DNA of 64,000 bases. Source: a virus. Its lineage: Duplodnaviria; Caudoviricetes. The translations under genes and the position numbers were made by a program. The notes beneath the pieces were generated by a model. The model saw only the letters and a list, made by a program, of their open reading frames with translations, was not told where the DNA came from and searched no databases. Positions within the stretch are counted from its first letter, which is position 1; each line of letters starts with the position of its first letter. Of this stretch, positions 1 to 64,000 are shown piece by piece. The stretch lies in IMG/VR virus record IMGVR_UViG_3300044655_001017; one strand, written 5' to 3'.

Positions 1-246
1 GTTGAACTTGACGAAACACAACTTGACGAACGTGGTAAAGCTAGTACAAAACTATGCAAAAGTTCTAGACCAGATAAAGATTTAGGTGCTAGTAACTTAG
101 CTAGTTGCAAAAGCCAAGGACTACGAGCACGCGATGGTGAAAAAAGTCACAAACTTGGTAAAAGTAAAAAAAGCCGTGTTAAGGTAGATGGTAAAAAGAT
201 TAAAGGTGCTAAGTACGGCGGTCCACTCCCTGACTGGTCAGAATAG
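1..246 (+). CDS. 3' end of a basic hypothetical protein (5' truncated by window edge)
   Basis: Frame 1 is open from base 1 (VELDETQLDERGKASTKLCKSS...GAKYGGPLPDWSE) to TAG at 244-246; not in ORF track. Confidence 0.75.
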   Translation, partial: VELDETQLDERGKASTKLCKSSRPDKDLGASNLASCKSQGLRARDGEKSHKLGKSKKSRVKVDGKKIKGAKYGGPLPDWSE

Positions 247-255
247 GGGATAATT

Positions 256-1164
256 ATGAGATTACGTGAATTTAGTCCAGTAATGGAGGAATTGACATTT
301 ACATTGTCAGTTCCATCTACACCAAATGACATTTCAAATTTGCAACGTGCATTACAAGCATTTGAATACAATGTAGAACCAACTGGTACAATTGATGAGT
401 TAACAACTAATGCAATTAAACGTGCTCAACATGATGTTGGATTACCAGTAACTGGTAAGGCCGATGACGCTACTGTTACTGCAATTAATCAAGCAATGAC
501 TGCAGTGCCTGGTATGATGGATTATATGAAAAAATCTAGTCTATCACAATTTACAACTCCTAGTGTATCAGCTGATCCTACTAGTAATGCTACTGACTCA
601 AAGACTTCTAAAGTATCTAGTAAGCGTAAACCAACTGGACCTAGAGTTCGAGGATATGCTTTAGAAAACGACAGAGAATTTATGAATAAAGTACAAGAAG
701 TTGCTAACAAGTTAGGTGTTCAACCAAACGCACTATTAGCAATTATGAAAAAAGAATCAGGATTAGATCCTTCTATTAGAAATAAAATAGCTTTAAAGAT
801 GGGTAAACCTGCAGCAGTTGGATTAATTCAATTTATGCCAGCTACTGCTAGACAACTTGGAACTACTACTGAAGAACTAGCATCAATGTCTGCAGTTGAA
901 CAGATGGATTATGTTTACAAATATTATAAAATCAACAAAGCTAAACCAGGAATGGATGCAGGTGATTTATATATGTTAACATTCTTACCTGCGTATGCAG
1001 GTAAAGATCCTAAAATTGTACTTGGACAAAAAGGTGGCGGTGAATTAGGAACTACTAATATATCAAAACATTCTATATATAAAATGAATCCAAGTTTTGA
1101 TACATCAGGAAAAGGTTACTTTACTATCGCTGACGTAAAACAATCAATTAACGCATTTGCATAA
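256..1164 (+). CDS. Peptidoglycan-binding domain plus SLT-like lytic transglycosylase
   Basis: N-terminal LQRAL...TNAIKRAQ...LPVTGKAD PG-binding pattern; catalytic MKKESGLDP and AVGLIQFMPATARQLG motifs. Confidence 0.85.
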   Translation: MRLREFSPVMEELTFTLSVPSTPNDISNLQRALQAFEYNVEPTGTIDELTTNAIKRAQHDVGLPVTGKADDATVTAINQAMTAVPGMMDYMKKSSLSQFTTPSVSADPTSNATDSKTSKVSSKRKPTGPRVRGYALENDREFMNKVQEVANKLGVQPNALLAIMKKESGLDPSIRNKIALKMGKPAAVGLIQFMPATARQLGTTTEELASMSAVEQMDYVYKYYKINKAKPGMDAGDLYMLTFLPAYAGKDPKIVLGQKGGGELGTTNISKHSIYKMNPSFDTSGKGYFTIADVKQSINAFA

Positions 1165-1170
1165 CAATAC

Positions 1171-1722
1171 ATGAATATACCAGGAACAATATTAATAGCA
1201 CCACCGCATGTGCAACATCAATTATGGGGTTCGGCAACTATTTTAGTTACTGAAGATACCGGATCCGGAACAACCGGCATAATATTAAATAGAGAAAGTC
1301 GAATGACAATTGCTGAATTTGGAGATAGACTTGGTTTTGATATGAGTCATATCCCTGGTATGCTCCATATTGGAGGACCGGATAGACAAACTAGTTTTAG
1401 CATATTGCATTCCTCGGAATGGAGCAGTAAGAATACATTTAAAGTAAACAATTATTTTTCAGTTAGCTCAGATAACGATGTCCTTAAACGTTTTGAAAAT
1501 GGTGATGAGCCATTACACTGGAGAATGTTTCTCGGAATGTGTACCTGGAATCCAGGACAACTTGATAACGAAATAAACGGATTAGGCTCGCCTAAAGCTA
1601 GCATTAACTGGTGTACAACATCGTGTGATCTTGAGTTAGTATTTGAAACAGATCTTGAAGACGTATGGGATGTTGCATTAGAAAGATGTAGTCTTGAATT
1701 TGCACGGAATTTTATGCTATGA
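1171..1722 (+). CDS. YqgE/AlgH (DUF179) family protein
   Basis: ILIAPP, GTTGIILNR, LHIGGP, FLGMCTWNPGQLDNEI pattern typical of YqgE/AlgH. Confidence 0.85.
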   Translation: MNIPGTILIAPPHVQHQLWGSATILVTEDTGSGTTGIILNRESRMTIAEFGDRLGFDMSHIPGMLHIGGPDRQTSFSILHSSEWSSKNTFKVNNYFSVSSDNDVLKRFENGDEPLHWRMFLGMCTWNPGQLDNEINGLGSPKASINWCTTSCDLELVFETDLEDVWDVALERCSLEFARNFML

Positions 1723-2135
1723 AATTAAAACAAGCACTTTGGAAAATATTAGGATTTATATTACTAGGAATAGCGTATATCGGTGTAGTTACTCCTGGAC
1801 TGCCGTTTAGTCCGTTCCTAGTAGGTGCTGCTTTTAGTTTTAGTAAAGGAAGCCCAACAATGCACGCATGGATCTACAATCATAAGTATTTTGGTCCATT
1901 CTTAACAAATTGGGTGGGCAAACAAGTTTTCCCAACTAAAATGAAATATATGATGTTACTTGTAATGAGCAGTTCATTAGTAGCATTATGGTTTACAACA
2001 CATAACTTACACGCTATTATTGGTTCAGGCAGCTTTATGGCACTTGTTGCTATTTGGGCATGGCGCTTTCCAGGAAGTGTGGAAGTTTATGAATATCGTA
2101 TTAACAACAACAAACGAATAGGCTGGCTTAAATGA
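1719..2135 (+). CDS. YbaN (DUF454) family inner-membrane protein
   Basis: LGIAYIGVVTPGLPFSPF...SKGSPTMHAWIYNHKYFGPFL motif; hydrophobic helices. Confidence 0.85.
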   Translation: MKLKQALWKILGFILLGIAYIGVVTPGLPFSPFLVGAAFSFSKGSPTMHAWIYNHKYFGPFLTNWVGKQVFPTKMKYMMLLVMSSSLVALWFTTHNLHAIIGSGSFMALVAIWAWRFPGSVEVYEYRINNNKRIGWLK

Positions 2136-2887
2136 AGAAATTTTTATTATTACTACTGTTACCTTTTACGGTAGCAGCAAATCCCATTGATGACAAATGT
2201 CCACAGTTTTCTATACACGGTGCTCCAGTGTCGCAACTTACTGCTTCACAATACTTGTGTAAACAAAACTATGCTATTCATTATCGATACGATACAAAAA
2301 CTGCAGAGTATGTAGTTGAACATGTTTCTCCTGAAGATATGAGTGGAGTAGTTCATCGTCAAGACGACTTTCGTCCAGACTTAGATGTACCAGAACAATT
2401 TAGAGCAACACTACACGACTATGCAGGTCATCCATATGACAGAGGACACCTAGTTCCTGCAGGTGACAGTACTCAAACTAAAGAAATTATGAGTGAAAGT
2501 TTTGCACTTACTAATATGGTTCCACAAGTACCTGCCAACAACAGAGGTATTTGGAATAAGTTAGAATCAACTGTTCGTAACTGGGCAGGGGAAGGGCGTG
2601 ACATTTATGTAACTTCTGGAACTTATTATCAACCTGGTAAACAAATTAAAACAATTGGTAAAGGTGTAGCTATTCCTGATTACTTATGGAAGGCAATTTA
2701 TGATGCAACTAATAATCAAACAATTGCATTCTTAATACCAAATGACGGAATTTCTGCTAGAGAGTTACCTAAGTTTATTTTAACTGTTGAACAGTTACAA
2801 AATGTAGTAAACATTAACTTCTTTCCGGCACTTGGGACTAGTCCAATTGAACAAGCTATTAATCGCGACTTGTGGAAAGGTTTATAA
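2132..2887 (+). CDS. Secreted DNA/RNA non-specific endonuclease (NucA/Serratia family)
   Basis: Signal peptide MKKFLLLLLLPFTVAA; YDRGHLVPAGD, SESFALTNMVPQ and NRGIWNKLE motifs. Confidence 0.92.
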   Translation: MKKFLLLLLLPFTVAANPIDDKCPQFSIHGAPVSQLTASQYLCKQNYAIHYRYDTKTAEYVVEHVSPEDMSGVVHRQDDFRPDLDVPEQFRATLHDYAGHPYDRGHLVPAGDSTQTKEIMSESFALTNMVPQVPANNRGIWNKLESTVRNWAGEGRDIYVTSGTYYQPGKQIKTIGKGVAIPDYLWKAIYDATNNQTIAFLIPNDGISARELPKFILTVEQLQNVVNINFFPALGTSPIEQAINRDLWKGL

Positions 2888-3619
2888 CCTTCCTAAGTTT
2901 TTAATGTAATTTCCAATATCGTGATTAACAAAGAAATTAATCTTACCTTTTTTAAGTCCGATATAAAAACCTTTTACTCTATCTTTGATTGTCTGCCATC
3001 TTGTAAAAACTCTTACATTGCCATGATGATCAAAGTAGTGTAGCTGACCATGATGCTTATATGGAAAAATTGGATTCCGTGTAACTGCATCTGCATTGTT
3101 TACCCATCTATGATGTTCAATGTTTAAGCTATTCATGTGTTTAATAAATGTCATATCACCAACACGCGGACTACCGTATGTATATAAAAACGGCGTAGTT
3201 AATTTTTCTGTACGCGCACATCTTGCAGTTATAAGGGTTGCCATTGCTGCACCTAAACTATGACCTGTACACCATACTTTACGATTAGCACCGTATTTTT
3301 GTAACATCTTTAATAAGTCAACCCAAATAAGATCTACACTTGTTCTAAATCCATGATGCACTAACCCGTGTCCTGATCTACTTGGTACTAGTGCAAATTC
3401 TATGTCATGTGCAACATCATTAAAGTGAGTTGGTTGTGTTCCACGACACACTACTATTAAATCATCGTTGTCCCATAATACATACAAGTCTGACCCACCA
3501 TGGCTTATAAATTTACTGTCATATCCTAATTCTTTAAATTCTTGATCGTCATTATATGCAAGACTGCTCAATGTTGCCATTGTTAATGATTTTTGTTCAA
3601 AGGTTAAATCTGATATCAT
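2882..3619 (-). CDS. Lipase class 3 (alpha/beta hydrolase)
   Basis: VVCRGT, VHHGF, TGHSLGAAMA nucleophile elbow, YTYGSPRVG, NNADAV. Confidence 0.9.
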   Translation of the reverse strand: MISDLTFEQKSLTMATLSSLAYNDDQEFKELGYDSKFISHGGSDLYVLWDNDDLIVVCRGTQPTHFNDVAHDIEFALVPSRSGHGLVHHGFRTSVDLIWVDLLKMLQKYGANRKVWCTGHSLGAAMATLITARCARTEKLTTPFLYTYGSPRVGDMTFIKHMNSLNIEHHRWVNNADAVTRNPIFPYKHHGQLHYFDHHGNVRVFTRWQTIKDRVKGFYIGLKKGKINFFVNHDIGNYIKNLGRL

Positions 3620-3628
3620 ATCAAGCTC

Positions 3629-3772
3629 CTAGTCTAATCCGTTAAACGGACCTTCTTTTCCGTACGCCCACAGCGCATTCTTTTCATGTATGGTTCTTGC
3701 TAGTCTACGAGGTAGGAATGGTAGAATAGGATGCACTAATACATTATGAATAATACTTTTAATTAAATCCAT
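3629..3772 (-). CDS. Small hypothetical protein, 47 aa (MDLIKSIIHNVLVHPILPFLPRR...)
   Basis: Read manually; fills the gap upstream of the lipase; GAGGA SD-like sequence and a TAAATA (minus strand, 3806-3811) upstream. Confidence 0.6.
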   Translation of the reverse strand: MDLIKSIIHNVLVHPILPFLPRRLARTIHEKNALWAYGKEGPFNGLD

Positions 3773-3791
3773 AGTTGTCCTCTCACTTTAC

Positions 3792-3820
3792 TTTACATCT
3801 TATTGTATTTATTGTATAAT
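3792..3820 (+). promoter_or_regulatory. sigma70-like promoter for denV
   Basis: TTTACA-N17-TATAAT. Confidence 0.65.
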
Positions 3821-3849
3821 ATATACATATTAACTAGCAAGGAGTATGT

Positions 3850-4269
3850 ATGACAAGAATTAATTCAAATGTAGACCCTAAACAATTAATGGATCAACAC
3901 CTTATGGCAGAATACAGAGAATTACCTATGGTGCTTGCATCGCTTCGTCGGTCGTTGAAGACACAATCAGAAAGAGAAGTTCTTAAAAAAATTCCTCCTA
4001 AATTTACACTTAATACCGGGCACGTAACATTTTTCTATAACAAGCTAACATTCCTTAGGAATAGATATGATCGGTTAGTTAGCGAATTACACAACAGAGG
4101 ATACAACTTAGATCAAGGTCGTGTACTTGATCTAAATGGTATACCTTCTACGTTTTTTAATGATTGGTCTGCAACACCTGCAGATGATGCTGTATTAGAA
4201 CAGCGTATTAAGGAAAAGATAGCTATGAAGCCATCTTGGTACAAATATTATGGTAAATCTGTGTTATGA
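3850..4269 (+). CDS. denV: Pyrimidine-dimer DNA glycosylase (T4 endonuclease V)
   Basis: MTRIN...[12 protein letters not shown] and [13 protein letters not shown] match the T4 DenV signature; AAGGAG SD. Confidence 0.95.
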
Positions 4270-5468
4270 CAAGTACACAGATCAAACACGATAACAAGTG
4301 CATTAACTAAATCGTCAATCATCCCATCAGTATGCAATGGAGTAGGTGCAAATCGCAAACGCTCTGTTCCTACTGGGACAGTTGGTGAATTTATTGCTTG
4401 TGAATAGATATTAAAATCATTTAATAGCATGTCACTCATTGTTTTGCATCTTCTAGCATCTCCTACTAGAACTGGAACAATGTGTGTGTCACTTTGCATA
4501 ACAGGTAACCCTGCTTCTATTAATCTTGCTTTTAATTTGTTTGCTTGTTGCTGATGTTTTAATCTTAACTCATTATGATCTTTAAGATACTTAACTGCTG
4601 CTAATGCTCCGGCACATGTTACCGGACTCATTGATGTTGTGAATATAAAACCGGCTGCTACTGATCTAATTGCATCAATTACATCAGAACTTGCTGCGAT
4701 ATATCCGCCCTGGACTCCAAACGCCTTACCGAGAGTACCGTTGACTATGTCGACTCTCCCTTGTAACTGTAGTTCTTCTAGCTTACCCGCTCCACATGTG
4801 CCATAAAGTCCAACGGCGTGTACTTCGTCTATATAGGTTATAGCGTGGTATTTATCTGCTAAATCACAAATATCCGCTATTAGACTAATATCACCATCCA
4901 TCGAATATACACTTTCAAAAACAATACAAGGTGTGTGATTATTATCTATTGCTCTAATTAAACATTCTTCTAAATCAATTAAATCATTATGTTTAAATAT
5001 TTGTTTTGGCGCTCTGCTGTGCGACATGCCAACAATTAAACTATTGTGATTTTTACTGTCGCTTATAAATTCAATGTCTTTTACAATTTTAGATAATGCA
5101 ATTAAACTCCATTCATTAGCAACATATGCAGAGCTGAATAACAACGCTCTATCTTTCTTATGTAATAATGCTAGTTCATATTCTAATGCAACATGATAAT
5201 GGCTAGTTCCAGAAATGTTTCTAGTACCACCACTGCCTGCACCAGTCATGTCTAATGCAGTTCGCATTGCATCAAGTACAACTTTATGCTGCCCCATACC
5301 TAGGTAATCGTTACTACACCAGTTTATAATATTTTTAATATTATACGGACCGTACCAAATTGCAGTTGGGAACTTACCGTTTTCTCGTAATATATCGTTA
5401 AACACACGGTAGTTACCAGAGTCTTTTAAGTTTTGAATAGTTTGTTTGAAAGGTTCATTGTTTATCAT
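4248..5468 (-). CDS. hemA: 5-aminolevulinate synthase (Shemin/C4 pathway)
   Basis: [58 protein letters not shown] (PLP lysine), [16 protein letters not shown]. Confidence 0.93.
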
Positions 5469-5475
5469 AGTACAC

Positions 5476-5491
5476 TATTTAAACATAAATA
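5476..5491. promoter_or_regulatory. Divergent pair of T4-like late promoter motifs (TAAATA) between hemA and ORF 5510
   Basis: TATTTA at 5476-5481 (TAAATA on minus strand) and TAAATA at 5486-5491. Confidence 0.55.
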
Positions 5492-5509
5492 TGATAAGAG
5501 GACACAAAA

Positions 5510-5884
5510 ATGAGAGTTCAAGATATTATTAGAAACATGTTAAACTTGATCGATGGTGGAGAACAGGAACCTATTGAGCCAGAGTTTATACTTAAACCTG
5601 ATCACAAAGTAACAGCAGGTGATGACATTAACAGATTTAGGCAAATTGTTGATTTGGCAGATAGTCCAGAACGACACAGATTTATTAATGAACCTAATCC
5701 GGCGTATGCAGGTGTAGATTCAGTTACAATACATGCAGGTGGCGGAATGAATGGTCCAAAACATCCTGCTGATATAAGAGTTAAAGATCCAAGTGCGTAT
5801 CCGCATTTAATTGATACAGAATTTGAACCAACAGACGATCATCCTGAACATATTGTAATGATTAAAGCAATGAGGGGGCAATAA
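5510..5884 (+). CDS. Hypothetical phage protein
   Basis: ORF with GAGG SD; MRVQDII N-terminus. Confidence 0.75.
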   Translation: MRVQDIIRNMLNLIDGGEQEPIEPEFILKPDHKVTAGDDINRFRQIVDLADSPERHRFINEPNPAYAGVDSVTIHAGGGMNGPKHPADIRVKDPSAYPHLIDTEFEPTDDHPEHIVMIKAMRGQ

Positions 5885-6144
5885 TGTCAGCTAACGGAAT
5901 CGCATGGTTATCAACCAAAGAAGCAAAACAAGCAGCTAAACTTGCGTTAGCAAAAGCTAAACGTCAAGGTAAAATTGTAGCAGCTGATGGTACAGTTACA
6001 GGAAGTGTAGATCCTACTAAACAATACTATCGTGATAGAAACAATTATGATATTACGCAATTACCAACAAAATATAACGGTGACGGAATTACAGACAATC
6101 CTAATGCAGGCGGACTAGTATTAGGTCGTCCTTGGATTACATAA
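5884..6144 (+). CDS. Hypothetical phage protein
   Basis: ORF coupled to both neighbours by TAATG overlaps. Confidence 0.75.
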   Translation: MSANGIAWLSTKEAKQAAKLALAKAKRQGKIVAADGTVTGSVDPTKQYYRDRNNYDITQLPTKYNGDGITDNPNAGGLVLGRPWIT

Positions 6145-8177
6145 TGGCGTACGAACACGACAATAAAAATCCTAATTTAAATAATTTACATCATGCAATG
6201 GAACTTGTTGACGAAATACCACATGTTCGCGTTACGTTAGGATCTGATAATATTACAGTAACTGGCAGTGTTAACATTGCATCTGAAATTAAAATTAATA
6301 ACACCGAATTACAAAGTATTCCAGTTCATTTAACAAGTGATATTGATGTAGGTAACTTCCCAGCATTTCCAACTAGTATTGATGTAGGTAACTTCCCAGC
6401 ATTTCCAACTAGTATTGATGTAGGTAACTTCCCAGCATTTCCAACATTAATCAAAGTATCTAAAGATAGTAATGACAACACTGTAAATAATCGTATATAT
6501 GTTGATGCTAATGTTTCTAATACTAATCCAATTGCAGTAACTGGAACATTTTGGCAAACTACACAACCAGTTAGCGGAACTGTAACAGCTAATGTAACAT
6601 TCCCAACTACCCAACAAGTAAGTGGCACAGTTACGTTAGACAGCGGAAGTTTGTCAGCACTTGAAAACATCAATGCTATAGTAAGCGGTACAGTTGAGTT
6701 AGGTAGTACAACATTAACAGCATTAGAAAATGTAGGTGTTACTGGCACAGTTACAGTACAAGATGGCGGTGGTAGCATAACAGTAGACGGTACAGTATCA
6801 GCAACTGTGAGTGGCACAGTAGAACTAGGTGCTAGTACATTATCAGCCTTAGAGAATACTACAGTTACTATTAGTGGAACACCTACAGTTAACATCGGTA
6901 CTATACCTGAAGTAGAGATTAAGAACGACAGTGGCAATCCAGTTCCTATTAGTGGGAATGTCAATGCTACGATTACAGGTACACCTGTTGTATCGTTTGG
7001 TGGAGCAAATCTAGATGCGTTTGGCAGATTACGAGTTAGTAATCCGTTTACTTTGTTTGATGGTGCTCAACGATACAGAGATGACCCATTCAAATGGAAT
7101 CAAGTAGATACTGGTGCGGCTACAAGTGTATTTCTACCTAATGAAAGTTCAGTATTAATGTCGGTGTTAGGCAACGGCGATGAAAGTTTGAGACAAACTA
7201 AATCAGTGTTTGCTTATCAGCCTGGTAAGAGTTTGCTGACGTTGGCTACTTTTGTTATGACCACACCTACCGCAGGCTTGCGTCAGCGGGTAGGATTGTT
7301 TGGAGCACAGAACGGTGTATACTTTGAAGTAGATGGTAATACATTAAATCTTGTGATTAGAAAATATACATCAGGGTCTGTAGACAATACTACAGAAAAG
7401 TTTGCTCAAGCAAATTGGAATGGTGATAAACTTAATGGAACCGGGCCAAGCGGCATCACGTTAGTTGTAAGTAGAGCACAGATTTTTTGGTGTGATATTG
7501 AATGGCTGGGCGTAGGATCAGTTCGTTGCGGATTTGTTATCGATGGGCAGTTTATACTCTGTCATACATTCCATCACGCTAACCAAGTCAGCTTTAACAA
7601 AGTTTACATGACTACTGCTTCATTACCTGTTAGATATGAACTAACAAGCACCGGAGCTGCGGGCACCATGCGAGCCATATGTTCAACTGTGATATCCGAA
7701 GGTGGCTACATGAATCGTAGTGTTAGTCGAAGTATTGGAACTAGTCTAACAGGCAAGGATCTCAGCAACACAGTATATAGACCTCTAGTATGTATCAGAC
7801 TCAAAGGAGCTAATCTTGATTCAGTTGTTGTCCCTGTTAAGTTTGATCTGTTTGGTCTACAACAGGCTGCATTTGTCTATCAGATAATTATAAATCCAAC
7901 ATTGACTGCTGCTAGCTGGACCAGTGCCGGAACAGACAGTTCAGTAGAGTATGACCTTTCTGCTACCGGATTGTCAGGTGGAACTGTGATTGATCAAGGA
8001 ATATTTGTGGGATCAAACAAAGGAGGATCAGCCTCTATTACTTCGAATGACGTAGACTTTAGTCAACAACTAGGACGCACTATTGCCGGAGTATCAGATA
8101 TATGGTGTTTGGCTGCTATTGCTACTACTAATAACGATGATGCTGTAGGAGTAGTTACTTGGCAAGAGCATATATAA
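6144..8177 (+). CDS. Putative virion structural/fibre protein with Thr/Val/Ser-rich repeats and C-terminal beta domain
   Basis: Start moved to ATG 6144 (TAATG coupling); VSGTV-type repeats; C-terminal domain similar to part of ORF 36484. Confidence 0.7.
   Translation: MAYEHDNKNPNLNNLHHAMELVDEIPHVRVTLGSDNITVTGSVNIASEIKINNTELQSIPVHLTSDIDVGNFPAFPTSIDVGNFPAFPTSIDVGNFPAFPTLIKVSKDSNDNTVNNRIYVDANVSNTNPIAVTGTFWQTTQPVSGTVTANVTFPTTQQVSGTVTLDSGSLSALENINAIVSGTVELGSTTLTALENVGVTGTVTVQDGGGSITVDGTVSATVSGTVELGASTLSALENTTVTISGTPTVNIGTIPEVEIKNDSGNPVPISGNVNATITGTPVVSFGGANLDAFGRLRVSNPFTLFDGAQRYRDDPFKWNQVDTGAATSVFLPNESSVLMSVLGNGDESLRQTKSVFAYQPGKSLLTLATFVMTTPTAGLRQRVGLFGAQNGVYFEVDGNTLNLVIRKYTSGSVDNTTEKFAQANWNGDKLNGTGPSGITLVVSRAQIFWCDIEWLGVGSVRCGFVIDGQFILCHTFHHANQVSFNKVYMTTASLPVRYELTSTGAAGTMRAICSTVISEGGYMNRSVSRSIGTSLTGKDLSNTVYRPLVCIRLKGANLDSVVVPVKFDLFGLQQAAFVYQIIINPTLTAASWTSAGTDSSVEYDLSATGLSGGTVIDQGIFVGSNKGGSASITSNDVDFSQQLGRTIAGVSDIWCLAAIATTNNDDAVGVVTWQEHI
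6341..6445 (+). repeat. 36-bp tandem repeat x3 (coding IDVGNFPAFPTS)
   Basis: tattgatgtaggtaacttcccagcatttccaactag starts at 6341, 6377 and 6413 with no spacers. Confidence 0.95.
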
Positions 8178-8209
8178 AAGATAAGTATAGTATAGCTAAA
8201 GGATTTATA

Positions 8210-8485
8210 ATGAGAGCAAAAGAATTTACAATCAATGTGCCAATAAACATCAAGATAAACGGCGACGGTGATCCCGAAATTGACGTAGCAGGCAACGATT
8301 CAGAAGAACCTGATGAAAACCCAGTGTTTGTATCGCCATTGCAGCAAGAATTAGAACTTAAAAAAGCTGATGCTGGCAAAGACAGCGCAGTAATTGATAA
8401 ATTGACTGAACCTGAAGATGTAGGTGAAGAACCACCTGATGAAACAGACGAACTTTCTCGTATACTTCAACTGTTAAAACGATAA
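8210..8485 (+). CDS. Acidic hypothetical protein
   Basis: Start probably ATG 8210 (MRAKEF) after an AAGGA SD. Confidence 0.7.
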   Translation: MRAKEFTINVPINIKINGDGDPEIDVAGNDSEEPDENPVFVSPLQQELELKKADAGKDSAVIDKLTEPEDVGEEPPDETDELSRILQLLKR

Positions 8486-8493
8486 GTACTATT

Positions 8494-8895
8494 ATGAAAG
8501 TACAAGAAATATTAACAGAAGGTTTACAGTACAATAAAGCTACACGCATTATTGATAAGTTTATTGAGTTTGCAGCGAGCGAGTTGCAACTAGATGAACT
8601 GCCTGACATTAATTTACAGGACGGTAATGAAGTTAGTGTAAAGCATAAATCATTTGGCGGATATGGTAATAAACATATTACTGTTACATTATCTAATAGA
8701 CATATCATGGACGTATGCAGAACACTTGCACACGAGTTGGTCCATTATAGACAAGACATGAATAACGAATTAACACAAGACAGTGGTAAAGATGGAAGTC
8801 CCCACGAAAATGAAGCTAACGCACAAGCTGCGGTTATTATGCGAAAGTGGGGTAAAATGCATCCTAATCTGTTTAAACAGCCAGCAGTGGAATAA
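8494..8895 (+). CDS. HExxH-motif putative metallopeptidase-like protein
   Basis: RTLAHELVHYRQ plus downstream ENEANA. Confidence 0.6.
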   Translation: MKVQEILTEGLQYNKATRIIDKFIEFAASELQLDELPDINLQDGNEVSVKHKSFGGYGNKHITVTLSNRHIMDVCRTLAHELVHYRQDMNNELTQDSGKDGSPHENEANAQAAVIMRKWGKMHPNLFKQPAVE

Positions 8896-8897
8896 CT

Positions 8898-9149
8898 ATG
8901 AGAAAAAGCACTCGATCAATATTACAAGAACTTAGTGACATTGGAATTAGCCGTGATACCAACTTAGTTATAGAAAGTCGGGGGTCTAACCTAATAGAAA
9001 GCGCAATTAATTTATTAGAATTAATAAAAGAAAATTATGATTTAGAAACTGCTGCTGAATTAGAGCGCCGGTTTATTAATAGTATTAAATCAGGCGACGC
9101 TAACAAGTTTAAACGTAGTATTAAACGTATTCAAGAAAATAAGCAATAA
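8898..9149 (+). CDS. Hypothetical phage protein
   Basis: ORF in a tightly packed operon. Confidence 0.75.
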   Translation: MRKSTRSILQELSDIGISRDTNLVIESRGSNLIESAINLLELIKENYDLETAAELERRFINSIKSGDANKFKRSIKRIQENKQ

Positions 9150-9228
9150 CACAAGCATTTTTAATTTAGATGCTAAATAATTATAACACTTACAGAGTAG
9201 TAAGTTATGGTAATAGAGGAGAAATATC

Positions 9229-9699
9229 ATGCCATCATTAATTGGAACAAACGTTACAACTAACTATTTAAAAATGCCTGCTCAACACACATACGGTGTT
9301 GGCGAAATCTACAGCAACTTTGGTACACGTCAATTACGTTTATTAAGAGTAACTGCAGTTACTGGTGCAACAGGTTCTACAACAGCTGTTGACTTTTCAG
9401 CTAACTATACAGCGTCTGCTAGCAAATTTGCATTAGCAGTTCGTGCATTGCAAACAGGTGCAGAAATTTATCAAATTTGGGTTCCTGGTACATCAGGTTT
9501 CTTAGTTGCAGTATCAGAAGATACACTTAACGATTCTGACACATCAGGTAACACTGCAGGTGGCCCAGTTTCTACCGCTACATATGGCGATTTAGAAGCT
9601 GCAATCACAGCAGCAGTTGCAACTGGTACAGGTGCAGCTACTGTAATTACTGCATTAACTGTTGATTCAACAGGTATTGCATTAGGCGCAGTTGCTTAA
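9229..9699 (+). CDS. Putative virion structural protein (Ala/Thr-rich)
   Basis: TAAATA at 9174-9179, GAGGAG SD, followed by a terminator. Confidence 0.65.
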   Translation: MPSLIGTNVTTNYLKMPAQHTYGVGEIYSNFGTRQLRLLRVTAVTGATGSTTAVDFSANYTASASKFALAVRALQTGAEIYQIWVPGTSGFLVAVSEDTLNDSDTSGNTAGGPVSTATYGDLEAAITAAVATGTGAATVITALTVDSTGIALGAVA

Positions 9700-9722
9700 T
9701 TAAGTCTCTTAGGGATGGGATT

Positions 9723-9754
9723 AAAAGGGTTCACTTTTTGTGAACCCTTTTTTT
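9723..9754 (+). terminator. Intrinsic terminator
   Basis: aaaagggttcac-ttttt-gtgaaccc followed by a T-run. Confidence 0.9.
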
Positions 9755-9772
9755 ATGACTGTTAAATAGCAT

Positions 9773-10180
9773 ATGGAAGAATATAAACTTTATACATTTG
9801 TTGACATAACACATACTGGCCAATACAGAGCAGAACCAGGTAAAGAATCTGCACGATGGAAGGAACAAAACTTCAATACTATTGTACAAACATTAGGTAT
9901 CCGTAGTAACATTATATATTATCAAAGTCCACAAGCTACCGAAGTAAGAGGTAGTTTAGTAGGGTTTGATACTGACGAAATTGTTAGACTGTGGCGTTTT
10001 GATTTTGCTACTGAACGTGAGTTAGTATATGAAGAAGACGGCGATCCTATTGCATTTCTTAGAGATGATTTTGAATTAGTGCCATACATACAAGGGTTGG
10101 ATGAACGGTTGCATCAAACACACGCAGTATTCTTAACTGAAGGTAAAAATAAGAATATTGTTTTTTATAAAAAGCAATAA
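9773..10180 (+). CDS. Hypothetical phage protein
   Basis: ORF; TAAATA at 9763-9768. Confidence 0.75.
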   Translation: MEEYKLYTFVDITHTGQYRAEPGKESARWKEQNFNTIVQTLGIRSNIIYYQSPQATEVRGSLVGFDTDEIVRLWRFDFATERELVYEEDGDPIAFLRDDFELVPYIQGLDERLHQTHAVFLTEGKNKNIVFYKKQ

Positions 10181-10230
10181 ATATAAATGTTACACAATGT
10201 AACTCAACGAACGACCGAGAGAGCGATGAG

Positions 10231-10467
10231 ATGTCATTAAAACCAACTGATATAGAAAAAAATAACTTAGAAAGCCATGTAGAATTATGCGCATTACGTT
10301 ATCAAAACTTAGAAACACGCTTAACAACAATTGAATCAAAAGTAGTTTCACTTGCTGACAAGATCCAAGAAAGCCAATCAAGTATGAGTAAAGTAGTAAT
10401 TGGTGCAACTGCAACAATTATAGCTGGCTTATTATCAACTGTGGTAACAATCTTAATAAAATTTTAA
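10231..10467 (+). CDS. Small coiled-coil protein with a C-terminal TM helix
   Basis: LETRLTTIESKVVSLADKI coiled coil; VVIGATATIIAGLLSTVVTILI hydrophobic tail. Confidence 0.7.
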   Translation: MSLKPTDIEKNNLESHVELCALRYQNLETRLTTIESKVVSLADKIQESQSSMSKVVIGATATIIAGLLSTVVTILIKF

Positions 10468-10468
10468 T

Positions 10469-11176
10469 ATGCGATTTAACGAATTATCTGTCCAATCAAT
10501 ACCGTATCAAGAAACACTTAATACATTGCTTTGGAAAAATAATCAATTAAAAACTGAAATACGTTACCAACTACTGCTTATTGCTAGGAATTTTACAGAA
10601 TTTTTAAAAGTAAAGTCAATACATTTAAAAGATATTACTATTAGTGGGAGCAACGCAAGTTACGGATATTCTGAGTTTTCAGATATTGATTTGCACCTGG
10701 TAGTAGATATTCCTAGCGATAAACCAGAACTTGTTGAATTATATGATGCTAAGAAAAATCAATATAATTTCACATACAATATAAAAATTAAAAACATTGA
10801 TGTTGAACTATATGTACAAGATAGTAAACAACATCATGAATCTGCAGGCATTTATAGTATCATAAATGACAACTGGATTAAAGAACCAACACATCAAACA
10901 CCTAGAGTAAGCGAACAAGAAGTAAACGATAAAGCTCGTAATTACGTAGGGCAAATTAATCAAGCATTAAAATCATCTAAATTAAAGTTAGCTAACGATA
11001 CAATGGATAACATTAAACGATTACGAAAATCAGGTTTAGATGATGTGGGCGAGTTTAGTGTAGAAAATCTAGCATTTAAGGTATTACGCGCACATGGCAA
11101 GATTGATAAATTACGCAACCATATAAACAAATTACAAAGTTCGGCACTTAGCCTAGGAGAACAGAATGAAGATTAA
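10469..11176 (+). CDS. Pol-beta superfamily nucleotidyltransferase-like protein
   Basis: ISGSNASY...SDIDLHL and DVELYVQ fit the GS/DxD/D signature. Confidence 0.7.
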   Translation: MRFNELSVQSIPYQETLNTLLWKNNQLKTEIRYQLLLIARNFTEFLKVKSIHLKDITISGSNASYGYSEFSDIDLHLVVDIPSDKPELVELYDAKKNQYNFTYNIKIKNIDVELYVQDSKQHHESAGIYSIINDNWIKEPTHQTPRVSEQEVNDKARNYVGQINQALKSSKLKLANDTMDNIKRLRKSGLDDVGEFSVENLAFKVLRAHGKIDKLRNHINKLQSSALSLGEQNED

Positions 11177-11729
11177 TGAAATTACAGATAAATTTAAAGT
11201 AATGCAAAGTAGTCCGCAAGGAATTAAACTTGCAGCACAAAACGGTACTGAAATAAATTTACCACCTGAACAGGCAAATTCAATTATTCCAGATCCACAA
11301 AATCCAAAATCTTCAGTATTAAATCTTAATACTCCTCAACAGGTACAACCTACGTTAGGACAACCTGAACAAGGCCAACCTGTACCTACCGGTACTGATC
11401 AATCAGCAGGTCAACCTGTACCTACAGGGGAACCTGCACAAGGCCAACCTGTACCTACAGGACAACAACCTCAATTACCACAAGTTGGATCAGAAGTTGA
11501 ACTTGCAGATAACGTAGGGTCAACTATGCAAACTGAAAAATTTAATAATACCGATCTAGTTGATTCTGGAAAGAATGCAGACATTAGCGGTGATAAAACT
11601 GACGATTATATTAACGACATAACTAATGACGACGATACATATACGTCAGGTAGAAGTAAGCGCACTAGTAATCCTATAAAAGAATCAGCTGAATTAATTG
11701 CTATGTTAACTATTGCAGGGTTAAGATGA
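11166..11729 (+). CDS. Hypothetical protein with QGQPVPTG repeats
   Basis: Three GQPVPTG units (about 11370-11462). Confidence 0.7.
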   Translation: MKINEITDKFKVMQSSPQGIKLAAQNGTEINLPPEQANSIIPDPQNPKSSVLNLNTPQQVQPTLGQPEQGQPVPTGTDQSAGQPVPTGEPAQGQPVPTGQQPQLPQVGSEVELADNVGSTMQTEKFNNTDLVDSGKNADISGDKTDDYINDITNDDDTYTSGRSKRTSNPIKESAELIAMLTIAGLR

Positions 11730-11935
11730 AAATAAACGAGCTTATTTCAAACTTTGAAATATTCATTACTAATGAAGAAAGAACGTTATTAAATAAATTA
11801 TCCGGTCCAGTTAGATTATCACATTTATCTGACCGAGAACAATGTTTAGCAGAGAACATGATCCGAAAAAGTCTATTAAAAAAAATTGGCTTTGAAACAC
11901 CATACGTACTTGTAAATGAAAAAACAACAGACTAG
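11726..11935 (+). CDS. Hypothetical phage protein
   Basis: ATGA-coupled ORF, MKINELIS. Confidence 0.7.
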   Translation: MKINELISNFEIFITNEERTLLNKLSGPVRLSHLSDREQCLAENMIRKSLLKKIGFETPYVLVNEKTTD

Positions 11936-12359
11936 AATAATTAAAGAGTTTGCTGGTTATTTTGACCAAGAATTACAAACTACTTTACCAATTTCTGTAT
12001 TACCAGACGGATCATTATTATATAAAGATTTTTTAGTTAAACAACTTGACAATACATTTTGGGGCGTGTATAATATACTGTCAAAAGATTTAATTAATGA
12101 ATACTTTCTTAAAAGTTGTGCGTTAATTGCTGCAAAGGAATATAACAATAGACATTATGAAAAATATCAGTCAGTTAAATTGTTAGATAGCAAATATGCG
12201 TCAGCTACTAATGATACTACTATATTTAACCACAATATTGATCTAGTAACTGACAGTGAAAAATATTATGTAATGTTAACACGATTGGAAGAAAGTACAG
12301 CACTATCTCAGTACTACAAGCAACTGATTTTAAGATTGTTTCGTCAGTCTTTTATATAA
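11916..12359 (+). CDS. Hypothetical phage protein
   Basis: ORF in operon. Confidence 0.7.
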   Translation: MKKQQTRIIKEFAGYFDQELQTTLPISVLPDGSLLYKDFLVKQLDNTFWGVYNILSKDLINEYFLKSCALIAAKEYNNRHYEKYQSVKLLDSKYASATNDTTIFNHNIDLVTDSEKYYVMLTRLEESTALSQYYKQLILRLFRQSFI

Positions 12360-12391
12360 ATACGTAATAAGAAATAACCTAGGAACCAATT

Positions 12392-13363
12392 ATGCAAATA
12401 ACCGATTTAAATCAACGTATGACTAGTTTAAAACTAAACGAAAGTTTAGCTAAAAACTTTGGTTATAAAATACAGTTAGAAAACTTTACAGATGCTCAAC
12501 TTGAAGATGCACGTAACAAATTACGCACTAAACTTAGCCAATTTGAAATGAACGAAAGCTACAACACTGTAGTTGAAAATACCGAGTATCAAAAAACTCG
12601 TATGTTCCTTGATGTGGTTAATCAAGAAATATTTGAACGTGAAGAAACTCCAGAAAAATGCATCGATGAAAAAGATGTTAAAAAGAAAAAACAAAAAACA
12701 GACGAAGGATACGCGCAACGTACTTTACGATCACGTGCTGAAAGACTTTCAGTCCCTAATACCTGGATTAATAGTGCAATCCAAAGAATTTCATTAGGCG
12801 AGTCAGATCGTCGTGAATTAACTGCAGAATTGAAACTAAGATACGATTTAAATGAATCACAAGCTAGTTGGATTTTGTTAGAAAACGAAGAAGGCAAAGC
12901 TGATATCATTATTAAAACCCGCGATATCGTTGATCGAATCACCGGCTGGTTAGAAGATGTAGCTGCTATGAGATCAGAACAATTTTTAGAATTAGTTGAT
13001 GATATTAAACATGTTTCAGGTAGTGATGTTGCTCAAAAATATTCTAGTACAGTTAAACCTGCACTAGATGGAATTTACGATTCATTAGAACAAGCACGTT
13101 CAGGGTTGACTACAGGGCTTGCGGTTGTATCAGGTGACGAACCAGAAATGTTAGGTGAACCAACTCCGGGTAGTATGCCAAATCCCAATGCAGGCGTAGC
13201 TCCGGGACAAGAAGATTTAAATATGGGTGGTGCTCCTGCTCCGACCGGCGCTCCAGAGGAAGCTGGGTTAGGTGCTCCTCCGGCAGATGCAGGACGTATG
13301 AAACGCGAAAGTGTAGAATATAGCCGTAAGTTAGGTATGATGTTAAGCTCAAAAAAAAAGTAA
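12392..13363 (+). CDS. Late hypothetical protein (helical, Pro/Gly-rich linker; possibly head core/scaffold), ending in SKKK at a slippery site
   Basis: TATAAATA at 12355-12362; final codons TCA AAA AAA AAG TAA. Confidence 0.7.
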   Translation: MQITDLNQRMTSLKLNESLAKNFGYKIQLENFTDAQLEDARNKLRTKLSQFEMNESYNTVVENTEYQKTRMFLDVVNQEIFEREETPEKCIDEKDVKKKKQKTDEGYAQRTLRSRAERLSVPNTWINSAIQRISLGESDRRELTAELKLRYDLNESQASWILLENEEGKADIIIKTRDIVDRITGWLEDVAAMRSEQFLELVDDIKHVSGSDVAQKYSSTVKPALDGIYDSLEQARSGLTTGLAVVSGDEPEMLGEPTPGSMPNPNAGVAPGQEDLNMGGAPAPTGAPEEAGLGAPPADAGRMKRESVEYSRKLGMMLSSKKK

Positions 13364-13686
13364 ATGAAACCGTTGAGCCGTTAGAAATTGCGTTAAAAAC
13401 ACTGCAAGCAGCAGCAAATAATCGTAACTGCTCGGCTCAAGTAACTTGGAAAACAGCATCAAAAATAAGTAAAATGCATATTGATCAACCAACATTTGCA
13501 CTTAGATATGAAGCAGAAGGCCCAGAGGGCGTGTTGCATCAATATGTTGATCATTACGATGATGCAGGGCTTGTTCTTAAAACCAATCAGTTACAACAAC
13601 ACCCAGTAACACAGCATACTGAACCAGAAAGTTCTAGAGATAAATGGACTAAGGATGCAGTAAAGAGAATGAAACAAAAAAAGTAG
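13360..13686 (+). CDS. -1 frame extension of ORF 12392 (VNETVEPLEIALKTLQAAAN...), or a separate gene with a non-canonical start
   Basis: Frame is open 13330-13686 but its first ATG is at 13474; it overlaps the A9G run at 13351-13360. Confidence 0.55.
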   Translation, partial: VNETVEPLEIALKTLQAAANNRNCSAQVTWKTASKISKMHIDQPTFALRYEAEGPEGVLHQYVDHYDDAGLVLKTNQLQQHPVTQHTEPESSRDKWTKDAVKRMKQKK

Positions 13687-13715
13687 TTGACATTGACAGT
13701 TAAATGTATTATAAT
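13687..13715 (+). promoter_or_regulatory. Consensus sigma70 promoter
   Basis: TTGACA(13687)-N17-TATAAT(13710). Confidence 0.85.
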
Positions 13716-13721
13716 TATGTT

Positions 13722-14441
13722 ATGAAACTACTAACTGAAAAATATCAATACACACCAATAAACAGACAATCCGTTGAGGGCAAGCGTTTATATTCTTGCC
13801 CTGATGGATCTAAAGTTCCTTCCGTAACTACAATCCTATCAGCAACTAAACCAGAAGAAGATAAAGCTGCACTGCAAGCGTGGCGTAAAGCTGTTGGCTA
13901 TGAAAAAGCACAACAAATTACGACTGAAGCTGCTAGTCGTGGAACTCGTATGCACAAATTTTTGGAAGATTTTGTCGCACAAGGATATATAAACGAAGCA
14001 GGTACTAATCCATATAGTCAGCAAAGTCATAAAATGGCTCAACACATTATAGATCACGGATTAAAAAACGTCAACGAAGTATGGGGTAATGAAGTTGCGC
14101 TTTACTATCCAGGTTTATATGCGGGTACTACAGATGCTGTAGGGTTACATAACGGTGAACCTGCTATCCTTGATTATAAACAATCTAATAAACCTAAAAA
14201 ACGTGAGTACATTGAAGATTACTATCTTCAACTAGCTGCATATTCTATTGCACATAATAAGATACACGAAACTAATATACAAAAAGGGGTAGTACTTATG
14301 TGTGTTAAACCGCCCGAACTTTCTCCGTGGGTATGGGGTGAACCTCAATATCAAGAGTTTATACTAGAAGGATCTGAATTTAACAAATACGTTAATAAAT
14401 GGTGGGATCGGGTGGATGCATATTACAGTATGAACGGATAA
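13722..14441 (+). CDS. PD-(D/E)XK exonuclease (MGME1/Cas4-like phage exonuclease)
   Basis: VPSVTTIL, RGTRMH, YAGTTD, ILDYKQS, YYLQLAAY motifs; start at MKLLTEK, downstream of the promoter. Confidence 0.85.
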   Translation: MKLLTEKYQYTPINRQSVEGKRLYSCPDGSKVPSVTTILSATKPEEDKAALQAWRKAVGYEKAQQITTEAASRGTRMHKFLEDFVAQGYINEAGTNPYSQQSHKMAQHIIDHGLKNVNEVWGNEVALYYPGLYAGTTDAVGLHNGEPAILDYKQSNKPKKREYIEDYYLQLAAYSIAHNKIHETNIQKGVVLMCVKPPELSPWVWGEPQYQEFILEGSEFNKYVNKWWDRVDAYYSMNG

Positions 14442-14462
14442 ATACAACAAACGGAGATTATT

Positions 14463-15020
14463 ATGGCAACAGTTACAAGAATAAACGGTTCACTTGCAAA
14501 AACAGGAACCCTTTATAACACAAATGCAAACGCATATTTAATTACAGTAAAAATTGCAGGCGGTACTGTAATCGATTTACAAGCTGAAGATAGTTATATT
14601 GATGCATCAACCCAAATGGCCGATGGCATATACGAAGCTATTATTAAAGAGATTAACCCATTAGCATATTATGCACCTGCTGCATCAACTGGGTTAATTC
14701 ATGTAATCATGGATAAATCAATTAACGATGCTACTGAATTGCAAACACGTATTCGTAGAGTGTTAGGCGACCGTGATATTACTGGTACAACTAACGCAAC
14801 TGTTACGTTAACCACTACAGCTGCAATTGCTACTATGGTAGGTGCAAGAGTTTACGGTCCGGGAATTGTTGGTGGTACTACAGTAGCGTCAGTTAGTGCC
14901 GGCACTAGCATTACACTTTCTACTGCTGCAATTAGTTCAGTAACAGGCGGAACTTTTACTATTGCATTTGATTTAACTGGAACTACAGTTACATTGGCTA
15001 CAACACTCACAATCGCTTAA
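14463..15020 (+). CDS. Putative structural protein (Thr/Ala-rich)
   Basis: TAAATA at 14439-14444, GGAG SD, terminator after. Confidence 0.65.
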   Translation: MATVTRINGSLAKTGTLYNTNANAYLITVKIAGGTVIDLQAEDSYIDASTQMADGIYEAIIKEINPLAYYAPAASTGLIHVIMDKSINDATELQTRIRRVLGDRDITGTTNATVTLTTTAAIATMVGARVYGPGIVGGTTVASVSAGTSITLSTAAISSVTGGTFTIAFDLTGTTVTLATTLTIA

Positions 15021-15026
15021 TTAACT

Positions 15027-15053
15027 AGCCCTAGTAAAAAACTAGGGCTTTTT
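15027..15053 (+). terminator. Intrinsic terminator
   Basis: agccctagt-aaaa-actagggct followed by a T-run. Confidence 0.9.
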
Positions 15054-15096
15054 TATGACTAAAATATCATAAATATAGAATAAGAGGATATTTTAC

Positions 15097-16659
15097 ATGG
15101 CAGTTTATCAAATTTCAAAAATTCAAATACGTAGAGGAAAGTCTAGAACTGGGCCTGGATTCCCGCAATTAGCATCGGGTGAATTAGGTTGGTCGCTTGA
15201 TACTCAGGAACTGTACATCGGTAATGGATCAATATCAGAAGGTGCCCCAATTGTTGGAAATACTAAGATCTTAACCTCTAAAGATATTATTGGGGGTGGT
15301 TCTGGGTTAGTTAATAGCATAGAGCATATTTATAAATCACAAACTGGTAATATCGTTACCGGGCCTACTCCTGTAGTACGAAAACTGCAAGCATTACTTG
15401 ATGACAATGTATATGTTACTAGTTTTGGTGCAGTTGGTGACGGTGTAATTGACGATTTATTTGCAATGCAACGGTCAGTTAATCAACTATTTGCAAACGT
15501 AAATGGTAGATCGTATATGGACGACGGTACTGGTACTGCACAACGTGCTACCCTTAAAATACCACCTGGTATTTTTGTTATTTCAGATACATTAATATTA
15601 CCAAGTTATACAACGATAGTTGGTGCAGGCATTGATAAATCGTTTATTTACTATACTGGAACTAATTCTGCATTAAAATTTGTAGCTGATGTCGAATCGC
15701 CATACGACGTTACTAGACCACGTTATATAAATGTATCAGGAGTTACTATAAGACAAGCAAGTGAAAATATTGCAACTATTGGTTTAGAGATTAATAACCT
15801 TAGCAATTCATCATTCCGCGATGTTAAACTAGTAGGTAACTGGACGCTTGGCACATCATTAGATAACAAAGGCATTAGCATTACTAATACTGAAAATGTT
15901 ATATTTAACAATGTAATTATTACTAATTTCTACTACGGTTTGTACATTGGAGATGCAGTTACTAACATTGAATATAATACAGGATCTATATCAAACACTA
16001 CATATGGCGTTGCATTAGGTACCGATTTAACTATTGCAGATTTAGGTGCATCAAATGTTCATCTTTCAAATTTAAAATTCGAGAATATTAATGCTAATGG
16101 ATTTGTAAGCAATATCGGATCGTCAAACTCTGTTACTAACTGTACACTAATAAATGTTGGCGGGAGTAACGATACTGCTCCTACTTATCCACAAATATTC
16201 TTTACATCTGCAAATTCTTCTTGTTCTAATATTAGATCTGATAGAGTTGCGTTATTAGCACCATCGTCGTTGTTGCCTAGATATGTTCCGGAAGTATCAG
16301 GAGTTGGTACATACACTAGCTCTACATATACTGCTGATTTATTGTTTACTGTACTAAGCTCAGATATTTTAAGATTACCGTTGCGAACAGCAGTTAACGG
16401 TTTAATACAAGGGTCAATTTCATATGAAATTAACTATGCATTTAGCGGGTTATTTACTAGACAAGGTATAATATCAATTACTGCTAATGCTCCTGCTATC
16501 GTATCATCTGAAGAATTTACGTGTGATGCTACAAGTGCTGACGGAATAAAGTTAGATTTTACAGTAGCAATTGAAAGTAATTCAATTGTTATTTCATACA
16601 CAAACAGTTTAGCTGACAATGTCGGTATGTTAACTTACTCATATACATCTAAATTTTAA
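15097..16659 (+). CDS. Tail/baseplate protein with ISKIQIRRG N-terminal domain and pectate-lyase-like beta-helix
   Basis: KIQIRRG...LASGELGW (fibre-attachment type domain); YVTSFGAVGDGVIDD pectate_lyase_3 motif; TAAATA at 15070. Confidence 0.75.
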   Translation: MAVYQISKIQIRRGKSRTGPGFPQLASGELGWSLDTQELYIGNGSISEGAPIVGNTKILTSKDIIGGGSGLVNSIEHIYKSQTGNIVTGPTPVVRKLQALLDDNVYVTSFGAVGDGVIDDLFAMQRSVNQLFANVNGRSYMDDGTGTAQRATLKIPPGIFVISDTLILPSYTTIVGAGIDKSFIYYTGTNSALKFVADVESPYDVTRPRYINVSGVTIRQASENIATIGLEINNLSNSSFRDVKLVGNWTLGTSLDNKGISITNTENVIFNNVIITNFYYGLYIGDAVTNIEYNTGSISNTTYGVALGTDLTIADLGASNVHLSNLKFENINANGFVSNIGSSNSVTNCTLINVGGSNDTAPTYPQIFFTSANSSCSNIRSDRVALLAPSSLLPRYVPEVSGVGTYTSSTYTADLLFTVLSSDILRLPLRTAVNGLIQGSISYEINYAFSGLFTRQGIISITANAPAIVSSEEFTCDATSADGIKLDFTVAIESNSIVISYTNSLADNVGMLTYSYTSKF

Positions 16660-16668
16660 CCATAACTG

Positions 16669-16697
16669 TAGACTTATCAGGAAAAAGAACGTATAAT
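16669..16697 (+). promoter_or_regulatory. sigma70-like promoter upstream of nrdA
   Basis: TAGACT-N17-TATAAT. Confidence 0.55.
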
Positions 16698-16836
16698 TAC
16701 GTTAAATGATAAGAGATAAGTCTACTTTTTTACACCTTATATCTCATTGTTTTATATAGTATTTCTTTTCAATCTAATTCTATTTTTAGAGAATAGTCTG
16801 CCAAATAAATACTAACCTAACCAGAAGTGAAATTAT

Positions 16837-19152
16837 ATGAATAAAATAACAGTAACAAAAAGAAATGGCACTCAAGTAGAGCTTACGATTGATAAATGGC
16901 AGGCACAAATTGCAAAGATTTGTAGCGGAATTGCCGATGTAAGTCAGTCTATGATTGAAATTAAAAGTCAGCCACAATTTTACGATAATATTACTACATC
17001 CGAAATTGACGAAATTACACTACGGGCAATCGTTAACTTAATTGATGTTGATGCTAACCCAGATGTAGGTCATACTAATTACCAATACGTTGCAGGCAAA
17101 CAACGGTTGTCTATGCTACGTAAAGATGTATACGGCCAATACGAGCCGCCACATCTATATACAATAGTTCAAAAGAACATTGAAGTTGGTCTATACACTC
17201 CAGAATTACTAGAATGGTATACTGTAGACGAATGGACCAAAATGAATGACATGCTTGATCATTCAAAAGACGAAACTTATTCATTTGCTGCTATTGAGCA
17301 GTTAATTGAAAAATACTTAGTACGTAATCGTTCTACTAAAGACATTTACGAAACACCACAGATTAGATATATGATTGCAGCTGCAACTGTGTTCCATAGG
17401 GAAGAACCAACTGCAGCTAGAATGAAATTTATAAAGGAATATTACAATGCGGCGTCTGATGGTTTATTTACTCTTGCTACTCCTGTTCTTGCTGGGCTCG
17501 GAACTCCAACTAAACAATTTAGCAGCTGTGTTCTCATACGCAGTGATGACGATTTGGATTCTATATTTGCTAGTGGCGAGATGATGGCAAAATATGCTAG
17601 CAAACGCGCTGGCATAGGTTTAGAAATTGGACGTGTACGCGCATTAGGAAGTCCTATACGCGGTGGTGAAATTATGCACACAGGTATGATTCCATTTTTA
17701 AAGAAATGGTTTGGTGACTTACGTTGCTGTTCACAAGGTGGAATTAGAAATGCTAGTGCTACTGTGACATATCCAATTTGGCATTATCAGTTTGATGACT
17801 TAATTGTACTTAAGAACAATCAAGGCACAGACGAAACACGGGTACGCCATTTAGACTACAGTGTAGTATTAAGTGCATTCTTTTGGCGTAGATTTAAAAA
17901 CAAAGAAAACATAACATTTTTTGATCCTAATGAAGTACCAGACTTATACGAAGCGTTTTACACTGATACAGCTCTCTTTGAAAAACTGTACCTACAGTAT
18001 GAAAAAAATACAGGAGTTCGGAAGAAGACCATGTCTGCGGAAGAAGTATTCAAAGGAGGACTCCTAAAAGAACGAACTGACACCGGGCGCATCTACTTAG
18101 TCTTCATTGATAACGTAATTAAGCAAGGACCATTTGATCCGTTATGGCATACAATTTATCAAAGTAATTTATGTCAAGAGATTTTACTTCCAACTAAAGC
18201 ATTTAAGCGTTTAGATGATCCAGCTGGACGAATTGCATTATGTACACTAGGTAGTATCAATTGGGGAGCGTTCCGTAACCCAGAAGATATGCGTAGAGCT
18301 TGCCGTATCTTACATCGTAGTTTAAACAACATACTAGACTACCAAGATTTCTTATCTGTACACAGTAGTGAAAGTAATCAAGAAATACGTCCATTAGGTA
18401 TTGGTGTTACTAACTTAGCATATTGGCATGCAAAACGCAACTTTAAATACGGCGATGCAGATGCATTAACTGAAGTTAAAAGTTGGATGGAACATCAAAC
18501 ATTTTTCTTAACAGAAATGTCAGTTGAATTAGCTAAAGAACGTGGTGCATGTAGAGACAGTGCCAAAACACGGTACGGACAAGGTATCTTTCCATGGGAA
18601 TTACGTGCAGACGGAGTTAATGAATTAACTGACTTTACTCCGGAACTTGATTGGGAACCATTGCGTTCTGATATGAAAGAGTACGGTGTACGTAATGCTA
18701 CAGTAGGTGCTATTGCTCCAGTTGAAAGTTCTAGTGTAGTGATTAACTCAACTAACGGCATTGCAATGCCAATGCATTTAATACAAACTAAAGAATCAAA
18801 ATCAGGTTCACTTACACAAGTAGTTCCGGAATATCATAAGTTGAAAAACAAATATCAGCTTATGTGGGATCAAACTGATTGCGTAGGTTATTTAAAAACT
18901 GCTGCAGTATTAGCTGCATACATTGATCAATCTATTAGTACTGATACTTTTTACAACCCTGCACACTTTGAAGGTAGAAAAGTACCAACTACACTAATTG
19001 CTAAAAACTTAATGTTAGGACTTAAATGGGGGATCAAAACCTTTTATTACAGCCTAGTGAATAAACAAGGTAGTAAAGAAGAAGCTGAAGTTGATTTACC
19101 TAGTGCAATTATTGAGGACGATGAAGAAGGTTGTGAATCTTGTAAGTTGTAG
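16837..19152 (+). CDS. nrdA: Ribonucleotide reductase class Ia alpha subunit
   Basis: N-terminal ATP cone (VTKRNG), TPTKQFSSCVL, QSNLCQEI, APVESSS, GIKTFYY, C-terminal CESCKL. Confidence 0.97.
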   Translation: MNKITVTKRNGTQVELTIDKWQAQIAKICSGIADVSQSMIEIKSQPQFYDNITTSEIDEITLRAIVNLIDVDANPDVGHTNYQYVAGKQRLSMLRKDVYGQYEPPHLYTIVQKNIEVGLYTPELLEWYTVDEWTKMNDMLDHSKDETYSFAAIEQLIEKYLVRNRSTKDIYETPQIRYMIAAATVFHREEPTAARMKFIKEYYNAASDGLFTLATPVLAGLGTPTKQFSSCVLIRSDDDLDSIFASGEMMAKYASKRAGIGLEIGRVRALGSPIRGGEIMHTGMIPFLKKWFGDLRCCSQGGIRNASATVTYPIWHYQFDDLIVLKNNQGTDETRVRHLDYSVVLSAFFWRRFKNKENITFFDPNEVPDLYEAFYTDTALFEKLYLQYEKNTGVRKKTMSAEEVFKGGLLKERTDTGRIYLVFIDNVIKQGPFDPLWHTIYQSNLCQEILLPTKAFKRLDDPAGRIALCTLGSINWGAFRNPEDMRRACRILHRSLNNILDYQDFLSVHSSESNQEIRPLGIGVTNLAYWHAKRNFKYGDADALTEVKSWMEHQTFFLTEMSVELAKERGACRDSAKTRYGQGIFPWELRADGVNELTDFTPELDWEPLRSDMKEYGVRNATVGAIAPVESSSVVINSTNGIAMPMHLIQTKESKSGSLTQVVPEYHKLKNKYQLMWDQTDCVGYLKTAAVLAAYIDQSISTDTFYNPAHFEGRKVPTTLIAKNLMLGLKWGIKTFYYSLVNKQGSKEEAEVDLPSAIIEDDEEGCESCKL

Positions 19153-19207
19153 CCTGTAAATTATAAGTTTTCTGTAAACTATAATAAATAAGTGTACAGG
19201 AGATTAT

Positions 19208-19906
19208 ATGAATTATCAAAAAATATACAATGATATAATAATTAGGGGACAAACTAGATTGTTAGAGGGATACAAAGAAAAACATCATATTATTCCAAGA
19301 TGTATGGGAGGAACTGATGATACAAATAACTTAGTATTCCTAACTCCAGAAGAGCATTATTTGTGCCATCTGTTGTTAGTTAAAATATATCCTAAAAATA
19401 TTAGATTAGTTAAGGCTGCTATATTTATGGCATCGTCAAACAGCAATCATCAACGCAATAATAAAGCATACGGGTGGTTAAAACGACAATTTTCCGATTA
19501 TATGCGCGGCCCTAACAATCCACAAAAACTAAACCCTATTAAAGGAGAACAGCATTATGCATTTGGAAAACCTCTTTCTCCTAACCATTTTACAAAAGAA
19601 GGTAAAAAAGTGTTATCAGATAAAATGATAGGAGAACATAATCCGTGTGCCGGAATTAAACCGTGGAAACATCCAAGAACAACCGATGTTACACTAGCAC
19701 TATGGAAAAGAGCTGATGCAATTTATGATACATGGGTAGCACATAATATGCCATCTTACTGTAAACTATTTGGATTAGTCATGGACAAGAAGTATGATTG
19801 GCAAAATAAGAATCACGGTAAGGAAATAGGTCCATTTATGAATATGGTAAAATATTTTAGGAATGGTTGGATACCTACTCAAGATATAGAATGGAATAAA
19901 TTATGA
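19208..19906 (+). mobile_element. Free-standing HNH homing endonuclease
   Basis: EKHHIIPRCMGG-DDTNNLVFLTPEEHYLCHLLL HNH motif; lies between nrdA and sod. Confidence 0.85.
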
Positions 19907-20454
19907 GCTATAGTTTCATTAAACAATTTATTACTGAAGGTAAGCCAGCATCTTTAAAAATAGATGCGTTACCGTACAGTATGGACGATTTAAGCCCTGC
20001 TATCTCAAAAGCAACATTAGAATATCATTACGAACATCTTGCTAAAACATACGCAAAGCGTTATAATGCAGGAGAAGGTGATCCTGTGTTTAACGAAGCA
20101 GGCGTATTTTTACACAACATCTTATTCCAACAGTATCAAGAGTCAACTGGCAACCTAAACAAGCCAGTTGGCAACGTGTTAGAGTTAATTGAAACACATT
20201 ATAAAACTTTTGATAAGTTTAAAGAAGAGTTTTTAAAAGTAGCAATGGGCATACAAGGCAGTGGTTGGGTTTATCTTGCTAAAAATGGTAAGATTAAAAC
20301 AATAACTAATCATGCTATTAAAAAAGACATTGTACTGTTAGTTGACTGGTGGGAACATGCATGGGCGTTAGACTATCAATCAGATAAGAAAAAGTATTTA
20401 GAAAACCAATGGAAAATAATAAACTGGAACTACATAAATGAAACAGTTAGTTAA
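19903..20454 (+). CDS. sod: Fe/Mn superoxide dismutase
   Basis: LPY..DDLSPAISKATLEYHY, FLHNILF, QGSGWVYL, DWWEHAW metal-ligand motifs. Confidence 0.92.
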   Translation: MSYSFIKQFITEGKPASLKIDALPYSMDDLSPAISKATLEYHYEHLAKTYAKRYNAGEGDPVFNEAGVFLHNILFQQYQESTGNLNKPVGNVLELIETHYKTFDKFKEEFLKVAMGIQGSGWVYLAKNGKIKTITNHAIKKDIVLLVDWWEHAWALDYQSDKKKYLENQWKIINWNYINETVS

Positions 20455-20608
20455 TTTACACGCAATAGAAAACGGAGGCCTTCCGTATTATAAGTGGAAG
20501 GCTGCTTATTTAACAAGACACGCAGTTAAGCACATTCAAACGCAATCTGAAATGATTCTAATTGCAGTATGCTTACTGTTGGTATCATTAGGGATACTTA
20601 AAAAATGA
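20438..20608 (+). CDS. Small membrane protein, 56 aa
   Basis: Read manually: MKQLVNLHAIENGG...MILIAVCLLLVSLGILKK; ATGA overlap with the next gene. Confidence 0.55.
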   Translation: MKQLVNLHAIENGGLPYYKWKAAYLTRHAVKHIQTQSEMILIAVCLLLVSLGILKK

Positions 20609-20943
20609 AAAAAACAATTATAATTAGTTTTGTACTATCGATGGTATTATTAGCAACGTATGTAATGTACGATTATTATACTCCTATTACACAAATACAA
20701 TCAATTAATAACAGTAGTTTAGTAGATGAAGCAAAAGTTAGTGGTACTCGAGAGCCTGCAAATGTGTTAGAAGACGGGGCTACTCCGCCTAGCGATAATA
20801 ATAGAGTTGAAATTAAATTACCATTTATGATAGCCGAGGTAGCATTTAACGAGGATATTCCTTGGGAAACTGTTGCAAAGTTACTAACAATTTTACTTGG
20901 CACAGTGTTGGGTGTTAAACTTATTAACAAATATATTGATTAG
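20605..20943 (+). CDS. Hypothetical membrane protein (two TM segments)
   Basis: Hydrophobic N- and C-terminal helices. Confidence 0.7.
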   Translation: MKKTIIISFVLSMVLLATYVMYDYYTPITQIQSINNSSLVDEAKVSGTREPANVLEDGATPPSDNNRVEIKLPFMIAEVAFNEDIPWETVAKLLTILLGTVLGVKLINKYID

Positions 20944-20951
20944 GATATATA

Positions 20952-21143
20952 ATGGACAAAAAATTAGTAATATCAATGAGGCATAATTTAAAAGTTGAAT
21001 TACCACTTAAACACGATGTTAACACTAACGAATGGGTAATGCGTCTTCCAGAAGAAACATTAACTGACATAACTAAGTATCTTGAAAGTGCGTGGTATGC
21101 ACTAGACGAAAAAAGCACAATAAGGATTGTAAACAATGAATGA
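20952..21143 (+). CDS. Hypothetical protein
   Basis: ORF with AGGA SD. Confidence 0.65.
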   Translation: MDKKLVISMRHNLKVELPLKHDVNTNEWVMRLPEETLTDITKYLESAWYALDEKSTIRIVNNE

Positions 21144-21396
21144 ACTTGTAACAAGAGAAGTAACAAATGACGAATTGTTAGATGAAAGACTTAAAGAAAA
21201 ATTAAAATTTTGGGGTGTACCTGACAATTTTATAATTGAAGACGAAGCTAAAGGTCCTATACTTGCTGCATTATCTGAGGATGATGTATTAAGTGTTTAC
21301 ATTGATAAAGAAAATGGGTTATGCATAAACTACTCAGGTGACGGATTTGACGGATTCGACGGACATCATGATTTTATACCTAACGTATCGGTGTAG
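21136..21396 (+). CDS. Hypothetical acidic protein
   Basis: ORF in operon. Confidence 0.65.
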   Translation: MNELVTREVTNDELLDERLKEKLKFWGVPDNFIIEDEAKGPILAALSEDDVLSVYIDKENGLCINYSGDGFDGFDGHHDFIPNVSV

Positions 21397-21398
21397 CT

Positions 21399-22493
21399 AT
21401 GAGTGAAGAACAATATAATTTAGGTGAACACACTAACTACTTGTCTAGAAAGTTATTTCTAGACGGTACCGTTACAATTCAACGATTTGAAGAAGTACGG
21501 TATCCGCGTATTCAAAAATATGAAGCTACTGCTAGAGGTTTCTTTTGGACACCAGAAGAAATATCATTAAGTAAAGATGCTAACGATTTTAAAGATGCGA
21601 GTGATGCAGTTAAGCATATATTCACTAGTAACTTACTAAGACAAACTGCATTAGATAGTTTGCAAGGCCGCGGACCTACACAAGTGTTTACACCTGTAGT
21701 AAGTGTACCTGAAGCAGAACTGCTAATGCTTAACTGGGGCTTCTATGAGTCAAATATTCATAGTCGCAGTTATAGCCATATTATTCGTAATATCTATAAC
21801 ATTCCAAAAGAGATATTTAACACTATACATGATACTAAAGAAATTGTTGACATGGCAAGTAGTGTTGGCAAATACTACAATAGATTGCATAAACTTAACT
21901 GTCAAAAAGAACTTGGTATTGAAGTTCTTGAAAGAGACCACATTAAAGCTATTTGGCTTGCACTACACGCAAGTTATGCATTAGAAGCATTCCGATTTAT
22001 GGTATCATTTGCTACTAGTTTAGCAATGGTCGAAAACAGGCTGTTTATTGGTAACGGTAATATTATTGCATTAATTTTACAAGACGAGCTGTTACACAAA
22101 GAGTGGACTGCTTATATGATCAATTTGGTAATAAAAGATGATCCGCGTTTTACCGAAATTAAAGCAGAGTGCGAAGAAATAGTGTATAATATGTACTTAG
22201 ATGTGATTAGAGAAGAAAAAGAATGGGCAGATTACTTATTCTTAAAAGGTCCAGTAATTGGACTTAATGCTAACATCTTAAAAGAATTTGTTGACTATAC
22301 TGCAGTACACGCTTTAAAAGAAGTTGGTATTAAGTATCGCGAAACAGCTCCTAAATCAACACCTATACCGTGGTTTAACAAACATTCCGACCCGAGTAAA
22401 AAGCAAACTGCTTTACAAGAATCTGAAAGTGTTAACTACGTTATTGGCGTTATGAGTGACGAATTAGATTATGACGAATTACCAACATTGTAA
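21399..22493 (+). CDS. nrdB: Ribonucleotide reductase class Ia beta subunit
   Basis: FFWTPEEI, LDSLQGR, ESNIHSRSYSHI, LEAFRF, DELLH, IREEKEW, QESESVNY. Confidence 0.97.
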   Translation: MSEEQYNLGEHTNYLSRKLFLDGTVTIQRFEEVRYPRIQKYEATARGFFWTPEEISLSKDANDFKDASDAVKHIFTSNLLRQTALDSLQGRGPTQVFTPVVSVPEAELLMLNWGFYESNIHSRSYSHIIRNIYNIPKEIFNTIHDTKEIVDMASSVGKYYNRLHKLNCQKELGIEVLERDHIKAIWLALHASYALEAFRFMVSFATSLAMVENRLFIGNGNIIALILQDELLHKEWTAYMINLVIKDDPRFTEIKAECEEIVYNMYLDVIREEKEWADYLFLKGPVIGLNANILKEFVDYTAVHALKEVGIKYRETAPKSTPIPWFNKHSDPSKKQTALQESESVNYVIGVMSDELDYDELPTL

Positions 22494-22656
22494 CGACATT
22501 TGTGCATGCATGGGACCGCAGGGCGATGATCCTGTATGTCCATGCGAAATGCTTAGAGAAGGAAAACAACCATCATATGAATTATGGACTAAGACAGACG
22601 TAGAGGCTATGAACAATGCGGTCGGACAGATATTTAAAAAAATCTCGCAAGGGTAA
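22471..22656 (+). CDS. Small Cys-rich hypothetical protein
   Basis: CACMGPQGDDPVCPC motif; overlaps the nrdB end; start uncertain. Confidence 0.5.
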   Translation: MTNYQHCNDICACMGPQGDDPVCPCEMLREGKQPSYELWTKTDVEAMNNAVGQIFKKISQG

Positions 22657-22777
22657 CGGCGCTGCAGGAAATGCAAATCAAGCAATAGCACTAAATTCAC
22701 CAGCGAGAGTAAAAGCTATGATGGCCAATATAGCAAAAATTGATTGGTCAAACCCGTACAAGGATTTTATTAAATGA
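22616..22777 (+). CDS. Possible 53-aa hypothetical protein (MRSDRYLKKSRKG...)
   Basis: Read manually; fills the gap before glutaredoxin and ends in an ATGA overlap. Confidence 0.4.
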   Translation: MRSDRYLKKSRKGNGAAGNANQAIALNSPARVKAMMANIAKIDWSNPYKDFIK

Positions 22778-23016
22778 CAGCAATTATATGGTCAAAGGAC
22801 CAGTGCAGTTACTGTGTGCAAGCTAAGAGCTTGTTACAAATGAAAAACATCAACTTTGAAGAACGAAACATTTCAAATGGTGGATGGACTAAAGAACAAC
22901 TATTAGAAGAAGTACCAACAGCAAGAACACTACCACAGATTCAAATTGATGGCAATTACATTGGTGGTTTTTCAGAATTACAACAATACTTAAAGGCAAA
23001 TTATGATTATAGATAA
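22774..23016 (+). CDS. grx: Glutaredoxin
   Basis: CSYC active site, TLPQI, IGGFSEL; adjacent to nrdB. Confidence 0.93.
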   Translation: MTAIIWSKDQCSYCVQAKSLLQMKNINFEERNISNGGWTKEQLLEEVPTARTLPQIQIDGNYIGGFSELQQYLKANYDYR

Positions 23017-23293
23017 AGGCGTATCACCAGGCGAAGTAGTAACTCTTAAATTAACTTCAGGTGAAGAACTTATTGCATCGCTAGTTGAAGAAACAGAAAA
23101 ATACATTAAAGTTTCAAAACCACGTGTATTAACAGCAGCACAAGGCGGTATTGGAATGGCTCCTTACTTGTTTACAGTTGACCCAGATAAAACAATTAAA
23201 ATTGCAGCATCAACTGTAGTAGTATTAGAAGCAACCGAGAGAGAATCAGCTAAATCATATACAGAAGCGACTTCTAGTCTTATTGTATTATAA
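23003..23293 (+). CDS. Conserved phage hypothetical protein (small beta fold)
   Basis: GEVVTLKLTSGEELIA pattern. Confidence 0.7.
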   Translation: MIIDKGVSPGEVVTLKLTSGEELIASLVEETEKYIKVSKPRVLTAAQGGIGMAPYLFTVDPDKTIKIAASTVVVLEATERESAKSYTEATSSLIVL

Positions 23294-23300
23294 ATACAGT

Positions 23301-23807
23301 ATGAGCATATCTCCTAATAATTTTGAGTTTGTATACGACGGGTTTGATTTTTCAGTGTTTGCTACGTGTGGAGAGAACGAAGTTGTACTTTCTGCAGAGA
23401 CTTCATTACCAAATATTGGTGTTAGTTTATCATGGTCAGGTCGCACGTTTACTGTATCAGGAACGTTTTATAAAGTATTTGCAGAATCTACATGGTCATA
23501 CATACCTGTTGGAAGTACTAGTACTACTTCAGTAACTACAAATAACATTGGAACTATAACGGAAGTACCGTCAACTATCTCAGCATTAATTAGTGGAACA
23601 CATGATCCTAGAATTGAAATACCAATTACATATACAGTTAGTACAAAGAAAACTATAACAATTGATGTTCCTGGTACAGAAGAAAGTCCTGGATACTCAT
23701 ATGATGAATACGAGTACCATACACACGTAATTGATCATAAAGTATGTAATCATTGGGATGTATTTAAAAACCAATTAACAGATGTTGTATCAAGAGGAAC
23801 ATTATAA
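23301..23807 (+). CDS. Late hypothetical protein (baseplate-region neighbour)
   Basis: TATAAATA at 23289-23296 directly upstream of ATG 23301. Confidence 0.65.
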   Translation: MSISPNNFEFVYDGFDFSVFATCGENEVVLSAETSLPNIGVSLSWSGRTFTVSGTFYKVFAESTWSYIPVGSTSTTSVTTNNIGTITEVPSTISALISGTHDPRIEIPITYTVSTKKTITIDVPGTEESPGYSYDEYEYHTHVIDHKVCNHWDVFKNQLTDVVSRGTL

Positions 23808-24097
23808 TGCCACCAGTATCAAGATTAGGTGATAAATGTACAGGACACGCTGGCTGGCCTGCAAGACCAAACGACGAAGCCAGTCCTGATGTATTTGCAA
23901 ATAATATCAAAGTGCATCGGCAAGGTGATCATTGGATAATACACTGTGATCCATCTCCGTCATGTCATGATTCAACATTAGCTGCAGGTAGCGGAACTGT
24001 ATTTGTAAATAATAAACAGTGTAGTAGGATAGGAGATCCAGTAGCATGCGGATCTAAAATTGCACAAGGCAGCGGAAACGTATTTGCAGGTGGATAA
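23807..24097 (+). CDS. PAAR-like / T4 gp5.4-type tail spike tip protein
   Basis: PVSRLGDKCTGH, VHRQGDHW, CHDS..AAGSGTVFVN, RIGDPVACGSKIAQGSGNVFAGG. Confidence 0.9.
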   Translation: MPPVSRLGDKCTGHAGWPARPNDEASPDVFANNIKVHRQGDHWIIHCDPSPSCHDSTLAAGSGTVFVNNKQCSRIGDPVACGSKIAQGSGNVFAGG

Positions 24098-24112
24098 AAG
24101 GAGGTAATAGAT

Positions 24113-24187
24113 ATGAAATGGGAAACACCAACATATGTTGATTTACGTTTTGGCTTTGAAGTCACTATGTATATTTACAATCGTTAA
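24113..24187 (+). CDS. pqqA: Pyrroloquinoline quinone (PQQ) precursor peptide PqqA, 24 aa MKWETPTYVDLRFGFEVTMYIYNR
   Basis: Read manually; W-x-x-P...DLRFGFEVTMY pattern with the E-x-x-x-Y core; AAGGAGGT SD at 24098-24105; terminator directly after. Confidence 0.93.
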   Translation: MKWETPTYVDLRFGFEVTMYIYNR

Positions 24188-24213
24188 GAAAAGGGCTTTT
24201 TAGCCCTTTTCTT
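24188..24213. terminator. Bidirectional intrinsic terminator
   Basis: gaaaagggct-tttt-agcccttttctt between convergent genes. Confidence 0.85.
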
Positions 24214-24224
24214 ATGAGTACGTA

Positions 24225-25097
24225 TTAGTACATTGATTCCATTTGAATGCCACGTTTACTTAACTCAGCACCTAATGCTTGTAATTGGTTATCACCGGCT
24301 CTAGCAATAGCAGTTCTAACTTCATGTGCAATTTTTGGATCAAGTTGAGAAAGTACATGTTGTATAATACCTTGTACCTGCAAGTTTTGTTGACCTCTGT
24401 TATCTTCCGGTTTAGGTTCAGGTTTTTTAACTAAATCACTATTTCTATGATAGTCTTTTTTCTGTGTAGAAATATATGCATCACCTTGTTTTTTTAATTT
24501 AATGCCGGTTGACATATCTTTACTATAATTAGTTGCGTTGGATTTTTTAGTTGCCCATTGTCTAATGTAACGCGCTAATGAAGATCCTGCATTTTGCAAA
24601 TCCATATCTTCAATAAGTTTACCAAGTTGAATCATAACACTTGGTAATTTTTCATCAATTGCATCCATTAGTTTACCGTATGTTTGCTTTTCTTTTTGAC
24701 GTACTGCAGCGTCCATGTTTACTGGTAAATTTGCTAACTCGTGCAAGCCGTCAATACGTTTAAATTGAGGTACTTGCGATAATGCAATAAGTGGTGACTT
24801 TAAACCAACTACTGCCTTTTCTGATCCTCGGCCTAAGCTACGCGTTCCAACTGACATATAGTTTTCAGTAAACCATTTTGATCTAACTGATGCTAGTCTA
24901 AGAGTAGCAGCTGCAATATGTTTTTCTACAAGTGCTACTTCCATTTCATTTGATGGATCTTCAACATTTAAATCATATTCAGATAAAATGTCAGGTAACG
25001 TAATGCTATATAACGTAGATAAGCTTCTTGCTTTTCTAATCAATTCGTCTGTAAGATCTGAAGCACTTCTAGCTTCCATTAATTCTTGTATTCTCAT
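24225..25097 (-). CDS. Late hypothetical protein (MRIQELMEA)
   Basis: 290-aa ORF, AAGGA SD, TAAATA on minus strand near 25126-25131. Confidence 0.75.
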   Translation of the reverse strand: MRIQELMEARSASDLTDELIRKARSLSTLYSITLPDILSEYDLNVEDPSNEMEVALVEKHIAAATLRLASVRSKWFTENYMSVGTRSLGRGSEKAVVGLKSPLIALSQVPQFKRIDGLHELANLPVNMDAAVRQKEKQTYGKLMDAIDEKLPSVMIQLGKLIEDMDLQNAGSSLARYIRQWATKKSNATNYSKDMSTGIKLKKQGDAYISTQKKDYHRNSDLVKKPEPKPEDNRGQQNLQVQGIIQHVLSQLDPKIAHEVRTAIARAGDNQLQALGAELSKRGIQMESMY

Positions 25098-25142
25098 GGA
25101 TAATCCTTTTTGTAATAATATAGTGTATTTAGCAGTTTTTAG

Positions 25143-25170
25143 TTGACTTTTAACAATATTACTGTATAAT
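25143..25170 (+). promoter_or_regulatory. sigma70-like promoter
   Basis: TTGACT-N16-TATAAT. Confidence 0.55.
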
Positions 25171-25246
25171 GTGTTAATAGTATACGTTATCTATGCAAAA
25201 ATCCATATTTTAAATGGGATTTTGTAGTTCTGTACTATATATTATA

Positions 25247-25423
25247 TGTTTCGAGAGAAACTGAGATAGTTGGATTGAGAGATGTAATCAATCCTGCGAG
25301 TCTTGGCCAAATTAGAAACCCGCGAAATTCGGGAAGCCAGGCTTGCCAAAGGTGCAACATGCAGTTTATGTTGTGGCTGATGGAGAAGACGTCACGAACA
25401 AAATGGGTTCAAAGAACCTCGTG
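25247..25423 (+). ncRNA. Candidate structured RNA / 5' leader upstream of rlpA
   Basis: Stems gtttc-GAGA-gaaac, ggattga/tcaatcc, gtctt/aagac enclosing tggc/gcca, cccg/cggg and gcaacat/atgttgt, plus cacga/tcgtg enclosing ggttc/gaacc; higher GC than the flanks and no ORF. Confidence 0.55.
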
Positions 25424-25485
25424 CAGTTTACTCCCTTAATGTAATGTGCAGTTATTTTAATGCACACCAAGTGAAAGGAGAAAAA

Positions 25486-25992
25486 ATGAAAAATTCACTA
25501 ATAACAGGGCTTCTTGCCCTTTCAATAATTACCACCGTAGCTCCAGTAAATGCAGCTACTAAACATTCAACTGACAATCATTCAATACAACACAGTATAC
25601 ATAAAAAAACTAAACACCTGCATTATAAGCATAGACTTAGATCAGCACATACATCTAACGAAATGCAAGGTATAGCTAGTTGGTATGGTTACGAGTCCGG
25701 CCCGAGATATCGTCGCAGACCTAAAACTGCAAACGGAGAATATTTTAGTCCAAAAGAACTAACTGCAGCACATAAGTTTTTACCATTTGGAACTATAGTT
25801 GAAGTAACTAATTTAGCTAATAACCAAACAGTATTAGTTAGAATAAATGATAGAGGTCCCTTTTCTAAAGGTAGAATTATTGATTTATCAAAGGCTGCTG
25901 CAAAAGCAATTGGAATATCTGGAGTTCAAAAAGTATCTTTAGCTATCAAGTCCTTCTCTGATAAATACAAGGCAAAACTAATTACCACATAG
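25486..25992 (+). CDS. rlpA: RlpA-like lytic transglycosylase (DPBB) with signal peptide
   Basis: [57 protein letters not shown] before ATG 25486. Confidence 0.9.
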
Positions 25993-26000
25993 AAGGTCAC

Positions 26001-26411
26001 ATGAATCCATTAGGAAAAATTACGGTTATTACACCTCCGGATAAATTTTTTAATTTAGATGTTGGTTATTTGTTAGTAAAACCATCAACGCACGTATTAG
26101 AACAATTTCATGCAATTATTGGTGAAAGTGATGAAGATATTAATATTTTCATATATGATACCGATGAAGCAGACATTGATTGGTTACTAAGTGTTACACA
26201 CCAAGTAGCAGTAGTAATTATTGATGTTGATAATTGTGATCCGATTACTAAATCTTTTGTCACATTTATGCTTACCCATCCTAATGCATACTATATAACT
26301 AACGACGAACTAACACCTTACCATCTAATCTCTAAAAATAGAATATATGATTTAGATTGGATTGTAGAACAAATTAACAATGAGGAAGATGATGATAACA
26401 ATGCAGAATAG
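26001..26411 (+). CDS. Hypothetical phage protein
   Basis: ORF with AAGG SD. Confidence 0.75.
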   Translation: MNPLGKITVITPPDKFFNLDVGYLLVKPSTHVLEQFHAIIGESDEDINIFIYDTDEADIDWLLSVTHQVAVVIIDVDNCDPITKSFVTFMLTHPNAYYITNDELTPYHLISKNRIYDLDWIVEQINNEEDDDNNAE

Positions 26412-26637
26412 AGTTAAAGTAACAATGCGCGAAAATGAAAACATTACACAATCGTTAAGACGATTTAAGCGCAAAGTTGAAGACTCTGGAAAATTAGAAA
26501 CGTTACGTAAAAAAGAGTTTTACGAAAAACCAACTACGAAACGTAAACGAGAAGCAGGTGCAGCAAAGGCACGGTATCGTAAAAAACTGCAAAAAGAAGC
26601 AAACCCAGTAGCTGTAAATCGCAAACGTATGTACTAA
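26401..26637 (+). CDS. rpsU: Ribosomal protein bS21
   Basis: ENENITQSLRRFKRKV...LRKKEFYEKPTTKRKR...AKARYRKK. Confidence 0.92.
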   Translation: MQNRVKVTMRENENITQSLRRFKRKVEDSGKLETLRKKEFYEKPTTKRKREAGAAKARYRKKLQKEANPVAVNRKRMY

Positions 26638-26686
26638 TCAAACAAACTTCTGATTAATCTTTTGTTTAGCATACAATAAATACAGT

Positions 26687-27988
<1,302 letters not shown>

Positions 27989-28044
27989 CAACTAAATACA
28001 CATATCGGAATGACATATCATTCTATTATTTAGGAGAATAACAA

Positions 28045-31032
28045 ATGGCAGTACTTAACGAACTCGGTAGAAACAGTGCCGCAATTACATACGGAGCGGT
28101 AACAACCGGTGCGGATTTATGGCCTACCTTTGCAACAGTTGATAAATGGTTACGTAACGACACACTACAAGGAACCGCAACTGCATCAGATGTAACTGTA
28201 ACAGGCGTAGGATCATTGTTTATTACACAACTTCGTGTAAACGATATTATCATGCTTGCAGGCCAAAAACGCACAGTAGCATCAATTATTTCAGATTCAA
28301 GTTTTACAGTAACAGTTGCTTTTAGTCCATCAATTACACTAGCATCGTCTATTAAAATTTTAAATCCAAGTAATTTAGGAACACAACTACTTGGAACGGT
28401 TAGCAACACAATCGCAGGATATCCTAATATTACTACTGGTAAAGTTTCAGTAGTTACAGGTTCGGCTACAGTAACAGGAGTTGGAACTTATTTCTTAAGC
28501 GAATGTACAAATGCAGTTGATGCAGTTTCTATAACCGGTACTGTTGCAATTGGTACTAACGGCACAATTACAGGAACTGGAACTTCATTCTTAACTACGT
28601 TGCAACCTGGTGATAGCTTAACAATTAACGATACTGCATATTTTACAGTAGCAACAGTTAGTGACGATCTTACTGCAACTGTAAGAGTTGCTCCGGGATC
28701 TGCAATTTCTGCAGGTGCTACAATTAAAAAAGCAACTAACGGCGTTGCAGGTAGATCTATCGCAATTAACGGACGGTTAAGAGTTATTTCTGCAATTATA
28801 AGTAATACCGAATTAACTGTAACTGCTACTACACCATTTGATTTTACAGATAGTAATTTACAGTACAAAATGACACCTCGTGGTACTATTAGTACAACTA
28901 GCAATCTTTCTGCAATTACAGGTGTTAATACAAACTTTTATTGGGACTTACCAAGTGGCACAAGTCAAGTTTGGGTTGGCGATGAATTACGTTCGTTTTC
29001 GTTTACTACACCAATTGCAGGTACTTTAGCAGATCCAACAGGTTTTACTGGAACTAGTACACAAGGAAAATATCCGGTAACACTAACCGGTTTAAAATTT
29101 AAAGTTGAAGATGCAATCTTAACATATACTCCTGGTGCATCTATTTTATCAAACGAATTAAGAGTAGGAGACGATCTTATTGTTAATGGATTTGAAGTAA
29201 CTGTTACTAAGATCATTAACGAAACATCTTTTAAAGTTACTCACGATTTACCGTTAGCATCAGCTGCAACTGTATATAAAAAGAAAAAAATGCACGGTTA
29301 TGTATTAGAAGGAACTAGAGAAGGTACTTCTAGTGTTGCTACGCAGTCTAAATATTCTTCAGCAGGGCTTGGCTATGTTAATGCAACTAGTGTAGCCGGT
29401 TCAAACACAATTACAATTAACGCAGCAGGTGTAAGTCATGTTGCTGGAAACTTTATAAAAATACAAAACGGCGGTGGCTCTCCGATCTTATTATCAGGTA
29501 CGGTTACAGCTTCGGCAAATACAATTACAGGAACCGGTACTGCATTTACTACACAATTGCATGTAGGTGCTGAGATTTACTTTGGCGGTGTTTATTGTTA
29601 TGTAGCGACTATTTCAAGTGATACATCAATGACTGTTACGCCATGGTCTGGCACTATTACTAATGCAACTGCAGCATCAATTTATAGAACAACGCCATTG
29701 TACACATATATTACTTCAGTAGTAAGTACTACAATCACATTGTATCACCCATTAGAAAATACAATATATGCAAACAGTACGTTTGGCCCTGGTATTATGT
29801 CTCCTGCTTACATTGCCGGTGATTACATTGAGTTTGTTTATTCAAGTTTAAATAAAACCGCAGAAACAACACTTGCATTAGTTAACACAAGTTTAGATCG
29901 TAAATATTTCGGATTTAGATATTACCCGATTGCAGGTACTACTGTAACAGTTTCAGGTTCAAATGCTGCTTACAACTTAGTAGTGTATGAAAGATGGGCA
30001 GCTAGTTGGGCACAAAGCGGTGGTGTTGGTTTAAACAAAGCTGATTGCAGCGATCGAGTAACTGCATTAAACGGTGTTACAGATCAAACTGTAATGACAC
30101 AACAAACCGGTGGGTTCTTATACTTGTTTGCTAAATCACGCTATTTCTTAATCCAAGGTAAATCATTCTCAAATGCACAAACTCAATGGTTAGGATGTGT
30201 TGAATTTGAACGTGTTCAACCTGAAGATACAGGAGCAGGAGCAGGTACAGCTACACCAACAGGTGGTGCAGTAGGAGCAGGATACACATATTACGGTGCA
30301 ATGACAGCTGACGGATATACAATTACTCCTCAAGTTAGTCCATGGCCTTGCTTTGCGTATTTTAATTCTAACAGATTCCCAGTAGGTGCTACACAAGCTC
30401 CAACACTACCTATTCCAAATAGTAATGGTGTACATGGTTGTGTATTTGCTGTTCCAAGAATTAGATCAAGTGTTGCTGACTTAGTTGGGCTAAATGCTCA
30501 CGTATACAGTGCTGCTACAATTACAACTGGTCGTTGGGGACATTTATACGAAATGGGTGCAGGTGGTGCGTATAACAGTCCCGGAACAGTAACTGGTAAC
30601 CAGCTTACTACATCAATAGGTACTATTCCTCAACCACACTTAGGTAACTTAGTACCAGTTAACACTAACATTTATAATAGTAAAAGATTTATGTTTAGTC
30701 CTGTAGTAGTGTTAGGTACTGCATGGGATCCTGATATCCGCGGTAGAATTTACGGATTAAAAGTTATTCCAAGTGGGTTAGGTACATTAATGGATACAGT
30801 TAGTGTTACTATTGAAGCAGCTGATGATTTTTATAGCGCATCAGGTACTGCTACTGATCACTGGGTAATTACATCTCCAGGTGTTAATACATATCATTGG
30901 AGTGTATTTACAGTAACTACAAACGCAACAAGCGGTTATAGAAGTTTAGAAGATAACACAGGAACTACTACTGCATCATCATGGAATGCTGTATTATATC
31001 CAAATAACTTTAGATTTGCTATTCCAGCATAA
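28045..31032 (+). CDS. Putative tail fibre/virion protein with repeated TVTGxGTxF beta modules
   Basis: 995 aa, Thr/Gly-rich, repeated GTGTxF..LxVGD..I.I.G units; TAAATA at 27993. Confidence 0.7.
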   Translation: MAVLNELGRNSAAITYGAVTTGADLWPTFATVDKWLRNDTLQGTATASDVTVTGVGSLFITQLRVNDIIMLAGQKRTVASIISDSSFTVTVAFSPSITLASSIKILNPSNLGTQLLGTVSNTIAGYPNITTGKVSVVTGSATVTGVGTYFLSECTNAVDAVSITGTVAIGTNGTITGTGTSFLTTLQPGDSLTINDTAYFTVATVSDDLTATVRVAPGSAISAGATIKKATNGVAGRSIAINGRLRVISAIISNTELTVTATTPFDFTDSNLQYKMTPRGTISTTSNLSAITGVNTNFYWDLPSGTSQVWVGDELRSFSFTTPIAGTLADPTGFTGTSTQGKYPVTLTGLKFKVEDAILTYTPGASILSNELRVGDDLIVNGFEVTVTKIINETSFKVTHDLPLASAATVYKKKKMHGYVLEGTREGTSSVATQSKYSSAGLGYVNATSVAGSNTITINAAGVSHVAGNFIKIQNGGGSPILLSGTVTASANTITGTGTAFTTQLHVGAEIYFGGVYCYVATISSDTSMTVTPWSGTITNATAASIYRTTPLYTYITSVVSTTITLYHPLENTIYANSTFGPGIMSPAYIAGDYIEFVYSSLNKTAETTLALVNTSLDRKYFGFRYYPIAGTTVTVSGSNAAYNLVVYERWAASWAQSGGVGLNKADCSDRVTALNGVTDQTVMTQQTGGFLYLFAKSRYFLIQGKSFSNAQTQWLGCVEFERVQPEDTGAGAGTATPTGGAVGAGYTYYGAMTADGYTITPQVSPWPCFAYFNSNRFPVGATQAPTLPIPNSNGVHGCVFAVPRIRSSVADLVGLNAHVYSAATITTGRWGHLYEMGAGGAYNSPGTVTGNQLTTSIGTIPQPHLGNLVPVNTNIYNSKRFMFSPVVVLGTAWDPDIRGRIYGLKVIPSGLGTLMDTVSVTIEAADDFYSASGTATDHWVITSPGVNTYHWSVFTVTTNATSGYRSLEDNTGTTTASSWNAVLYPNNFRFAIPA

Positions 31033-31048
31033 ACTATTGTAACTCATT

Positions 31049-31080
31049 AAAAAGCTACGTTTTTACGTAGCTTTTTTTTT
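31049..31080 (+). terminator. Intrinsic terminator
   Basis: aaaaagctacgt-tttt-acgtagc followed by a T-run. Confidence 0.9.
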
Positions 31081-31093
31081 GATAAATATTTTT

Positions 31094-34000
31094 ATGACTA
31101 CTATATTTCCAGCTCCAGGAACAATTACTTCAAATAATTCATATATCGTTAATTGGTACATCTACGATAAACAAGCACTGCAACATCCATTATTAGTTAA
31201 ACAACGAACTGATGTATTTGCAGAAGTTACTGATAACACCGATATAAACAACTTAGAATTATATCAAAGTAATATTTACGGCAGTATTACAACTACCGTT
31301 GTTAATCAAACTCAACAATATTCTACAGTAAACACAAATATTGCCGAATGGTATGCGTTTGAAAAAAACGTAGTAACTTACACTACTAATCAAGCAACTA
31401 CTATTACATTATACTTTGTTAATCAATTGCAACATGTTATTCTATTTAAGGCAGGTAGCAATGTTCGAGTTTCCAGTCCACAGTCTGGATATACAAAGAT
31501 TTTCACAGTATTATCTAGTAACTCTTATTCAATTACTATCAACTTTGATGTTATTCCGCCACATAGATTAATAATTGATAATATTTTTGAAACAGTGTAT
31601 TATCAAAACAGATTTTCAATTGAATCAAATTTAGGAAGCATTCATCGAGAAAATTTAAATCGATCGTTTATGGCTCCTTCACAATTTCCAAGTATTCAAA
31701 TACCAATTAGTGAAAATATTAAATCAGCTGATAGCGTAAACCGATTAACTGTTGGTAAACAAACTGCTATGGCTGTGTATAAAGGTATAACTACTAATCA
31801 CACAGTTGACAGAGTAACTAAATTAAAGACAGACATTCGAGAAGTTATTCCTCCAGCTGTGCCAGTTACCCTTTCAACTTATATTAGCGATATATCTGGA
31901 CAATATTCATTTGATATTAGTTCGCAAACTCCGCAATATGTAACTGTTGATACATCAACAGTTAGTTGGTACATATATGATACTGATAAAATATCATACA
32001 CAACTAGATTAAACTCAACATTAACGTTATATTTTAACAATCCAGTATACTATCAATTCGTACCGTTTCCAACTGGAAGTACAGTTCGTATAAGAAATAA
32101 ATTTTCACAATACTCAAATACATTTGTTGTATTAAAAGGTGCCGGATATTATGTTACTATTGAATACACAGAAATTGAATCAGATGGTGCAATAATCGAT
32201 AATATGTACGAAACTGTATTTTATCAATCAAGAACGCTAGCAGAACTTAGCACTGCTAGTAATCCGAGAAAAAATCTAGTATTCTCGTTAACTCCTGCAA
32301 TTTCACCTAGTATTAAACTACCAATTGTTGAGAAATTTGCATCGGCTGACAACTCTAGTCAATTATTAACAGTAATAGGTAAGCAATCTTCAGTTTCTAT
32401 ATTTAAAGGAGTAACTACTAATCATACTATTGATAAAATTACTAACTTAAGAACTGATATTCGATCAGTTACGCCAACTGTACAATCAACTAGATTAGAA
32501 ACATACGAAAGTAGTAGTTACGGTGAATTTAAATTTAATATTATATCCCAAACTCCTAAATTTGTAACTGTAAATACATCAGTTGTAGATTGGTATATTA
32601 ACGGCAGTGATATTTTATCATATACCACTAGTATGTTATTAACAACAACTGTGTATTTTAATAATCCAGCTTACAATCATGTTATACCATTTAAAACAGG
32701 TACTACTATTCGAATTTCAAATCATGTATACGGATTTACTAATACATTTACTGTAATTAATGGCACTAGTAATTCAGTTACTATTGATTATGCAGACTTT
32801 GATTCAGATAATGCAATAATTGATAATATTATTGAATCAGTGTTTTATCAATCAAGAATTGTTAGTGAGTACCCTAGTGCTAGTGTTTCTAGAAAAAATA
32901 TGTTAGCATCGATAGTTGCTCCTGTAGCTGCGCCAAGTATCCAAATACCAACAAAAGAATATATTAAAACTGTTGTCAGTAAGTTAACATCTGATAATTT
33001 AGAAAAACCAATTTCAGTAATGAAAGAAGTTTACTCGCCTGTTAAAGCCGACCCTGTTAATAAAGTAAAATTTGCTACTGCTGAAATTAAAACAACTGTA
33101 ATTTCTGATAATTTAGAAAAACACATTGCGCCAGTAACTGGAGAATATATATTTCCGGTAATTTCTCGCAACGTAGATTATGAAACATATAACACATCAA
33201 TTGTTGATTCGTATTTGTTTGATAATGACATTATTACTACTTCTGTTAGACAACTGTCATATATTACAATGTATTTTAGCACGCCGTATTATCAACAGTT
33301 TATTCCATTTCCAACTAACAGCACTGTACGCATTTCAAATAAACGATGGTTCTCAGAAACATTTACAGTCTTAAATGGTACTACTGATTCAATTACAATT
33401 TTAATGAAACTAGACATGCCGTTTGACTTGTACATTGATAACATTGTTGAAACGGTGTATAATCAAGATCATACTTATACTACAATTAGCACTGCAAGCG
33501 ATTCTCGTAAAAAATTATTTTATTCAGTAATGTTGCCAAGCATGTTTAATTTTCCAATTGGTACAGTTAGTTCGTCTGTATCTGATAGTATAGTAGAATC
33601 TGGTAATTTAGCAAAACAACTATTAGTGTTATCAACAGTTAATACAGACTTATCATCTGCAGCTATTAGCAAACAGCTATTTAACTTAACAACTGATACT
33701 TCTAATATATCATCTGCAATAGTTGATACATTTAAAGTTATTAGTGATTTAATTGACACGTCTGTTGATCAGTCTCGATCATTAACTCATTACGATTTAT
33801 TGGTTGATGGAGTATCTGTATATGTATCAGGACAACCTATTAATTACAATGTACCCGATTGGTATATTAAAGATCTTGATAACAGATTTATCGGAGTTTT
33901 AAATACACCTAGCGAAACAACCACTCTAAGATTCTATCATGATAATATCTGGAAATTATTCTTAGAAAATCAATATGTAAGAATTACGCAACCTGCATCA

Positions 34001-36187
34001 AATTTTAGTCAAGACATATTAGTTACTTCTGCTACACTTTTTAGTATTACATTCGACACAGTTGCTGGGTTCCCTACTAACTATACTGGTATGACTATAA
34101 ATCATTTATATTCGCCAATATATGCACAGTCGTTAGTTGACGTACCTATTAATCCTGAAACACTACTCTTACCAAGAGAAAACTTAGCTGCTGCATCAAA
34201 TATACCATTTACGTCAATGTTCCCAATTGGTAAATTAGTTTATAATTCTAGAGGAACAACTAGTTTTGTTACCATTACTACTGATATGACATCGGTTGGA
34301 TTACCTACTACATCATCGATACTTAATTCGTTTGATACCGTTCAATCCGGGCTTTCACTATACGTATCAGGACAACCTATTAATTATAATGTACCCAATT
34401 GGTATATTAAGGATCTTGATAACAGATTAACTGGTATTGCAGATCCGATCGAGCCAACGACTACTTTGATGTTTACAAATACAGATGTGTTGTGCCCATT
34501 CTTAGAAAATCAATATGTAAGAATTACTCAACCCTCTGCAGGTTTTACACAAGATGTATTAGTAGTATCAAATACTCAATCAAGCATTACGTTTAACAGT
34601 GTACTAGGATTTCCAACTAATTATACAGGAATGACTATTAATCAGTTATATTCTTCAGTATATCACCAGGCTCTAGTAGATAATGAAATTACGCCATTAA
34701 TAAATCCAACTAATTTAACATTACCTAGAGAAAATTTAGCTGCTTCGAAAAATACTGGATTTATATCGTTATTCCCAATTAGTAAATTAATTTATAATAA
34801 TAGAGGAACTTATGCAATTAGTCCAAATGTGCCAACTGTGTCATCAAGTTCAGTTGCAGTTCCGTATTCATTAACTCCTTATGATACTACTCCAGACGGA
34901 GTAACTGTATACGTAATTGGACAGCCATTAATCTATAATGTTGTTGAATGGTATCTTAAAGACGTTGACAATAGATTAATAGCATCACCTGTAACAAATA
35001 GCACAACTACATTAACATTTAGTAACACTACTCCAATACCATTATTTACTGCCGGATATAATGTAAGAATTAAACAAGGAGATGTAAACTTTGTCCAAGA
35101 CGTGCTTGTTACGTCTGCTAATATGTACAGTATTACGTTTGATTCAATTGTAGGATTCCCAACTAATTATACTGGTATGACTATTAGTAGATTATACTCA
35201 CCTATTTCAGAACAATCTGTTGTTAATGCTCAATACGCAAATTTAATAAGGCCGACTGATTTAACTACTGCTCAACAAAATTTAGCAGCAAGTTTACTTA
35301 AACCTAATTTCCGTGGTTCTCAAATTATATTCGGTGGTATAGAACGCTTTAGCAATTTTGCAATCGATAACGATATTAGTGGAAAATTAGAATTATTTAA
35401 TGATACAAAAATACCAGGTGATTTCGATCTTGCAATTACATCGTCGACGTTAACTTCGTATACTACTAACACTCAGACTAGCGATTGGTATAATTTTGAT
35501 GAGCTAATATTATCGTACGATACTATAACTACAGATTATATAACTTTAAGATTTAACGATTTATCATTTGTGCCATTTCCAACTAACACCACAGTTAAAA
35601 TTATTTCAAATAATCAAACTTTCTTTACAACTGTAGTTAATGGCACATCTTCATCTGTAGTAGTTGAGCATTATGGAAATATAATACTTGAGAATACACG
35701 AATTCAACGAATAGTGTCATCGGTATATCCTCAAGATTTTGTATCAACTACAGTTGCACCAGTATTGCCAAGAGAAAACTTGTATTACATGAGATTACGG
35801 TCATCAACTTCGTTAAATGCATATTTCCAACAGCCTAGTGCAGTTACTACAGTGTCAGTACTAGATAAACAGATCACATCACTCAAAGGTGATTCTAGAC
35901 TAAACAATCAGCAAGGTACTGTAAACAAGTTACAGGTTAATAATATAAACGTAATTACAGATAAGAACTCTGCTAGTGCGTTATCTAATATAACTGTATT
36001 AAAACCAGTCACTGTGGATTTATCGATGCTATCATTGAAGTATCTACCTACAGTAGTTGGAGAAAAGAATGTCCAAAGAACCGGTATAGTAGATAAATTC
36101 TTAGTAAATCGTATTTCTGAAATTGGAAGAGAAACCGTGTTAACAGTAACTAGTACTAAAATTTCACCTATTCAATTTTGGAATTAA
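31094..36187 (+). CDS. Large modular virion protein (about 1700 aa) with internal repeats
   Basis: TAAATA at 31083; repeats ending in PRENL/PRKNL; three GQPxxYNVxxWYxKDxDNR...GFPTNYTGMTI copies. Confidence 0.7.
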   Translation: MTTIFPAPGTITSNNSYIVNWYIYDKQALQHPLLVKQRTDVFAEVTDNTDINNLELYQSNIYGSITTTVVNQTQQYSTVNTNIAEWYAFEKNVVTYTTNQATTITLYFVNQLQHVILFKAGSNVRVSSPQSGYTKIFTVLSSNSYSITINFDVIPPHRLIIDNIFETVYYQNRFSIESNLGSIHRENLNRSFMAPSQFPSIQIPISENIKSADSVNRLTVGKQTAMAVYKGITTNHTVDRVTKLKTDIREVIPPAVPVTLSTYISDISGQYSFDISSQTPQYVTVDTSTVSWYIYDTDKISYTTRLNSTLTLYFNNPVYYQFVPFPTGSTVRIRNKFSQYSNTFVVLKGAGYYVTIEYTEIESDGAIIDNMYETVFYQSRTLAELSTASNPRKNLVFSLTPAISPSIKLPIVEKFASADNSSQLLTVIGKQSSVSIFKGVTTNHTIDKITNLRTDIRSVTPTVQSTRLETYESSSYGEFKFNIISQTPKFVTVNTSVVDWYINGSDILSYTTSMLLTTTVYFNNPAYNHVIPFKTGTTIRISNHVYGFTNTFTVINGTSNSVTIDYADFDSDNAIIDNIIESVFYQSRIVSEYPSASVSRKNMLASIVAPVAAPSIQIPTKEYIKTVVSKLTSDNLEKPISVMKEVYSPVKADPVNKVKFATAEIKTTVISDNLEKHIAPVTGEYIFPVISRNVDYETYNTSIVDSYLFDNDIITTSVRQLSYITMYFSTPYYQQFIPFPTNSTVRISNKRWFSETFTVLNGTTDSITILMKLDMPFDLYIDNIVETVYNQDHTYTTISTASDSRKKLFYSVMLPSMFNFPIGTVSSSVSDSIVESGNLAKQLLVLSTVNTDLSSAAISKQLFNLTTDTSNISSAIVDTFKVISDLIDTSVDQSRSLTHYDLLVDGVSVYVSGQPINYNVPDWYIKDLDNRFIGVLNTPSETTTLRFYHDNIWKLFLENQYVRITQPASNFSQDILVTSATLFSITFDTVAGFPTNYTGMTINHLYSPIYAQSLVDVPINPETLLLPRENLAAASNIPFTSMFPIGKLVYNSRGTTSFVTITTDMTSVGLPTTSSILNSFDTVQSGLSLYVSGQPINYNVPNWYIKDLDNRLTGIADPIEPTTTLMFTNTDVLCPFLENQYVRITQPSAGFTQDVLVVSNTQSSITFNSVLGFPTNYTGMTINQLYSSVYHQALVDNEITPLINPTNLTLPRENLAASKNTGFISLFPISKLIYNNRGTYAISPNVPTVSSSSVAVPYSLTPYDTTPDGVTVYVIGQPLIYNVVEWYLKDVDNRLIASPVTNSTTTLTFSNTTPIPLFTAGYNVRIKQGDVNFVQDVLVTSANMYSITFDSIVGFPTNYTGMTISRLYSPISEQSVVNAQYANLIRPTDLTTAQQNLAASLLKPNFRGSQIIFGGIERFSNFAIDNDISGKLELFNDTKIPGDFDLAITSSTLTSYTTNTQTSDWYNFDELILSYDTITTDYITLRFNDLSFVPFPTNTTVKIISNNQTFFTTVVNGTSSSVVVEHYGNIILENTRIQRIVSSVYPQDFVSTTVAPVLPRENLYYMRLRSSTSLNAYFQQPSAVTTVSVLDKQITSLKGDSRLNNQQGTVNKLQVNNINVITDKNSASALSNITVLKPVTVDLSMLSLKYLPTVVGEKNVQRTGIVDKFLVNRISEIGRETVLTVTSTKISPIQFWN

Positions 36188-36471
36188 CTAAATACAGTAC
36201 AAAACAAATATTGAGGAAAAGATTTATGTTTAACGAATTAAATGCAGCATTTCCTGATCACAACTACTTTTATGAAGTAGTAGGTCTCACGCTAACTGAC
36301 GCGATGATGAGCTGCGCAAGACTAACTGCAGGTGATCCGCACGTTATTAATTATAACGGAAAAATTATATTTGCATCACAACAATCTATTAACACTACCG
36401 ACATTAATTGGTTACTTGATGTATATAAAGAACCAGAAGCTCCTGTATTGCCTTCTGAACCTGTCGAATAA
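36178..36471 (+). CDS. Hypothetical protein
   Basis: ORF between large structural genes; start may be ATG 36226. Confidence 0.65.
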   Translation: MELTKYSTKQILRKRFMFNELNAAFPDHNYFYEVVGLTLTDAMMSCARLTAGDPHVINYNGKIIFASQQSINTTDINWLLDVYKEPEAPVLPSEPVE

Positions 36472-36483
36472 TCGGAGAATTAC

Positions 36484-39400
36484 ATGGCAAAAAGAATTAT
36501 TTTAGAAGCTTATACGTTTAATCCATCAACAAAAGTTGTTACTGTAAACGGGAAATACTTACGTATGGAGCAAGTGATTTTAATCACTAATGTTACTAAA
36601 AGCACTGTATTATTTAATTTTGCAGATGCTAACTATAAAGCAGCAAATTGGTCTGCAACAATCGTTGACAATGTTGAAACAACTACTATTACGTTAGATG
36701 TAAGCACAACAGGAATGTCAGCATCTGATAAATTATCAATTTTAGTTGAAGAATCAAACGAATCATTCCAACCAGCTGAAGCACAAATGGATCCAGTTGG
36801 TAAATTTAGAATGAGTACTCCTCAATCACTTATCGATACTGACTTTGAATATGGTACTCAACCTACTAAGTGGGAATCACTTGCATTAATGAATAATCGC
36901 CCATCGGCATTTTATGACAATACTACACCAATAGTACCATTAACTATAGTTGCAAATGGTACTAGATTAATTACGGTGACATTGCCATTTTATGCAAGTA
37001 CTGCTACTACTGCTACTGGATCGCCAATAATTACTGGTGTCACTGCAGGGGCACCTATATTTGTCGGTATGACTGTGATGACAACTGTTAACGGTATACC
37101 GGCTGGTACTACAGTCGTAGGTATTGGTGCGGTTGCTAACTCGTTTGTGTTGTCTGCACCAGCAACTTCTGCTTCTGCAGTAACATTCTATATTGGCTAT
37201 CCAGTAACATATTCAAGTCCACTTAATATACAAGATACTACTGCAGCTGCAGCAAATGGTTGGGTTATTCCACATGTGTTAACTGTTTCAACTTCAGTTG
37301 TAACTGGTTTCTCATACTGGGCACGTACTAATGTTGCTACTGGTAATATTTTTGATTCTATGAAAACATATGTGTACGTTGGGTCTTATTATTCCGGTGC
37401 AGGGTACATGGCAGTTAACACAGCCGGAACTGAATTTACATATTCTGGCAGCCTTATTACAGTTACTACTACAAATGCACACGGGTTTGCAGTAGGGTCT
37501 GGTATATTTGTTACTAATATAACTGCATCAACTAACCCGCCAATTGGATCATGGTTTGTAAAATCTGTAATTACATCAAATCAATTTACATTTGATGCAG
37601 TAAATACACCAACTGGTACAATTACTCCAACTCAGCTTACTCTTACTGGTACTGCTGCTACTGCAGGTGCTGGTTTAACTGTGAACGTGTTATCAGTTAA
37701 TAACGGAACAGTTACAAGTGTATCTGTATCAGCACTTGGATCTAACTATGTAGTCGGTGATATGGTAACATTAAATGCTGCAGGCAGTGCTAACTGTATT
37801 TTAAAAATATTAGCAGTAACACCGTTTGGTGCAGCAACTGTCGGTCAGGTTCTACAACTTGGTATCTATCAGCCTGGGACTAGTTATTCTGTAGTATCAG
37901 CAACTGGAACATTACTTGGGTTCAACTGTTCGTCATTATATGCACATACTTGGGGTTCGTCAATTCATAGACCATTTGACGGGGGTGTTTCATTTACTGC
38001 AGGACTTCCATATCACGGTAATCAATTAGTTCGTCAAACACGTCGTTATTTTAGATACCAATCTGGTAAAGGTATACAGTTTGCAACAGGGTCAAATCTC
38101 TGTTCACCATTTATTGTTGACAATGTTTCAATTAGTGGTACTACTGTTACCGTAACTACTAAATTTGGTCATAACGTGTATATTGGTGCTGCAATTAAAG
38201 TATCTGGTGCAGATTTAGCAGCATTAAATGGTACTGGTGTATCAGGCGGAGCAACACATGTAATTATTGCATCACCTGCTCCTACAGAAACTACGTTTTC
38301 TTTTACTATTGGATCAAACTTAGGTACTGTTGCTAGTGCTGCTGGTAATATTACTGTTCAACCAATTAGATGGTACGGTGCAAGTGTAAGATTAGGAATG
38401 TTTGATTCGCAGAATGGATTCTTTTTCCAGTACGATGGACAAGAAGTATCTGCAATTCGTAGATCAAGTACACTGCAATTAGCAGGGTATATTAGCCAAT
38501 TAGGACAAGGTGGACAAACTGTTACAGGTATTGGAACAAGATGGTCGTCTCAGTTAATTACAAACGATTATATTGTAATTAGAGGTCAATCTCATACAAT
38601 CATTAGTATTGAATCCGATACGCAAATGACCATTTTTCCTGATTACAAAGGATTAGCAATTATTCCACCAGCACAGTGTATTATCAGTAAAACAGTCGAT
38701 TTAAAAATTCCACAAAGTGCTTGGAATATTGACAAATGCGACGGTACAGGTGCAAGCGGATTTAACTTAGATGTTTCTAAAATGCAAATGTGGATGATTG
38801 ATTACGCATGGTACGGTGCAGGTGCAATTCGTTGGGGCTTTAAAAATCAACGTGGTGAAGTTATGTATGTTCATCGGTTAGCACACGGGAATGCGCAAAC
38901 TGAAGCATACATGAGAAGTGGTAACTTACCTGCAAGATACGAAGTTAATACAAACTATCCGTACACTACATTAGCAGCGTCAATTACTGCAAGCGATACC
39001 TCGTTAACTGTTGTAAATGCTGCTGGCTATCCAGCTGCAAATGGTTGTTTAGTGTTAACTAAACCAGGTAATGTTGGAGCTACAGTTGAATACATCAAAT
39101 ATACTACCTTAACAGGTAATGTGTTCTCTGGATTAACAAGAGGTTGTACACCAGTATCAAATCCAGTAGTTGGTCCGGGCGGATTAACTGCAGGCGGTGG
39201 TGGATCTGCGGTTGCATATACAGTGTCAGCAACTGCACCAATTGCTGTTACATTGTACTCACCACAGTCTGCCAATACAATTAGTCACTGGGGTTCTGCA
39301 GTAATTATGGATGGAAGATACGATGATGATAAATCATTAGTTTTCGTAGCTGGTATGCAAACTCCTATCATATCAATACCAGCTGGTGGTACACAACCGT

Positions 39401-39906
39401 TAATTAGTATTCGTATCTCACCAAGTGTTGACAACGGTATTACTGGGTTGTTAGGACAACGAGAAATTGTTAACAAAATGCAGTTAATTATGCGTAGTAT
39501 GGCTGTATTGTCTAGTGCTACCAGTTCATTGTTAATTACCTTGAGATTGAACGGATATATAATGCAAGGTACCGGTACTACATTACCTGCATTTGGTCCT
39601 GCAGGTGGTTCTAGTTTAGCGCAAGTATGTTATCATGCACAAGGTAATCAAGTGTTTGCAGGTGAAACTGTATTTGGTTTTTATCCAAATGGTACTACTG
39701 GTGGTGTAACTGTACAGGATTTATCACAAGTAAGAGATATCGGTAATAGCATTCAAGGCGGTGGAAATACGTTAACTGTTCCAATGTCTGCTAACAACAA
39801 ATACCCAGATGGTCCGGACATTATTACAGCTTGCGTAACCAATCTTTCAGCATCTGCTACAGTAGGTGTTATTGCACGTATTAACTGGACAGAAGCACAA
39901 GCATAG
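36484..39906 (+). CDS. Putative tail fibre/virion protein (1140 aa)
   Basis: YTFNPSTKVVT N-terminus, Thr/Gly-rich Ig-like modules, domain shared with ORF 6144. Confidence 0.7.
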   Translation: MAKRIILEAYTFNPSTKVVTVNGKYLRMEQVILITNVTKSTVLFNFADANYKAANWSATIVDNVETTTITLDVSTTGMSASDKLSILVEESNESFQPAEAQMDPVGKFRMSTPQSLIDTDFEYGTQPTKWESLALMNNRPSAFYDNTTPIVPLTIVANGTRLITVTLPFYASTATTATGSPIITGVTAGAPIFVGMTVMTTVNGIPAGTTVVGIGAVANSFVLSAPATSASAVTFYIGYPVTYSSPLNIQDTTAAAANGWVIPHVLTVSTSVVTGFSYWARTNVATGNIFDSMKTYVYVGSYYSGAGYMAVNTAGTEFTYSGSLITVTTTNAHGFAVGSGIFVTNITASTNPPIGSWFVKSVITSNQFTFDAVNTPTGTITPTQLTLTGTAATAGAGLTVNVLSVNNGTVTSVSVSALGSNYVVGDMVTLNAAGSANCILKILAVTPFGAATVGQVLQLGIYQPGTSYSVVSATGTLLGFNCSSLYAHTWGSSIHRPFDGGVSFTAGLPYHGNQLVRQTRRYFRYQSGKGIQFATGSNLCSPFIVDNVSISGTTVTVTTKFGHNVYIGAAIKVSGADLAALNGTGVSGGATHVIIASPAPTETTFSFTIGSNLGTVASAAGNITVQPIRWYGASVRLGMFDSQNGFFFQYDGQEVSAIRRSSTLQLAGYISQLGQGGQTVTGIGTRWSSQLITNDYIVIRGQSHTIISIESDTQMTIFPDYKGLAIIPPAQCIISKTVDLKIPQSAWNIDKCDGTGASGFNLDVSKMQMWMIDYAWYGAGAIRWGFKNQRGEVMYVHRLAHGNAQTEAYMRSGNLPARYEVNTNYPYTTLAASITASDTSLTVVNAAGYPAANGCLVLTKPGNVGATVEYIKYTTLTGNVFSGLTRGCTPVSNPVVGPGGLTAGGGGSAVAYTVSATAPIAVTLYSPQSANTISHWGSAVIMDGRYDDDKSLVFVAGMQTPIISIPAGGTQPLISIRISPSVDNGITGLLGQREIVNKMQLIMRSMAVLSSATSSLLITLRLNGYIMQGTGTTLPAFGPAGGSSLAQVCYHAQGNQVFAGETVFGFYPNGTTGGVTVQDLSQVRDIGNSIQGGGNTLTVPMSANNKYPDGPDIITACVTNLSASATVGVIARINWTEAQA

Positions 39907-39960
39907 TTTCAATTCGTATTGATCCTCATTTTACGATAAATATTAGAATGAGGATCATTT

Positions 39961-40320
39961 ATGTCACGATTAATTATTAAAACAGGTACACTTCCAAACG
40001 ATAAAACCGGCGATAGTTTATTCGCCGCTTTTAACAAAGTTAATGCTAACTTTGAGGAATTGTACGCACTCACTGGCGGAACAACTGCCAATCTAAAAGA
40101 ACTTATACAAGACGCAATAGCAGAAATGATAGCCAACGGGACTCTCTTTGGTTTAACTGCTGCTTACGACGACCCGAATAACGCACTCGATTTATATAAC
40201 ACATTTTCAACTATTGACAGTGGATTTGCATCTACGGTGTTTACAGATATAAATTTTGATGGTGGAAACGCTACAACAGATACATTCACAGATATGCTAA
40301 TCAACGGAGGAGCCGCATAA
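39961..40320 (+). CDS. Baseplate wedge gp9/gp10-like N-terminal domain protein
   Basis: GTLPNDKTGDSLFAAFNKVNANFEELY resembles the T4 gp9/gp10 N-terminal motif; TAAATA at 39937. Confidence 0.7.
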   Translation: MSRLIIKTGTLPNDKTGDSLFAAFNKVNANFEELYALTGGTTANLKELIQDAIAEMIANGTLFGLTAAYDDPNNALDLYNTFSTIDSGFASTVFTDINFDGGNATTDTFTDMLINGGAA

Positions 40321-43300
40321 TGGCAAATAAAATACAAATAAGAAGGGATACTACTGCAAACTGGACAGCATCAAATCCTATATTAAGTCAAGGTGAACTT
40401 GGGTTAGATACTACATTAAATAAAATTAAAATAGGTAACGGTACTGCACAATGGTCTGCATTATCATTTTATACTGGAAACCCAAGTTCGTTAATTAACG
40501 GGTTGCACACAGTTAGTTTAAATTCATCAGGCGTTGTGACATTTCCTGGTAATATTGCTACAGACGGAAATCAACTTACGGGCTGGAGTGGAAATTTAGA
40601 TCTTAATATTGACGGTAGCATACAATTATCTGCAGATGCTAACTGTGCATTAACATTACAAGCTAATTCTCATCAATGGGCATTTGGAACAGATGGTGCA
40701 TTAACATTACCAAATAGCGGCGAAATATTTGATTACGCTGGAGGTGCCGGTGTTCTTGGTATACTTATTAGTAGAACTTTTCAAACTCCCAACAATGCCA
40801 ACTCTGCAAACTTTGGAACAAACACCATAAAACTAGTGCTATCAGATGTTGAGGCAGAAGAGATAAGAGAATACATATTAGCAGGTATTGGAGTAAGGGT
40901 TTGGTTCAACCAAGGCGACAGTTATCCAATTACCAGTTGTGTTCAAGTGTCTACTGGTGTATGGACCATAACAGCCTTGAACATGGGCAACAGATTTACT
41001 ACCTTTGCGGCCAGTAACACATTGATATTCATCTACACTGGCTCTACACCAAATACCTATACAAACTTTGAGGAATATGCGCCAGCGGGTGCCGGTGCTG
41101 CCGTTACTATTTTTAAAGGTGGAAACAATTGGTACTTTACCGCAGAGGGTGATCTCTCACTGCCACCTAGCGGCACTATCCGCAACAGCATGACTGGTGA
41201 CAATCTTTTAAATCCTACCAAGCTAATCAACGGTAGTCACCAGGTGGTATTAAATGTAACTGGCACATCTCCATATGTGACTTTTCCGGCAGTTAGCGGT
41301 TCAAATGTTTATATTCAAGGTAGTGAGATTGTTGCAGATGGTATTGACTTTGCAAGTGCTTTGTCGCTGACATCATTAGAGAGCTATGTAAAATTAAGTG
41401 CCAATGCCGCTACTAGTGGTCTGCGAAGAGATTGGATATTTGGTACTAATGGTAACTTAACATTACCTAAAGGTGGCAGTGTAAGTGAAACATCTAATAC
41501 TATAGCGTTTGCTCCACCTACTGCAGCTGTTGGGCAAAGTTTAGTTATTCGTCCAACTGCTGGACAATTTACTATATCAACAGATCATACAAGTGGATTT
41601 GTTCCAGGTGAATCTATAACAATAACGGTATCAACTCAATTTGGCAGCGATAGTGGTGAATTGTATTATACAATCACTGGCGCTACTACTGAACAATTAG
41701 GACGTGCAACAACTGGTACACTAACATTTAGTTCAGAGTCTACAAAAGCAGTAACTTGGACAATACCTGTACAAAGCAGTATGACTACATTTACATTTGA
41801 TCTAACTGGCGGAACTGGGTTTCCAGGACCTGGCGGAATTTATGTTGAACAGTTGCCTGAGATTACAGTTACATTAGATGGCTCAGCAAATTCTGAATTT
41901 AGTCACGTACATTTAGTAGCTGGTAATCCAACTACTGTTGACATGTATTTAGGTGATGACGACCAATATGTTAAGATTGAGAAAAATGCAGGTAATGTTG
42001 TTGTTGGAACTAATTTAAATACACATCAGTGGACATTTGGTACTAATAGTAACTTAACATTGCCTAATGCGTCTACAATATCTCCAGTATCACAAGTTGG
42101 TTACAGTTATGGACCATATGCCTCTGACATTTATAATAACACTACCGGCGGAGCGTTGTCCAGTGGAACTCAAACTGTTATTAATATAGGCGATACTGTA
42201 CATAATAATCTATTTGATCCTCCGGTTGCAACTGCTACTACTACTACCGGTACAATTGCTTCAAACGGTGATTTTGAACCAGGTACAAGCACTGGAACCT
42301 TTGACCTGCACACTGATATAATAGTTAGTGGTCAGTCGTTGGGCGACTTGCAGTATAGAGACGATGCCAACCCGGAAGCTGGATTTACACTTGCCCATCC
42401 TGTTACACCATACACTGGACCTGTAGTAACAGCGGGTACACTTATATCTGGATACTCTGGTTGGATTACTCGTACGCCAAAAACAACAACATATATCAGA
42501 TGGGCAGACGGGTCTAGATCACAAGTAACTGGAAGTAGTGTTAATCTATATCCAAATAGTCCAAATAGTGGGCTAATAACTACTGACAATGTAAGTGGAA
42601 AATCGTTCCCTGCAACGTTATATACTGCAAATTATATACCAAGTGGAACAGCAATTGGTGTCAACGGCAATGATTGGAAATTTGGCACAGATGGTAAATT
42701 AAAATTACCAGGTACGGCATACAATAATACTTCGCCAAACTATATCCATGCTAATAATGGTATCTTATTACATCCAACTCACAATACAGGCGGTACTGGT
42801 CCGGAACTGTACATTAGTTATAATGACGGTATAGTAATACAACCTATTACTAATGATTATTTCCAATCTGGAACTGCTGCAGCACCGTTATTTATTACTG
42901 GTTCAAATTTACCAAATACTAACGATTCTATAGGTAAACTTCCTGGCGATATTTATATAAACGGTGGACGTAATGTTAAAGATAACACCTACGGCAAAGT
43001 AATTGTTAACAGTGGTATAACAAGTCAATGGCAATTTAATTCAAGCGGTCAATTAACGTTCCCTGACACTACTATTCAGCATACTGCCTACAGAGAACCA
43101 GATGTAACAAATCAATTCTATGTTGATCCGTTTGCTGCAAATACTTATACCCCAACTGGAAGTATACTAAAACCATTTAGAACTATTGCTGCTGCACAAG
43201 CAGAAATAGAAGCTCGTATCACAGCTAATACATTAGTTCCAGGAGAACTTAATCCGATCTTTATTGTGTTAACTGGATCTATTACTGAAAATGTAACGTT

Positions 43301-44144
43301 AACTAGAGGTCATGTGTTCTTAACTACACTAAACGGTAGTATACATACTCCAATTTATTTAACTGGACAGATTACGATTAATGGTGACAACTCTTCTACA
43401 GGTGCAATCGACGCTAATCACTTTGCTATTACTGGTTTAACTATTGTTGGACCTAATCAAGGTGCTTGTATATACTTTACCGGTACCAACGCACAACGTC
43501 TGCAAGTACAAGATATCTGGTTAACTGCGCGTGGTAGCCAAACTGGTACAACACCGTTCGTTAACGCAGGCGGTTATGGTATTTTTTCTGATAACTCAGG
43601 CGTAAGAGCAAGTGATAACAAACGTTCACCTATTCACGGCAGTGATGTTAAAATTAGTCATACTGGTTCTGGTGACGTGTATTGCTTTAGATTTAGCAAC
43701 GGGTCTACCGGTGAATTTGATAATGTAGAAACCAGTGGAGCTACACAAGTAGGTGCTGCAGGATCTGGTTCATTATTAGCGTTTACTAACTCTACACTAG
43801 ATGCTAACGGTGAGGTTATATTAGAAGCATACGGCACTGGATCTATTTCAGTTAATAACTGTTTACTTTCTAATTCAAATACTGGTGTTTCATACGGTAT
43901 TTGGTTACACGACTTAGGTGGTAACGCAATTATTATTAATACTGTAATTTCAGTGGCATCATCTAATGCTGCAAGTCGCATGATTAAAGGGAATGCAACA
44001 GATCCAACTGGTGTGTTCTATAATAATATTATGGTAGGTAAATCAACTACATATCCGTATCCAGATTTAAATAAGAAAGTAGATAATACTGTTGTGTTAA
44101 CAGCTTTAACTGGTGCTGCTGGTTTAACTGCAGTTAATCCTTAA
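40320..44144 (+). CDS. Long tail fibre (Mtd/hyaluronidase-type N-terminal domain, WxFGTDGxLTLP repeats, C-terminal beta-helix)
   Basis: KIQIRRDTTANWTASNPILSQGELGLDT...KIKIGNG; several WxF..G.LTLP repeats. Confidence 0.8.
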   Translation: MANKIQIRRDTTANWTASNPILSQGELGLDTTLNKIKIGNGTAQWSALSFYTGNPSSLINGLHTVSLNSSGVVTFPGNIATDGNQLTGWSGNLDLNIDGSIQLSADANCALTLQANSHQWAFGTDGALTLPNSGEIFDYAGGAGVLGILISRTFQTPNNANSANFGTNTIKLVLSDVEAEEIREYILAGIGVRVWFNQGDSYPITSCVQVSTGVWTITALNMGNRFTTFAASNTLIFIYTGSTPNTYTNFEEYAPAGAGAAVTIFKGGNNWYFTAEGDLSLPPSGTIRNSMTGDNLLNPTKLINGSHQVVLNVTGTSPYVTFPAVSGSNVYIQGSEIVADGIDFASALSLTSLESYVKLSANAATSGLRRDWIFGTNGNLTLPKGGSVSETSNTIAFAPPTAAVGQSLVIRPTAGQFTISTDHTSGFVPGESITITVSTQFGSDSGELYYTITGATTEQLGRATTGTLTFSSESTKAVTWTIPVQSSMTTFTFDLTGGTGFPGPGGIYVEQLPEITVTLDGSANSEFSHVHLVAGNPTTVDMYLGDDDQYVKIEKNAGNVVVGTNLNTHQWTFGTNSNLTLPNASTISPVSQVGYSYGPYASDIYNNTTGGALSSGTQTVINIGDTVHNNLFDPPVATATTTTGTIASNGDFEPGTSTGTFDLHTDIIVSGQSLGDLQYRDDANPEAGFTLAHPVTPYTGPVVTAGTLISGYSGWITRTPKTTTYIRWADGSRSQVTGSSVNLYPNSPNSGLITTDNVSGKSFPATLYTANYIPSGTAIGVNGNDWKFGTDGKLKLPGTAYNNTSPNYIHANNGILLHPTHNTGGTGPELYISYNDGIVIQPITNDYFQSGTAAAPLFITGSNLPNTNDSIGKLPGDIYINGGRNVKDNTYGKVIVNSGITSQWQFNSSGQLTFPDTTIQHTAYREPDVTNQFYVDPFAANTYTPTGSILKPFRTIAAAQAEIEARITANTLVPGELNPIFIVLTGSITENVTLTRGHVFLTTLNGSIHTPIYLTGQITINGDNSSTGAIDANHFAITGLTIVGPNQGACIYFTGTNAQRLQVQDIWLTARGSQTGTTPFVNAGGYGIFSDNSGVRASDNKRSPIHGSDVKISHTGSGDVYCFRFSNGSTGEFDNVETSGATQVGAAGSGSLLAFTNSTLDANGEVILEAYGTGSISVNNCLLSNSNTGVSYGIWLHDLGGNAIIINTVISVASSNAASRMIKGNATDPTGVFYNNIMVGKSTTYPYPDLNKKVDNTVVLTALTGAAGLTAVNP

Positions 44145-44165
44145 CAATTTAAATTAACAAATACT

Positions 44166-44191
44166 AAAGCCGCGTTATAAGCGGCTTTTTT
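44166..44191 (+). terminator. Intrinsic terminator ending the structural block
   Basis: aaagccgc-gttataa-gcggc followed by a T-run. Confidence 0.9.
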
Positions 44192-44196
44192 ATCTC

Positions 44197-44225
44197 TTGC
44201 ATTTCTTGCAACTATTTGCTATAAT
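44197..44225 (+). promoter_or_regulatory. sigma70-like early promoter
   Basis: TTGCAT-N17-TATAAT. Confidence 0.7.
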
Positions 44226-44249
44226 ATACAAAACATAAGGAGTTCATTT

Positions 44250-44336
44250 ATGTATACAGACATATTAATTATAATAGCATCAATATCAATACCGCTTATA
44301 ATTACACTTTTAACTATACTATCAGGAAAAGAATAA
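44250..44336 (+). CDS. 28-aa single-TM peptide (MYTDILIIIASISIPLIITLLTILSGKE)
   Basis: Read manually; AAGGAG SD; TAATG coupling to the next gene. Confidence 0.6.
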   Translation: MYTDILIIIASISIPLIITLLTILSGKE

Positions 44337-44884
44337 TGGGAATGTTTGATTCATTTTACGTAAGAGGCGTTGAAGTACAAACAAAAGCTCTTGATAACAA
44401 TTTAAGCAGTTTTCAGTTAGGTGACACTGTTCCTAACTATGAAGGTAACTTTGACGGGCCAACAGGCACTTACTACTTAATTGAAGATTCATGGCCAACT
44501 AAGGAATGGTACGGACTTATTATAATTGACAACATATTTGTTGATGCAGTTAAAGCGCAAACAGAAGAAGAAGTAAGGCGAATAACAACAACAACATTTG
44601 CAACTCTTAAAGAAAGACCAGAGTTTGTTGCACAATTACTAACTGCAATAGTTAAAACAGAACTTAATCCAAAACTTAAACTTGCAGAACTTAAATTAAA
44701 ACGGATTAGATCTATCATTTATGATTACAAACAATCACTAGATCCAGACACTGATAACCGTATACGTATGTTTAGTTCATTGCATCCTAAAATTGATGAG
44801 TTTAGAAAAGGTGCAAAATTAGAAGTATTCATTAACGAAATACTTGAAGGTAAATTTTTAAATAATAATGAGGAGGATGAATGA
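44336..44884 (+). CDS. Hypothetical protein
   Basis: ORF, MGMFD start. Confidence 0.75.
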   Translation: MGMFDSFYVRGVEVQTKALDNNLSSFQLGDTVPNYEGNFDGPTGTYYLIEDSWPTKEWYGLIIIDNIFVDAVKAQTEEEVRRITTTTFATLKERPEFVAQLLTAIVKTELNPKLKLAELKLKRIRSIIYDYKQSLDPDTDNRIRMFSSLHPKIDEFRKGAKLEVFINEILEGKFLNNNEEDE

Positions 44885-45975
44885 GCATGTTTCCAACTAT
44901 AACTAACTTAGATGATTTTAAAGCTAATGTAGGTGAAATACCTGGCATTGAGTTTAAAACTAATGAGGATGGTTATACAGTTGCGTCTTACTATATTTTA
45001 GATAGTAAAGTATTTGACAATCCATATGCGCGTGAATGCCGTGGTATTACATTTGATAAAAACGGCAAACTAGTTTCACGTCCATTTCACAAGTTTTTTA
45101 ACTTAGGTGAAAAAGAAGCTACTTTAGAATCTAACTTAGATTGGAATAACGTTGAATCTGTAATGGATAAACGCGATGGCTCAATGATATCCCCTGTGCT
45201 TTTTCCAGATGGTACTATCAAGTTCAAAACTAAACGTACTTACACATCTGATGAAGCAATACACGCTAATAACACATTTGGGCCAGGTACTCCGCAATAT
45301 GAAATGTCAAAAGAGTTATGTCAATTAGATTGTACGCCAATCTTTGAATTAACTTCTCCTGTAAATCGTATTGTAGTAGCATACAAAGAATCCGAACTTA
45401 CCCTACTAGCAGTACGACACAATGAGTCAGGTAACTATATTACACGCGGAGAAATTGAAGCGTTAGGTTCTGCATGGAATGTGCCTATAGTTGGTACTAA
45501 CTTATGGTCTAACATTGAAGACTACAAAGATAAAATCAACACGCTAACTGCGTTTGAAGGTTTTGTAATTCAGTTCCATACTGGCGAAATGATTAAGATG
45601 AAAACTTTGTGGTATATGTCGTTGCATCGTAATGTTACATTTACTACAGAGAAAAACATAGTTGAAATGATCTTTGATGAAACTCTTGATGACTTCAAAG
45701 CATACTGTACTACAGTTGAAGATTTTGATTTGTTTGATAAAGTGGTAGAAATTGAATCACGCGTAAACGACACATTATCTGAAATCATCGAAGACGTAAA
45801 CACTACTGTTAATACTTGCGGTATTGAAACTGGACAATTTAAAGAGTTTGCGTTAACGTACAATAATCATCCACTATTTTGGCTACTAATGATGAAATTC
45901 AAAGGTCAAGAACCTGCGTATGCCAAATATTTTTTAACTAACCACTTACATGAATATTCACGGGAGTGCATATAA
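44881..45975 (+). CDS. rnlA: RNA ligase, T4 Rnl1 family
   Basis: RECRGITF, SRPFHKFFN, KRDGSMI (motif I), PIFEL, EGFVI, KMKTLWY. Confidence 0.9.
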   Translation: MSMFPTITNLDDFKANVGEIPGIEFKTNEDGYTVASYYILDSKVFDNPYARECRGITFDKNGKLVSRPFHKFFNLGEKEATLESNLDWNNVESVMDKRDGSMISPVLFPDGTIKFKTKRTYTSDEAIHANNTFGPGTPQYEMSKELCQLDCTPIFELTSPVNRIVVAYKESELTLLAVRHNESGNYITRGEIEALGSAWNVPIVGTNLWSNIEDYKDKINTLTAFEGFVIQFHTGEMIKMKTLWYMSLHRNVTFTTEKNIVEMIFDETLDDFKAYCTTVEDFDLFDKVVEIESRVNDTLSEIIEDVNTTVNTCGIETGQFKEFALTYNNHPLFWLLMMKFKGQEPAYAKYFLTNHLHEYSRECI

Positions 45976-46193
45976 TGAAAAAAGATTTAGAAAAAGCACT
46001 TAACAAACAACTACAAGGTCCGCTTACTGATAAACAGTGGAAGTATTTTAAAAGCATCTGCAATCATCAATTAATTTCAATGGATGAAACTGCACTTGAA
46101 CGTAACTCTCCATTTATGACTGCACGATATTGGTTTGATATTGGATGGCGTGCTAAGAAAATTATTAAAGCACGTAAAAAGGCAGCTGCATAA
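45975..46193 (+). CDS. Hypothetical protein
   Basis: TAATG-coupled ORF. Confidence 0.65.
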   Translation: MKKDLEKALNKQLQGPLTDKQWKYFKSICNHQLISMDETALERNSPFMTARYWFDIGWRAKKIIKARKKAAA

Positions 46194-46486
46194 TGGAAAC
46201 GTTATTGATGCTGTTTTTCTCATCGTATTGTTCAGTACTGCTATTAGGATTTCAATCTCAAATTGTACGCGACAAACATGTTCTAACTGCATTTATTACA
46301 TCATTAATGCTTGGTACTTGCCAACTAGTTTTATTTAAATTAGCACCAACTGCATCTACTTACGAAAGTATAGTATTTGTACTAGGCGGTGCATGTGGTA
46401 TTGTATCAAGCATTTACTTACACAACTTTTGGCTATGGGTGCGTAGCCGTAAACACTCGAGGTACAAACATGAGCGTTATGACTGA
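46193..46486 (+). CDS. Small multi-pass membrane protein
   Basis: Three hydrophobic segments. Confidence 0.7.
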   Translation: METLLMLFFSSYCSVLLLGFQSQIVRDKHVLTAFITSLMLGTCQLVLFKLAPTASTYESIVFVLGGACGIVSSIYLHNFWLWVRSRKHSRYKHERYD

Positions 46487-46631
46487 TTTTACGCTTACTA
46501 CAATTTTTAACTTAATATCATTTATTGGTATTATTCTTTTACTTGCTGGTTTTAATCCAATTATTGGGGGTTCTCTAGTTGCAGCTGGATTAGTTGCATT
46601 TTCTATATTAATTGTGTTTCATAAGGTTTGA
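46470..46631 (+). CDS. Small two-TM protein
   Basis: GAGG SD before ATG 46470; hydrophobic. Confidence 0.55.
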   Translation: MSVMTDFTLTTIFNLISFIGIILLLAGFNPIIGGSLVAAGLVAFSILIVFHKV

Positions 46632-46656
46632 CATCGTATACAAAATATAGTATAAT
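46628..46656 (+). promoter_or_regulatory. Consensus sigma70 promoter
   Basis: TTGACA-N17-TATAAT. Confidence 0.85.
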
Positions 46657-46680
46657 ATTATTTTTAACTTAGGAGTCCAC

Positions 46681-47169
46681 ATGATACAAAAAGTTTCATT
46701 TAGATCTATGAACAATGGTGTAGAATCACGCAATAAAGTTATGGTCTATGACTTTTCAAAAAAAGAAAGAGGCATTACTCAATTACTTGTTAATGCAGCT
46801 GCACACGAATCACTAAGAGGTAACACAGTAGTGTTTCTTAGTATGGAAATGCATGAAGATGCAATTAAAAAACGATTCAATGACGCAAATTCAAATGTTG
46901 AAAACATTCATATTATTGAAAGCTTAATGAGTGTAGCAGTAAAATCTACACATGAGATTTACAATGGTGAAATGGTTCCTTACTTATTTGAATTGTACAA
47001 AGGTGTTGATTTAGCAGTTAAGCCAAACATACTTGTTATTGACTGTGCTGACTTTTTAGTTGGTACTGATATTATCAACAAACTAATTCAATTTGCAGAT
47101 AACGAGAATATCAACATTTATACTGCAATCCGTAACAAAAGCAGATTACCAAACGTATGGGAGGAATAA
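46681..47169 (+). CDS. Truncated/degenerate DnaB/RecA-fold protein
   Basis: GNTVVFLSMEM...IKKRF and LVID resemble the DnaB-like core; no intact Walker A. Confidence 0.5.
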   Translation: MIQKVSFRSMNNGVESRNKVMVYDFSKKERGITQLLVNAAAHESLRGNTVVFLSMEMHEDAIKKRFNDANSNVENIHIIESLMSVAVKSTHEIYNGEMVPYLFELYKGVDLAVKPNILVIDCADFLVGTDIINKLIQFADNENINIYTAIRNKSRLPNVWEE

Positions 47170-47528
47170 TGATAGACTCACGAAAGCTACAAAAATACAC
47201 AAAACAAGATCATGCAGCATACTTGTTCATTAACGATTTAGACCGCAAACTACGGTCCGATCAGGCTACTAGACTTGATCGTGTATTAACTGTAGTAATG
47301 TACGATAAAATAAAAGAAAATAAAGGCTTGTTTAGTCCTAGACAATACAATCCAACTAAAGAGCCTGGCGTTGATTGGTATTATCAGCCATCTGTTGCTA
47401 CTTGGTTTACTGAACCGATGATGGCAAAATTAGTAGACGATCTTGACGAATACGGTTACCATTTACGAGCCGAGGGACATGATTCTCCGCAATTTGATCA
47501 CGCATTCAAATTAACTATTACTTGGTGA
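47157..47528 (+). CDS. Hypothetical protein
   Basis: ORF; start may be 47169. Confidence 0.7.
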   Translation: MGGIMIDSRKLQKYTKQDHAAYLFINDLDRKLRSDQATRLDRVLTVVMYDKIKENKGLFSPRQYNPTKEPGVDWYYQPSVATWFTEPMMAKLVDDLDEYGYHLRAEGHDSPQFDHAFKLTITW

Positions 47529-47531
47529 TTT

Positions 47532-47858
47532 ATGAAAAAATACTTTTTGGTTTTATTATTAGTAAGTACAGCGTATGCCAATGACGATATTGACATTACT
47601 CCTATGCTTGAGAAATATGCAGCAGCTAATCCAGTACAGCCGTTACCTGATGTAGTTTTTCCAATTGAAGATGATATGCCAAAGAGTAAACAAGGTAAGT
47701 CTACTATACGTAAGACTAACGGTAAGTGTACTGAAGCAGTATCACTAATGGAAGTTTGTAAATCTCCATTACAACTTAAATATGAAAGATTCCGCGCTAC
47801 CTTAAAAGCTAAGGCGGCTGCAAAACGCAAACAAGTATTAGAAAAAGGTAAGAAATGA
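47532..47858 (+). CDS. Secreted hypothetical protein
   Basis: Signal peptide MKKYFLVLLLVSTAYA. Confidence 0.7.
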   Translation: MKKYFLVLLLVSTAYANDDIDITPMLEKYAAANPVQPLPDVVFPIEDDMPKSKQGKSTIRKTNGKCTEAVSLMEVCKSPLQLKYERFRATLKAKAAAKRKQVLEKGKK

Positions 47859-48415
47859 AAAACCACGTGATGCTGGACCTTGAAACTTTGTCAACTAGAA
47901 CAAATGCAACGATCTTAACTCTCGGTGCAGTTAGATTTGATCCGCTCGGAAACGACCCGATTGAAGAAAAAGATAAGCTATATATTAAAATAGACTTAGA
48001 CAGTTGTGCAGACTTAGACCTACACATTGACGATAACACTATTGAATGGTGGGCTAAACAATCACCAGAAGCACAAGAAGAAGCGTTTGGTGAAGAAGGT
48101 AGACTAACAGCAACTGATGCATTTACTCAACTCTACAAGTTCTGTTGGGGCGCAAGTTGCTTTTGGTCCAATGGAGCAGGGTTTGATATTGTAGTATGTG
48201 ACACTTACTTTGATCGTATACAAAAAGCTGCTCCATGGAAGTATTGGGCAATACGCGATGTACGCACAATGTTTGATCTAGGCATTGATCCAAAAATGCC
48301 ACAAGTAACAGCTCACAATGCTGTAGAAGATGCTGTAGCACAAGCAATCGGTGTACAGAATGTATCACAAGTACTAATGGAACATGGCATTACTCCATTT
48401 AAGAAATACAAATGA
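47855..48415 (+). CDS. DEDDh 3'-5' exonuclease (phage RNase T/DnaQ-like)
   Basis: VMLDLETL, WSNGAGFD, RDVRT, HNAVEDA. Confidence 0.88.
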   Translation: MKNHVMLDLETLSTRTNATILTLGAVRFDPLGNDPIEEKDKLYIKIDLDSCADLDLHIDDNTIEWWAKQSPEAQEEAFGEEGRLTATDAFTQLYKFCWGASCFWSNGAGFDIVVCDTYFDRIQKAAPWKYWAIRDVRTMFDLGIDPKMPQVTAHNAVEDAVAQAIGVQNVSQVLMEHGITPFKKYK

Positions 48416-48639
48416 AACTAAAATATCATGCATTATTTAAAACGCAGCTGGAATCATTTCCAGCTGATACAGGTGTCGGGTTATTGTGGTACATGATTAT
48501 AGGCAATAGTGGTCGACACATTGAACGAATGCCAGTAAGCATTAGCAATCCCGTAAACGACATTAAAAAACGTTTGAACCCAAATAAATACAAGTTTATA
48601 GAAATAACAAATCAAATGCCGGTGTTTAAAAAATTATGA
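48412..48639 (+). CDS. Hypothetical protein
   Basis: ATGA-coupled ORF. Confidence 0.6.
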   Translation: MKLKYHALFKTQLESFPADTGVGLLWYMIIGNSGRHIERMPVSISNPVNDIKKRLNPNKYKFIEITNQMPVFKKL

Positions 48640-48938
48640 AACAATATACAAACAATTTACACGTAGTACAAGCAATGCAATTTGAATACTCTGATACGGG
48701 CATTGAACAATTAAAAGGATTCCTTGGTGAAGAATTAATTCAGTATGGAAAAGATCGCCAACCTTATGCAATGGGTTGGGCAGAGATAGGAGTTGTAGAG
48801 CATAATCATAATCTAGCCCCGCCTGCAAAGTATATTGCAACAGAAGGCGATTATGTTGTTAAAGATATTAATGGTGAATTTTTCACATGTAAATTAGATT
48901 TCTTTAATGAATATTATTCAGAAATTATTCAAAAATAA
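48636..48938 (+). CDS. Conserved phage hypothetical protein
   Basis: VVQAMQF...ATEGDYVVKDINGEFFTCK..FF...Y pattern common in phages. Confidence 0.7.
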   Translation: MKQYTNNLHVVQAMQFEYSDTGIEQLKGFLGEELIQYGKDRQPYAMGWAEIGVVEHNHNLAPPAKYIATEGDYVVKDINGEFFTCKLDFFNEYYSEIIQK

Positions 48939-48955
48939 CAAGTATTAAAGTATTC

Positions 48956-49012
48956 GGGTTTAATACACGGGCATAGTGTCCAAATTACTCGCTTAAATAT
49001 ATAGGAGAAATA
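48956..49012 (+). repeat. Leader repeat copy 1 (upstream of porin)
   Basis: gggtttaatacacgggcatagtgtccaaattactcgcttaaatatataggagaaata; differs from 50593-50648 by one substitution and one indel. Confidence 0.95.
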
Positions 49013-49014
49013 TA

Positions 49015-50538
49015 TTGAAATTATCAAAACTAGCTATTGCTGTAACAGTTGCACTAACATCAAGTGTAACTACATCGGCATTTGCGCTAGATTTGTATGT
49101 TAACACAAAAACGAAACAAATTTTTGCAGAACCCGGTAAAGGTCGTCAGAAAATAGGTGCGTTTGAAAAAATTGAAGAATCTGCACATACAACAGTCAAC
49201 AATGAACATACAATCCAAGCGGTTGAAAGTGAAAAATCTGAAATCAAAAAAATTGAACAAGATTTAGAGCTTAAAAGCAATGAAATCAAAGCTCTAGAAG
49301 AACACATCGTTGCTAATAAAGAGGCTGCAGCTAAAAACGATGAAAAATGGTTTAACAAAATTAGTATGCGTGGTTATACTCAATTACGTTATAACCAGCC
49401 ACTTTCAGGCGATAGAGAAGCTAGAGGCACGAAAGATCCTGAAATGAGATCACCTGGTGATAGTGGTATTAAGGATAATGGTGGGTTTACATTCCGTCGA
49501 GTTCGTCTTGTTTTCTCAGGTGATATTAATGATTACGTATCACTTTATATCCAACCAGATTTTGCAAGTAATGTCAGCGATTCACAACAACATTTTGTGC
49601 AACTTCGTGACGCTTATGCCGATTTGGCCTTTGATAAAAAACATGAATACCGTATTCGTGCGGGTCAATCAAAAGTGCCTTTTGGTTGGGAAAACTTACA
49701 GTCATCGCAAAATCGTATAGCGTTAGATCGTAACGATGCGTTAAACAGTGCTGTACCAAGTGAACGTGATTTAGGTTTAATCGGATATTGGGCGCCATCT
49801 GAAGTCCAAAAATTATGGAAAGATTTAGCGAAGAAAAATTTAAAAACATCGGGTGACTACGGTATCTTAGGTTTCGGTGTTTACAATGGTCAAAGTATCA
49901 ATAAAGCCGAAACAAATGATGACCTTTATTTAGTGGCACACAGTACCTATCCAATTGAATTGAACTTCTTAGGCTCATTCTTCAAAGGTCAAGTATTAGA
50001 AGTTGGTGCAGATGCTATCAGTGGTAAATTTAATACACCTACTGCTTCAATTACACCATTTGCAGGTGTTGATGGATTTAACGGCAAAACATCATTTACA
50101 CCAACATCTTTAGGTGGTAAAAATGGTATTCGTGAAGAACGAGTTGGCGTTCATGCTGTATTATTCCCACAACCTTTTGGTTTACAAACTGAATGGAACT
50201 GGGGTGAAGGTGGAACTTTAGATACAACACAGAAAAAAATCACCAGCCAAGGTTTGAGCGGTGGTTATGTTCAAGCTATGTATAAAATAGATAAAGTTTT
50301 ACGCTCTGATGATTCAATCATTCCTTACGCAAAATGGCAAACTTATGATGGCGCCTATAAGGGAGCGAACAATGCGCCACGCGTTTCAGTTGAAGAAATT
50401 GAGGCTGGTGTAGAATGGCAAATGATGAAAGCTTTAGAATTAACCGTGGCTTATTCAACTATGGATAGAACAAACGTTACTAACTTAGGACAAGCTTCGG
50501 GCGATATGATTCGTACACAGTTGCAGTGGAACTACTAA
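49015..50538 (+). CDS. Outer-membrane porin, phosphate-selective OprO/OprP-like (TTG start)
   Basis: Signal peptide, periplasmic coiled coil, RGYTQLRY, FRRVRL, LRDAYADL, RAGQSKVPFGWENLQSS, ERDLG, C-terminal QLQWNY beta signal. Confidence 0.8.
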   Translation: MKLSKLAIAVTVALTSSVTTSAFALDLYVNTKTKQIFAEPGKGRQKIGAFEKIEESAHTTVNNEHTIQAVESEKSEIKKIEQDLELKSNEIKALEEHIVANKEAAAKNDEKWFNKISMRGYTQLRYNQPLSGDREARGTKDPEMRSPGDSGIKDNGGFTFRRVRLVFSGDINDYVSLYIQPDFASNVSDSQQHFVQLRDAYADLAFDKKHEYRIRAGQSKVPFGWENLQSSQNRIALDRNDALNSAVPSERDLGLIGYWAPSEVQKLWKDLAKKNLKTSGDYGILGFGVYNGQSINKAETNDDLYLVAHSTYPIELNFLGSFFKGQVLEVGADAISGKFNTPTASITPFAGVDGFNGKTSFTPTSLGGKNGIREERVGVHAVLFPQPFGLQTEWNWGEGGTLDTTQKKITSQGLSGGYVQAMYKIDKVLRSDDSIIPYAKWQTYDGAYKGANNAPRVSVEEIEAGVEWQMMKALELTVAYSTMDRTNVTNLGQASGDMIRTQLQWNY

Positions 50539-50592
50539 AAAATATGCAATAATTTTATCAGATGATAAATAAAAACGTATTAAATGCCAATA

Positions 50593-50648
50593 GGGTTTAA
50601 TACACGGACATAGTGTCCAAATTACTCGCTTAATATATAGGAGAAATA
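50593..50648 (+). repeat. Leader repeat copy 2 (upstream of dnaK)
   Basis: gggtttaatacacggacatagtgtccaaattactcgcttaatatataggagaaata. Confidence 0.95.
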
Positions 50649-50650
50649 CA

Positions 50651-52618
50651 ATGAGCAAAATTATCGGAATCGACTTAGGTACAACAAATTCATGCGTAGC
50701 AATCTTAGAAAACGGAATTGCTAAAGTAATTGAAAACGCAGAAGGTACACGCACAACCCCCTCAATCATCGCATACACTAACGACGAAATCCTAGTTGGT
50801 GCAGCAGCAAAACGTCAATCAGTAACAAATCCAAAAAACACATTATATGCTGTTAAGCGTCTTATTGGTCGTAAATTTGATGAGTCAGCTGTACAGAAAG
50901 ATATTGACTTAATGCCATATAGCATTATTAAAGCTGAAAACGGTGATGCATGGGTAGAAGCAAATGGTGAGAAACTAGCTCCTCCACAAGTGTCTGCAGA
51001 AATCTTACGTAAGATGAAAAAAACTGCAGAGGACTATTTAGGTACAGAAGTAACTCAAGCAGTTATTACCGTACCTGCATACTTTAACGATTCACAACGT
51101 CAAGCAACTAAAGATGCAGGACGTATTGCTGGATTAGAAGTATTGCGTATTATTAATGAACCAACTGCTGCAGCATTAAGCTACGGTGTTGATAAGTCTG
51201 ACAAGAAAGACCGCAAAGTTGCTGTATTTGACTTAGGTGGTGGTACTTTTGATATTAGTATTATTGAGATCGCTAATGTTGACGGTGATAAACAAATTGA
51301 AGTATTATCTACAAACGGTGATACGTTCTTAGGTGGTGAAGATTTTGATCAACGTTTAATGGATCATTTGATTGATGAATTTAAGAAAGAGTCTGGCGTA
51401 GATCTTAAAACTGATACAATGGCGTTGCAACGTTTAAAAGAAGCTGCTGAAAAAGCTAAAATTGAATTGTCAAGTACTGCACAAACAAATGTTAACTTAC
51501 CATATGTTACTGCAGATGCTACAGGTCCAAAACACTTAAATGTAACAGTAACTCGCGCTAAGTTTGAATCATTAGTTGACGACTTAGTACAACGTTCAAT
51601 TGAACCATGTAAAATTGCAATTGCAGATGCTAAAGTACAATTGTCAGATATTGACGAAATTATTTTAGTAGGTGGTCAAACACGTATGCCTAAAGTACAA
51701 GAAGCAGTTGAAGCATTCTTTAGAAAAGCACCACGTAAAGACGTTAATCCAGATGAATCTGTTGCTGCAGGGGCTGCTATTCAAGGTGCAGTGTTAGCAG
51801 GTGACAAAACTGACGTATTGTTACTTGACGTTACTCCATTAAGTTTAGGTATTGAAACAATGGGCGGAGTGTTTACTAAGTTAATTACTAAAAATACAAC
51901 TATTCCAACTAAAGCAAGCCAAACATTTTCAACAGCAGAAGATAATCAACCTGCAGTTACTATTAAAGTAGGACAAGGTGAACGCGACTTGTATCGTTAC
52001 AATAAACAACTTGGCGAGTTTAACTTAGAAGGTATTGACTCAGCGCCGCGAGGTCAACCACAGATTGAAGTAACATTTGATATCGATGCCAATGGTATTA
52101 TGCATGTAAGTGCTAAAGATAAAAATACAGGCAAAGAGAACAAAATTACTATTAAATCTGATTCGGGATTAACTGACGATGAGATTCAACGTATGGTGCG
52201 TGAAGCTGAAGAAAACGCAGAATCAGATGCTAAGGCTAAAGAGTTAATTGAAGCGCGTAACAGTGCAGAAGCACAATCACATTCTTTGAAGAAAGACTAC
52301 GATGAAGTTAAAGACGAGTTAACTGAAGAAGAACGTACTGCGTTTGATGATGCATTAATTGCACTCGAAACTGCACGCGACGGTGAAGAAGTTGAAGCAA
52401 TTACTGAAGCAACTACTAAACTTTTTGAGGCAGCAAGTCCTGTTTTTACTAAAAAACAAGAAGTTGAACAAGCCAAAGCTGCTGCAGATGCAAAAGGCGA
52501 AGCAGACGTTACTGCAGAATTTACTGAAGTAACCTCTGAAGAAACTGTTGAAGACACTGTTGAAGACACTGTTGAAGAAACTGTTGAAGAAGCCACAGTA
52601 GCAGAACCAAAAGCATAA
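50651..52618 (+). CDS. dnaK: Hsp70 chaperone DnaK
   Basis: [45 protein letters not shown]. Confidence 0.98.
52541..52588 (+). repeat. 12-bp tandem repeat x4 in the dnaK 3' end (ETVE/DTVE)
   Basis: ga(a/c)actgttgaa x4. Confidence 0.9.
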
Positions 52619-52629
52619 CACTAAATTTG

Positions 52630-52668
52630 AACATAGCTGTTGACATTTGTTAACAGCTATGTTATTAT
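52630..52668 (+). promoter_or_regulatory. 15-bp inverted repeat overlapping the sigma70 promoter of hsp20 (also a likely dnaK terminator)
   Basis: aacatagctgttgac / gttaacagctatgtt; TTGACA(52640)-N17-TATTAT(52663). Confidence 0.7.
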
Positions 52669-52727
52669 ATACGCAAATAAACGCCGTAAGGGTTTAAATA
52701 GTCCTCGCTTACAATAAGGAGATTTTT

Positions 52728-53186
52728 ATGTCACATCCGCAACAACCAAGACTAACTATAAGTACTGCCGAATTAGCAGTGTTAAATAAAGCATTAATAG
52801 GGTTTGATACTTTATTTACAAACGTATTAGCAGCAACTGCGGCTAATAATTATCCACCACATAACATTGTAAAATACAACGATACTTACTACGAAATAGA
52901 AGTAGCAGTCGCTGGATTTACTAAACACGATATTAAAGTTGAAGTTAATCAAGATTTACTTGTTATTACAGGTAAAAAAAACGCAAATACAAAATACAAT
53001 CCCGAATTAAATGAAAGAAAAGAATTCCTTCATCGCGGATTAGCATTTAGAGATTTTGAACAAAACTTTACACTTGCAGAGTATATGGAAGTTAAAGATG
53101 CTAAGGTAGAAGATGGCATGCTTACTATTGGTATTGAACGATTAATGCCAGTTGCTTTACAACCCCGTCAAATTCAAATTAAATAA
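52728..53186 (+). CDS. hsp20: Small heat-shock protein Hsp20 (IbpA-like)
   Basis: IGFD, NYPPHNIVK, IEVAVAGF, FLHRGLAFRDF...F.LAEYMEVKDA..EDGMLTI. Confidence 0.95.
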   Translation: MSHPQQPRLTISTAELAVLNKALIGFDTLFTNVLAATAANNYPPHNIVKYNDTYYEIEVAVAGFTKHDIKVEVNQDLLVITGKKNANTKYNPELNERKEFLHRGLAFRDFEQNFTLAEYMEVKDAKVEDGMLTIGIERLMPVALQPRQIQIK

Positions 53187-53194
53187 GGACAAAA

Positions 53195-53503
53195 ATGTCA
53201 GAAAATACAGATATTGCAGTAGACGAAAAAGTACGAGTTCGTGTACCTGAGCCAAACCGTTGGAAAGTTATTTTAATTAACGACGACGTTACACCTGTTG
53301 ATTTTGTAGTAACATTATTAATGGATGTTTTTAAACATGATCCAAATTCTGCAGGTAATATTACTATGCAAATTCACGAAACTGGTTCTAGTATTGCAGG
53401 AGTATATAACTTTGAAATTGCAGAAATTAAAGCAGTAGAATCAACATCACTTGCAAGAGCAGCCGGGTACCCATTACAAATTAAAATGGAGGAAGATAAA
53501 TGA
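53195..53503 (+). CDS. clpS: ATP-dependent Clp protease adaptor ClpS
   Basis: WKVILINDDVTPVDFVV, QIHETGS, EIAEIK, YPLQIKME. Confidence 0.93.
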   Translation: MSENTDIAVDEKVRVRVPEPNRWKVILINDDVTPVDFVVTLLMDVFKHDPNSAGNITMQIHETGSSIAGVYNFEIAEIKAVESTSLARAAGYPLQIKMEEDK

Positions 53504-54027
53504 GTTTAAAAGAATTAACAGCAGAGGCACACAGACTAGCAGAAACCCAACCGTTTGTTAAAAAAATCTTTTCTGGTAATCTTACTAATGAAGAATATGC
53601 AATCTACTTGTATAATCAGTATACTGCATATGAAATTTTAGAAAGTCATGCACTAGTAATAGGGTTATTAAATGACTTACCAGGTATACAACGTGCAGCA
53701 GCGTTACTTGGTGATTTTAAAGAATTATGGCCAGATGATCAAGAAGTGCCACCACTTGCAACTGCTACAGTTTTATATAAAGAACATATTAACAATATTT
53801 CTAACAATCCAGATAAACTACTAGCACACATGTATGTTAGACACATGGGAGATCTATACGGTGGTCAAATGATTGCAAAAAGAATTCCAGGATCCGGATC
53901 CTGTTATAAATTTGATAATGCTGATGCGCTTAAAACTGCCATTCGTGCTAAATTGGACGATTCATTGGCAGACGAGGCATTAGTCTGTTTTAAATTTGCC
54001 ACTCAGTTATTTGAAGAGTTAGCATGA
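53500..54027 (+). CDS. hemO: Heme oxygenase (HO1/HemO-type)
   Basis: LKELTAEAHRLAE (proximal His), LLAHMYVRHMGDLYGGQMI, EALVCF. Confidence 0.92.
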   Translation: MSLKELTAEAHRLAETQPFVKKIFSGNLTNEEYAIYLYNQYTAYEILESHALVIGLLNDLPGIQRAAALLGDFKELWPDDQEVPPLATATVLYKEHINNISNNPDKLLAHMYVRHMGDLYGGQMIAKRIPGSGSCYKFDNADALKTAIRAKLDDSLADEALVCFKFATQLFEELA

Positions 54028-54701
54028 CAGTACTTTGGAATCAATTAATTGATCTTCAACTCATGCTTGAAGATCATTTTAACGAAACTGGAACAATTGT
54101 TGTTGAATCAAATCACGATCGATTTTCTCATAAAGGTTGGATACATAGAGTATGGGAAAGCAAGTTATATCGCAGAGCGCATATAGATATTATTGACGAG
54201 CGTGATACTCGTGGATTATGGATGTTACACTGCTGTATATTTCCACATACTAATAATCCTGCACCAATATTTGGATTTGATATAGTAGCAGGTCGTAATA
54301 AAATTACAGGTTGTTTCCATGATTATAGCCCTGCAGGCGATATTAATCATCCAATGATTAAATGGTTTGCGAACAACGTTGATGAGTTACAATGGAATAA
54401 ATTACGAACATTACCTGATTGGGCTGTTCGTATTTTTTCCCCGTCTATGATAGCTGCAAGCAACGTTCAATCTAGCGAAGAAATAGCACAAATTATTAAT
54501 ACAGTAACATGCACTAGTAAACACTACTTATCATGCGTTGCAAACACAAATAACACTGTTAAAAGCACTGTAGAAGAACAAAACTACTACGCACAAAATC
54601 AAAAGTTAAATCCTCACACTCCTAAAGTTATGGCTGCATTAGGATTAAACGAAGAAGAAGTTAACATCTTTATTCATCAATGCTTATTTCCTGAAATTTA
54701 A
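54024..54701 (+). CDS. Ferredoxin-dependent bilin reductase (PcyA/PcyX-like)
   Basis: YRRAHI, LWMLHCCIFP (His), PIFGFDIVAG (Asp), FHDYSP, LPDWAVRIFS, QNYYAQNQKLNPHT; coupled to heme oxygenase. Confidence 0.88.
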   Translation: MTVLWNQLIDLQLMLEDHFNETGTIVVESNHDRFSHKGWIHRVWESKLYRRAHIDIIDERDTRGLWMLHCCIFPHTNNPAPIFGFDIVAGRNKITGCFHDYSPAGDINHPMIKWFANNVDELQWNKLRTLPDWAVRIFSPSMIAASNVQSSEEIAQIINTVTCTSKHYLSCVANTNNTVKSTVEEQNYYAQNQKLNPHTPKVMAALGLNEEEVNIFIHQCLFPEI

Positions 54702-54708
54702 ATGTAAA

Positions 54709-54738
54709 ATAGTGTATTTATACAGATAAATACACTAT
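54709..54738. promoter_or_regulatory. 12-bp palindrome made of two back-to-back TAAATA motifs upstream of rimK
   Basis: atagtgtattta-tacaga-taaatacactat. Confidence 0.6.
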
Positions 54739-55618
54739 GAAACATTCAGTTATAATTCTCACAAAACAAACTACTATTGACTATGAAACTTCTAAACTGT
54801 TGGCTAATTTTATAGCTAACGGCATTGAAGTGTCAGTCCGTCAATTTAACAACTTTGATATCGTTATAAATCAACCAATTAGATACGATGGGGAAGATTT
54901 CCCCATGCCAGATTTAGTATTAGTACGATTGGGTGCTGGTATTACGTCTGTCGAATTAGCTGTAATTAGATATTTTGAATTACACAGTATTCCATGCGTT
55001 AATTCTAGCAATAGCATTAATATCGTACAAAACAAATTCCACACTAGTCAAATACTGTCACATGCTAACATAGCTGTTCCTACTACAATGCTAGTACACT
55101 TTCCAATTACTAATAACTTAATCGCAACACAGATAGGATTCCCTTGCGTAATTAAAGTGTTAGTTGGTAGTTTTGGTGAAGGTGTGTACTTATGCCATTC
55201 TGAAGACGAATATAAAAAACTAATTGAATTTCTTAAAAACTTAGATAATGATAAAAAATTATTAGTGCAAGAATACATTAATGATCGTCCTGGTGAAGAT
55301 TTACGAGTATTTGTAGTTGGTGATAAAGTGTTAGGTGCAATGAAGCGCACTGCACCGCCTGACGATTTTCGAGCAAATATTACAATAGGTGGCACTGGCG
55401 AGTCATTCCCTGTATCTAAAGAAATAGAAGACATATCACTAGCTACTGCAAAAGCATTAGGATTAGAAATTGCCGGTATTGATCTGTTATTTGATAAAAG
55501 AGGTTTTAGAGTTTGCGAAGCCAATTCAAATCCAGGATTTAACGGTTTTGACCATTATTGCAATACTGACATAGCGAGCGACATAGTTAATTACATTGTT
55601 AAAAGATTATCAGAGTAA
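54737..55618 (+). CDS. rimK: RimK-family ATP-grasp ligase
   Basis: NKFHT, PCVIKVLVGSFGEGV, LVQEYI, DLRVFVVG, FRANITIGG, GIDLL, CEANSNPGF. Confidence 0.9.
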   Translation: MKHSVIILTKQTTIDYETSKLLANFIANGIEVSVRQFNNFDIVINQPIRYDGEDFPMPDLVLVRLGAGITSVELAVIRYFELHSIPCVNSSNSINIVQNKFHTSQILSHANIAVPTTMLVHFPITNNLIATQIGFPCVIKVLVGSFGEGVYLCHSEDEYKKLIEFLKNLDNDKKLLVQEYINDRPGEDLRVFVVGDKVLGAMKRTAPPDDFRANITIGGTGESFPVSKEIEDISLATAKALGLEIAGIDLLFDKRGFRVCEANSNPGFNGFDHYCNTDIASDIVNYIVKRLSE

Positions 55619-55647
55619 TTGACAGGATGACATAAAACCTATACAAT
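55619..55647 (+). promoter_or_regulatory. sigma70-like promoter
   Basis: TTGACA-N17-TACAAT. Confidence 0.7.
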
Positions 55648-55705
55648 ATACACATACTTTATAAATGTATAGAATAATCTTAAACGTAACTTACTACAAC
55701 ATACT

Positions 55706-56215
55706 ATGCCATTAAACATTAACAATTATAAAATTGACGGTTTTCAAAAAGTTTGCGATATAACACTAAAATTAGATAATCATAATCATTGGTATTATGA
55801 AAATATAAATTATCAAGTTATGTATGATACTCATCGATCATGGGTATACTTTATTGTAGAAGATAATGAAATTATAAAAGTTGGGGAAACTGGTAATCCA
55901 TTAGGTATTCAAAAAGTTGAATTTTGGTGGGACCAACAACCGTTGTCCGGTAGCAAATGTCGAATAGGACGATACATTAACGGAGATGGTACTGATGAAT
56001 CTATTAGAGAGCAGTTGTTTGAATCGATGCATAAAAAACTTAACAGCTACTCTTTTTGGGCTAAAAAATGTAACTACATATCATCACCCTTTACAATTTG
56101 GGGTAACCCTTACACTACTAATGCAACTATACACAAAGATTTAGAAAAACAGTATTTAGATTTTATTAAAACACATTCAGGCACATTACCTAGATTAAAC
56201 AAAAGTCGATCTTAA
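55706..56215 (+). CDS. GIY-YIG-like putative nuclease
   Basis: WVYFIV...IIKVGET...R...E pattern, weak. Confidence 0.45.
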   Translation: MPLNINNYKIDGFQKVCDITLKLDNHNHWYYENINYQVMYDTHRSWVYFIVEDNEIIKVGETGNPLGIQKVEFWWDQQPLSGSKCRIGRYINGDGTDESIREQLFESMHKKLNSYSFWAKKCNYISSPFTIWGNPYTTNATIHKDLEKQYLDFIKTHSGTLPRLNKSRS

Positions 56216-56251
56216 ATTATAACATTAACCTTAAATCACACAAAACATAAT

Positions 56252-56914
56252 ATGACAAAATTAAACATCAGAGTAAATAAATTAGCTAAATTAAACATCG
56301 GTCCACGTCCAATTTGCCCAGTATGCAATGTTAAAGAGTGTACTATTGGTAACAAGAAAAAAGACGGAACTTATAGGTTTCAATCAATGTGTACACCATG
56401 CAAACATAAACATCTTGAACAGAAGAATGGTGTGAAATATGCAGTGCGGTGTGCTCAAAATGCAGGTTGTAATTCAATAAAAGAAAACAATGATCGTATT
56501 GCAAAAGAAAACGGGTTTTCATCACATAAATCATACACAGCTCATTTAAATCTACAAATTGCATTAGATAATGGATTTAAAACATATAGAGCATATAGAG
56601 ATCATTTAAACTTACAACTTGCATTAGATAATGGTTTTAGTAATTATACCGATTACGCAAATTCAAAACATGTATGGAGACAACATAGAATGGATTATTG
56701 CGAAAATATAGATGGAAGATTAGGTGAACCGTGTACTAGTACTATTTTATTATCTGGCCAACTAGAGGTTGATCATATTTTTCCTAAAGGTAGAGCTAAA
56801 CGTTTAGGTTGGACTGATGAGCAAATTAATCATCCTAGCAATTTACAAACATTATGTAGAAATTGCCATTCTTATAAAACAATCACAAATAGAGACAGAT
56901 CTATTAATCAATAG
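56252..56914 (+). mobile_element. HNH endonuclease with Zn ribbon and 20-aa internal repeats
   Basis: CPVC/CTPC; NGF...HLNLQ.ALD repeats; LEVDHIF...NLQTLCRNCHSYKT. Confidence 0.85.
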
Positions 56915-57254
56915 TAATTTTATCATCAGATATAATAATTGCAGGGATAGCTCTTATTCCTGCAAGTCTTGCAGCAAAGTATCTGTGATGCCCATCTAAT
57001 ACCATATACTTATCTTCATGTTTTTTTACCATGATAGGTGGTATCTTTTCTCCCATATGATATGCTTTAGCAATCTTCATCATATTCTGCTTACTTGTAG
57101 GATCTTTCATTTTGTTAGGATGTTCAAATGTTATTAATTGTGACATCGGAATTTCTTTAACTTTATGTCGTTCTTTTGCATTCCAACTATTAATACTAGT
57201 ACCATAGTTGTCCGGATCAGTTGACATGTGGGCAGTTACTTCAAATATTCGCAT
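56904..57254 (-). CDS. ParB/Srx-like domain protein
   Basis: IPPIMVKK..DKYMVLDGHHRYFAA; start MRIFEV at 57254 after a GGAG SD. Confidence 0.85.
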   Translation of the reverse strand: MRIFEVTAHMSTDPDNYGTSINSWNAKERHKVKEIPMSQLITFEHPNKMKDPTSKQNMMKIAKAYHMGEKIPPIMVKKHEDKYMVLDGHHRYFAARLAGIRAIPAIIISDDKITID

Positions 57255-57264
57255 AGCAATCTCC

Positions 57265-57363
57265 AAAAAAAAGCCCTGTTCACAGTCGTAAGAGGTAGCG
57301 AATCTCAAACTGTCAGGTAGGGCAACCTTGACGCCTTAGGCACATAAATGTGACGGTCCTAAG
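57265..57363 (-). ncRNA. Candidate structured 5' leader (attenuator/riboswitch-like) of the ParB-like gene
   Basis: Minus strand: cttagg/cctaag with inner cacat/atgtg; then gccct/agggc enclosing acagt/actgt and gag/ctc; U8 tract; then SD; TAAATA promoter just upstream (57374-57379). Confidence 0.55.
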
Positions 57364-57376
57364 TTGTTAAAGTTAT

Positions 57377-58168
57377 TTATCTTTTATTTCGTTCGTAAAT
57401 ATATTCACCATCATCGTCATAGATAGGATCTTTAATTAACACTAACGGTCCTACTTGTACAGCACGTGATCCACCAATAATAGGTCTTTCAGTTTTTCTA
57501 TCATAGAAGAATGCATGTCGTTTAGGATCCATACCTACCTGAGCCCAATTCTTATCATGTAACGCAGCCATTGCTTCTGTCTTTGCATCTTCAGGCGATA
57601 CTTCTTCCCAAAAACCTTTTAGAGTAGCAATTGGAACTTTACTAGTTTCGCCTGTTGCAATGTTCATTGAACCTTTTTGCGGTAACTTAATAGTTACATT
57701 ATTAATGACTGCTGCTCCTCTATGAGAAATAGCAATTCCAGCTTTATTGTGAATAGTTGGAACCCACACATTTTTATGATTATACGCAGGGATGTCTAAT
57801 CGTAATTGCACCACATCACCGTCTGCAATATGTGAATTAATCTTATAACGTTTATCAGCATCTAACCCGCGATTCATATCTTTTTCACTTGCAGGTGTAG
57901 GAACATAATCATACGGTCTTACTGGTTTATATTTTTTTACTAATGCTGTATATTCTGCTCTAGACATCTTTCCAGCTTTAACAGCTTGAGCTGCAGCTTT
58001 TAATTCTGGATGATCTTCTAAACTAAATCTTAATTCTGGTCTTTCAGGTGTCTGACCGTAGTCTTTTTTAACACGTTTTTGTTTTACTCTTGGTTGTAAA
58101 TCTGTAGGTTCATCTTGAAACGGAAGTCCTAATTGTCTATCATTTTCAAGTAATTCAGAAATTCTCAT
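57377..58168 (-). CDS. Late hypothetical protein (MRISELLEND)
   Basis: 263-aa ORF, AGGA SD, TAAATA on minus strand near 58192-58197. Confidence 0.75.
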   Translation of the reverse strand: MRISELLENDRQLGLPFQDEPTDLQPRVKQKRVKKDYGQTPERPELRFSLEDHPELKAAAQAVKAGKMSRAEYTALVKKYKPVRPYDYVPTPASEKDMNRGLDADKRYKINSHIADGDVVQLRLDIPAYNHKNVWVPTIHNKAGIAISHRGAAVINNVTIKLPQKGSMNIATGETSKVPIATLKGFWEEVSPEDAKTEAMAALHDKNWAQVGMDPKRHAFFYDRKTERPIIGGSRAVQVGPLVLIKDPIYDDDGEYIYERNKR

Positions 58169-58271
58169 TTTGTATCCTTAATCATATTCTATATTTATCA
58201 TTATTTCTGCTGGCTTTATTTTTACTCTTTTTGTAGGTAAATACGTTAGTAACTTTATCAAGGAGAGAGAA

Positions 58272-58745
58272 GTGAACAAAATCTTAGTATTATTACTAGT
58301 ATCATCATCAGCATTTTCTGCTGAACTCCAACACTCATTTAATAGTCCATCATTTAGCGGAATTGGGTATAGCAATCACATTCTAACTATCCAACAGTTA
58401 GAACAACAAGGTGTTGAAAAAAACAAATCACTTGCAGATTCATTAGCAGCTAAAGCAGCATCAGCAGCAGCTAATACGCCAGCGGCTAAATTCTTAGCAA
58501 ACTTAGAATCAAGGATATATTCACAACTAGCAAAACAACTTACTGATAGCATGTTTGCCGAAGGGTCTACATGTACTATCCCAGGTGCAACTTGTGGAAA
58601 TATTCCAGACTTAGGTGGAAACACGGTTACATGGGGATTAGGATCAGGTACAGATAATGGACTAATTATTATCAATATTACAAGTAATAGTAATCCAAAT
58701 CAAACAACAACAATGAAAGTACCGGCCGGTACTTTCTATTTTTGA
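58272..58745 (+). CDS. csgF: Curli assembly protein CsgF-like (GTG start)
   Basis: Signal peptide then ELQHSFNSPSFSG (cf. the CsgF FxFxNPxFGG motif), FLANLESRIYSQLAKQL. Confidence 0.75.
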   Translation: MNKILVLLLVSSSAFSAELQHSFNSPSFSGIGYSNHILTIQQLEQQGVEKNKSLADSLAAKAASAAANTPAAKFLANLESRIYSQLAKQLTDSMFAEGSTCTIPGATCGNIPDLGGNTVTWGLGSGTDNGLIIINITSNSNPNQTTTMKVPAGTFYF

Positions 58746-58752
58746 GGTAACT

Positions 58753-59607
58753 ATGAAAAAATTACTATTATTAGCAATTATTCTACTACTACAAGGATGT
58801 GCAGCAAGTAGTTCAATTGAAAAACTTATAACAGGTGAACAGTTTGACGATCCAATCGTTGACAATACACCGTATTTAAAAAAAGAAGAAAATTATTTAG
58901 CTCCGCCGCAAGGTGGACCTATTCCAATTGCAGTATACGGTTTTACGGATAAAACTGGACAACGCAAATCAATACCAAACATTGCTAGTTTAAGTTCTGC
59001 AATTACTCAAGGTGCTGAAAACTATTTAATCAAGTCATTAAAAGAAGTCGGTGATAGTCGTTGGTTTGTAGTACTAGAACGCGTTGGCTTAGACAACCTA
59101 GTTAAAGAACGTCAAATGATTCGCCAAACACGCGAACAGTTCCAAGGCAAAGATGCTACTTCATTACCGGCTATGACATTTGCTGGAATTATTGCAGAAG
59201 GTGCAGTTGTTGGTTATGATTCAAATACAATCACAGGCGGAGCAGGTGTAAGGATATTTGGCATAGGTGGCGAAACACAATATCAAAGCGATACTGTTAC
59301 AGTAAGTTTAAGAATTGTATCAGTAACATCTGGTGAAATTCTAACATCAGTTGTAGTAACTAAAACTGTACTAAGTTATATGGATAAAGTCGGTGTATTA
59401 AGAATGTTCTCTTCAGATACTAAAGCATTAGAAACAGAAGTGGGCGGAAGTATAAATGAAAGTATTAACAAAGCGACTAACAAAGCTATTCAAGCCGCTG
59501 TGGTCGAAACTATTAAAGAAGGTGCTAAGAAAGGTCACTGGGCTTTTAAAGAAGCGCCACAGGAGCTAAAAAATGAAACAACTAATACTACTACTACTAA
59601 TAAGTAG
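58753..59607 (+). CDS. csgG: Curli secretion channel CsgG-like lipoprotein
   Basis: Lipobox LQGC; IAVYGFTDKTGQRK, WFVVLERVGLDNLVKERQMIR, GAVVGYDSN..TGGAG, DTVTVSLRIVSVTSGEIL. Confidence 0.92.
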   Translation: MKKLLLLAIILLLQGCAASSSIEKLITGEQFDDPIVDNTPYLKKEENYLAPPQGGPIPIAVYGFTDKTGQRKSIPNIASLSSAITQGAENYLIKSLKEVGDSRWFVVLERVGLDNLVKERQMIRQTREQFQGKDATSLPAMTFAGIIAEGAVVGYDSNTITGGAGVRIFGIGGETQYQSDTVTVSLRIVSVTSGEILTSVVVTKTVLSYMDKVGVLRMFSSDTKALETEVGGSINESINKATNKAIQAAVVETIKEGAKKGHWAFKEAPQELKNETTNTTTTNK

Positions 59608-60340
59608 TCCAGTGTTTGCAGCAAGTACAGGAGTAAACAATGTATACATTGAACAAGTTGGAAATGCAAATACAATCGTTATTGATCAAATTGGCGGAGG
59701 AAATAATGTCGGTGGCACAGCACTTAATGTTCCTTTACTATACAGTTCTAGTAACACTATTATATCGTTTGTACCAGCTACTGCAAGCTCATCAAATTAT
59801 GCGACTATTACGGGTAATTCTAACCAAGTAACCTTGTCGCATACTGGAGATACTAACTGGGCACAATATAATATTAGCGGAGCAAATAATATATATTCTA
59901 GTATCATTAAAGGTAATCAAAATCAAACGTTACTTAACATTGGACTTGGTACTCCAGTAAATGCTAATGTTGTTACTGAAACAATTACTGGTGATTTAAA
60001 CTATGTTATACAAAGTTTAACTAAAGGTAGCATACATAGTACAATTGATATTAATGGCAGTAACAATGAAGTTACAACACGATTAAATAGCACTAACGGT
60101 GTAGTAGATACAACAGTAAGTGGTGGGTTTAACAGTTTCATTAACGAACAAGACGATGGAGGTATTGGGCATCATCTAGTACAAGATTTTACTGGGAGTT
60201 ATAACTCTGTTGTAACACAGCAGCAAGGTACTAACGATTCTATGATAGATATTAGTACAATTGGAGATCATAATACAATTACTGTAAGGTCAACTAATTC
60301 AAGCAGTATTGTAAATTCAAATACAGCCGTTTCGAGGTAA
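59573..60340 (+). CDS. Curlin-like (CsgA/CsgB-type) secreted repeat protein
   Basis: Signal peptide; repeated N-x-x-x-x-x-Q-x-G-x-x-N units (NNVYIEQVGNAN, NSVVTQQQGTND). Confidence 0.75.
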   Translation: MKQLILLLLISSPVFAASTGVNNVYIEQVGNANTIVIDQIGGGNNVGGTALNVPLLYSSSNTIISFVPATASSSNYATITGNSNQVTLSHTGDTNWAQYNISGANNIYSSIIKGNQNQTLLNIGLGTPVNANVVTETITGDLNYVIQSLTKGSIHSTIDINGSNNEVTTRLNSTNGVVDTTVSGGFNSFINEQDDGGIGHHLVQDFTGSYNSVVTQQQGTNDSMIDISTIGDHNTITVRSTNSSSIVNSNTAVSR

Positions 60341-60341
60341 T

Positions 60342-61427
60342 ATGTGGTTCTTAGTTTTTTTATTATTAGTTGTTAATAATGCTTATGCAGGAATTGGTGC
60401 AGTTTCAGACGCTAAAGGCACTGCATGCAGCATTGAACGTAACAAAGAAAAACTTGCAGGTGATAAAGGCGCATCTATAGAAAGTATGGATGCGTACATT
60501 ACCGGCGGGTGTGTTAGTAACATTCTATTTAAAGATGAAACAAAAGTTAAAATTACAGAGAATAGTAGATTAGTAATAGATGACTTTGTATACGATCCAA
60601 AACAATCAGATGCAGGTAAACTTGCATTAAAAGTTGGATTAGGTACTGTTAGATATGCAAGTGGGCAAATAGCAAAAGCTAATCCACAGCAAGTAGGTAT
60701 TCAAACTCCCACTGCTACAATTGCAGTACGTGGTACTGACTTTACTATGACAGTAGATGAAACTGGCCAATCTCTTATTGTACTACTTCCAAGTTGCAAA
60801 GATGAGAAAGATGTTAAGCAATATGAACTACAAGAGAATATTTGTAAAGTAGGTAAAATTGTAGTTACAAATGATGCAGGGGAAGTTACTTTAGATCAAG
60901 CGTTTCATGCAACTTATGTTAGTAGTAGAACTGCAATGCCAACTGCTCCGGAAGTTATTAGTTTGGTAGAATCTAAAATCAATAATAACTTAATCATTTC
61001 TGCGCCAAAAGAAATTGTTAACGCAATTAAACAAGCAGCTAGAACAAAGAAAGATGAAGAACAAGAAGATTTAGAAAAAGAAGCAACTAGACGATTAGCA
61101 AATCAAGTAGCTAAAACTCAAGAAACTATTGCTGCTAGAATAGAACAGATTGCAGAAACTATACAATCTATTGCACCTTGCGACCCGACATCGCATGTAT
61201 GTGTAATGTGGGAACAACCTAATGCAGACGGTACACAAAAAGGTAAAGGTACTGCATATCGTATAACCCCAGATGAACACTATGCTGAAATTAAAACACA
61301 AGGGTATACTTCTAATACTGCTATATCTATTATTCAAAATGATACTACTGCATCTACAATGATAGGCGACAGCAGTGGCGGTAATACAATAAGTATTACA
61401 CAAACTACCGGAGTGTTAAGACGATGA
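60342..61427 (+). CDS. Secreted FecR-domain protein
   Basis: Signal peptide; KVKITENSRLVID, LKVGLGTVRYASG, IQTPTATIAVRGTDF. Confidence 0.85.
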   Translation: MWFLVFLLLVVNNAYAGIGAVSDAKGTACSIERNKEKLAGDKGASIESMDAYITGGCVSNILFKDETKVKITENSRLVIDDFVYDPKQSDAGKLALKVGLGTVRYASGQIAKANPQQVGIQTPTATIAVRGTDFTMTVDETGQSLIVLLPSCKDEKDVKQYELQENICKVGKIVVTNDAGEVTLDQAFHATYVSSRTAMPTAPEVISLVESKINNNLIISAPKEIVNAIKQAARTKKDEEQEDLEKEATRRLANQVAKTQETIAARIEQIAETIQSIAPCDPTSHVCVMWEQPNADGTQKGKGTAYRITPDEHYAEIKTQGYTSNTAISIIQNDTTASTMIGDSSGGNTISITQTTGVLRR

Positions 61428-62581
61428 GAATTTTATTTTTCATATTGTTGTTATGGTATTCAAATGTAGATGCAGTTCCTAACTATGTACCACTTAGACC
61501 ATTAATGTTAGGATATATTCCATCAAGTATGAATAGTCCAGGTGGTGAGTTCTTTAGTAATGCGTTTGACGGTAATCCCGGAACTAAGTATCTTAACTTT
61601 GATAAACTTAGTGCAGGTGTTATGCTTAAACTGTCACAAGGTAAAGTTATTAGTCAAGTACAATTTACTACAGCAAATGATTCTCCAGAACGAGATCCTG
61701 CTAGTTTTAGTTTATTTGGAAGTAATGATACATCAGGAGGTTGGACGTTAATAACTTCTCAACTTATTGCATTACCTAATAATAGACTTGCAGTTAGTCC
61801 AGTATACCCTATTAACAATACAGAAGCATACGTGTATTATAATATAACGTTTCCAATTGTTAAAGACGCAGGTGCTGCTAACTCTATGCAAATTGCAGAA
61901 ATAACATTCTTGTACGATCAAAATGATCCTACTACTAGCATTGACTTAGGAAGTACGTTACCATGGACTACGTTTCCAAGTGTATATTGCTGCGGTGGCA
62001 GTGGATCTTCATTTAATGCCGCTCCTGCTAATACTGCAAAAGTAACGGCTTTTACATCTAGATCAACTACTGACAATCAAGTATATATAGATCAGTTAGG
62101 AAACAATAACAAGATTACAATTGATCAAAAAGGTACTAACAACAATTATGTAAATTACAGCAGTAATGGCTCGTCTAACACTACTACTATTAATCAAACT
62201 GCAGCCAATAACTTACAAGTAAACTTTATTGACTTAACAGTAAATGGCAATTCTAATTTGCTTAGTATAGATCAAGATACATATACTGCCGGGTTTAGTA
62301 AAGGTGCTTTTATAAATATAACTGATAATAACAACAGTTTAATTTTACAACAAAAGGGTAGTGGAAATTATTATGCTAATATTGAATTATCTGGTGGTAA
62401 TAAACATGTTGATATATTACAACAAGGTGCAGCAAATCATATGACTGATATTACCTTATCAGGACAACCAGTAGACTTGAGTCTACAACAGAGTGGTGCT
62501 ACTCAACAGTATTACTCAATAAACTTTAATTGTGCTACAGTAGGAGGATGCGCACCAATTCAAGTACAACAAGGGCAATAA
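61424..62581 (+). CDS. Secreted discoidin (F5/8 type C)-like plus curlin-repeat hybrid protein
   Basis: Signal peptide; NAFDGNPGTKY...TANDSPERDPASFSLFGSND...WTLI; C-terminal NQVYIDQLGNNN-type curlin repeats. Confidence 0.75.
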   Translation: MRILFFILLLWYSNVDAVPNYVPLRPLMLGYIPSSMNSPGGEFFSNAFDGNPGTKYLNFDKLSAGVMLKLSQGKVISQVQFTTANDSPERDPASFSLFGSNDTSGGWTLITSQLIALPNNRLAVSPVYPINNTEAYVYYNITFPIVKDAGAANSMQIAEITFLYDQNDPTTSIDLGSTLPWTTFPSVYCCGGSGSSFNAAPANTAKVTAFTSRSTTDNQVYIDQLGNNNKITIDQKGTNNNYVNYSSNGSSNTTTINQTAANNLQVNFIDLTVNGNSNLLSIDQDTYTAGFSKGAFINITDNNNSLILQQKGSGNYYANIELSGGNKHVDILQQGAANHMTDITLSGQPVDLSLQQSGATQQYYSINFNCATVGGCAPIQVQQGQ

Positions 62582-62629
62582 CTTTTAGTTAAGGCTATTA
62601 GGAAATTAAAATGTAAATAAGGAATTAAT

Positions 62630-62947
62630 ATGGAAACTTCAAGAGGCGCACTTATTGAAAAGATAATGTTTGCACTAATACCAATCTTATTCTCGTGTAT
62701 AGTGTATTTAATTAACTCATTGTCCAGTGCTAATGAACGCATTACTATGTTAGAGGCAAAAAATCAAACTATAGTTACTGCTGATGCATTACACGAAATG
62801 AATAACAGATTAGATCTAGCTCGTGAAAAACTACGTTAAGATTTATTAACCTTGCAAACTGAAAACATTGAACGTTCTGCAGACAATAAAAGTTCAGTTA
62901 AAGTTTTAGAATGGCGTATTTCTGCATTAGAGAGTCATCAAAAATAA
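62630..62947 (+). pseudogene. Membrane/coiled-coil protein interrupted by an in-frame TAA at 62837-62839
   Basis: Same frame continues 35 codons (DLLTLQTENIERSADNKSSVKVLEWRISALESHQK) to TAA 62945-62947, right before the next ATG. Confidence 0.55.
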
Positions 62948-62948
62948 T

Positions 62949-63734
62949 ATGAAAAAACTTAAAACTTATAAATCAATCTTTATCTCGGATATACACTTAG
63001 GTACTCGAGATTGTAAAGCAGAACAACTTAACGACTTCCTTAAACATAACACTTGCGAAACACTATACTTAGTAGGTGACATTATAGATGGATGGAAAGT
63101 TCAGCAAAATAAACTAAGATGGAAACAAAGCCATACTGATATCATACGTAGATTTTTAAAAATTTCAAGACAACACACTCAAGTTATCTACATAGCAGGT
63201 AATCATGATGAATTTTTAAGACCTATGCTACGATTAGGAATATCATTTGGAAAGATATCTATTGTTAATCAGTGTGATCATATTGGCGTAGATGGAAAGC
63301 GTTACTTAGTTACACACGGCGACTTGTTTGACGGTATAACTAGATTAGCACCATGGTTAGGTTTCTTAGGAGATAAAGGCTACGACTTTATCTTAGGACT
63401 TAATAATCATTTTAATTGGGTGCGTCACAAGTTAGGGTTTGGATACTGGAGTTTAAGTAAATACCTAAAACATAAAGTTAAGAAGGCTGTAGATTTTATC
63501 TTTCAGTTTGAGATTAACTTAACTGACTACTGTAAAAAAAGAAACTATGACGGTGTAATATGTGGACATACACATACACCACTTATTAAAGAGATTAACA
63601 GCATTATACTAATGAATGATGGTGACTGGGTTGAATCTATGTCAGCATTAGTTGAACACCACACAGGTGAATGGGAAATTATATACTGGACGGAGGTAAA
63701 AAGTAATGTGGACATTGATAATGCTAGTAGTTAA
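62949..63734 (+). CDS. Metallophosphoesterase, PlcP / LpxH2-like (UDP-2,3-diacylglucosamine hydrolase family)
   Basis: ISDIHLG, LVGDIIDGW, AGNHDE, THGDLFD, CGHTH, NDGDWVES. Confidence 0.85.
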   Translation: MKKLKTYKSIFISDIHLGTRDCKAEQLNDFLKHNTCETLYLVGDIIDGWKVQQNKLRWKQSHTDIIRRFLKISRQHTQVIYIAGNHDEFLRPMLRLGISFGKISIVNQCDHIGVDGKRYLVTHGDLFDGITRLAPWLGFLGDKGYDFILGLNNHFNWVRHKLGFGYWSLSKYLKHKVKKAVDFIFQFEINLTDYCKKRNYDGVICGHTHTPLIKEINSIILMNDGDWVESMSALVEHHTGEWEIIYWTEVKSNVDIDNASS

Positions 63735-63876
63735 TATACACGATCCAACAGATGTACCCGGAAGAATGAAATTGTTTTTTCCTACAGAACAAGAGTGTGT
63801 GCATGTAGCATCATCACTAACATATACAGTAAAATTTGATTGGTTTAAGGTGACAGCAGAATGTATAAAATCCTAA
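63706..63876 (+). pseudogene. Small protein with an apparent 1-nt frameshift near 63766
   Basis: MWTLIMLVVNIHDPTDVPGR continues sensibly only in another frame (EIVFPTEQECVHVASSLTYTVKFDWFKVTAECIKS) to TAA 63874-63876. Confidence 0.45.
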
Positions 63877-64000
63877 TAGTTTCCGACAACTTGTTTGATC
63901 AAGTTAACGGCGTAGTGACTACGTTCACTAATATAAAAAAACAAGCAGAATTAAACGGATATGAAATAGAAATTATAAACCCTAGTCATTTCCGTTATAT
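63861..64000 (+). CDS. GT4-family glycosyltransferase, 5' part (Agt-like)
   Basis: Read manually: MYKILIVSDNLFDQVNGVVTTFTNIKKQAELNGYEIEIINP; the QVNGVVTT motif is typical of GT4 lipid glycosyltransferases. Confidence 0.8.
   Translation, partial: MYKILIVSDNLFDQVNGVVTTFTNIKKQAELNGYEIEIINPSHFRY

Follow-up and report, generated by a model that had tools for sequence, protein, structure and literature searches.

Virus-encoded PqqA, the peptide precursor of the cofactor PQQ, was described in the Lake Baikal Methylophilaceae virus population VP_266 (Coutinho et al. 2020, Microbiome 8:163; PMC7678222), and PqqA was listed again in 2026 among viral phosphorus-cycle genes (PMC13188868). Viral pqqA as such has thus been known since 2020, and the novelty implied by an earlier note on the DNA studied here was overstated. 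The pmoC-phages LR_4/5/6 of Lake Rotsee have genomes of 314–366 kb, a G+C content of 36–38% and a predicted Methylobacter host (Chen et al. 2020, Nat Microbiol; PMC7674155), and the paper describing them makes no mention of PQQ or pqqA. Here we analyse a 64,000-nucleotide stretch of phage DNA (hereafter the window) in which a 24-codon open reading frame (ORF), directly behind a tail-spike tip gene, encodes a peptide of the PqqA family.

In bacteria, PqqA is bound by PqqD, and its glutamate is cross-linked to its tyrosine by the radical-SAM enzyme PqqE. After trimming, PqqB hydroxylates the cross-linked peptide and PqqC oxidises it, and each PQQ uses up one peptide; the periplasmic methanol dehydrogenases MxaF and XoxF depend on PQQ as their cofactor. 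A phage-supplied, fast-turnover component of host energy conversion, for which the host provides the rest, is familiar from cyanophage psbA, which encodes the D1 protein.

The pqqA gene and its neighbourhood

The features on which the analysis rests are listed by position in the window, the last being a distant gene that bears on the identity of the host.

23289–23296 (+), TATAAATA motif, proposed T4-type late promoter, by sequence match
23301–23807 (+), 168-aa ORF, function unassigned, variable or absent in relatives
23807–24097 (+), PAAR (gp5.4-like) tail-spike tip gene, PF05488 43.5 bits, adjoining pqqA upstream
24098–24105 (+), Shine-Dalgarno sequence AAGGAGGT, directly 3' of the PAAR stop codon (24095–24097)
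24113–24187 (+), pqqA, the 24-codon PQQ precursor peptide gene, an ORF from ATG to TAA with TIGR02107 and PF08042 matches, translated as MKWETPTYVDLRFGFEVTMYIYNR and then a stop
about 24186–24213 (no strand), hairpin with a G+C core flanked by an A-tract and a T-tract, found by folding and starting inside the pqqA stop codon
24225–25097 (−), convergent 290-aa ORF, function unassigned, hypervariable among relatives
49015–50538 (+), phosphate-selective porin O/P family gene with homologues in Methylomonadaceae

The match of the 24-aa peptide to the PqqA family is far beyond chance. It scored 44.8 bits (E 7e-12) against the NCBIfam model TIGR02107, for which the equivalog cut-off is 20 bits, and 42.8 bits against Pfam PF08042 (cut-off 21.1 bits), so the assignment to PqqA made in the earlier note was upheld by both family models. 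The Glu-x3-Tyr pair that undergoes cross-linking is present as E16-V-T-M-Y20, and leader residues W3, P6 and D10-L11-R12 match the PqqA of Methylococcales, with differences only at the variable positions 7–9. By every sequence criterion, the ORF is a genuine PqqA.

Signals for expression surround the gene closely. The GGAGG-to-ATG spacing is 8 nt, and this near-consensus Shine-Dalgarno sequence at optimal spacing is predicted to be a strong ribosome-binding site. The downstream hairpin folds with a dG of −20.6 kcal/mol (z = −6.05; none of 200 shuffles folded equally well) and shares only 2 nt with the ORF. As it sits between the convergent pqqA and 290-aa ORF it could terminate both, and is a probable bidirectional intrinsic terminator; a simple terminator scan did not list it because the A/T tracts extend the stem. 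ORF, Shine-Dalgarno sequence and hairpin were thus all as described in the earlier note, on the basis of sequence, translation and fold, and its placement of the gene directly after a PAAR/gp5.4-type gene agrees with the Pfam match and the position of the PAAR stop codon. A tblastn search with the PAAR protein recovered 445 phage records annotated as PAAR. The preceding 168-aa ORF had no Pfam or PHROG match, and a search for related loci with it as the query recovered no relatives.

The co-directional string 5' of PAAR comprises nrdA, an HNH endonuclease, an Fe/Mn superoxide dismutase, nrdB, glutaredoxin, a 96-aa phage ORF (phrog_527) and the 168-aa ORF. The endonuclease and dismutase genes lie between nrdA and nrdB (19208–20454, +), and glutaredoxin follows nrdB. 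Just after nrdB, at 22483–22625, 141 nt are replaced by 14–15 other letters in RNA-library contigs of related phages, and three related phages (L018, L021 and L040) carry around 900 extra bases there, marking the site as an indel hot spot.

With a gap of only 15 nt to the PAAR stop codon, pqqA would share a transcript with the co-directional genes up to PAAR and be the last gene on it. The earlier note had this unit begin at a late promoter at 23289, and here only part of the claim stood: the TATAAATA motif is present, but a promoter role is unsupported. The motif is rarer than chance in the window (6 copies against 12.8 ± 3.7 expected, with at least 6 in 100/100 shuffles). The copy at 23289 shares nucleotides with the 96-aa ORF's stop codon and ends just 4 nt short of the ATG at 23301, and a transcript starting at the usual distance would have no space for a leader. 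Conservation of the site is partial, reading CATAAATA or GTATAAATA in three sequence types of relatives (ATAAATA is kept in 3/4), and the motif is absent from the fourth type (L018/L040), in which the start of PAAR and the stop codon before it overlap. A late promoter at 23289 is therefore only a possibility, and pqqA could just as well end a longer transcript that spans the nrd-sod-grx genes.

Phage background, origin of pqqA and host

The window encodes a T4 gp9/10 N-terminal domain, RnlA RNA ligase, ribonucleotide reductase (RNR), PAAR and Mtd_N-type fibre proteins, and its virion structural proteins are 41–44% identical to their counterparts in Synechococcus myophages (cyanomyophages). The G+C content ranges from 31.5 to 39% (around 36% overall). 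CheckV estimated an 88.5-kb IMG/VR relative to be 25% complete, implying a genome of >300 kb. Lake-water metagenome runs (n = 21, all from different studies) contained 82–98% of the stretch's sampled words, and a search of positions 22000–26000 for near-identical DNA among GenBank phages found no match. Judged by this gene content and distribution, the source is a large T4/cyanophage-like lytic myophage of lake water, and pqqA has the setting of an auxiliary gene, that is, a metabolic gene of apparent host derivation flanked by phage genes in a bona fide phage.

Several other genes in the window have a host-like character. Three stretches (50651–52618, 54024–55618 and 58753–62581, all +) encode a full-length DnaK/Hsp70, a ferredoxin-dependent bilin reductase, a RimK-family glutamate ligase and a curli-type set (CsgG, a FecR-domain protein and a curlin-repeat protein). 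The second-best NCBIfam match of the RimK-family ligase is the tetrahydromethanopterin:glutamate ligase MptN, below cut-off. A non-specific DNA/RNA endonuclease is also encoded in the window. A 5-aminolevulinate synthase gene was found at 4248–5468 (−), scoring 563.9 bits against TIGR01821 (cut-off 338.6). This enzyme is a one-step route to the haem precursor and is, to our knowledge, unusual in a phage of Gammaproteobacteria; it may be linked to cytochrome or bilin synthesis.

The origin of the peptide was traced with the degenerate pattern W-E-T-P-x3-DLRFGFEVTMY, scanned over one genome per prokaryotic species, which gave at least 120 matches. All 120 matches listed were from Methylococcales, including Methylobacter, Methylomonas, Methylovulum, Methylomicrobium, Crenothrix and Cycloclasticus, among others. 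Among these listed matches the bacterial peptides were identical to the phage peptide at 21–23 of 24 residues and the genes at 56–68 of 75 nucleotides. Codon differences summed over the 120 listed comparisons amounted to 949 synonymous versus 254 non-synonymous, the latter only at leader positions. In the bacteria, pqqB was found within the 8-kb stretch beside pqqA in 104 of the 120 listed loci, and a hairpin also follows pqqA there, before pqqB. PqqA peptides from phages of Methylophilales were only 54–63% identical to that of the window, and of the two bacterial sources considered in the earlier note, Methylococcales and Methylophilales, it is the Methylococcales type that the phage peptide resembles. 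As the phage gene shares at most 91% of its nucleotides with any sampled host gene and the differences are mostly synonymous, the acquisition of pqqA does not appear to be fresh.

The porin gene points in the same taxonomic direction. Of 61 genomes from Methylobacter's family, at least 14 encode a full-length homologue with 63–74% identity, and 250 genomes sampled evenly across the class yielded a single full-length hit, at 44% identity, a "1 of 250" contrast that rests on an unpublished genome record (G049). By homology, this is a host-derived outer-membrane porin. Two host-derived genes, pqqA and the porin, thus indicate Methylomonadaceae, and the phage likely infects a type I methanotroph of this family.

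Conservation, recurrence and alternative explanations

Close relatives of the phage were available as eight IMG/VR contigs, with backbone genes 92–98% identical in DNA. The orphan pqqA was intact in 8/8 and base-for-base identical in seven; the eighth (L021) showed two synonymous changes and one replacement, Y22H. A strain variant from a lake metagenome, A24133G, was also synonymous. The Shine-Dalgarno sequence was kept in 8/8 relatives, even where the upstream gene differs, and the hairpin stem was kept while its loop changes, such that Shine-Dalgarno sequence, ORF and hairpin stem persist as a unit in all eight. Complete nucleotide identity is only mildly informative here, since the backbone is itself 92–98% identical.

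The genes around this unit are far more changeable. Amino acid identity among relatives was 36–71% for PAAR and 35–91% for the 290-aa ORF. The 168-aa ORF was 34% identical in three relatives (L006/L028/L031) and absent in two (L018/L040), and in L021 PAAR and pqqA lie 390 nt further apart. The patch formed by PAAR and the 168-aa and 290-aa ORFs (23301–25097; seen in L006, L018, L021 and L040) looks like a site of host-range diversification in which pqqA is an invariant island.

Comparison with other lineages gave a pN/pS for pqqA of 0.12–0.21 (pS around 0.7), values that underestimate the ratio, since 8 of the 18 compared codons were fixed by the search pattern and three more were limited to N-T-N codons. 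Both E16 and Y20 were kept in all phage copies examined, which, with the intact ORF of every close relative, bears out the conservation on which the earlier note's reading depended.

A search of IMG/VR with a general PqqA-core pattern recovered 37 loci. All 37 were intact ORFs of 23–25 aa with canonical ends, and together they form around 10 sequence groups. Phage genes were found near pqqA in 6/6 groups checked, the flanks including large terminase and portal genes (L026, L004, L007 and L014), T4-type DNA polymerase (L027 and L038) and RNR (L036); in L004, pqqA lies directly before the large terminase gene. A seventh group with a tail-fibre gene (L016) was set aside as probably prophage-flanking bacterial DNA, with 52% G+C and a PqqA of enterobacterial type.

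The gene also occurs in ten GenBank phage records, namely Melnitz (four genomes), Venkman, MEP301, MEP401/402, P19250A and an uncultured spring-water phage, and in 10/10 the strand carrying pqqA has no annotated CDS. Ten representative phage peptides, including those of Melnitz and P19250A, scored 34–47 bits against TIGR02107. In Melnitz-1 (MZ577095.1, 3967–4072), the "hypothetical protein" Melnitz1EXVC043M_151 is annotated on the opposite strand over pqqA (TIGR02107, 34 bits) and is probably a mis-call hiding it; a tRNA-Leu gene lies just after. Two hits named "Acinetobacter phage MD-2021a" were rejected as phage evidence, being bacterial contigs with ppk and a full pqq operon. One of them, CAKLQF020000010.1 (144 kb), carries ppk, a 5'-nucleotidase gene and the full pqqABCDE operon and looks like a bacterial chromosome contig.

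Transcription was examined in assembled Logan contigs of three metatranscriptome runs. In the freshwater run X22, contigs aligning to 24112–24187 had 7–9 mismatches in 66 nt, started exactly at the ORF and had non-phage flanks, and are therefore bacterial. Several variants of this bacterial pqqA mRNA reached word depths of 600–2600, among the deepest contigs of the run, and the four Methylococcales genomes searched hold only 1–2 pqqA copies each. Demand for pqqA mRNA is very high in such lake communities. The contigs of the three runs contained no phage pqqA transcript. In X22, contigs matching the phage perfectly have a depth of around 2 and none lies over pqqA; these data speak neither for expression of the phage gene nor for its silence, and they lend no support to the timing given in the earlier note, during virion assembly.

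A small piece of recently acquired host DNA that is intact by chance and brings the phage no benefit is one way to account for the gene, though we think it unlikely. The gene is tiny, it lies in the recombination-prone, hypervariable tail-tip region, the three RNA runs give no phage pqqA expression, and the relatives are young enough that 75 nt could have stayed unchanged by chance. Against such neutrality, the ribosome-binding site, ORF and hairpin have stayed together in 8/8 relatives despite replacement of the upstream gene (L021) or loss of the 168-aa ORF (L018/L040), and intact orphan pqqA recurs in around 10 phage groups, six of them confirmed by nearby phage genes, without a broken copy among the 37. 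Taken together, these comparisons indicate that pqqA is kept by selection across related and unrelated phages.

The gene is an orphan as far as the phage DNA extends, that is, within the 64-kb window and the fragments of its relatives. A tblastn search with PqqB, PqqC, PqqD and PqqE of Acinetobacter and of three Methylobacter operons (E ≤ 0.01) found no pqqB–E in the window, in accordance with the earlier note, and queries from both genera found none in any of the phage loci fetched. A Pfam scan of the 40 window ORFs of at least 300 aa revealed no PQQ-dependent dehydrogenase. Orphan pqqA copies are known in bacteria, so missing pqqB–E does not exclude membership of the PqqA family.

The peptide might instead feed a different, phage-encoded modification enzyme, or act as a signal or regulator, with no PQQ being made. 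The window is a minor part of a genome of >300 kb and many of its ORFs have no assigned function, which gives this idea some room. Near pqqA, however, the window and the other phage loci showed no gene for a radical-SAM or RiPP-recognition protein, and the peptide is constrained exactly like bacterial PqqA, making another partner very unlikely.

The earlier note had also raised a decoy for PqqD/PqqE. Such a peptide might occupy these host proteins or lower PQQ synthesis, for example to redirect radical-SAM/SAM resources or to slow the host. This is conceivable only since the peptide would bind PqqD, and the analysis lent it no support. Leader and core are of host type, with both cross-linked residues present, and loss of E16 or Y20 would be expected in a decoy, whereas the phage copies examined keep both; moreover, less PQQ would cut the energy supply on which the phage depends. 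We regard inhibition as extremely improbable. Lastly, it is scarcely credible that the stretch goes untranslated and acts at the level of DNA or RNA, perhaps helping to terminate or stabilise the PAAR message at its 3' end: its stop codon does lie inside the hairpin and its nucleotide sequence is unusually invariant among relatives, but differences across lineages are mostly synonymous with the peptide kept, the near-consensus Shine-Dalgarno sequence is conserved at optimal spacing, and the hairpin reaches only 2 nt into the ORF.

Proposed role and comparison with known systems

We consider it likely that pqqA is a host-derived auxiliary gene that supplies the stoichiometrically consumed PQQ precursor to the PqqB–E enzymes of the host. 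That the phage provides only the precursor and host enzymes do the rest, as the earlier note suggested, is the most economical reading and is backed by recurrence of the gene in many lineages. The phage peptide would be bound by host PqqD and cross-linked between Glu16 and Tyr20 by host PqqE, after which a host protease, PqqB and PqqC would process it to PQQ. If the phage curtails host transcription, the short pqqA message would be lost fast and the PqqB–E proteins would persist. Since one PqqA is needed per PQQ, and bacteria need very high levels of pqqA mRNA, host shut-off would cut the supply of PqqA first. The phage copy could then keep PQQ available for MxaF/XoxF and sustain the flow of energy from methane or methanol through a long infection.

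More tentatively, at somewhat short of an even chance, the phage may be of the pmoC type infecting Methylobacter-like methanotrophs, with PmoC supporting the methane monooxygenase and PqqA the methanol dehydrogenase, the first two steps of methane oxidation, and its own 5-aminolevulinate synthase possibly aiding haem supply for cytochrome acceptors; the PQQ arm of such phages would have been missed as gene callers skip 24-codon ORFs. AmoC/PmoC (PF04896) had no match in six fragments of relatives, nor in control genomes, which makes the negative result uninformative.

Much of the methane that would otherwise escape from lakes is removed by freshwater methanotrophs, and this flux could be altered by phages that reprogramme their metabolism. 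The known pmoC-phage story concerns the first pathway enzyme only, and pqqA in such a phage would add the second step, methanol oxidation. The gene would also represent an unusual type of auxiliary gene, in which a consumed substrate is encoded and not an enzyme, and one that standard annotation, with a minimum ORF of around 30 codons, systematically hides. What is fresh here is the Methylococcales-type peptide, the link to a methanotroph host, the conservation of the gene in a hypervariable tail-tip region and its background in a large cyanophage-like phage, possibly of the pmoC type.

The Lake Baikal population VP_266 is similar in that a stand-alone pqqA is carried by an uncultured freshwater phage of a C1-oxidising host and was interpreted as an auxiliary gene boosting PQQ for methanol dehydrogenase (PMC7678222). 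Its predicted host, however, is a methanol-using betaproteobacterium of the Methylophilaceae, and its genome also carries methanol dehydrogenase, whereas the window combines a Methylococcales-type peptide with a large T4/cyanophage-like myovirus and no dehydrogenase among its Pfam-scanned ORFs of at least 300 aa. The cultured Methylophilales phages (Melnitz, Venkman, MEP301/401/402 and P19250A) share an orphan pqqA of 23–24 codons (TIGR02107 34–39 bits) that was missed or mis-annotated in GenBank, but belong to other lineages with other hosts and encode more distant peptides of the "EMRFGFEVTMY" type.

The chromosomal PqqA of Methylomonadaceae (Methylobacter, Methylomonas, Methylovulum and Crenothrix, in pqqABCDE operons) has the same length, is 88–96% identical and is directly followed by a hairpin. 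In 104 of the 120 listed bacterial loci pqqB comes next, whereas the phage copy is an orphan after PAAR with its hairpin facing a convergent phage gene. With the pmoC-phages, the phage shares lake water, a relation to cyanophages, a G+C content of around 36%, an estimated genome of >300 kb and a probable methanotroph host, as well as the same logic of carrying one critical piece of the host's methane-oxidation machinery. To cyanophage psbA the likeness is one of analogy only: D1 is a structural subunit damaged in catalysis, whereas PqqA is a ribosomal peptide consumed as the substrate of a cofactor.

Follow-up and report, generated by a model that had tools for sequence, protein, structure and literature searches.

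A conserved, structured single-copy element in uncultured large T4-like phages that is probably a gene for a non-coding RNA of about 100 nt

The window, by which the whole 64,000-nt stretch of the IMG/VR record IMGVR_UViG_3300044655_001017 (Duplodnaviria; Caudoviricetes) is meant here, contains a minus-strand island that consists only of a gene for a 263-aa protein, a structured element and a ParB-like gene. The 263-aa ORF (57377-58168, minus strand; 57377-58198 together with the promoter-like heptamer in front of it) has no assigned function, and its product matches no Pfam or PHROG family. Related proteins, with about 45 invariant residues, are encoded at no fewer than 574 IMG/VR viral loci and in the Roseobacter phages CRP-207 and CRP-9; no such RNA is found downstream of the distant members. 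On the other side of the element, a GGAG (57264-57261) stands 6 nt from the ATG (57254-57252) of a 116-aa ORF that has no promoter motif of its own (56904-57264 including the GGAG, minus strand). This gene was called ParB-like in an earlier interpretation of the letters without database searches (referred to below as the sequence-only reading), and the assignment is borne out by a ParB_N domain (Pfam PF02195, E 4.8e-7, above the cut-off) and by matches to ParB-like families of PHROGs. It is convergent with an HNH endonuclease gene on the plus strand (56252-56914; Pfam HNH, E 6.6e-8), with an overlap of 11 nt. In loci L010 and L016, which lack the HNH gene, ParB is directly followed by the homologue of window 55705-56216, and thus the HNH gene looks like a recent mobile insertion. 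Beyond the 263-aa gene, three small minus-strand ORFs (58178-58865) are probably spurious; they overlap a CsgF-like gene on the plus strand (58272-58745, Pfam CsgF). The window also includes a full-length DnaK/Hsp70 gene (50651-52618, plus strand); its matches in the phage collection, in part annotated as bacterial DnaK, are at most 71% identical to it.

All sequence features noticed in the sequence-only reading are present on the minus strand at 57265-57380, and the boundary at 57265-57264 is followed by the GGAG and the ATG of the ParB-like gene. The TAAATA proposed as a late promoter lies within the heptamer ATAAATA (57380-57374), a T4-type late-promoter-like motif that is enriched upstream of ORFs and that here overlaps the stop codon (57379-57377) of the 263-aa ORF. 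The start of the RNA is predicted about 6 nt downstream of the heptamer, near 57368. Domain 1 (57335-57363) is composed of a 6-bp stem P1 (57363-57358 with 57340-57335), a 5-nt bulge (57357-57353) and a small apical hairpin (57352-57341) with a stem of 4 bp (57352-57349 with 57344-57341) and a loop of 4 nt. The stem and the bulge had been recognized before as parts of a first hairpin, but a fifth apical pair assigned to it has to be given up, since it would leave an impossible 2-nt loop. Domain 1 includes block A (9 nt, 57363-57355), which is identical in all four clades of phages described below. Block B (11 nt, 57326-57336), likewise invariant, is the linker between the domains. Domain 2 (57273-57323) is a 51-nt interrupted hairpin, in which a G/C-rich outer stem of 5 bp (57323-57319 with 57277-57273) is followed by an internal loop with an invariant CCU (57317-57315), by inner stems (57313-57303 with 57293-57282) and by an apical loop (57302-57294) that carries the invariant block C (7 nt, 57301-57295). 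A U8 tract (57272-57265) and the G+C-rich base of domain 2 make up an intrinsic-terminator-like 3' end, and the succession of long interrupted hairpin, U8, Shine-Dalgarno sequence and ATG is seen at 57323-57252 as had been proposed. A pseudoknot between the bulge and the linker, also proposed, is compatible with three clades, in which one U-to-C change keeps the pairing, but only 2 bp of it are left in clade 4. In clades 2-4, the 5' end of the RNA is base-paired with the 5' part of block B.

The domain 2 hairpin of the window has a folding energy of -16.2 kcal/mol and stands directly before the U8 tract. The window sequence folding alone is no better than its shuffles (z -1.4), and folding energy does not separate sense from antisense. 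A simple terminator scan does not list the element, because its stem is interrupted. That the element is more than a product of chance is therefore concluded not from the energy of a single sequence but from the four clades, which keep the fold with different stem sequences.

At least four clades of large T4-like phages from lakes and oceans, all of them uncultured, share the putative RNA. Clade 2 was found by a scan of viral contigs that required only blocks B and C, and block A is present there though it was outside the scan pattern. Clades 3 (viral contigs) and 4 (metagenome contigs) were found by a scan that required only blocks A and B, and in both a long hairpin has block C in its apical loop as well. 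A model made from clade 1 alone, the clade of the window, recovers clade 4 with an E value of 3e-12, clade 3 with 2e-7 and clade 2 with 0.013-0.044. About 11 distinct RNA sequences are known, and blocks A, B and C and the CCU are invariant in all four clades. Conserved homologues in phage metagenomes, whose absence had been set in advance as part of a refutation, thus exist. By model search, the window and each of five relatives, including a complete 372-kb genome (that of L100), have one copy. Clades 1 and 2 are related phages, the TerL proteins of which are 56% identical, and no neighbouring gene is shared across all clades.

Outside these phages, a motif scan of 185,579 prokaryote genomes gave 13 matches, all of them random, in G+C-rich coding DNA without a correctly placed third block. 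None of the 28 new loci from a looser two-block scan of viral contigs fits the model, and blastn with representatives of three clades found no match among 50,697 phage records, cultured phages included. A search of Rfam, as recommended in the sequence-only reading, assigned no family to the window or to clades 1-4: in Rfam 15 nothing overlaps the element in the window at E up to 10, and there is no match in the loci of clades 1-4 at E up to 5. A scan for tRNA and tmRNA found none, and the RNA does not adjoin tRNA genes. In full-text literature on the motifs and on phage small RNAs no description was found; the unnamed candidates of a 2023 survey of structured RNAs in viruses may include it (PMC10690425).

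The same two domains result when each clade is folded separately. The helices were parsed by hand, because model-based alignments followed sequence and not structure in domain 2, and stems that are said here to covary do so by this comparison of approximately 11 distinct sequences, a number too small for formal covariation statistics. All hand-parsed helices are canonical except for one U-U mismatch in P1 of clade 4, while the stem sequences are entirely different between clades. In the outer stem of domain 2, all five positions have changes on both sides between clades. The length of domain 2 is 49-51 nt in every clade; its internal loop always has CCU on the 5' side and an A-rich 3' side, and its apical loop always has the same 7 nt. 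The apical hairpin of domain 1 differs in sequence from clade to clade with the pairing kept. Within clade 2, L102, L105, L108, L109 and L114 are distinguished from L101 and L107 by an 8-nt tandem duplication in domain 1 that makes up a 4-bp apical hairpin, and the shorter variant without it suggests that this hairpin is dispensable or variable.

Six substitutions have occurred in stems within clades, and all of them exchange Watson-Crick and G-U pairs on the minus strand, which would be mismatches on the other strand. This asymmetry bears on the idea that the element works as DNA, by single-strand hairpins for priming, packaging or recombination, and not as RNA. Such a signal would account for the antisense strand folding about as well as the sense strand, for the position of the element 0.7 kb upstream of the terminase gene in clade 2, and for its marking a mosaic junction. 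It is nevertheless highly improbable in our view: besides the stem substitutions, which are G-U-compatible only on the minus strand, a promoter motif upstream and a U-tract downstream give the element a fixed polarity, and in clade 1 it lies about 200 kb from TerL. A comparison of the window with L010 gives identities of 96.3% for the element and 78.9% for the adjacent gene, with 67% at the third codon positions of the gene (Fisher P 1.5e-6). Judged from these identities, the element is under clear purifying selection and is more conserved than the adjacent coding DNA. As far as the aligned sequences tell, it is a conserved, strand-specific structured element with invariant unpaired blocks.

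The heptamer is found 10-11 nt upstream of block A in clades 1 and 2. It matches seven of the eight positions of the T4 late box, with the mismatch at the first position. T4 late promoters have an 8-bp TATA-like box without a -35 element, and deviations from it are most frequent at the first position (PMC2988020). In the window, 13 of the 16 plus-strand copies of the heptamer stand 4-47 nt upstream of ORF starts, and one copy (58198-58192) precedes the 263-aa gene. In G002, a complete relative genome, 37 of 92 copies are located within 50 nt upstream of an ORF against a background of 3.6% (P 3e-29). Genes similar to gp55 are present in relatives of clades 1 and 2 (G002, E 2.5e-7; G004, E 1.3e-4). 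The heptamer sometimes stands only 4 nt before an ATG (window 54726 and 26676, plus strand; L010, about 5198; L100, about 2872), from which leaderless or nearly leaderless late mRNAs would result. Clade 2 has a second heptamer between the RNA and the next gene, so that the RNA is bracketed as a separate unit. In clades 3 and 4 the heptamer is absent. In clade 4, the stop codon of the upstream ORF lies inside block A and the next gene is convergent, so that the RNA there may be a 3' UTR or be processed from a longer transcript.

A G+C-rich stem followed by a U run, as in an intrinsic terminator, is found in the window and, in a weaker form, in clades 2-4. The tails of clades 2-4 start with A and continue with only 3-5 U, and they are regarded as weak terminators for this reason. 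The simplest account would be a plain intrinsic terminator of the 263-aa gene with a chance hairpin in front of it; the stop codon, the hairpin and the U8 tract follow each other in the expected order, and the single-sequence fold has a z of only -1.4. It is hardly credible and is judged to be already refuted, since the RNA is present without the 263-aa gene in L100 and beside unrelated neighbours in three other clades, and since its loops are invariant and its identity is 96% against 79% for the gene. Termination alone is likewise ruled out as the cause of conservation by the invariance of the apical loop, of the CCU and of the two upstream blocks, together with the identities of 96.3% and 78.9%. 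L100 lacks the 263-aa gene but keeps the RNA, with opposite-strand genes on both sides, and the gene is accordingly not a part of the RNA unit.

The presence of a terminator-like structure between promoter and gene had led to a description of the element as an attenuator or a riboswitch-like leader, which would conditionally pass transcription into the ParB-like gene. In the window as well as in L007-L009, L120, L121 and L133, the U8 tract abuts the GGAG and ATG of ParB and no other promoter motif is present, so that ParB would depend on read-through there. Moreover, an alternative pairing of 7 bp (57331-57324 with 57318-57312) would compete with the terminator stem, and a version of 3-4 bp between the end of block B and the CCU, in invariant bases, is possible in all clades. 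The 7-bp pairing is, however, broken by a G-to-A change in L006, L012 and L100. The juxtaposition with ParB is specific to one lineage: genes of the opposite strand occupy the space between the RNA and ParB in L010 (1.3 kb) and L100, the distance being 0.4-1.3 kb in these two, and in L012 other genes are downstream and no ParB is within reach. Downstream genes are unrelated between clades, namely, clade by clade, a ParB_N protein, a 227-aa ORF followed by TerL, a 52-aa ORF, and a convergent gene for a RimK-like ATP-grasp protein. In L100 and L118, where the downstream genes are convergent, the RNA precedes no same-strand gene at all. The members thus neither all lie in the 5' UTR of a regulated gene nor share a class of regulated genes, and no riboswitch of Rfam is matched. 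In this window, the order of conserved folded domain, terminator, ribosome-binding site and gene is indeed that of riboswitches with terminator platforms; yet the present RNA has no conserved downstream gene, is located outside a 5' UTR in two contexts, and counts the apical loop of the terminator itself among its conserved nucleotides. Conditional control of ParB as the purpose of the element is therefore not supported in view of L010, L012 and L100, where the RNA is not before ParB, and a leader of this kind is quite improbable. From its distribution the RNA is evidently not a dedicated switch for the ParB-like gene.

How the two came together can be suggested from the relatives. Close relatives in IMG/VR align almost unchanged across the element, and homology ends at 57262-57264, after the U-tract. 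Detached from the RNA in L010 and L100, ParB is preceded, 4 nt from its ATG, by the heptamer with one mismatch. What is seen in the window thus resembles the result of a local deletion by which ParB and the terminator were fused. At L006, L010, L100, L136 and L148 the U-tract runs into a -35/-10 pair of the sigma-70 type, followed by a different gene cassette in each. This junction of a terminator and an early promoter, equivalent to 57262-57264 of the window, is a hot spot of mosaic exchange. In clade 1 the RNA stands at the head of a curli-type module (CsgF, CsgG and FecR; window 58272-62581, plus strand), and in clade 4 at the tail of a set of FecR, CHASE2 cyclase and RimK genes (L118 2303-8241, minus strand), in which no CsgG or CsgF was identified; in clade 2 no CsgG was found in the 135 kb examined. 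The curli-type or FecR neighbourhood in clades 1 and 4 may be leftover synteny or may reflect a functional link.

The junction brings in the main rival of an RNA gene, a cis-acting 3'-end or insulator cassette, which would stabilize or process a 3' end, stop transcription and move by recombination without any function in trans. In every case the element closes a unit of its own strand or separates two units; related genomes carry it at different places; in clade 4 the stop codon of the upstream ORF is inside it and it faces a convergent gene; and in L006, L010, L100, L136 and L148 homology breaks where the U-tract abuts the early promoter of the sigma-70 type. T4-type phages reportedly have cassettes named promoter-early stem-loop (PeSL). 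The element resembles intrinsic terminators and PeSL in the G+C-rich stem base followed by a U run, in the sigma-70 early promoter that comes next in several relatives, and in the recombination junction. It differs from them in being a single-copy RNA of 100 nt with a second domain and with a loop and a linker that are invariant across clades. PeSL are recognized by many copies per genome that flank mobile cassettes, whereas the window and each of the five relatives have just one copy; cassettes of this kind are dispersed repeats. An ordinary terminator from this lineage of phages is compact, with a hairpin of about 19 nt, and termination would not need a loop and a linker that are invariant across phages whose TerL proteins are only 56% identical. 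Also against a cassette acting in cis are the promoter motif that the element has of its own in clades 1 and 2 and the situation in L100, where there is no same-strand gene upstream. We consider this alternative unlikely, but it deserves more weight than the other ones.

A comparison of the sequences shows a two-domain fold in four clades, with invariant blocks and CCU, covarying stems, a single copy per genome and a position independent of neighbours. The discrete late small RNA of about 105 nt that the sequence-only reading had offered as its second option fits everything found, including the fixed promoter distance in two clades, the single copy and the invariant loops. It is rather probable, though far from settled, that the minus strand of the window encodes, from about 57368 to 57265, a structured RNA that is non-coding, about 100 nt long and present as one gene copy. 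This RNA would represent an undescribed family, would probably have its own late promoter and would act in trans. Late transcription would start from the heptamer at 57380-57374 by a phage gp55-type polymerase, and the domain 2 hairpin with U8 would define the end of the transcript. The invariant single-stranded blocks might bind a protein or pair with another RNA. In the lineage of the window, a deletion would have placed the ParB-like gene directly behind the terminator; since the terminator stands between ParB and both of the upstream heptamers, ParB would probably be transcribed only by read-through from them. For ParB the outcome would be an incidental and probably constitutive attenuator.

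Among known RNAs of T4-type phages, the nearest in kind are T4 rnaC and rnaD ("species 1 and 2" RNAs), which are likewise non-coding, are approximately 120-140 nt long, are annotated as stable and have no assigned function. These belong to a tRNA operon and have tRNA-like 3' ends, whereas the RNA described here has no tRNA neighbours, follows a late-promoter motif of its own and ends in a terminator-like structure. A covariance model search of the T4 genome gave no match (best E 2), and the RNA is unrelated to either of them. A base-pairing sRNA of the Hfq type would bind the chaperone and recognize target mRNAs by a seed; when the window and one complete relative genome were scanned for sequences that could pair with the RNA, only matches at background level were obtained, and a 17-nt match proved to be just another terminator. 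Mimicry of rRNA, 5S RNA, SRP RNA or boxA was considered by eye. The similarities are limited to 7-9 nt, and those of 5S, boxA and the outer stem with 16S were not conserved in other clades when checked; the idea was dropped for these reasons.

A bolder and tentative proposal, which we hold to be doubtful, is that giant T4-like phages have a new functional class of RNA of which this is the first member. It could be a scaffold or decoy for proteins, a ribozyme that cleaves itself, or a ligand sensor that acts in trans. The blocks of 9, 11 and 7 nt and the CCU would then be a tertiary core needed late in infection. Few conserved phage non-coding RNAs have an assigned role, and almost none of these comes from jumbo phages of environmental bacteria. 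Being short, single-copy and clearly under purifying selection, and having invariant nucleotides that are sharply delimited, the element is well suited to biochemical work. It also illustrates that, where a gene is preceded by something like a terminator, gene loss can have brought the two together by accident and not by regulatory design.

Follow-up and report, generated by a model that had tools for sequence, protein, structure and literature searches.

The curli cassette has already been published for ocean phages (2020-2022), in which a viral type VIII secretion module was described for the Pelagibacter phage HTVC008M (KC465899), the Methylophilales phage Melnitz (MZ577097), and uncultured pelagimyophages and HTVC023P-type podophages (PMC7029224, PMC9004378, PMC9599517). 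The module is expressed in marine metatranscriptomes and was found at 65 of 65 GOV2.0 stations (PMC9599517). Its suggested roles include "sibling capture" (PMC7029224) and superinfection defence (PMC9599517), such that the aggregation, host trapping and shielding proposed in a first-pass annotation of the present DNA match hypotheses already in print. The cluster described here, located in a stretch of 64,000 nucleotides (the window), is this published viral module and no new kind of system, as its gene order is that annotated in HTVC008M and Melnitz. The preferred overall explanation, with an assigned probability of about 0.6, is that a roughly 355-kb lake phage carries the curli-type (type VIII) secretion module known from marine pelagiphages and methylophages, and fibre export late in infection is its best reading. 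The features of the locus are as follows.

58238..58243, plus strand: TAAATA, motif resembling a T4-type late promoter, 29 nt before csgF begins (sequence)
58260..58265, plus strand: AAGGAG ribosome-binding site, 6 nt ahead of the GTG start (sequence)
58272..58745, plus strand: csgF-like gene, 157 aa, GTG start, signal peptide (Pfam CsgF, E 1.2e-5)
58753..59607, plus strand: csgG lipoprotein gene, 284 aa (Pfam CsgG, E 2.5e-48)
59573..60340, plus strand: curlin-repeat subunit gene, 255 aa, signal peptide, two-stranded beta-solenoid (profile, AF2)
60342..61427, plus strand: secreted FecR-domain protein gene, 361 aa (Pfam FecR, E 2.1e-9)
61424..62581, plus strand: lectin-headed curlin gene, 385 aa, signal peptide (Pfam Curlin_rpt, Foldseek)
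62630..62839, plus strand: 69-aa membrane/coiled-coil ORF, first insert gene, with its own TAAATA at 62614-62619
62949..63734, plus strand: metallophosphoesterase gene, 261 aa, second insert gene (Pfam Metallophos, E 2e-12)
63861..64000, plus strand: 5' part of a glycosyltransferase-like gene, cut off by the window end (translation)

The five cluster genes (58272-62581) are packed as an operon: 7 nt lie between the first two, the second and third overlap by 35 nt, a single nucleotide separates the third from the fourth, and the last two share 4 nt (ATGA). Their identities as CsgF-like, CsgG, curlin-repeat, FecR-domain and discoidin-curlin genes, called in the first-pass annotation from the letters, were borne out by Pfam/NCBIfam, profile and fold searches, and inspection by eye agrees with its signal peptides, since all five proteins exhibit signal-peptide-like N-termini. 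The same five-gene order is present in every sufficiently long locus among 32 fetched from IMG/VR, with variable flanking genes, and in further metagenome contigs. Values of dN/dS between 0.04 and 0.42 across the five genes indicate purifying selection. Genes for tail fibre and virion structural proteins, RNR and DnaK confirm the phage context, and the fifth cluster protein was found on a contig of 355,155 bp.

The module shares with its pelagiphage and methylophage counterparts the order csgF-csgG-curlin-FecR-curlin, the adenylate cyclase downstream (here via relatives), the absence of CsgE-, CsgC- and CsgD-like genes from the cluster, and TATAAATA or TAAATA upstream. The known carriers, however, are marine myophages of 140 kb and small podophages; their proteins are just 24-48% identical to those of the lake phage, whose cluster lacks the upstream histidine kinase. 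In HTVC008M the second curlin bears PA14 instead of the discoidin/CBM32 head, and near-identical relatives of the lake phage carry the 69-aa ORF, metallophosphoesterase and glycosyltransferase genes inserted ahead of the cyclase. Likenesses to the csgBAC-csgDEFG system of E. coli and Salmonella comprise a full-length CsgG alignment (E 1e-47), a CsgF docking motif in register and curlin-repeat subunits built of N-x-hydrophobic-x-hydrophobic-x-Q-x-G half-repeats. Unlike that system, the phage uses a single operon without CsgE, CsgC or CsgD, its subunits are longer, with some 7-9 mostly degenerate repeats, and a lectin-fused subunit and a FecR-domain gene lie inside the operon.

The motif ahead of csgF had been reported at 58239-58244; the motif stands, yet its coordinates were one base off. 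Of 19 non-redundant relatives, 18 carry TAAATA 11-43 nt ahead of csgF, where the background rate is 4%; this exceeds chance and supports the late-promoter call. The window holds 49 plus-strand copies, of which 21 fall in the zone 8-60 nt before plus-strand gene starts, which covers 5.9% of the sequence. Transcription of the operon may start from this late-promoter-like motif, which would place expression late in infection, and the host Sec system would carry all five products across the inner membrane.

The CsgG lipoprotein, which would form the outer-membrane channel, also matches NCBIfam CsgG (E 9.6e-53, under the equivalog cut-off), and the LQGC lipobox of the earlier annotation is present as LLQG|C. 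Its alignment with E. coli CsgG (E 9.5e-48) extends from end to end and takes in the barrel-hairpin region. Within the phage clade the constriction loop TGQRKSIPNIASLSSAITQG is conserved, whereas the E. coli triad Y51/N55/F56 is replaced here by I/S/L, with F56 changed to L throughout the clade; the channel properties may therefore differ.

Together with the lack of a CsgE gate in the cluster, this altered constriction would suit a repurposing of CsgG, alone or together with CsgF, into a gated pore of the outer membrane for lysis timing or envelope depolarisation, the curlins being accessory or vestigial. Such a role was proposed for Melnitz, whose infected cells showed no clumping by cytograms or TEM, yet the premise of missing csgA/B genes (PMC9004378) fails, as both curlin genes are present and pass the sequence and fold tests. 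Purifying selection acts on the curlin genes in every relative, a plain pore needs neither CsgF nor lectin heads, and the genes flanking the cluster in the window are not lysis genes. The outer membrane, where CsgG resides, moreover carries no proton gradient. A pore acting on its own is accordingly considered quite unlikely.

The CsgF-like protein scores 25.9 bits against Pfam CsgF, barely above the 25.8-bit cut-off. The best PDB match of its family profile is E. coli CsgF (6l7a_J), but with an E of 0.31; the alignment spans the N-terminal motif. The mature N-terminus is AELQHSFNSPSFSG, in which F7, P10, F12 and G14 are, by that same match, in register with E. coli CsgF and invariant in relatives; in precursor numbering, E18, F23, P26, F28 and G30 are invariant among 21 relatives. 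Judging from these residues, the motif that docks CsgF in CsgG is kept, and CsgF would be situated at the cell surface with this conserved segment docked in the CsgG barrel.

Both curlin-like genes pass curlin tests of sequence and fold. The 255-aa protein alone gave no match in a Pfam search, whereas a profile of its 16-sequence family (A1) matched the curlin 8c50, Pontibacter korlensis CsgA (PMC10192328), in the PDB (E 6.7e-7). Its AF2 model (pLDDT 78.8), which contains a 25-residue insert of low confidence, likewise has 8c50_A as its best structural match by alignment (Z 18.8), compared to Z 11.8 for the E. coli CsgA fibril. This structural match spans 193 residues at 23% identity, and both proteins exhibit a long multi-repeat, two-sheet solenoid; twist or curvature differ, since the rmsd is 8.7 Å, and in the 255-aa curlin the centrosymmetric type is confined to the first repeat pair.

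The 385-aa protein exceeds the Pfam Curlin_rpt cut-off (22.5 against 20.7 bits) and matches NCBIfam CsgB/CsgA weakly. Its AF2 model (pLDDT 75.5) comprises a CBM32/discoidin domain (residues ~20-165), a disordered linker with CCGG (186-212) and a curlin solenoid (218-383). The Pfam F5/8 type C match of the head falls under the cut-off, and Foldseek retrieves CBM32/discoidin domains at E 1e-9 to 1e-6. Among relatives the head is of F5/8 type C, PA14, absent, or without a Pfam match, while the solenoid is retained, a pattern expected of an adhesive display subunit. In the engineered CsgA fusion display of Van Gerven et al. 2014, a folded passenger joined by a flexible linker to a curlin solenoid is reportedly exported via CsgG. 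The phage protein has the same layout, and its export is predicted, yet the fusion is natural and its head is N-terminal, 150 residues long and disulfide-free.

A canonical opening half-repeat pair, NxVYI[ED]QxGNxNxIxIDQxG, is common to both curlins: NNVYIEQVG and NTIVIDQIG at residues 22-41 of the 255-aa protein, NQVYIDQLG and NKITIDQKG at 218-237 of the 385-aa protein. The strict curlin motif occurs 2 and 3 times, whereas shuffled sequences average 0.03-0.04. After the first pair most repeats are degenerate, and the non-repeat termini (IVNxxTAxxR, and a Cys-x5-Cys end in the fusion) are conserved. A beta-solenoid fold by itself is no proof of polymerisation, as many beta-solenoids are monomeric and capped ones do not polymerise (PMC10192328). 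The degenerate repeats, and termini that could cap the solenoid, would be compatible with export by CsgG/F of two soluble or surface-bound monomers, for example as a lectin coat on host or debris. Both proteins nevertheless keep the exposed canonical pair at the solenoid start, fibre-forming CsgA is the best structural and profile match, and CsgF, known for surface fibre nucleation, is retained with its docking motif; monomeric adhesins are thus regarded as rather doubtful. Under the preferred reading of fibre export, the two curlins would be exported unfolded and then stacked into beta-solenoid fibres, and co-polymerisation fits because both open with the same half-repeat pair. The 255-aa subunit would be the plain building block, and the 385-aa subunit would bear a sugar-binding head on a flexible linker, so that the fibres would be sticky for glycans. 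Aggregation or superinfection shielding may follow from such display.

The FecR-domain protein comprises a signal peptide, the FecR domain (52-146), conserved Cys pairs, a charged helical linker and an extra C-terminal domain for which searches gave no match. Its mean column identity is 67% among 18 relatives, and over 6000 metagenomic homologues were retrieved. Bacterial chromosomal homologues lie near CHASE2 cyclases and not CsgG, as in loci L062, L063 and L071. Such neighbours, a gene for a secreted FecR-domain protein next to one for a membrane protein whose CHASE2 domain is periplasmic, are reported in the Burkholderia BiofilmReg operon (PMC5192318) and in S. meliloti, with SMc02177 and the CHASE2 cyclase CyaD1 (PMC5498481). 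In contrast to these pairs, the phage has the curlin gene, and here three more genes, in between, and the additional C-terminal domain. It is thus less likely that the FecR-domain protein belongs to the fibre machinery than that it works with the sensor cyclase, most likely as an envelope sensor pair.

The absence of CsgE, the FecR domain and the cyclase of relatives would also suit an ungated CsgG pore that admits nutrients or cofactors to the periplasm, where FecR and cyclase sense them, an idea raised previously (PMC7029224, PMC9599517). The same phage encodes an OprO/P-type porin, so altering the permeability of the envelope lies within its means. An uptake channel nonetheless leaves two conserved curlin subunits, lectin heads and CsgF unexplained, and the parts of iron-citrate FecR that have anti-sigma and transmembrane character are missing from the phage FecR-domain protein, which renders this explanation highly improbable.

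The five genes had been taken as the complete unit; the five stand, but in relatives the unit also includes the CHASE2 adenylate/guanylate cyclase, which most relatives, and likewise the near-identical ones, carry downstream of the module. It is observed in relatives only, since the window stops before its position, which they place about 0.9 kb beyond the window end. In near-identical relatives the three-gene insert separates the curlin genes from the cyclase, and the 682-aa cyclase gene (CHASE2 Pfam E 5e-38 in L008, L005 and L004) directly follows the glycosyltransferase-like gene (334 aa) with an ATGA overlap. The window tail (63846-64000) matches one relative, L076, at 94.8%. The 69-aa ORF is confined to the closest relatives and is truncated in a deletion variant (L006).

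The region between 58272 and 62581 carries a curli-like gene cluster that belongs to an already known system, the viral curli module. Five open reading frames follow one another on the plus strand, and the identities proposed for them in the first-pass annotation are all correct, as judged by Pfam, NCBIfam, profile and fold matches; the five-gene cluster stands as originally observed.

58272-58745, plus strand, CsgF-like protein (157 residues)
58753-59607, plus strand, CsgG (284 residues)
59573-60340, plus strand, first curlin (255 residues)
60342-61427, plus strand, FecR-domain protein (361 residues)
61424-62581, plus strand, second, lectin-headed curlin (385 residues)

The genes are packed as an operon: the first two are 7 nt apart, the second and third overlap by 35 nt, the third and fourth are 1 nt apart, and the fourth and fifth overlap at an ATGA. 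AAGGAG at 58260-58265 precedes the GTG start of the csgF-like gene. All five products had been credited with signal peptides, and short basic, hydrophobic and small-residue N-termini can indeed be read by eye in each of them. The order csgF-csgG-curlin-FecR-(second curlin) is that of the viral type VIII secretion system (PMC9599517), and the same genes are annotated as curli in the Pelagibacter phage HTVC008M and the Methylophilales phage Melnitz. The gammaproteobacterial csgBAC-csgDEFG system includes the CsgE gate, the CsgC chaperone and the CsgD regulator, whereas none of these gave a Pfam or NCBIfam match among the nine window proteins that make up the cluster and its surroundings. The curli branch appears to be closer than the Caulobacter HfaA/HfaB/HfaD system, judged from the curlin and CsgF matches.

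The second gene matches the Pfam model of the CsgG family over almost the whole of the model (PF03783, E 2.5e-48, model positions 8-208 of 210) and the NCBIfam CsgG model at E 9.6e-53, and a phmmer comparison with E. coli CsgG structures extends over residues 1-268, from the lipobox through the C-terminal helix (E 9.5e-48). The lipobox reported earlier is borne out in the translation as LLQG followed by cysteine (MKKLLLLAIILLLQG, then C, read by eye). The cysteine is kept in all 23 non-redundant relatives inspected by eye, in which the residues at -3 to -1 are mostly LQG, with LSG, LAG and LTG also occurring. Absence of the barrel-forming hairpins had been named as a finding that would speak against a secretion channel; segments of both transmembrane beta-hairpins of the 36-stranded barrel are present, and the region aligns to E. 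coli CsgG with no gap in either sequence. The E. coli-type constriction triad Y51/N55/F56 is absent, the aligned residues being I, S and L (S, Q and L in the pelagiphage CsgG), such that the constriction would be hydrophobic but smaller than that of E. coli. Since the constriction loop, TGQRKSxPNIASLSSAVTQG, is nearly invariant across the 23 phage relatives, the I/S/L combination looks like a selected variant and not decay. Longer CsgG proteins of 386-414 residues occur in three relative loci (L025, 6001-7158; L035, 5989-7164; L039, 7790-9034), where they bear a C-terminal extension of at least 100 residues that is absent from the 284-residue protein of the window.

The CsgF assignment is borderline by score and strong by motif. 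The Pfam match (PF10614, E 1.2e-5) reaches 25.9 bits against a cut-off of 25.8, and a single-sequence search of the PDB with the CsgF-like protein found no CsgF; a search with the family profile placed E. coli CsgF (6l7a_J) at the top, yet with an E value of 0.31. In that alignment the mature N-terminus, AELQHSFNSPSFSG, lies in register with the GTMTFQFRNPNFGG of E. coli CsgF, and in the family motif AELQfsFNsPaFsG the residues F, P, F and G fall at the same distance from the mature N-terminus as in the E. coli protein. In 21 relatives the motif residues E, F, P, F and G do not vary. In the structures 6L7A and 6SI7, this N-terminal segment of CsgF sits within the CsgG barrel. The last csgF codons, just before csgG, also contain a perfect 9-bp GC-containing hairpin (58715-58736, plus strand; GAAAGTACC GGCC GGTACTTTC, then TATTTTT), which may be a partial terminator that sets the CsgF:CsgG ratio or a mere by-product of the conserved peptide VPAGTFYF.

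Two of the five genes code for proteins of the curlin type. The fifth matches Curlin_rpt (PF07012) at 22.5 bits against a cut-off of 20.7, and the NCBIfam models for CsgB (E 3.5e-5) and CsgA (E 1.1e-4) under their equivalog cut-offs. The third gene on its own has no Pfam match; a profile built from 16 relatives of its product matches the CsgA of Pontibacter korlensis (8c50) at E 6.7e-7, and GxxN recurs in it at a spacing of 11 or 22 residues, invariant among the 16 relatives. For both proteins AlphaFold2 predicts a strand-turn-strand beta-solenoid with strands of 8-9 residues about every 11 residues (pLDDT 78.8 for the 255-residue and 75.5 for the 385-residue protein). Foldseek against the PDB returned nothing at E <= 0.001 for the 255-residue model and unrelated beta-helices only, and a wide structural search with VIA-align placed 8c50 first (Z 18.8, 193 residues, rmsd 8.7 Å), ahead of the best unrelated solenoid (Z 15.0) and the E. 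coli CsgA fibril (Z 11.8). The two solenoids open with almost the same pair of half-repeats, NNVYIEQVG-NA-NTIVIDQIG in the 255-residue curlin and NQVYIDQLG-NN-NKITIDQKG in the lectin-headed one. Both pairs can be set beside the established curlin half-repeat pattern, N-x-hydrophobic-x-hydrophobic-x-Q-x-G (PMC10192328), and canonical half-repeat motifs are found far above the shuffled expectation. Taken together, the profile matches and models indicate that both genes code for real curlins, with fibre assembly as a prediction. A pore-only role is a rival reading. In the study of Melnitz from 2022, CsgG and CsgF were modelled, csgA/B were held to be missing, no clumping was seen and a pore for the timing of lysis was proposed (PMC9004378); the cluster described here includes two curlins in addition to the channel genes.

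The fifth protein combines its curlin part with a lectin-like head, and its product (gene on the plus strand, 61424-62581) can be divided as follows.

Residues ~20-165, CBM32/discoidin sandwich (Foldseek matches galactose- and GalNAc-binding CBM32 modules at E 1e-9 to 1e-6)
Residues 186-212, disordered linker (AlphaFold2)
Residues 218-383, curlin solenoid (AlphaFold2)

The F5/8 type C match in this protein lies under the Pfam threshold. Among the relatives the length of the protein ranges from 153 to 628 residues while the C-terminal solenoid is kept, and the head of the second curlin is modular. By Pfam, F5/8 type C heads are found in the close kin of the window and in the relative locus L031, and PA14 heads in locus L012 and HTVC008M; the second curlin is headless in two loci (L009, L016) and bears heads with no Pfam assignment in three others (L020, L025, L028). 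Both discoidin and PA14 belong to the adhesion modules that bind glycans, which argues for the second curlin as an adhesive, surface-exposed product. A rival reading is that the products act as monomeric adhesins, in which case the solenoids would not polymerize. The repeats beyond the first pair are degenerate in both curlins; the canonical opening pair shared by the two speaks for fibres.

The module is conserved as a unit. A protein-pattern scan of IMG/VR retrieved 32 loci with a CsgG identity of 59-100%, and every locus long enough has the same five-gene order, with differing flanks. Among 50,697 phage records megablast found nothing that matches the cluster, so that the similarity to these lies at the protein level only. 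Pairwise dN/dS ranges from 0.04 to 0.42 for all five genes. Synonymous divergence is uneven along the operon: in the comparison with the relative L007, dS is 0 for the fourth and fifth genes, which are identical, and 0.13-0.36 for the first three, and compared with L005 the csgG gene has a dS of 0.13 and the third gene 0.01. The mosaic divergence from L007 suggests recent recombination inside the cluster, and the pattern as a whole points to phage variants that co-occur and often recombine. The fifth protein has 643 metagenomic homologues, and the FecR-like protein more than 6000, the best 120 of which all share at least 60% identity with it. A csgF-csgG-FecR-cyclase module of 39-55% identity was also seen on contigs (L043-L049) in metagenome-assembled genomes from widely differing phyla (Luteolibacter, Flavobacteriaceae, Legionellales, Pirellulales and Rhodobacteraceae); they probably come from phages and were wrongly binned with bacteria, a true cellular copy being the alternative.

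The FecR domain of the fourth protein (Pfam E 2.1e-9) starts at residue 52, and the sole hydrophobic segment is a signal-like peptide at the N-terminus, MWFLVFLLLVVNNAYA. The architecture of E. coli FecR, with a cytoplasmic anti-sigma part, a transmembrane helix and a periplasmic FecR domain, is absent, and the protein would thus be a secreted FecR-domain protein rather than a FecR regulator. Its C-terminus was also considered as a curlin-like repeat or cap, a candidate rejected at a profile-profile probability of 1.5% and with no motif matches; in the ESM Atlas the C-terminal half found viral hypothetical clusters only, below 0.9. Several of its bacterial chromosomal homologues (29-41% identity) adjoin CHASE2 cyclases, and tblastn detected no CsgG or CsgF near these homologues. 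Comparable pairings are known from Burkholderia operons, in which a secreted FecR-domain protein accompanies a CHASE2 sensor (PMC5192318); S. meliloti possesses the FecR-domain Clr target SMc02177 as well as the CHASE2 cyclase CyaD1 (PMC5498481). On the basis of these neighbours and pairings, and of the missing regulator parts, the FecR-domain protein is placed with the cyclase as a putative envelope sensor pair. A complex prediction for the protein and the CHASE2 domain scored 0.00, which is no evidence either way.

HTVC008M and Melnitz, like most relatives, have a gene for a CHASE2 adenylate/guanylate cyclase after the second curlin, and none is found inside the window. Loss of the cyclase in the lineage of the window was considered and rejected in view of three near-identical relatives (L008, L005, L004), which share 95-100% identity with the window in the second to fifth proteins (98-100% in the fourth and fifth) and whose records contain a CHASE2 match at E about 1e-38 just past the fetched loci. 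Their order is second curlin, a 69-residue ORF, a metallophosphoesterase, a 334-residue glycosyltransferase-like gene and a 682-residue cyclase, the last two joined by an ATGA overlap (seen in the relative L076). In the window the insert between the second curlin and the expected cyclase occupies 62630-64000 (plus strand), and its 69-residue ORF codes for a membrane protein. Since the tail of the window (63846-64000) matches this stretch at 94.8%, a cyclase would start some 0.86 kb beyond the end of the window. The relative L006 presents a clean deletion of the insert, in which 34 codons from the start of the 69-residue gene and 60 from the end of the glycosyltransferase gene remain, with the cyclase directly after them. 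The unit of the module thus appears to be larger than five genes.

A TAAATA motif had been noted ahead of the cluster; it is present, one base from the position first assigned to it, at 58238-58243. Of 19 non-redundant relatives, 18 have the same hexamer 11-43 nt ahead of csgF (background chance 4%), the upstream sequences being otherwise unalignable, and in HTVC008M the complete T4 late consensus, TATAAATA, occupies this position. Within the window, 21 of the 49 plus-strand copies of TAAATA fall 8-60 nt upstream of plus-strand genes, among them tail-fibre and ribonucleotide reductase genes, in a zone that makes up 5.9% of the sequence; for the control word TATTTA the count is 6 of 47. The full TATAAATA was rejected as the motif of the window, as it is not enriched (6 seen, 12.8 expected), and it is the shorter TAAATA that tracks gene starts. 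Scans for sigma-70 promoters and intrinsic terminators remained at chance level. The conservation of TAAATA before csgF and its association with gene starts make late, T4-type transcription of the cluster a reasonable inference.

Previous work has described the module in stages. A pelagimyophage 'curli operon' was reported in 2020 together with a proposed 'sibling capture', and freshwater fonsimyophages were found to be devoid of it (PMC7029224). In 2022, CsgA/B, FecR and the cyclase were identified in modules of podo- and myophages; transcripts were detected in metatranscriptomes from the sea, and the genes were present at each of the 65 GOV2.0 stations (PMC9599517). The text of that paper makes no mention of discoidin, lectin, carbohydrate-binding, jumbo or late promoter, and 'freshwater' occurs in its reference list only; among the papers searched, none combines pmoC phages with curli. 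What the present analysis adds is the swapping of lectin heads, the seed repeat common to both curlins, a variant constriction that is conserved, the conservation of TAAATA ahead of csgF and the insert of three genes in front of the cyclase.

Among phage accessory cassettes whose function has yet to be tested, the viral curli module ranks with the most widespread, and the copy in the window indicates that it is also present in giant lake phages. The reading with the best support, at a probability of roughly 0.6, is that fibres are exported late in infection. It is favoured by the two genuine curlins that share a canonical seed repeat, by the conserved CsgF docking motif and by the interchangeable lectin heads. 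An uptake channel, in which CsgG would serve for import, is a rival that relates to earlier discussion, where uptake was considered along with superinfection defence and aggregation (PMC9599517); the same curlins and heads argue for fibre-making. If fibres are made, the stickiness of infected cells would change shortly before lysis, with consequences for aggregation, for attachment to particles and for the transmission of phages in the plankton. A broader scheme can be drawn only tentatively and is rather unlikely to hold in full. The second curlin would be a natural display subunit, and lineages would swap, by recombination, the sugar-binding heads (discoidin/CBM32, PA14, others or none) that it displays on the amyloid fibres of infected cells, thereby tuning adhesion to sister cells, particles or competitor receptors, while the FecR-CHASE2 pair would report the state of the envelope or fibre as cAMP. 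As the module is joined in this lineage to the phosphoesterase-glycosyltransferase pair, fibre export and envelope lipid remodelling may form one co-regulated late programme.

The surroundings of the cluster are those of a phage. The window carries tail-fibre and virion proteins, a ribonucleotide reductase and DnaK, and its own fifth protein is contained in a contig of 355,155 bp. Upstream of the module (50651-55618, plus strand) lie genes for DnaK, Hsp20, ClpS, haem oxygenase, a ferredoxin-dependent bilin reductase and a RimK-type ATP-grasp enzyme. The order from DnaK to bilin reductase is seen again before csgF in the distant relatives L039-L041, and the contexts of two metagenomic homologues are again phage, with DnaK, Hsp20, ClpS, haem oxygenase and bilin reductase upstream as in the window and a CHASE2 cyclase downstream. 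Farther upstream, a full-length homologue of the phosphate-selective Porin_O_P family (49015-50538, plus strand; 507 residues, Pfam E 9.6e-41) has TAAATA ahead of it at 48994, and together with CsgG it brings to two the phage-encoded outer-membrane channels within one window. An HNH endonuclease (Pfam E 6.6e-8) and a 169-residue ORF with no family are located just upstream of the region (55706-56914, plus strand), and in L006 an ORF with no assigned family (11437-12042) comes after the cyclase. Should these prove to be mobile nuclease genes, they could have a part in the rearrangements around the module.
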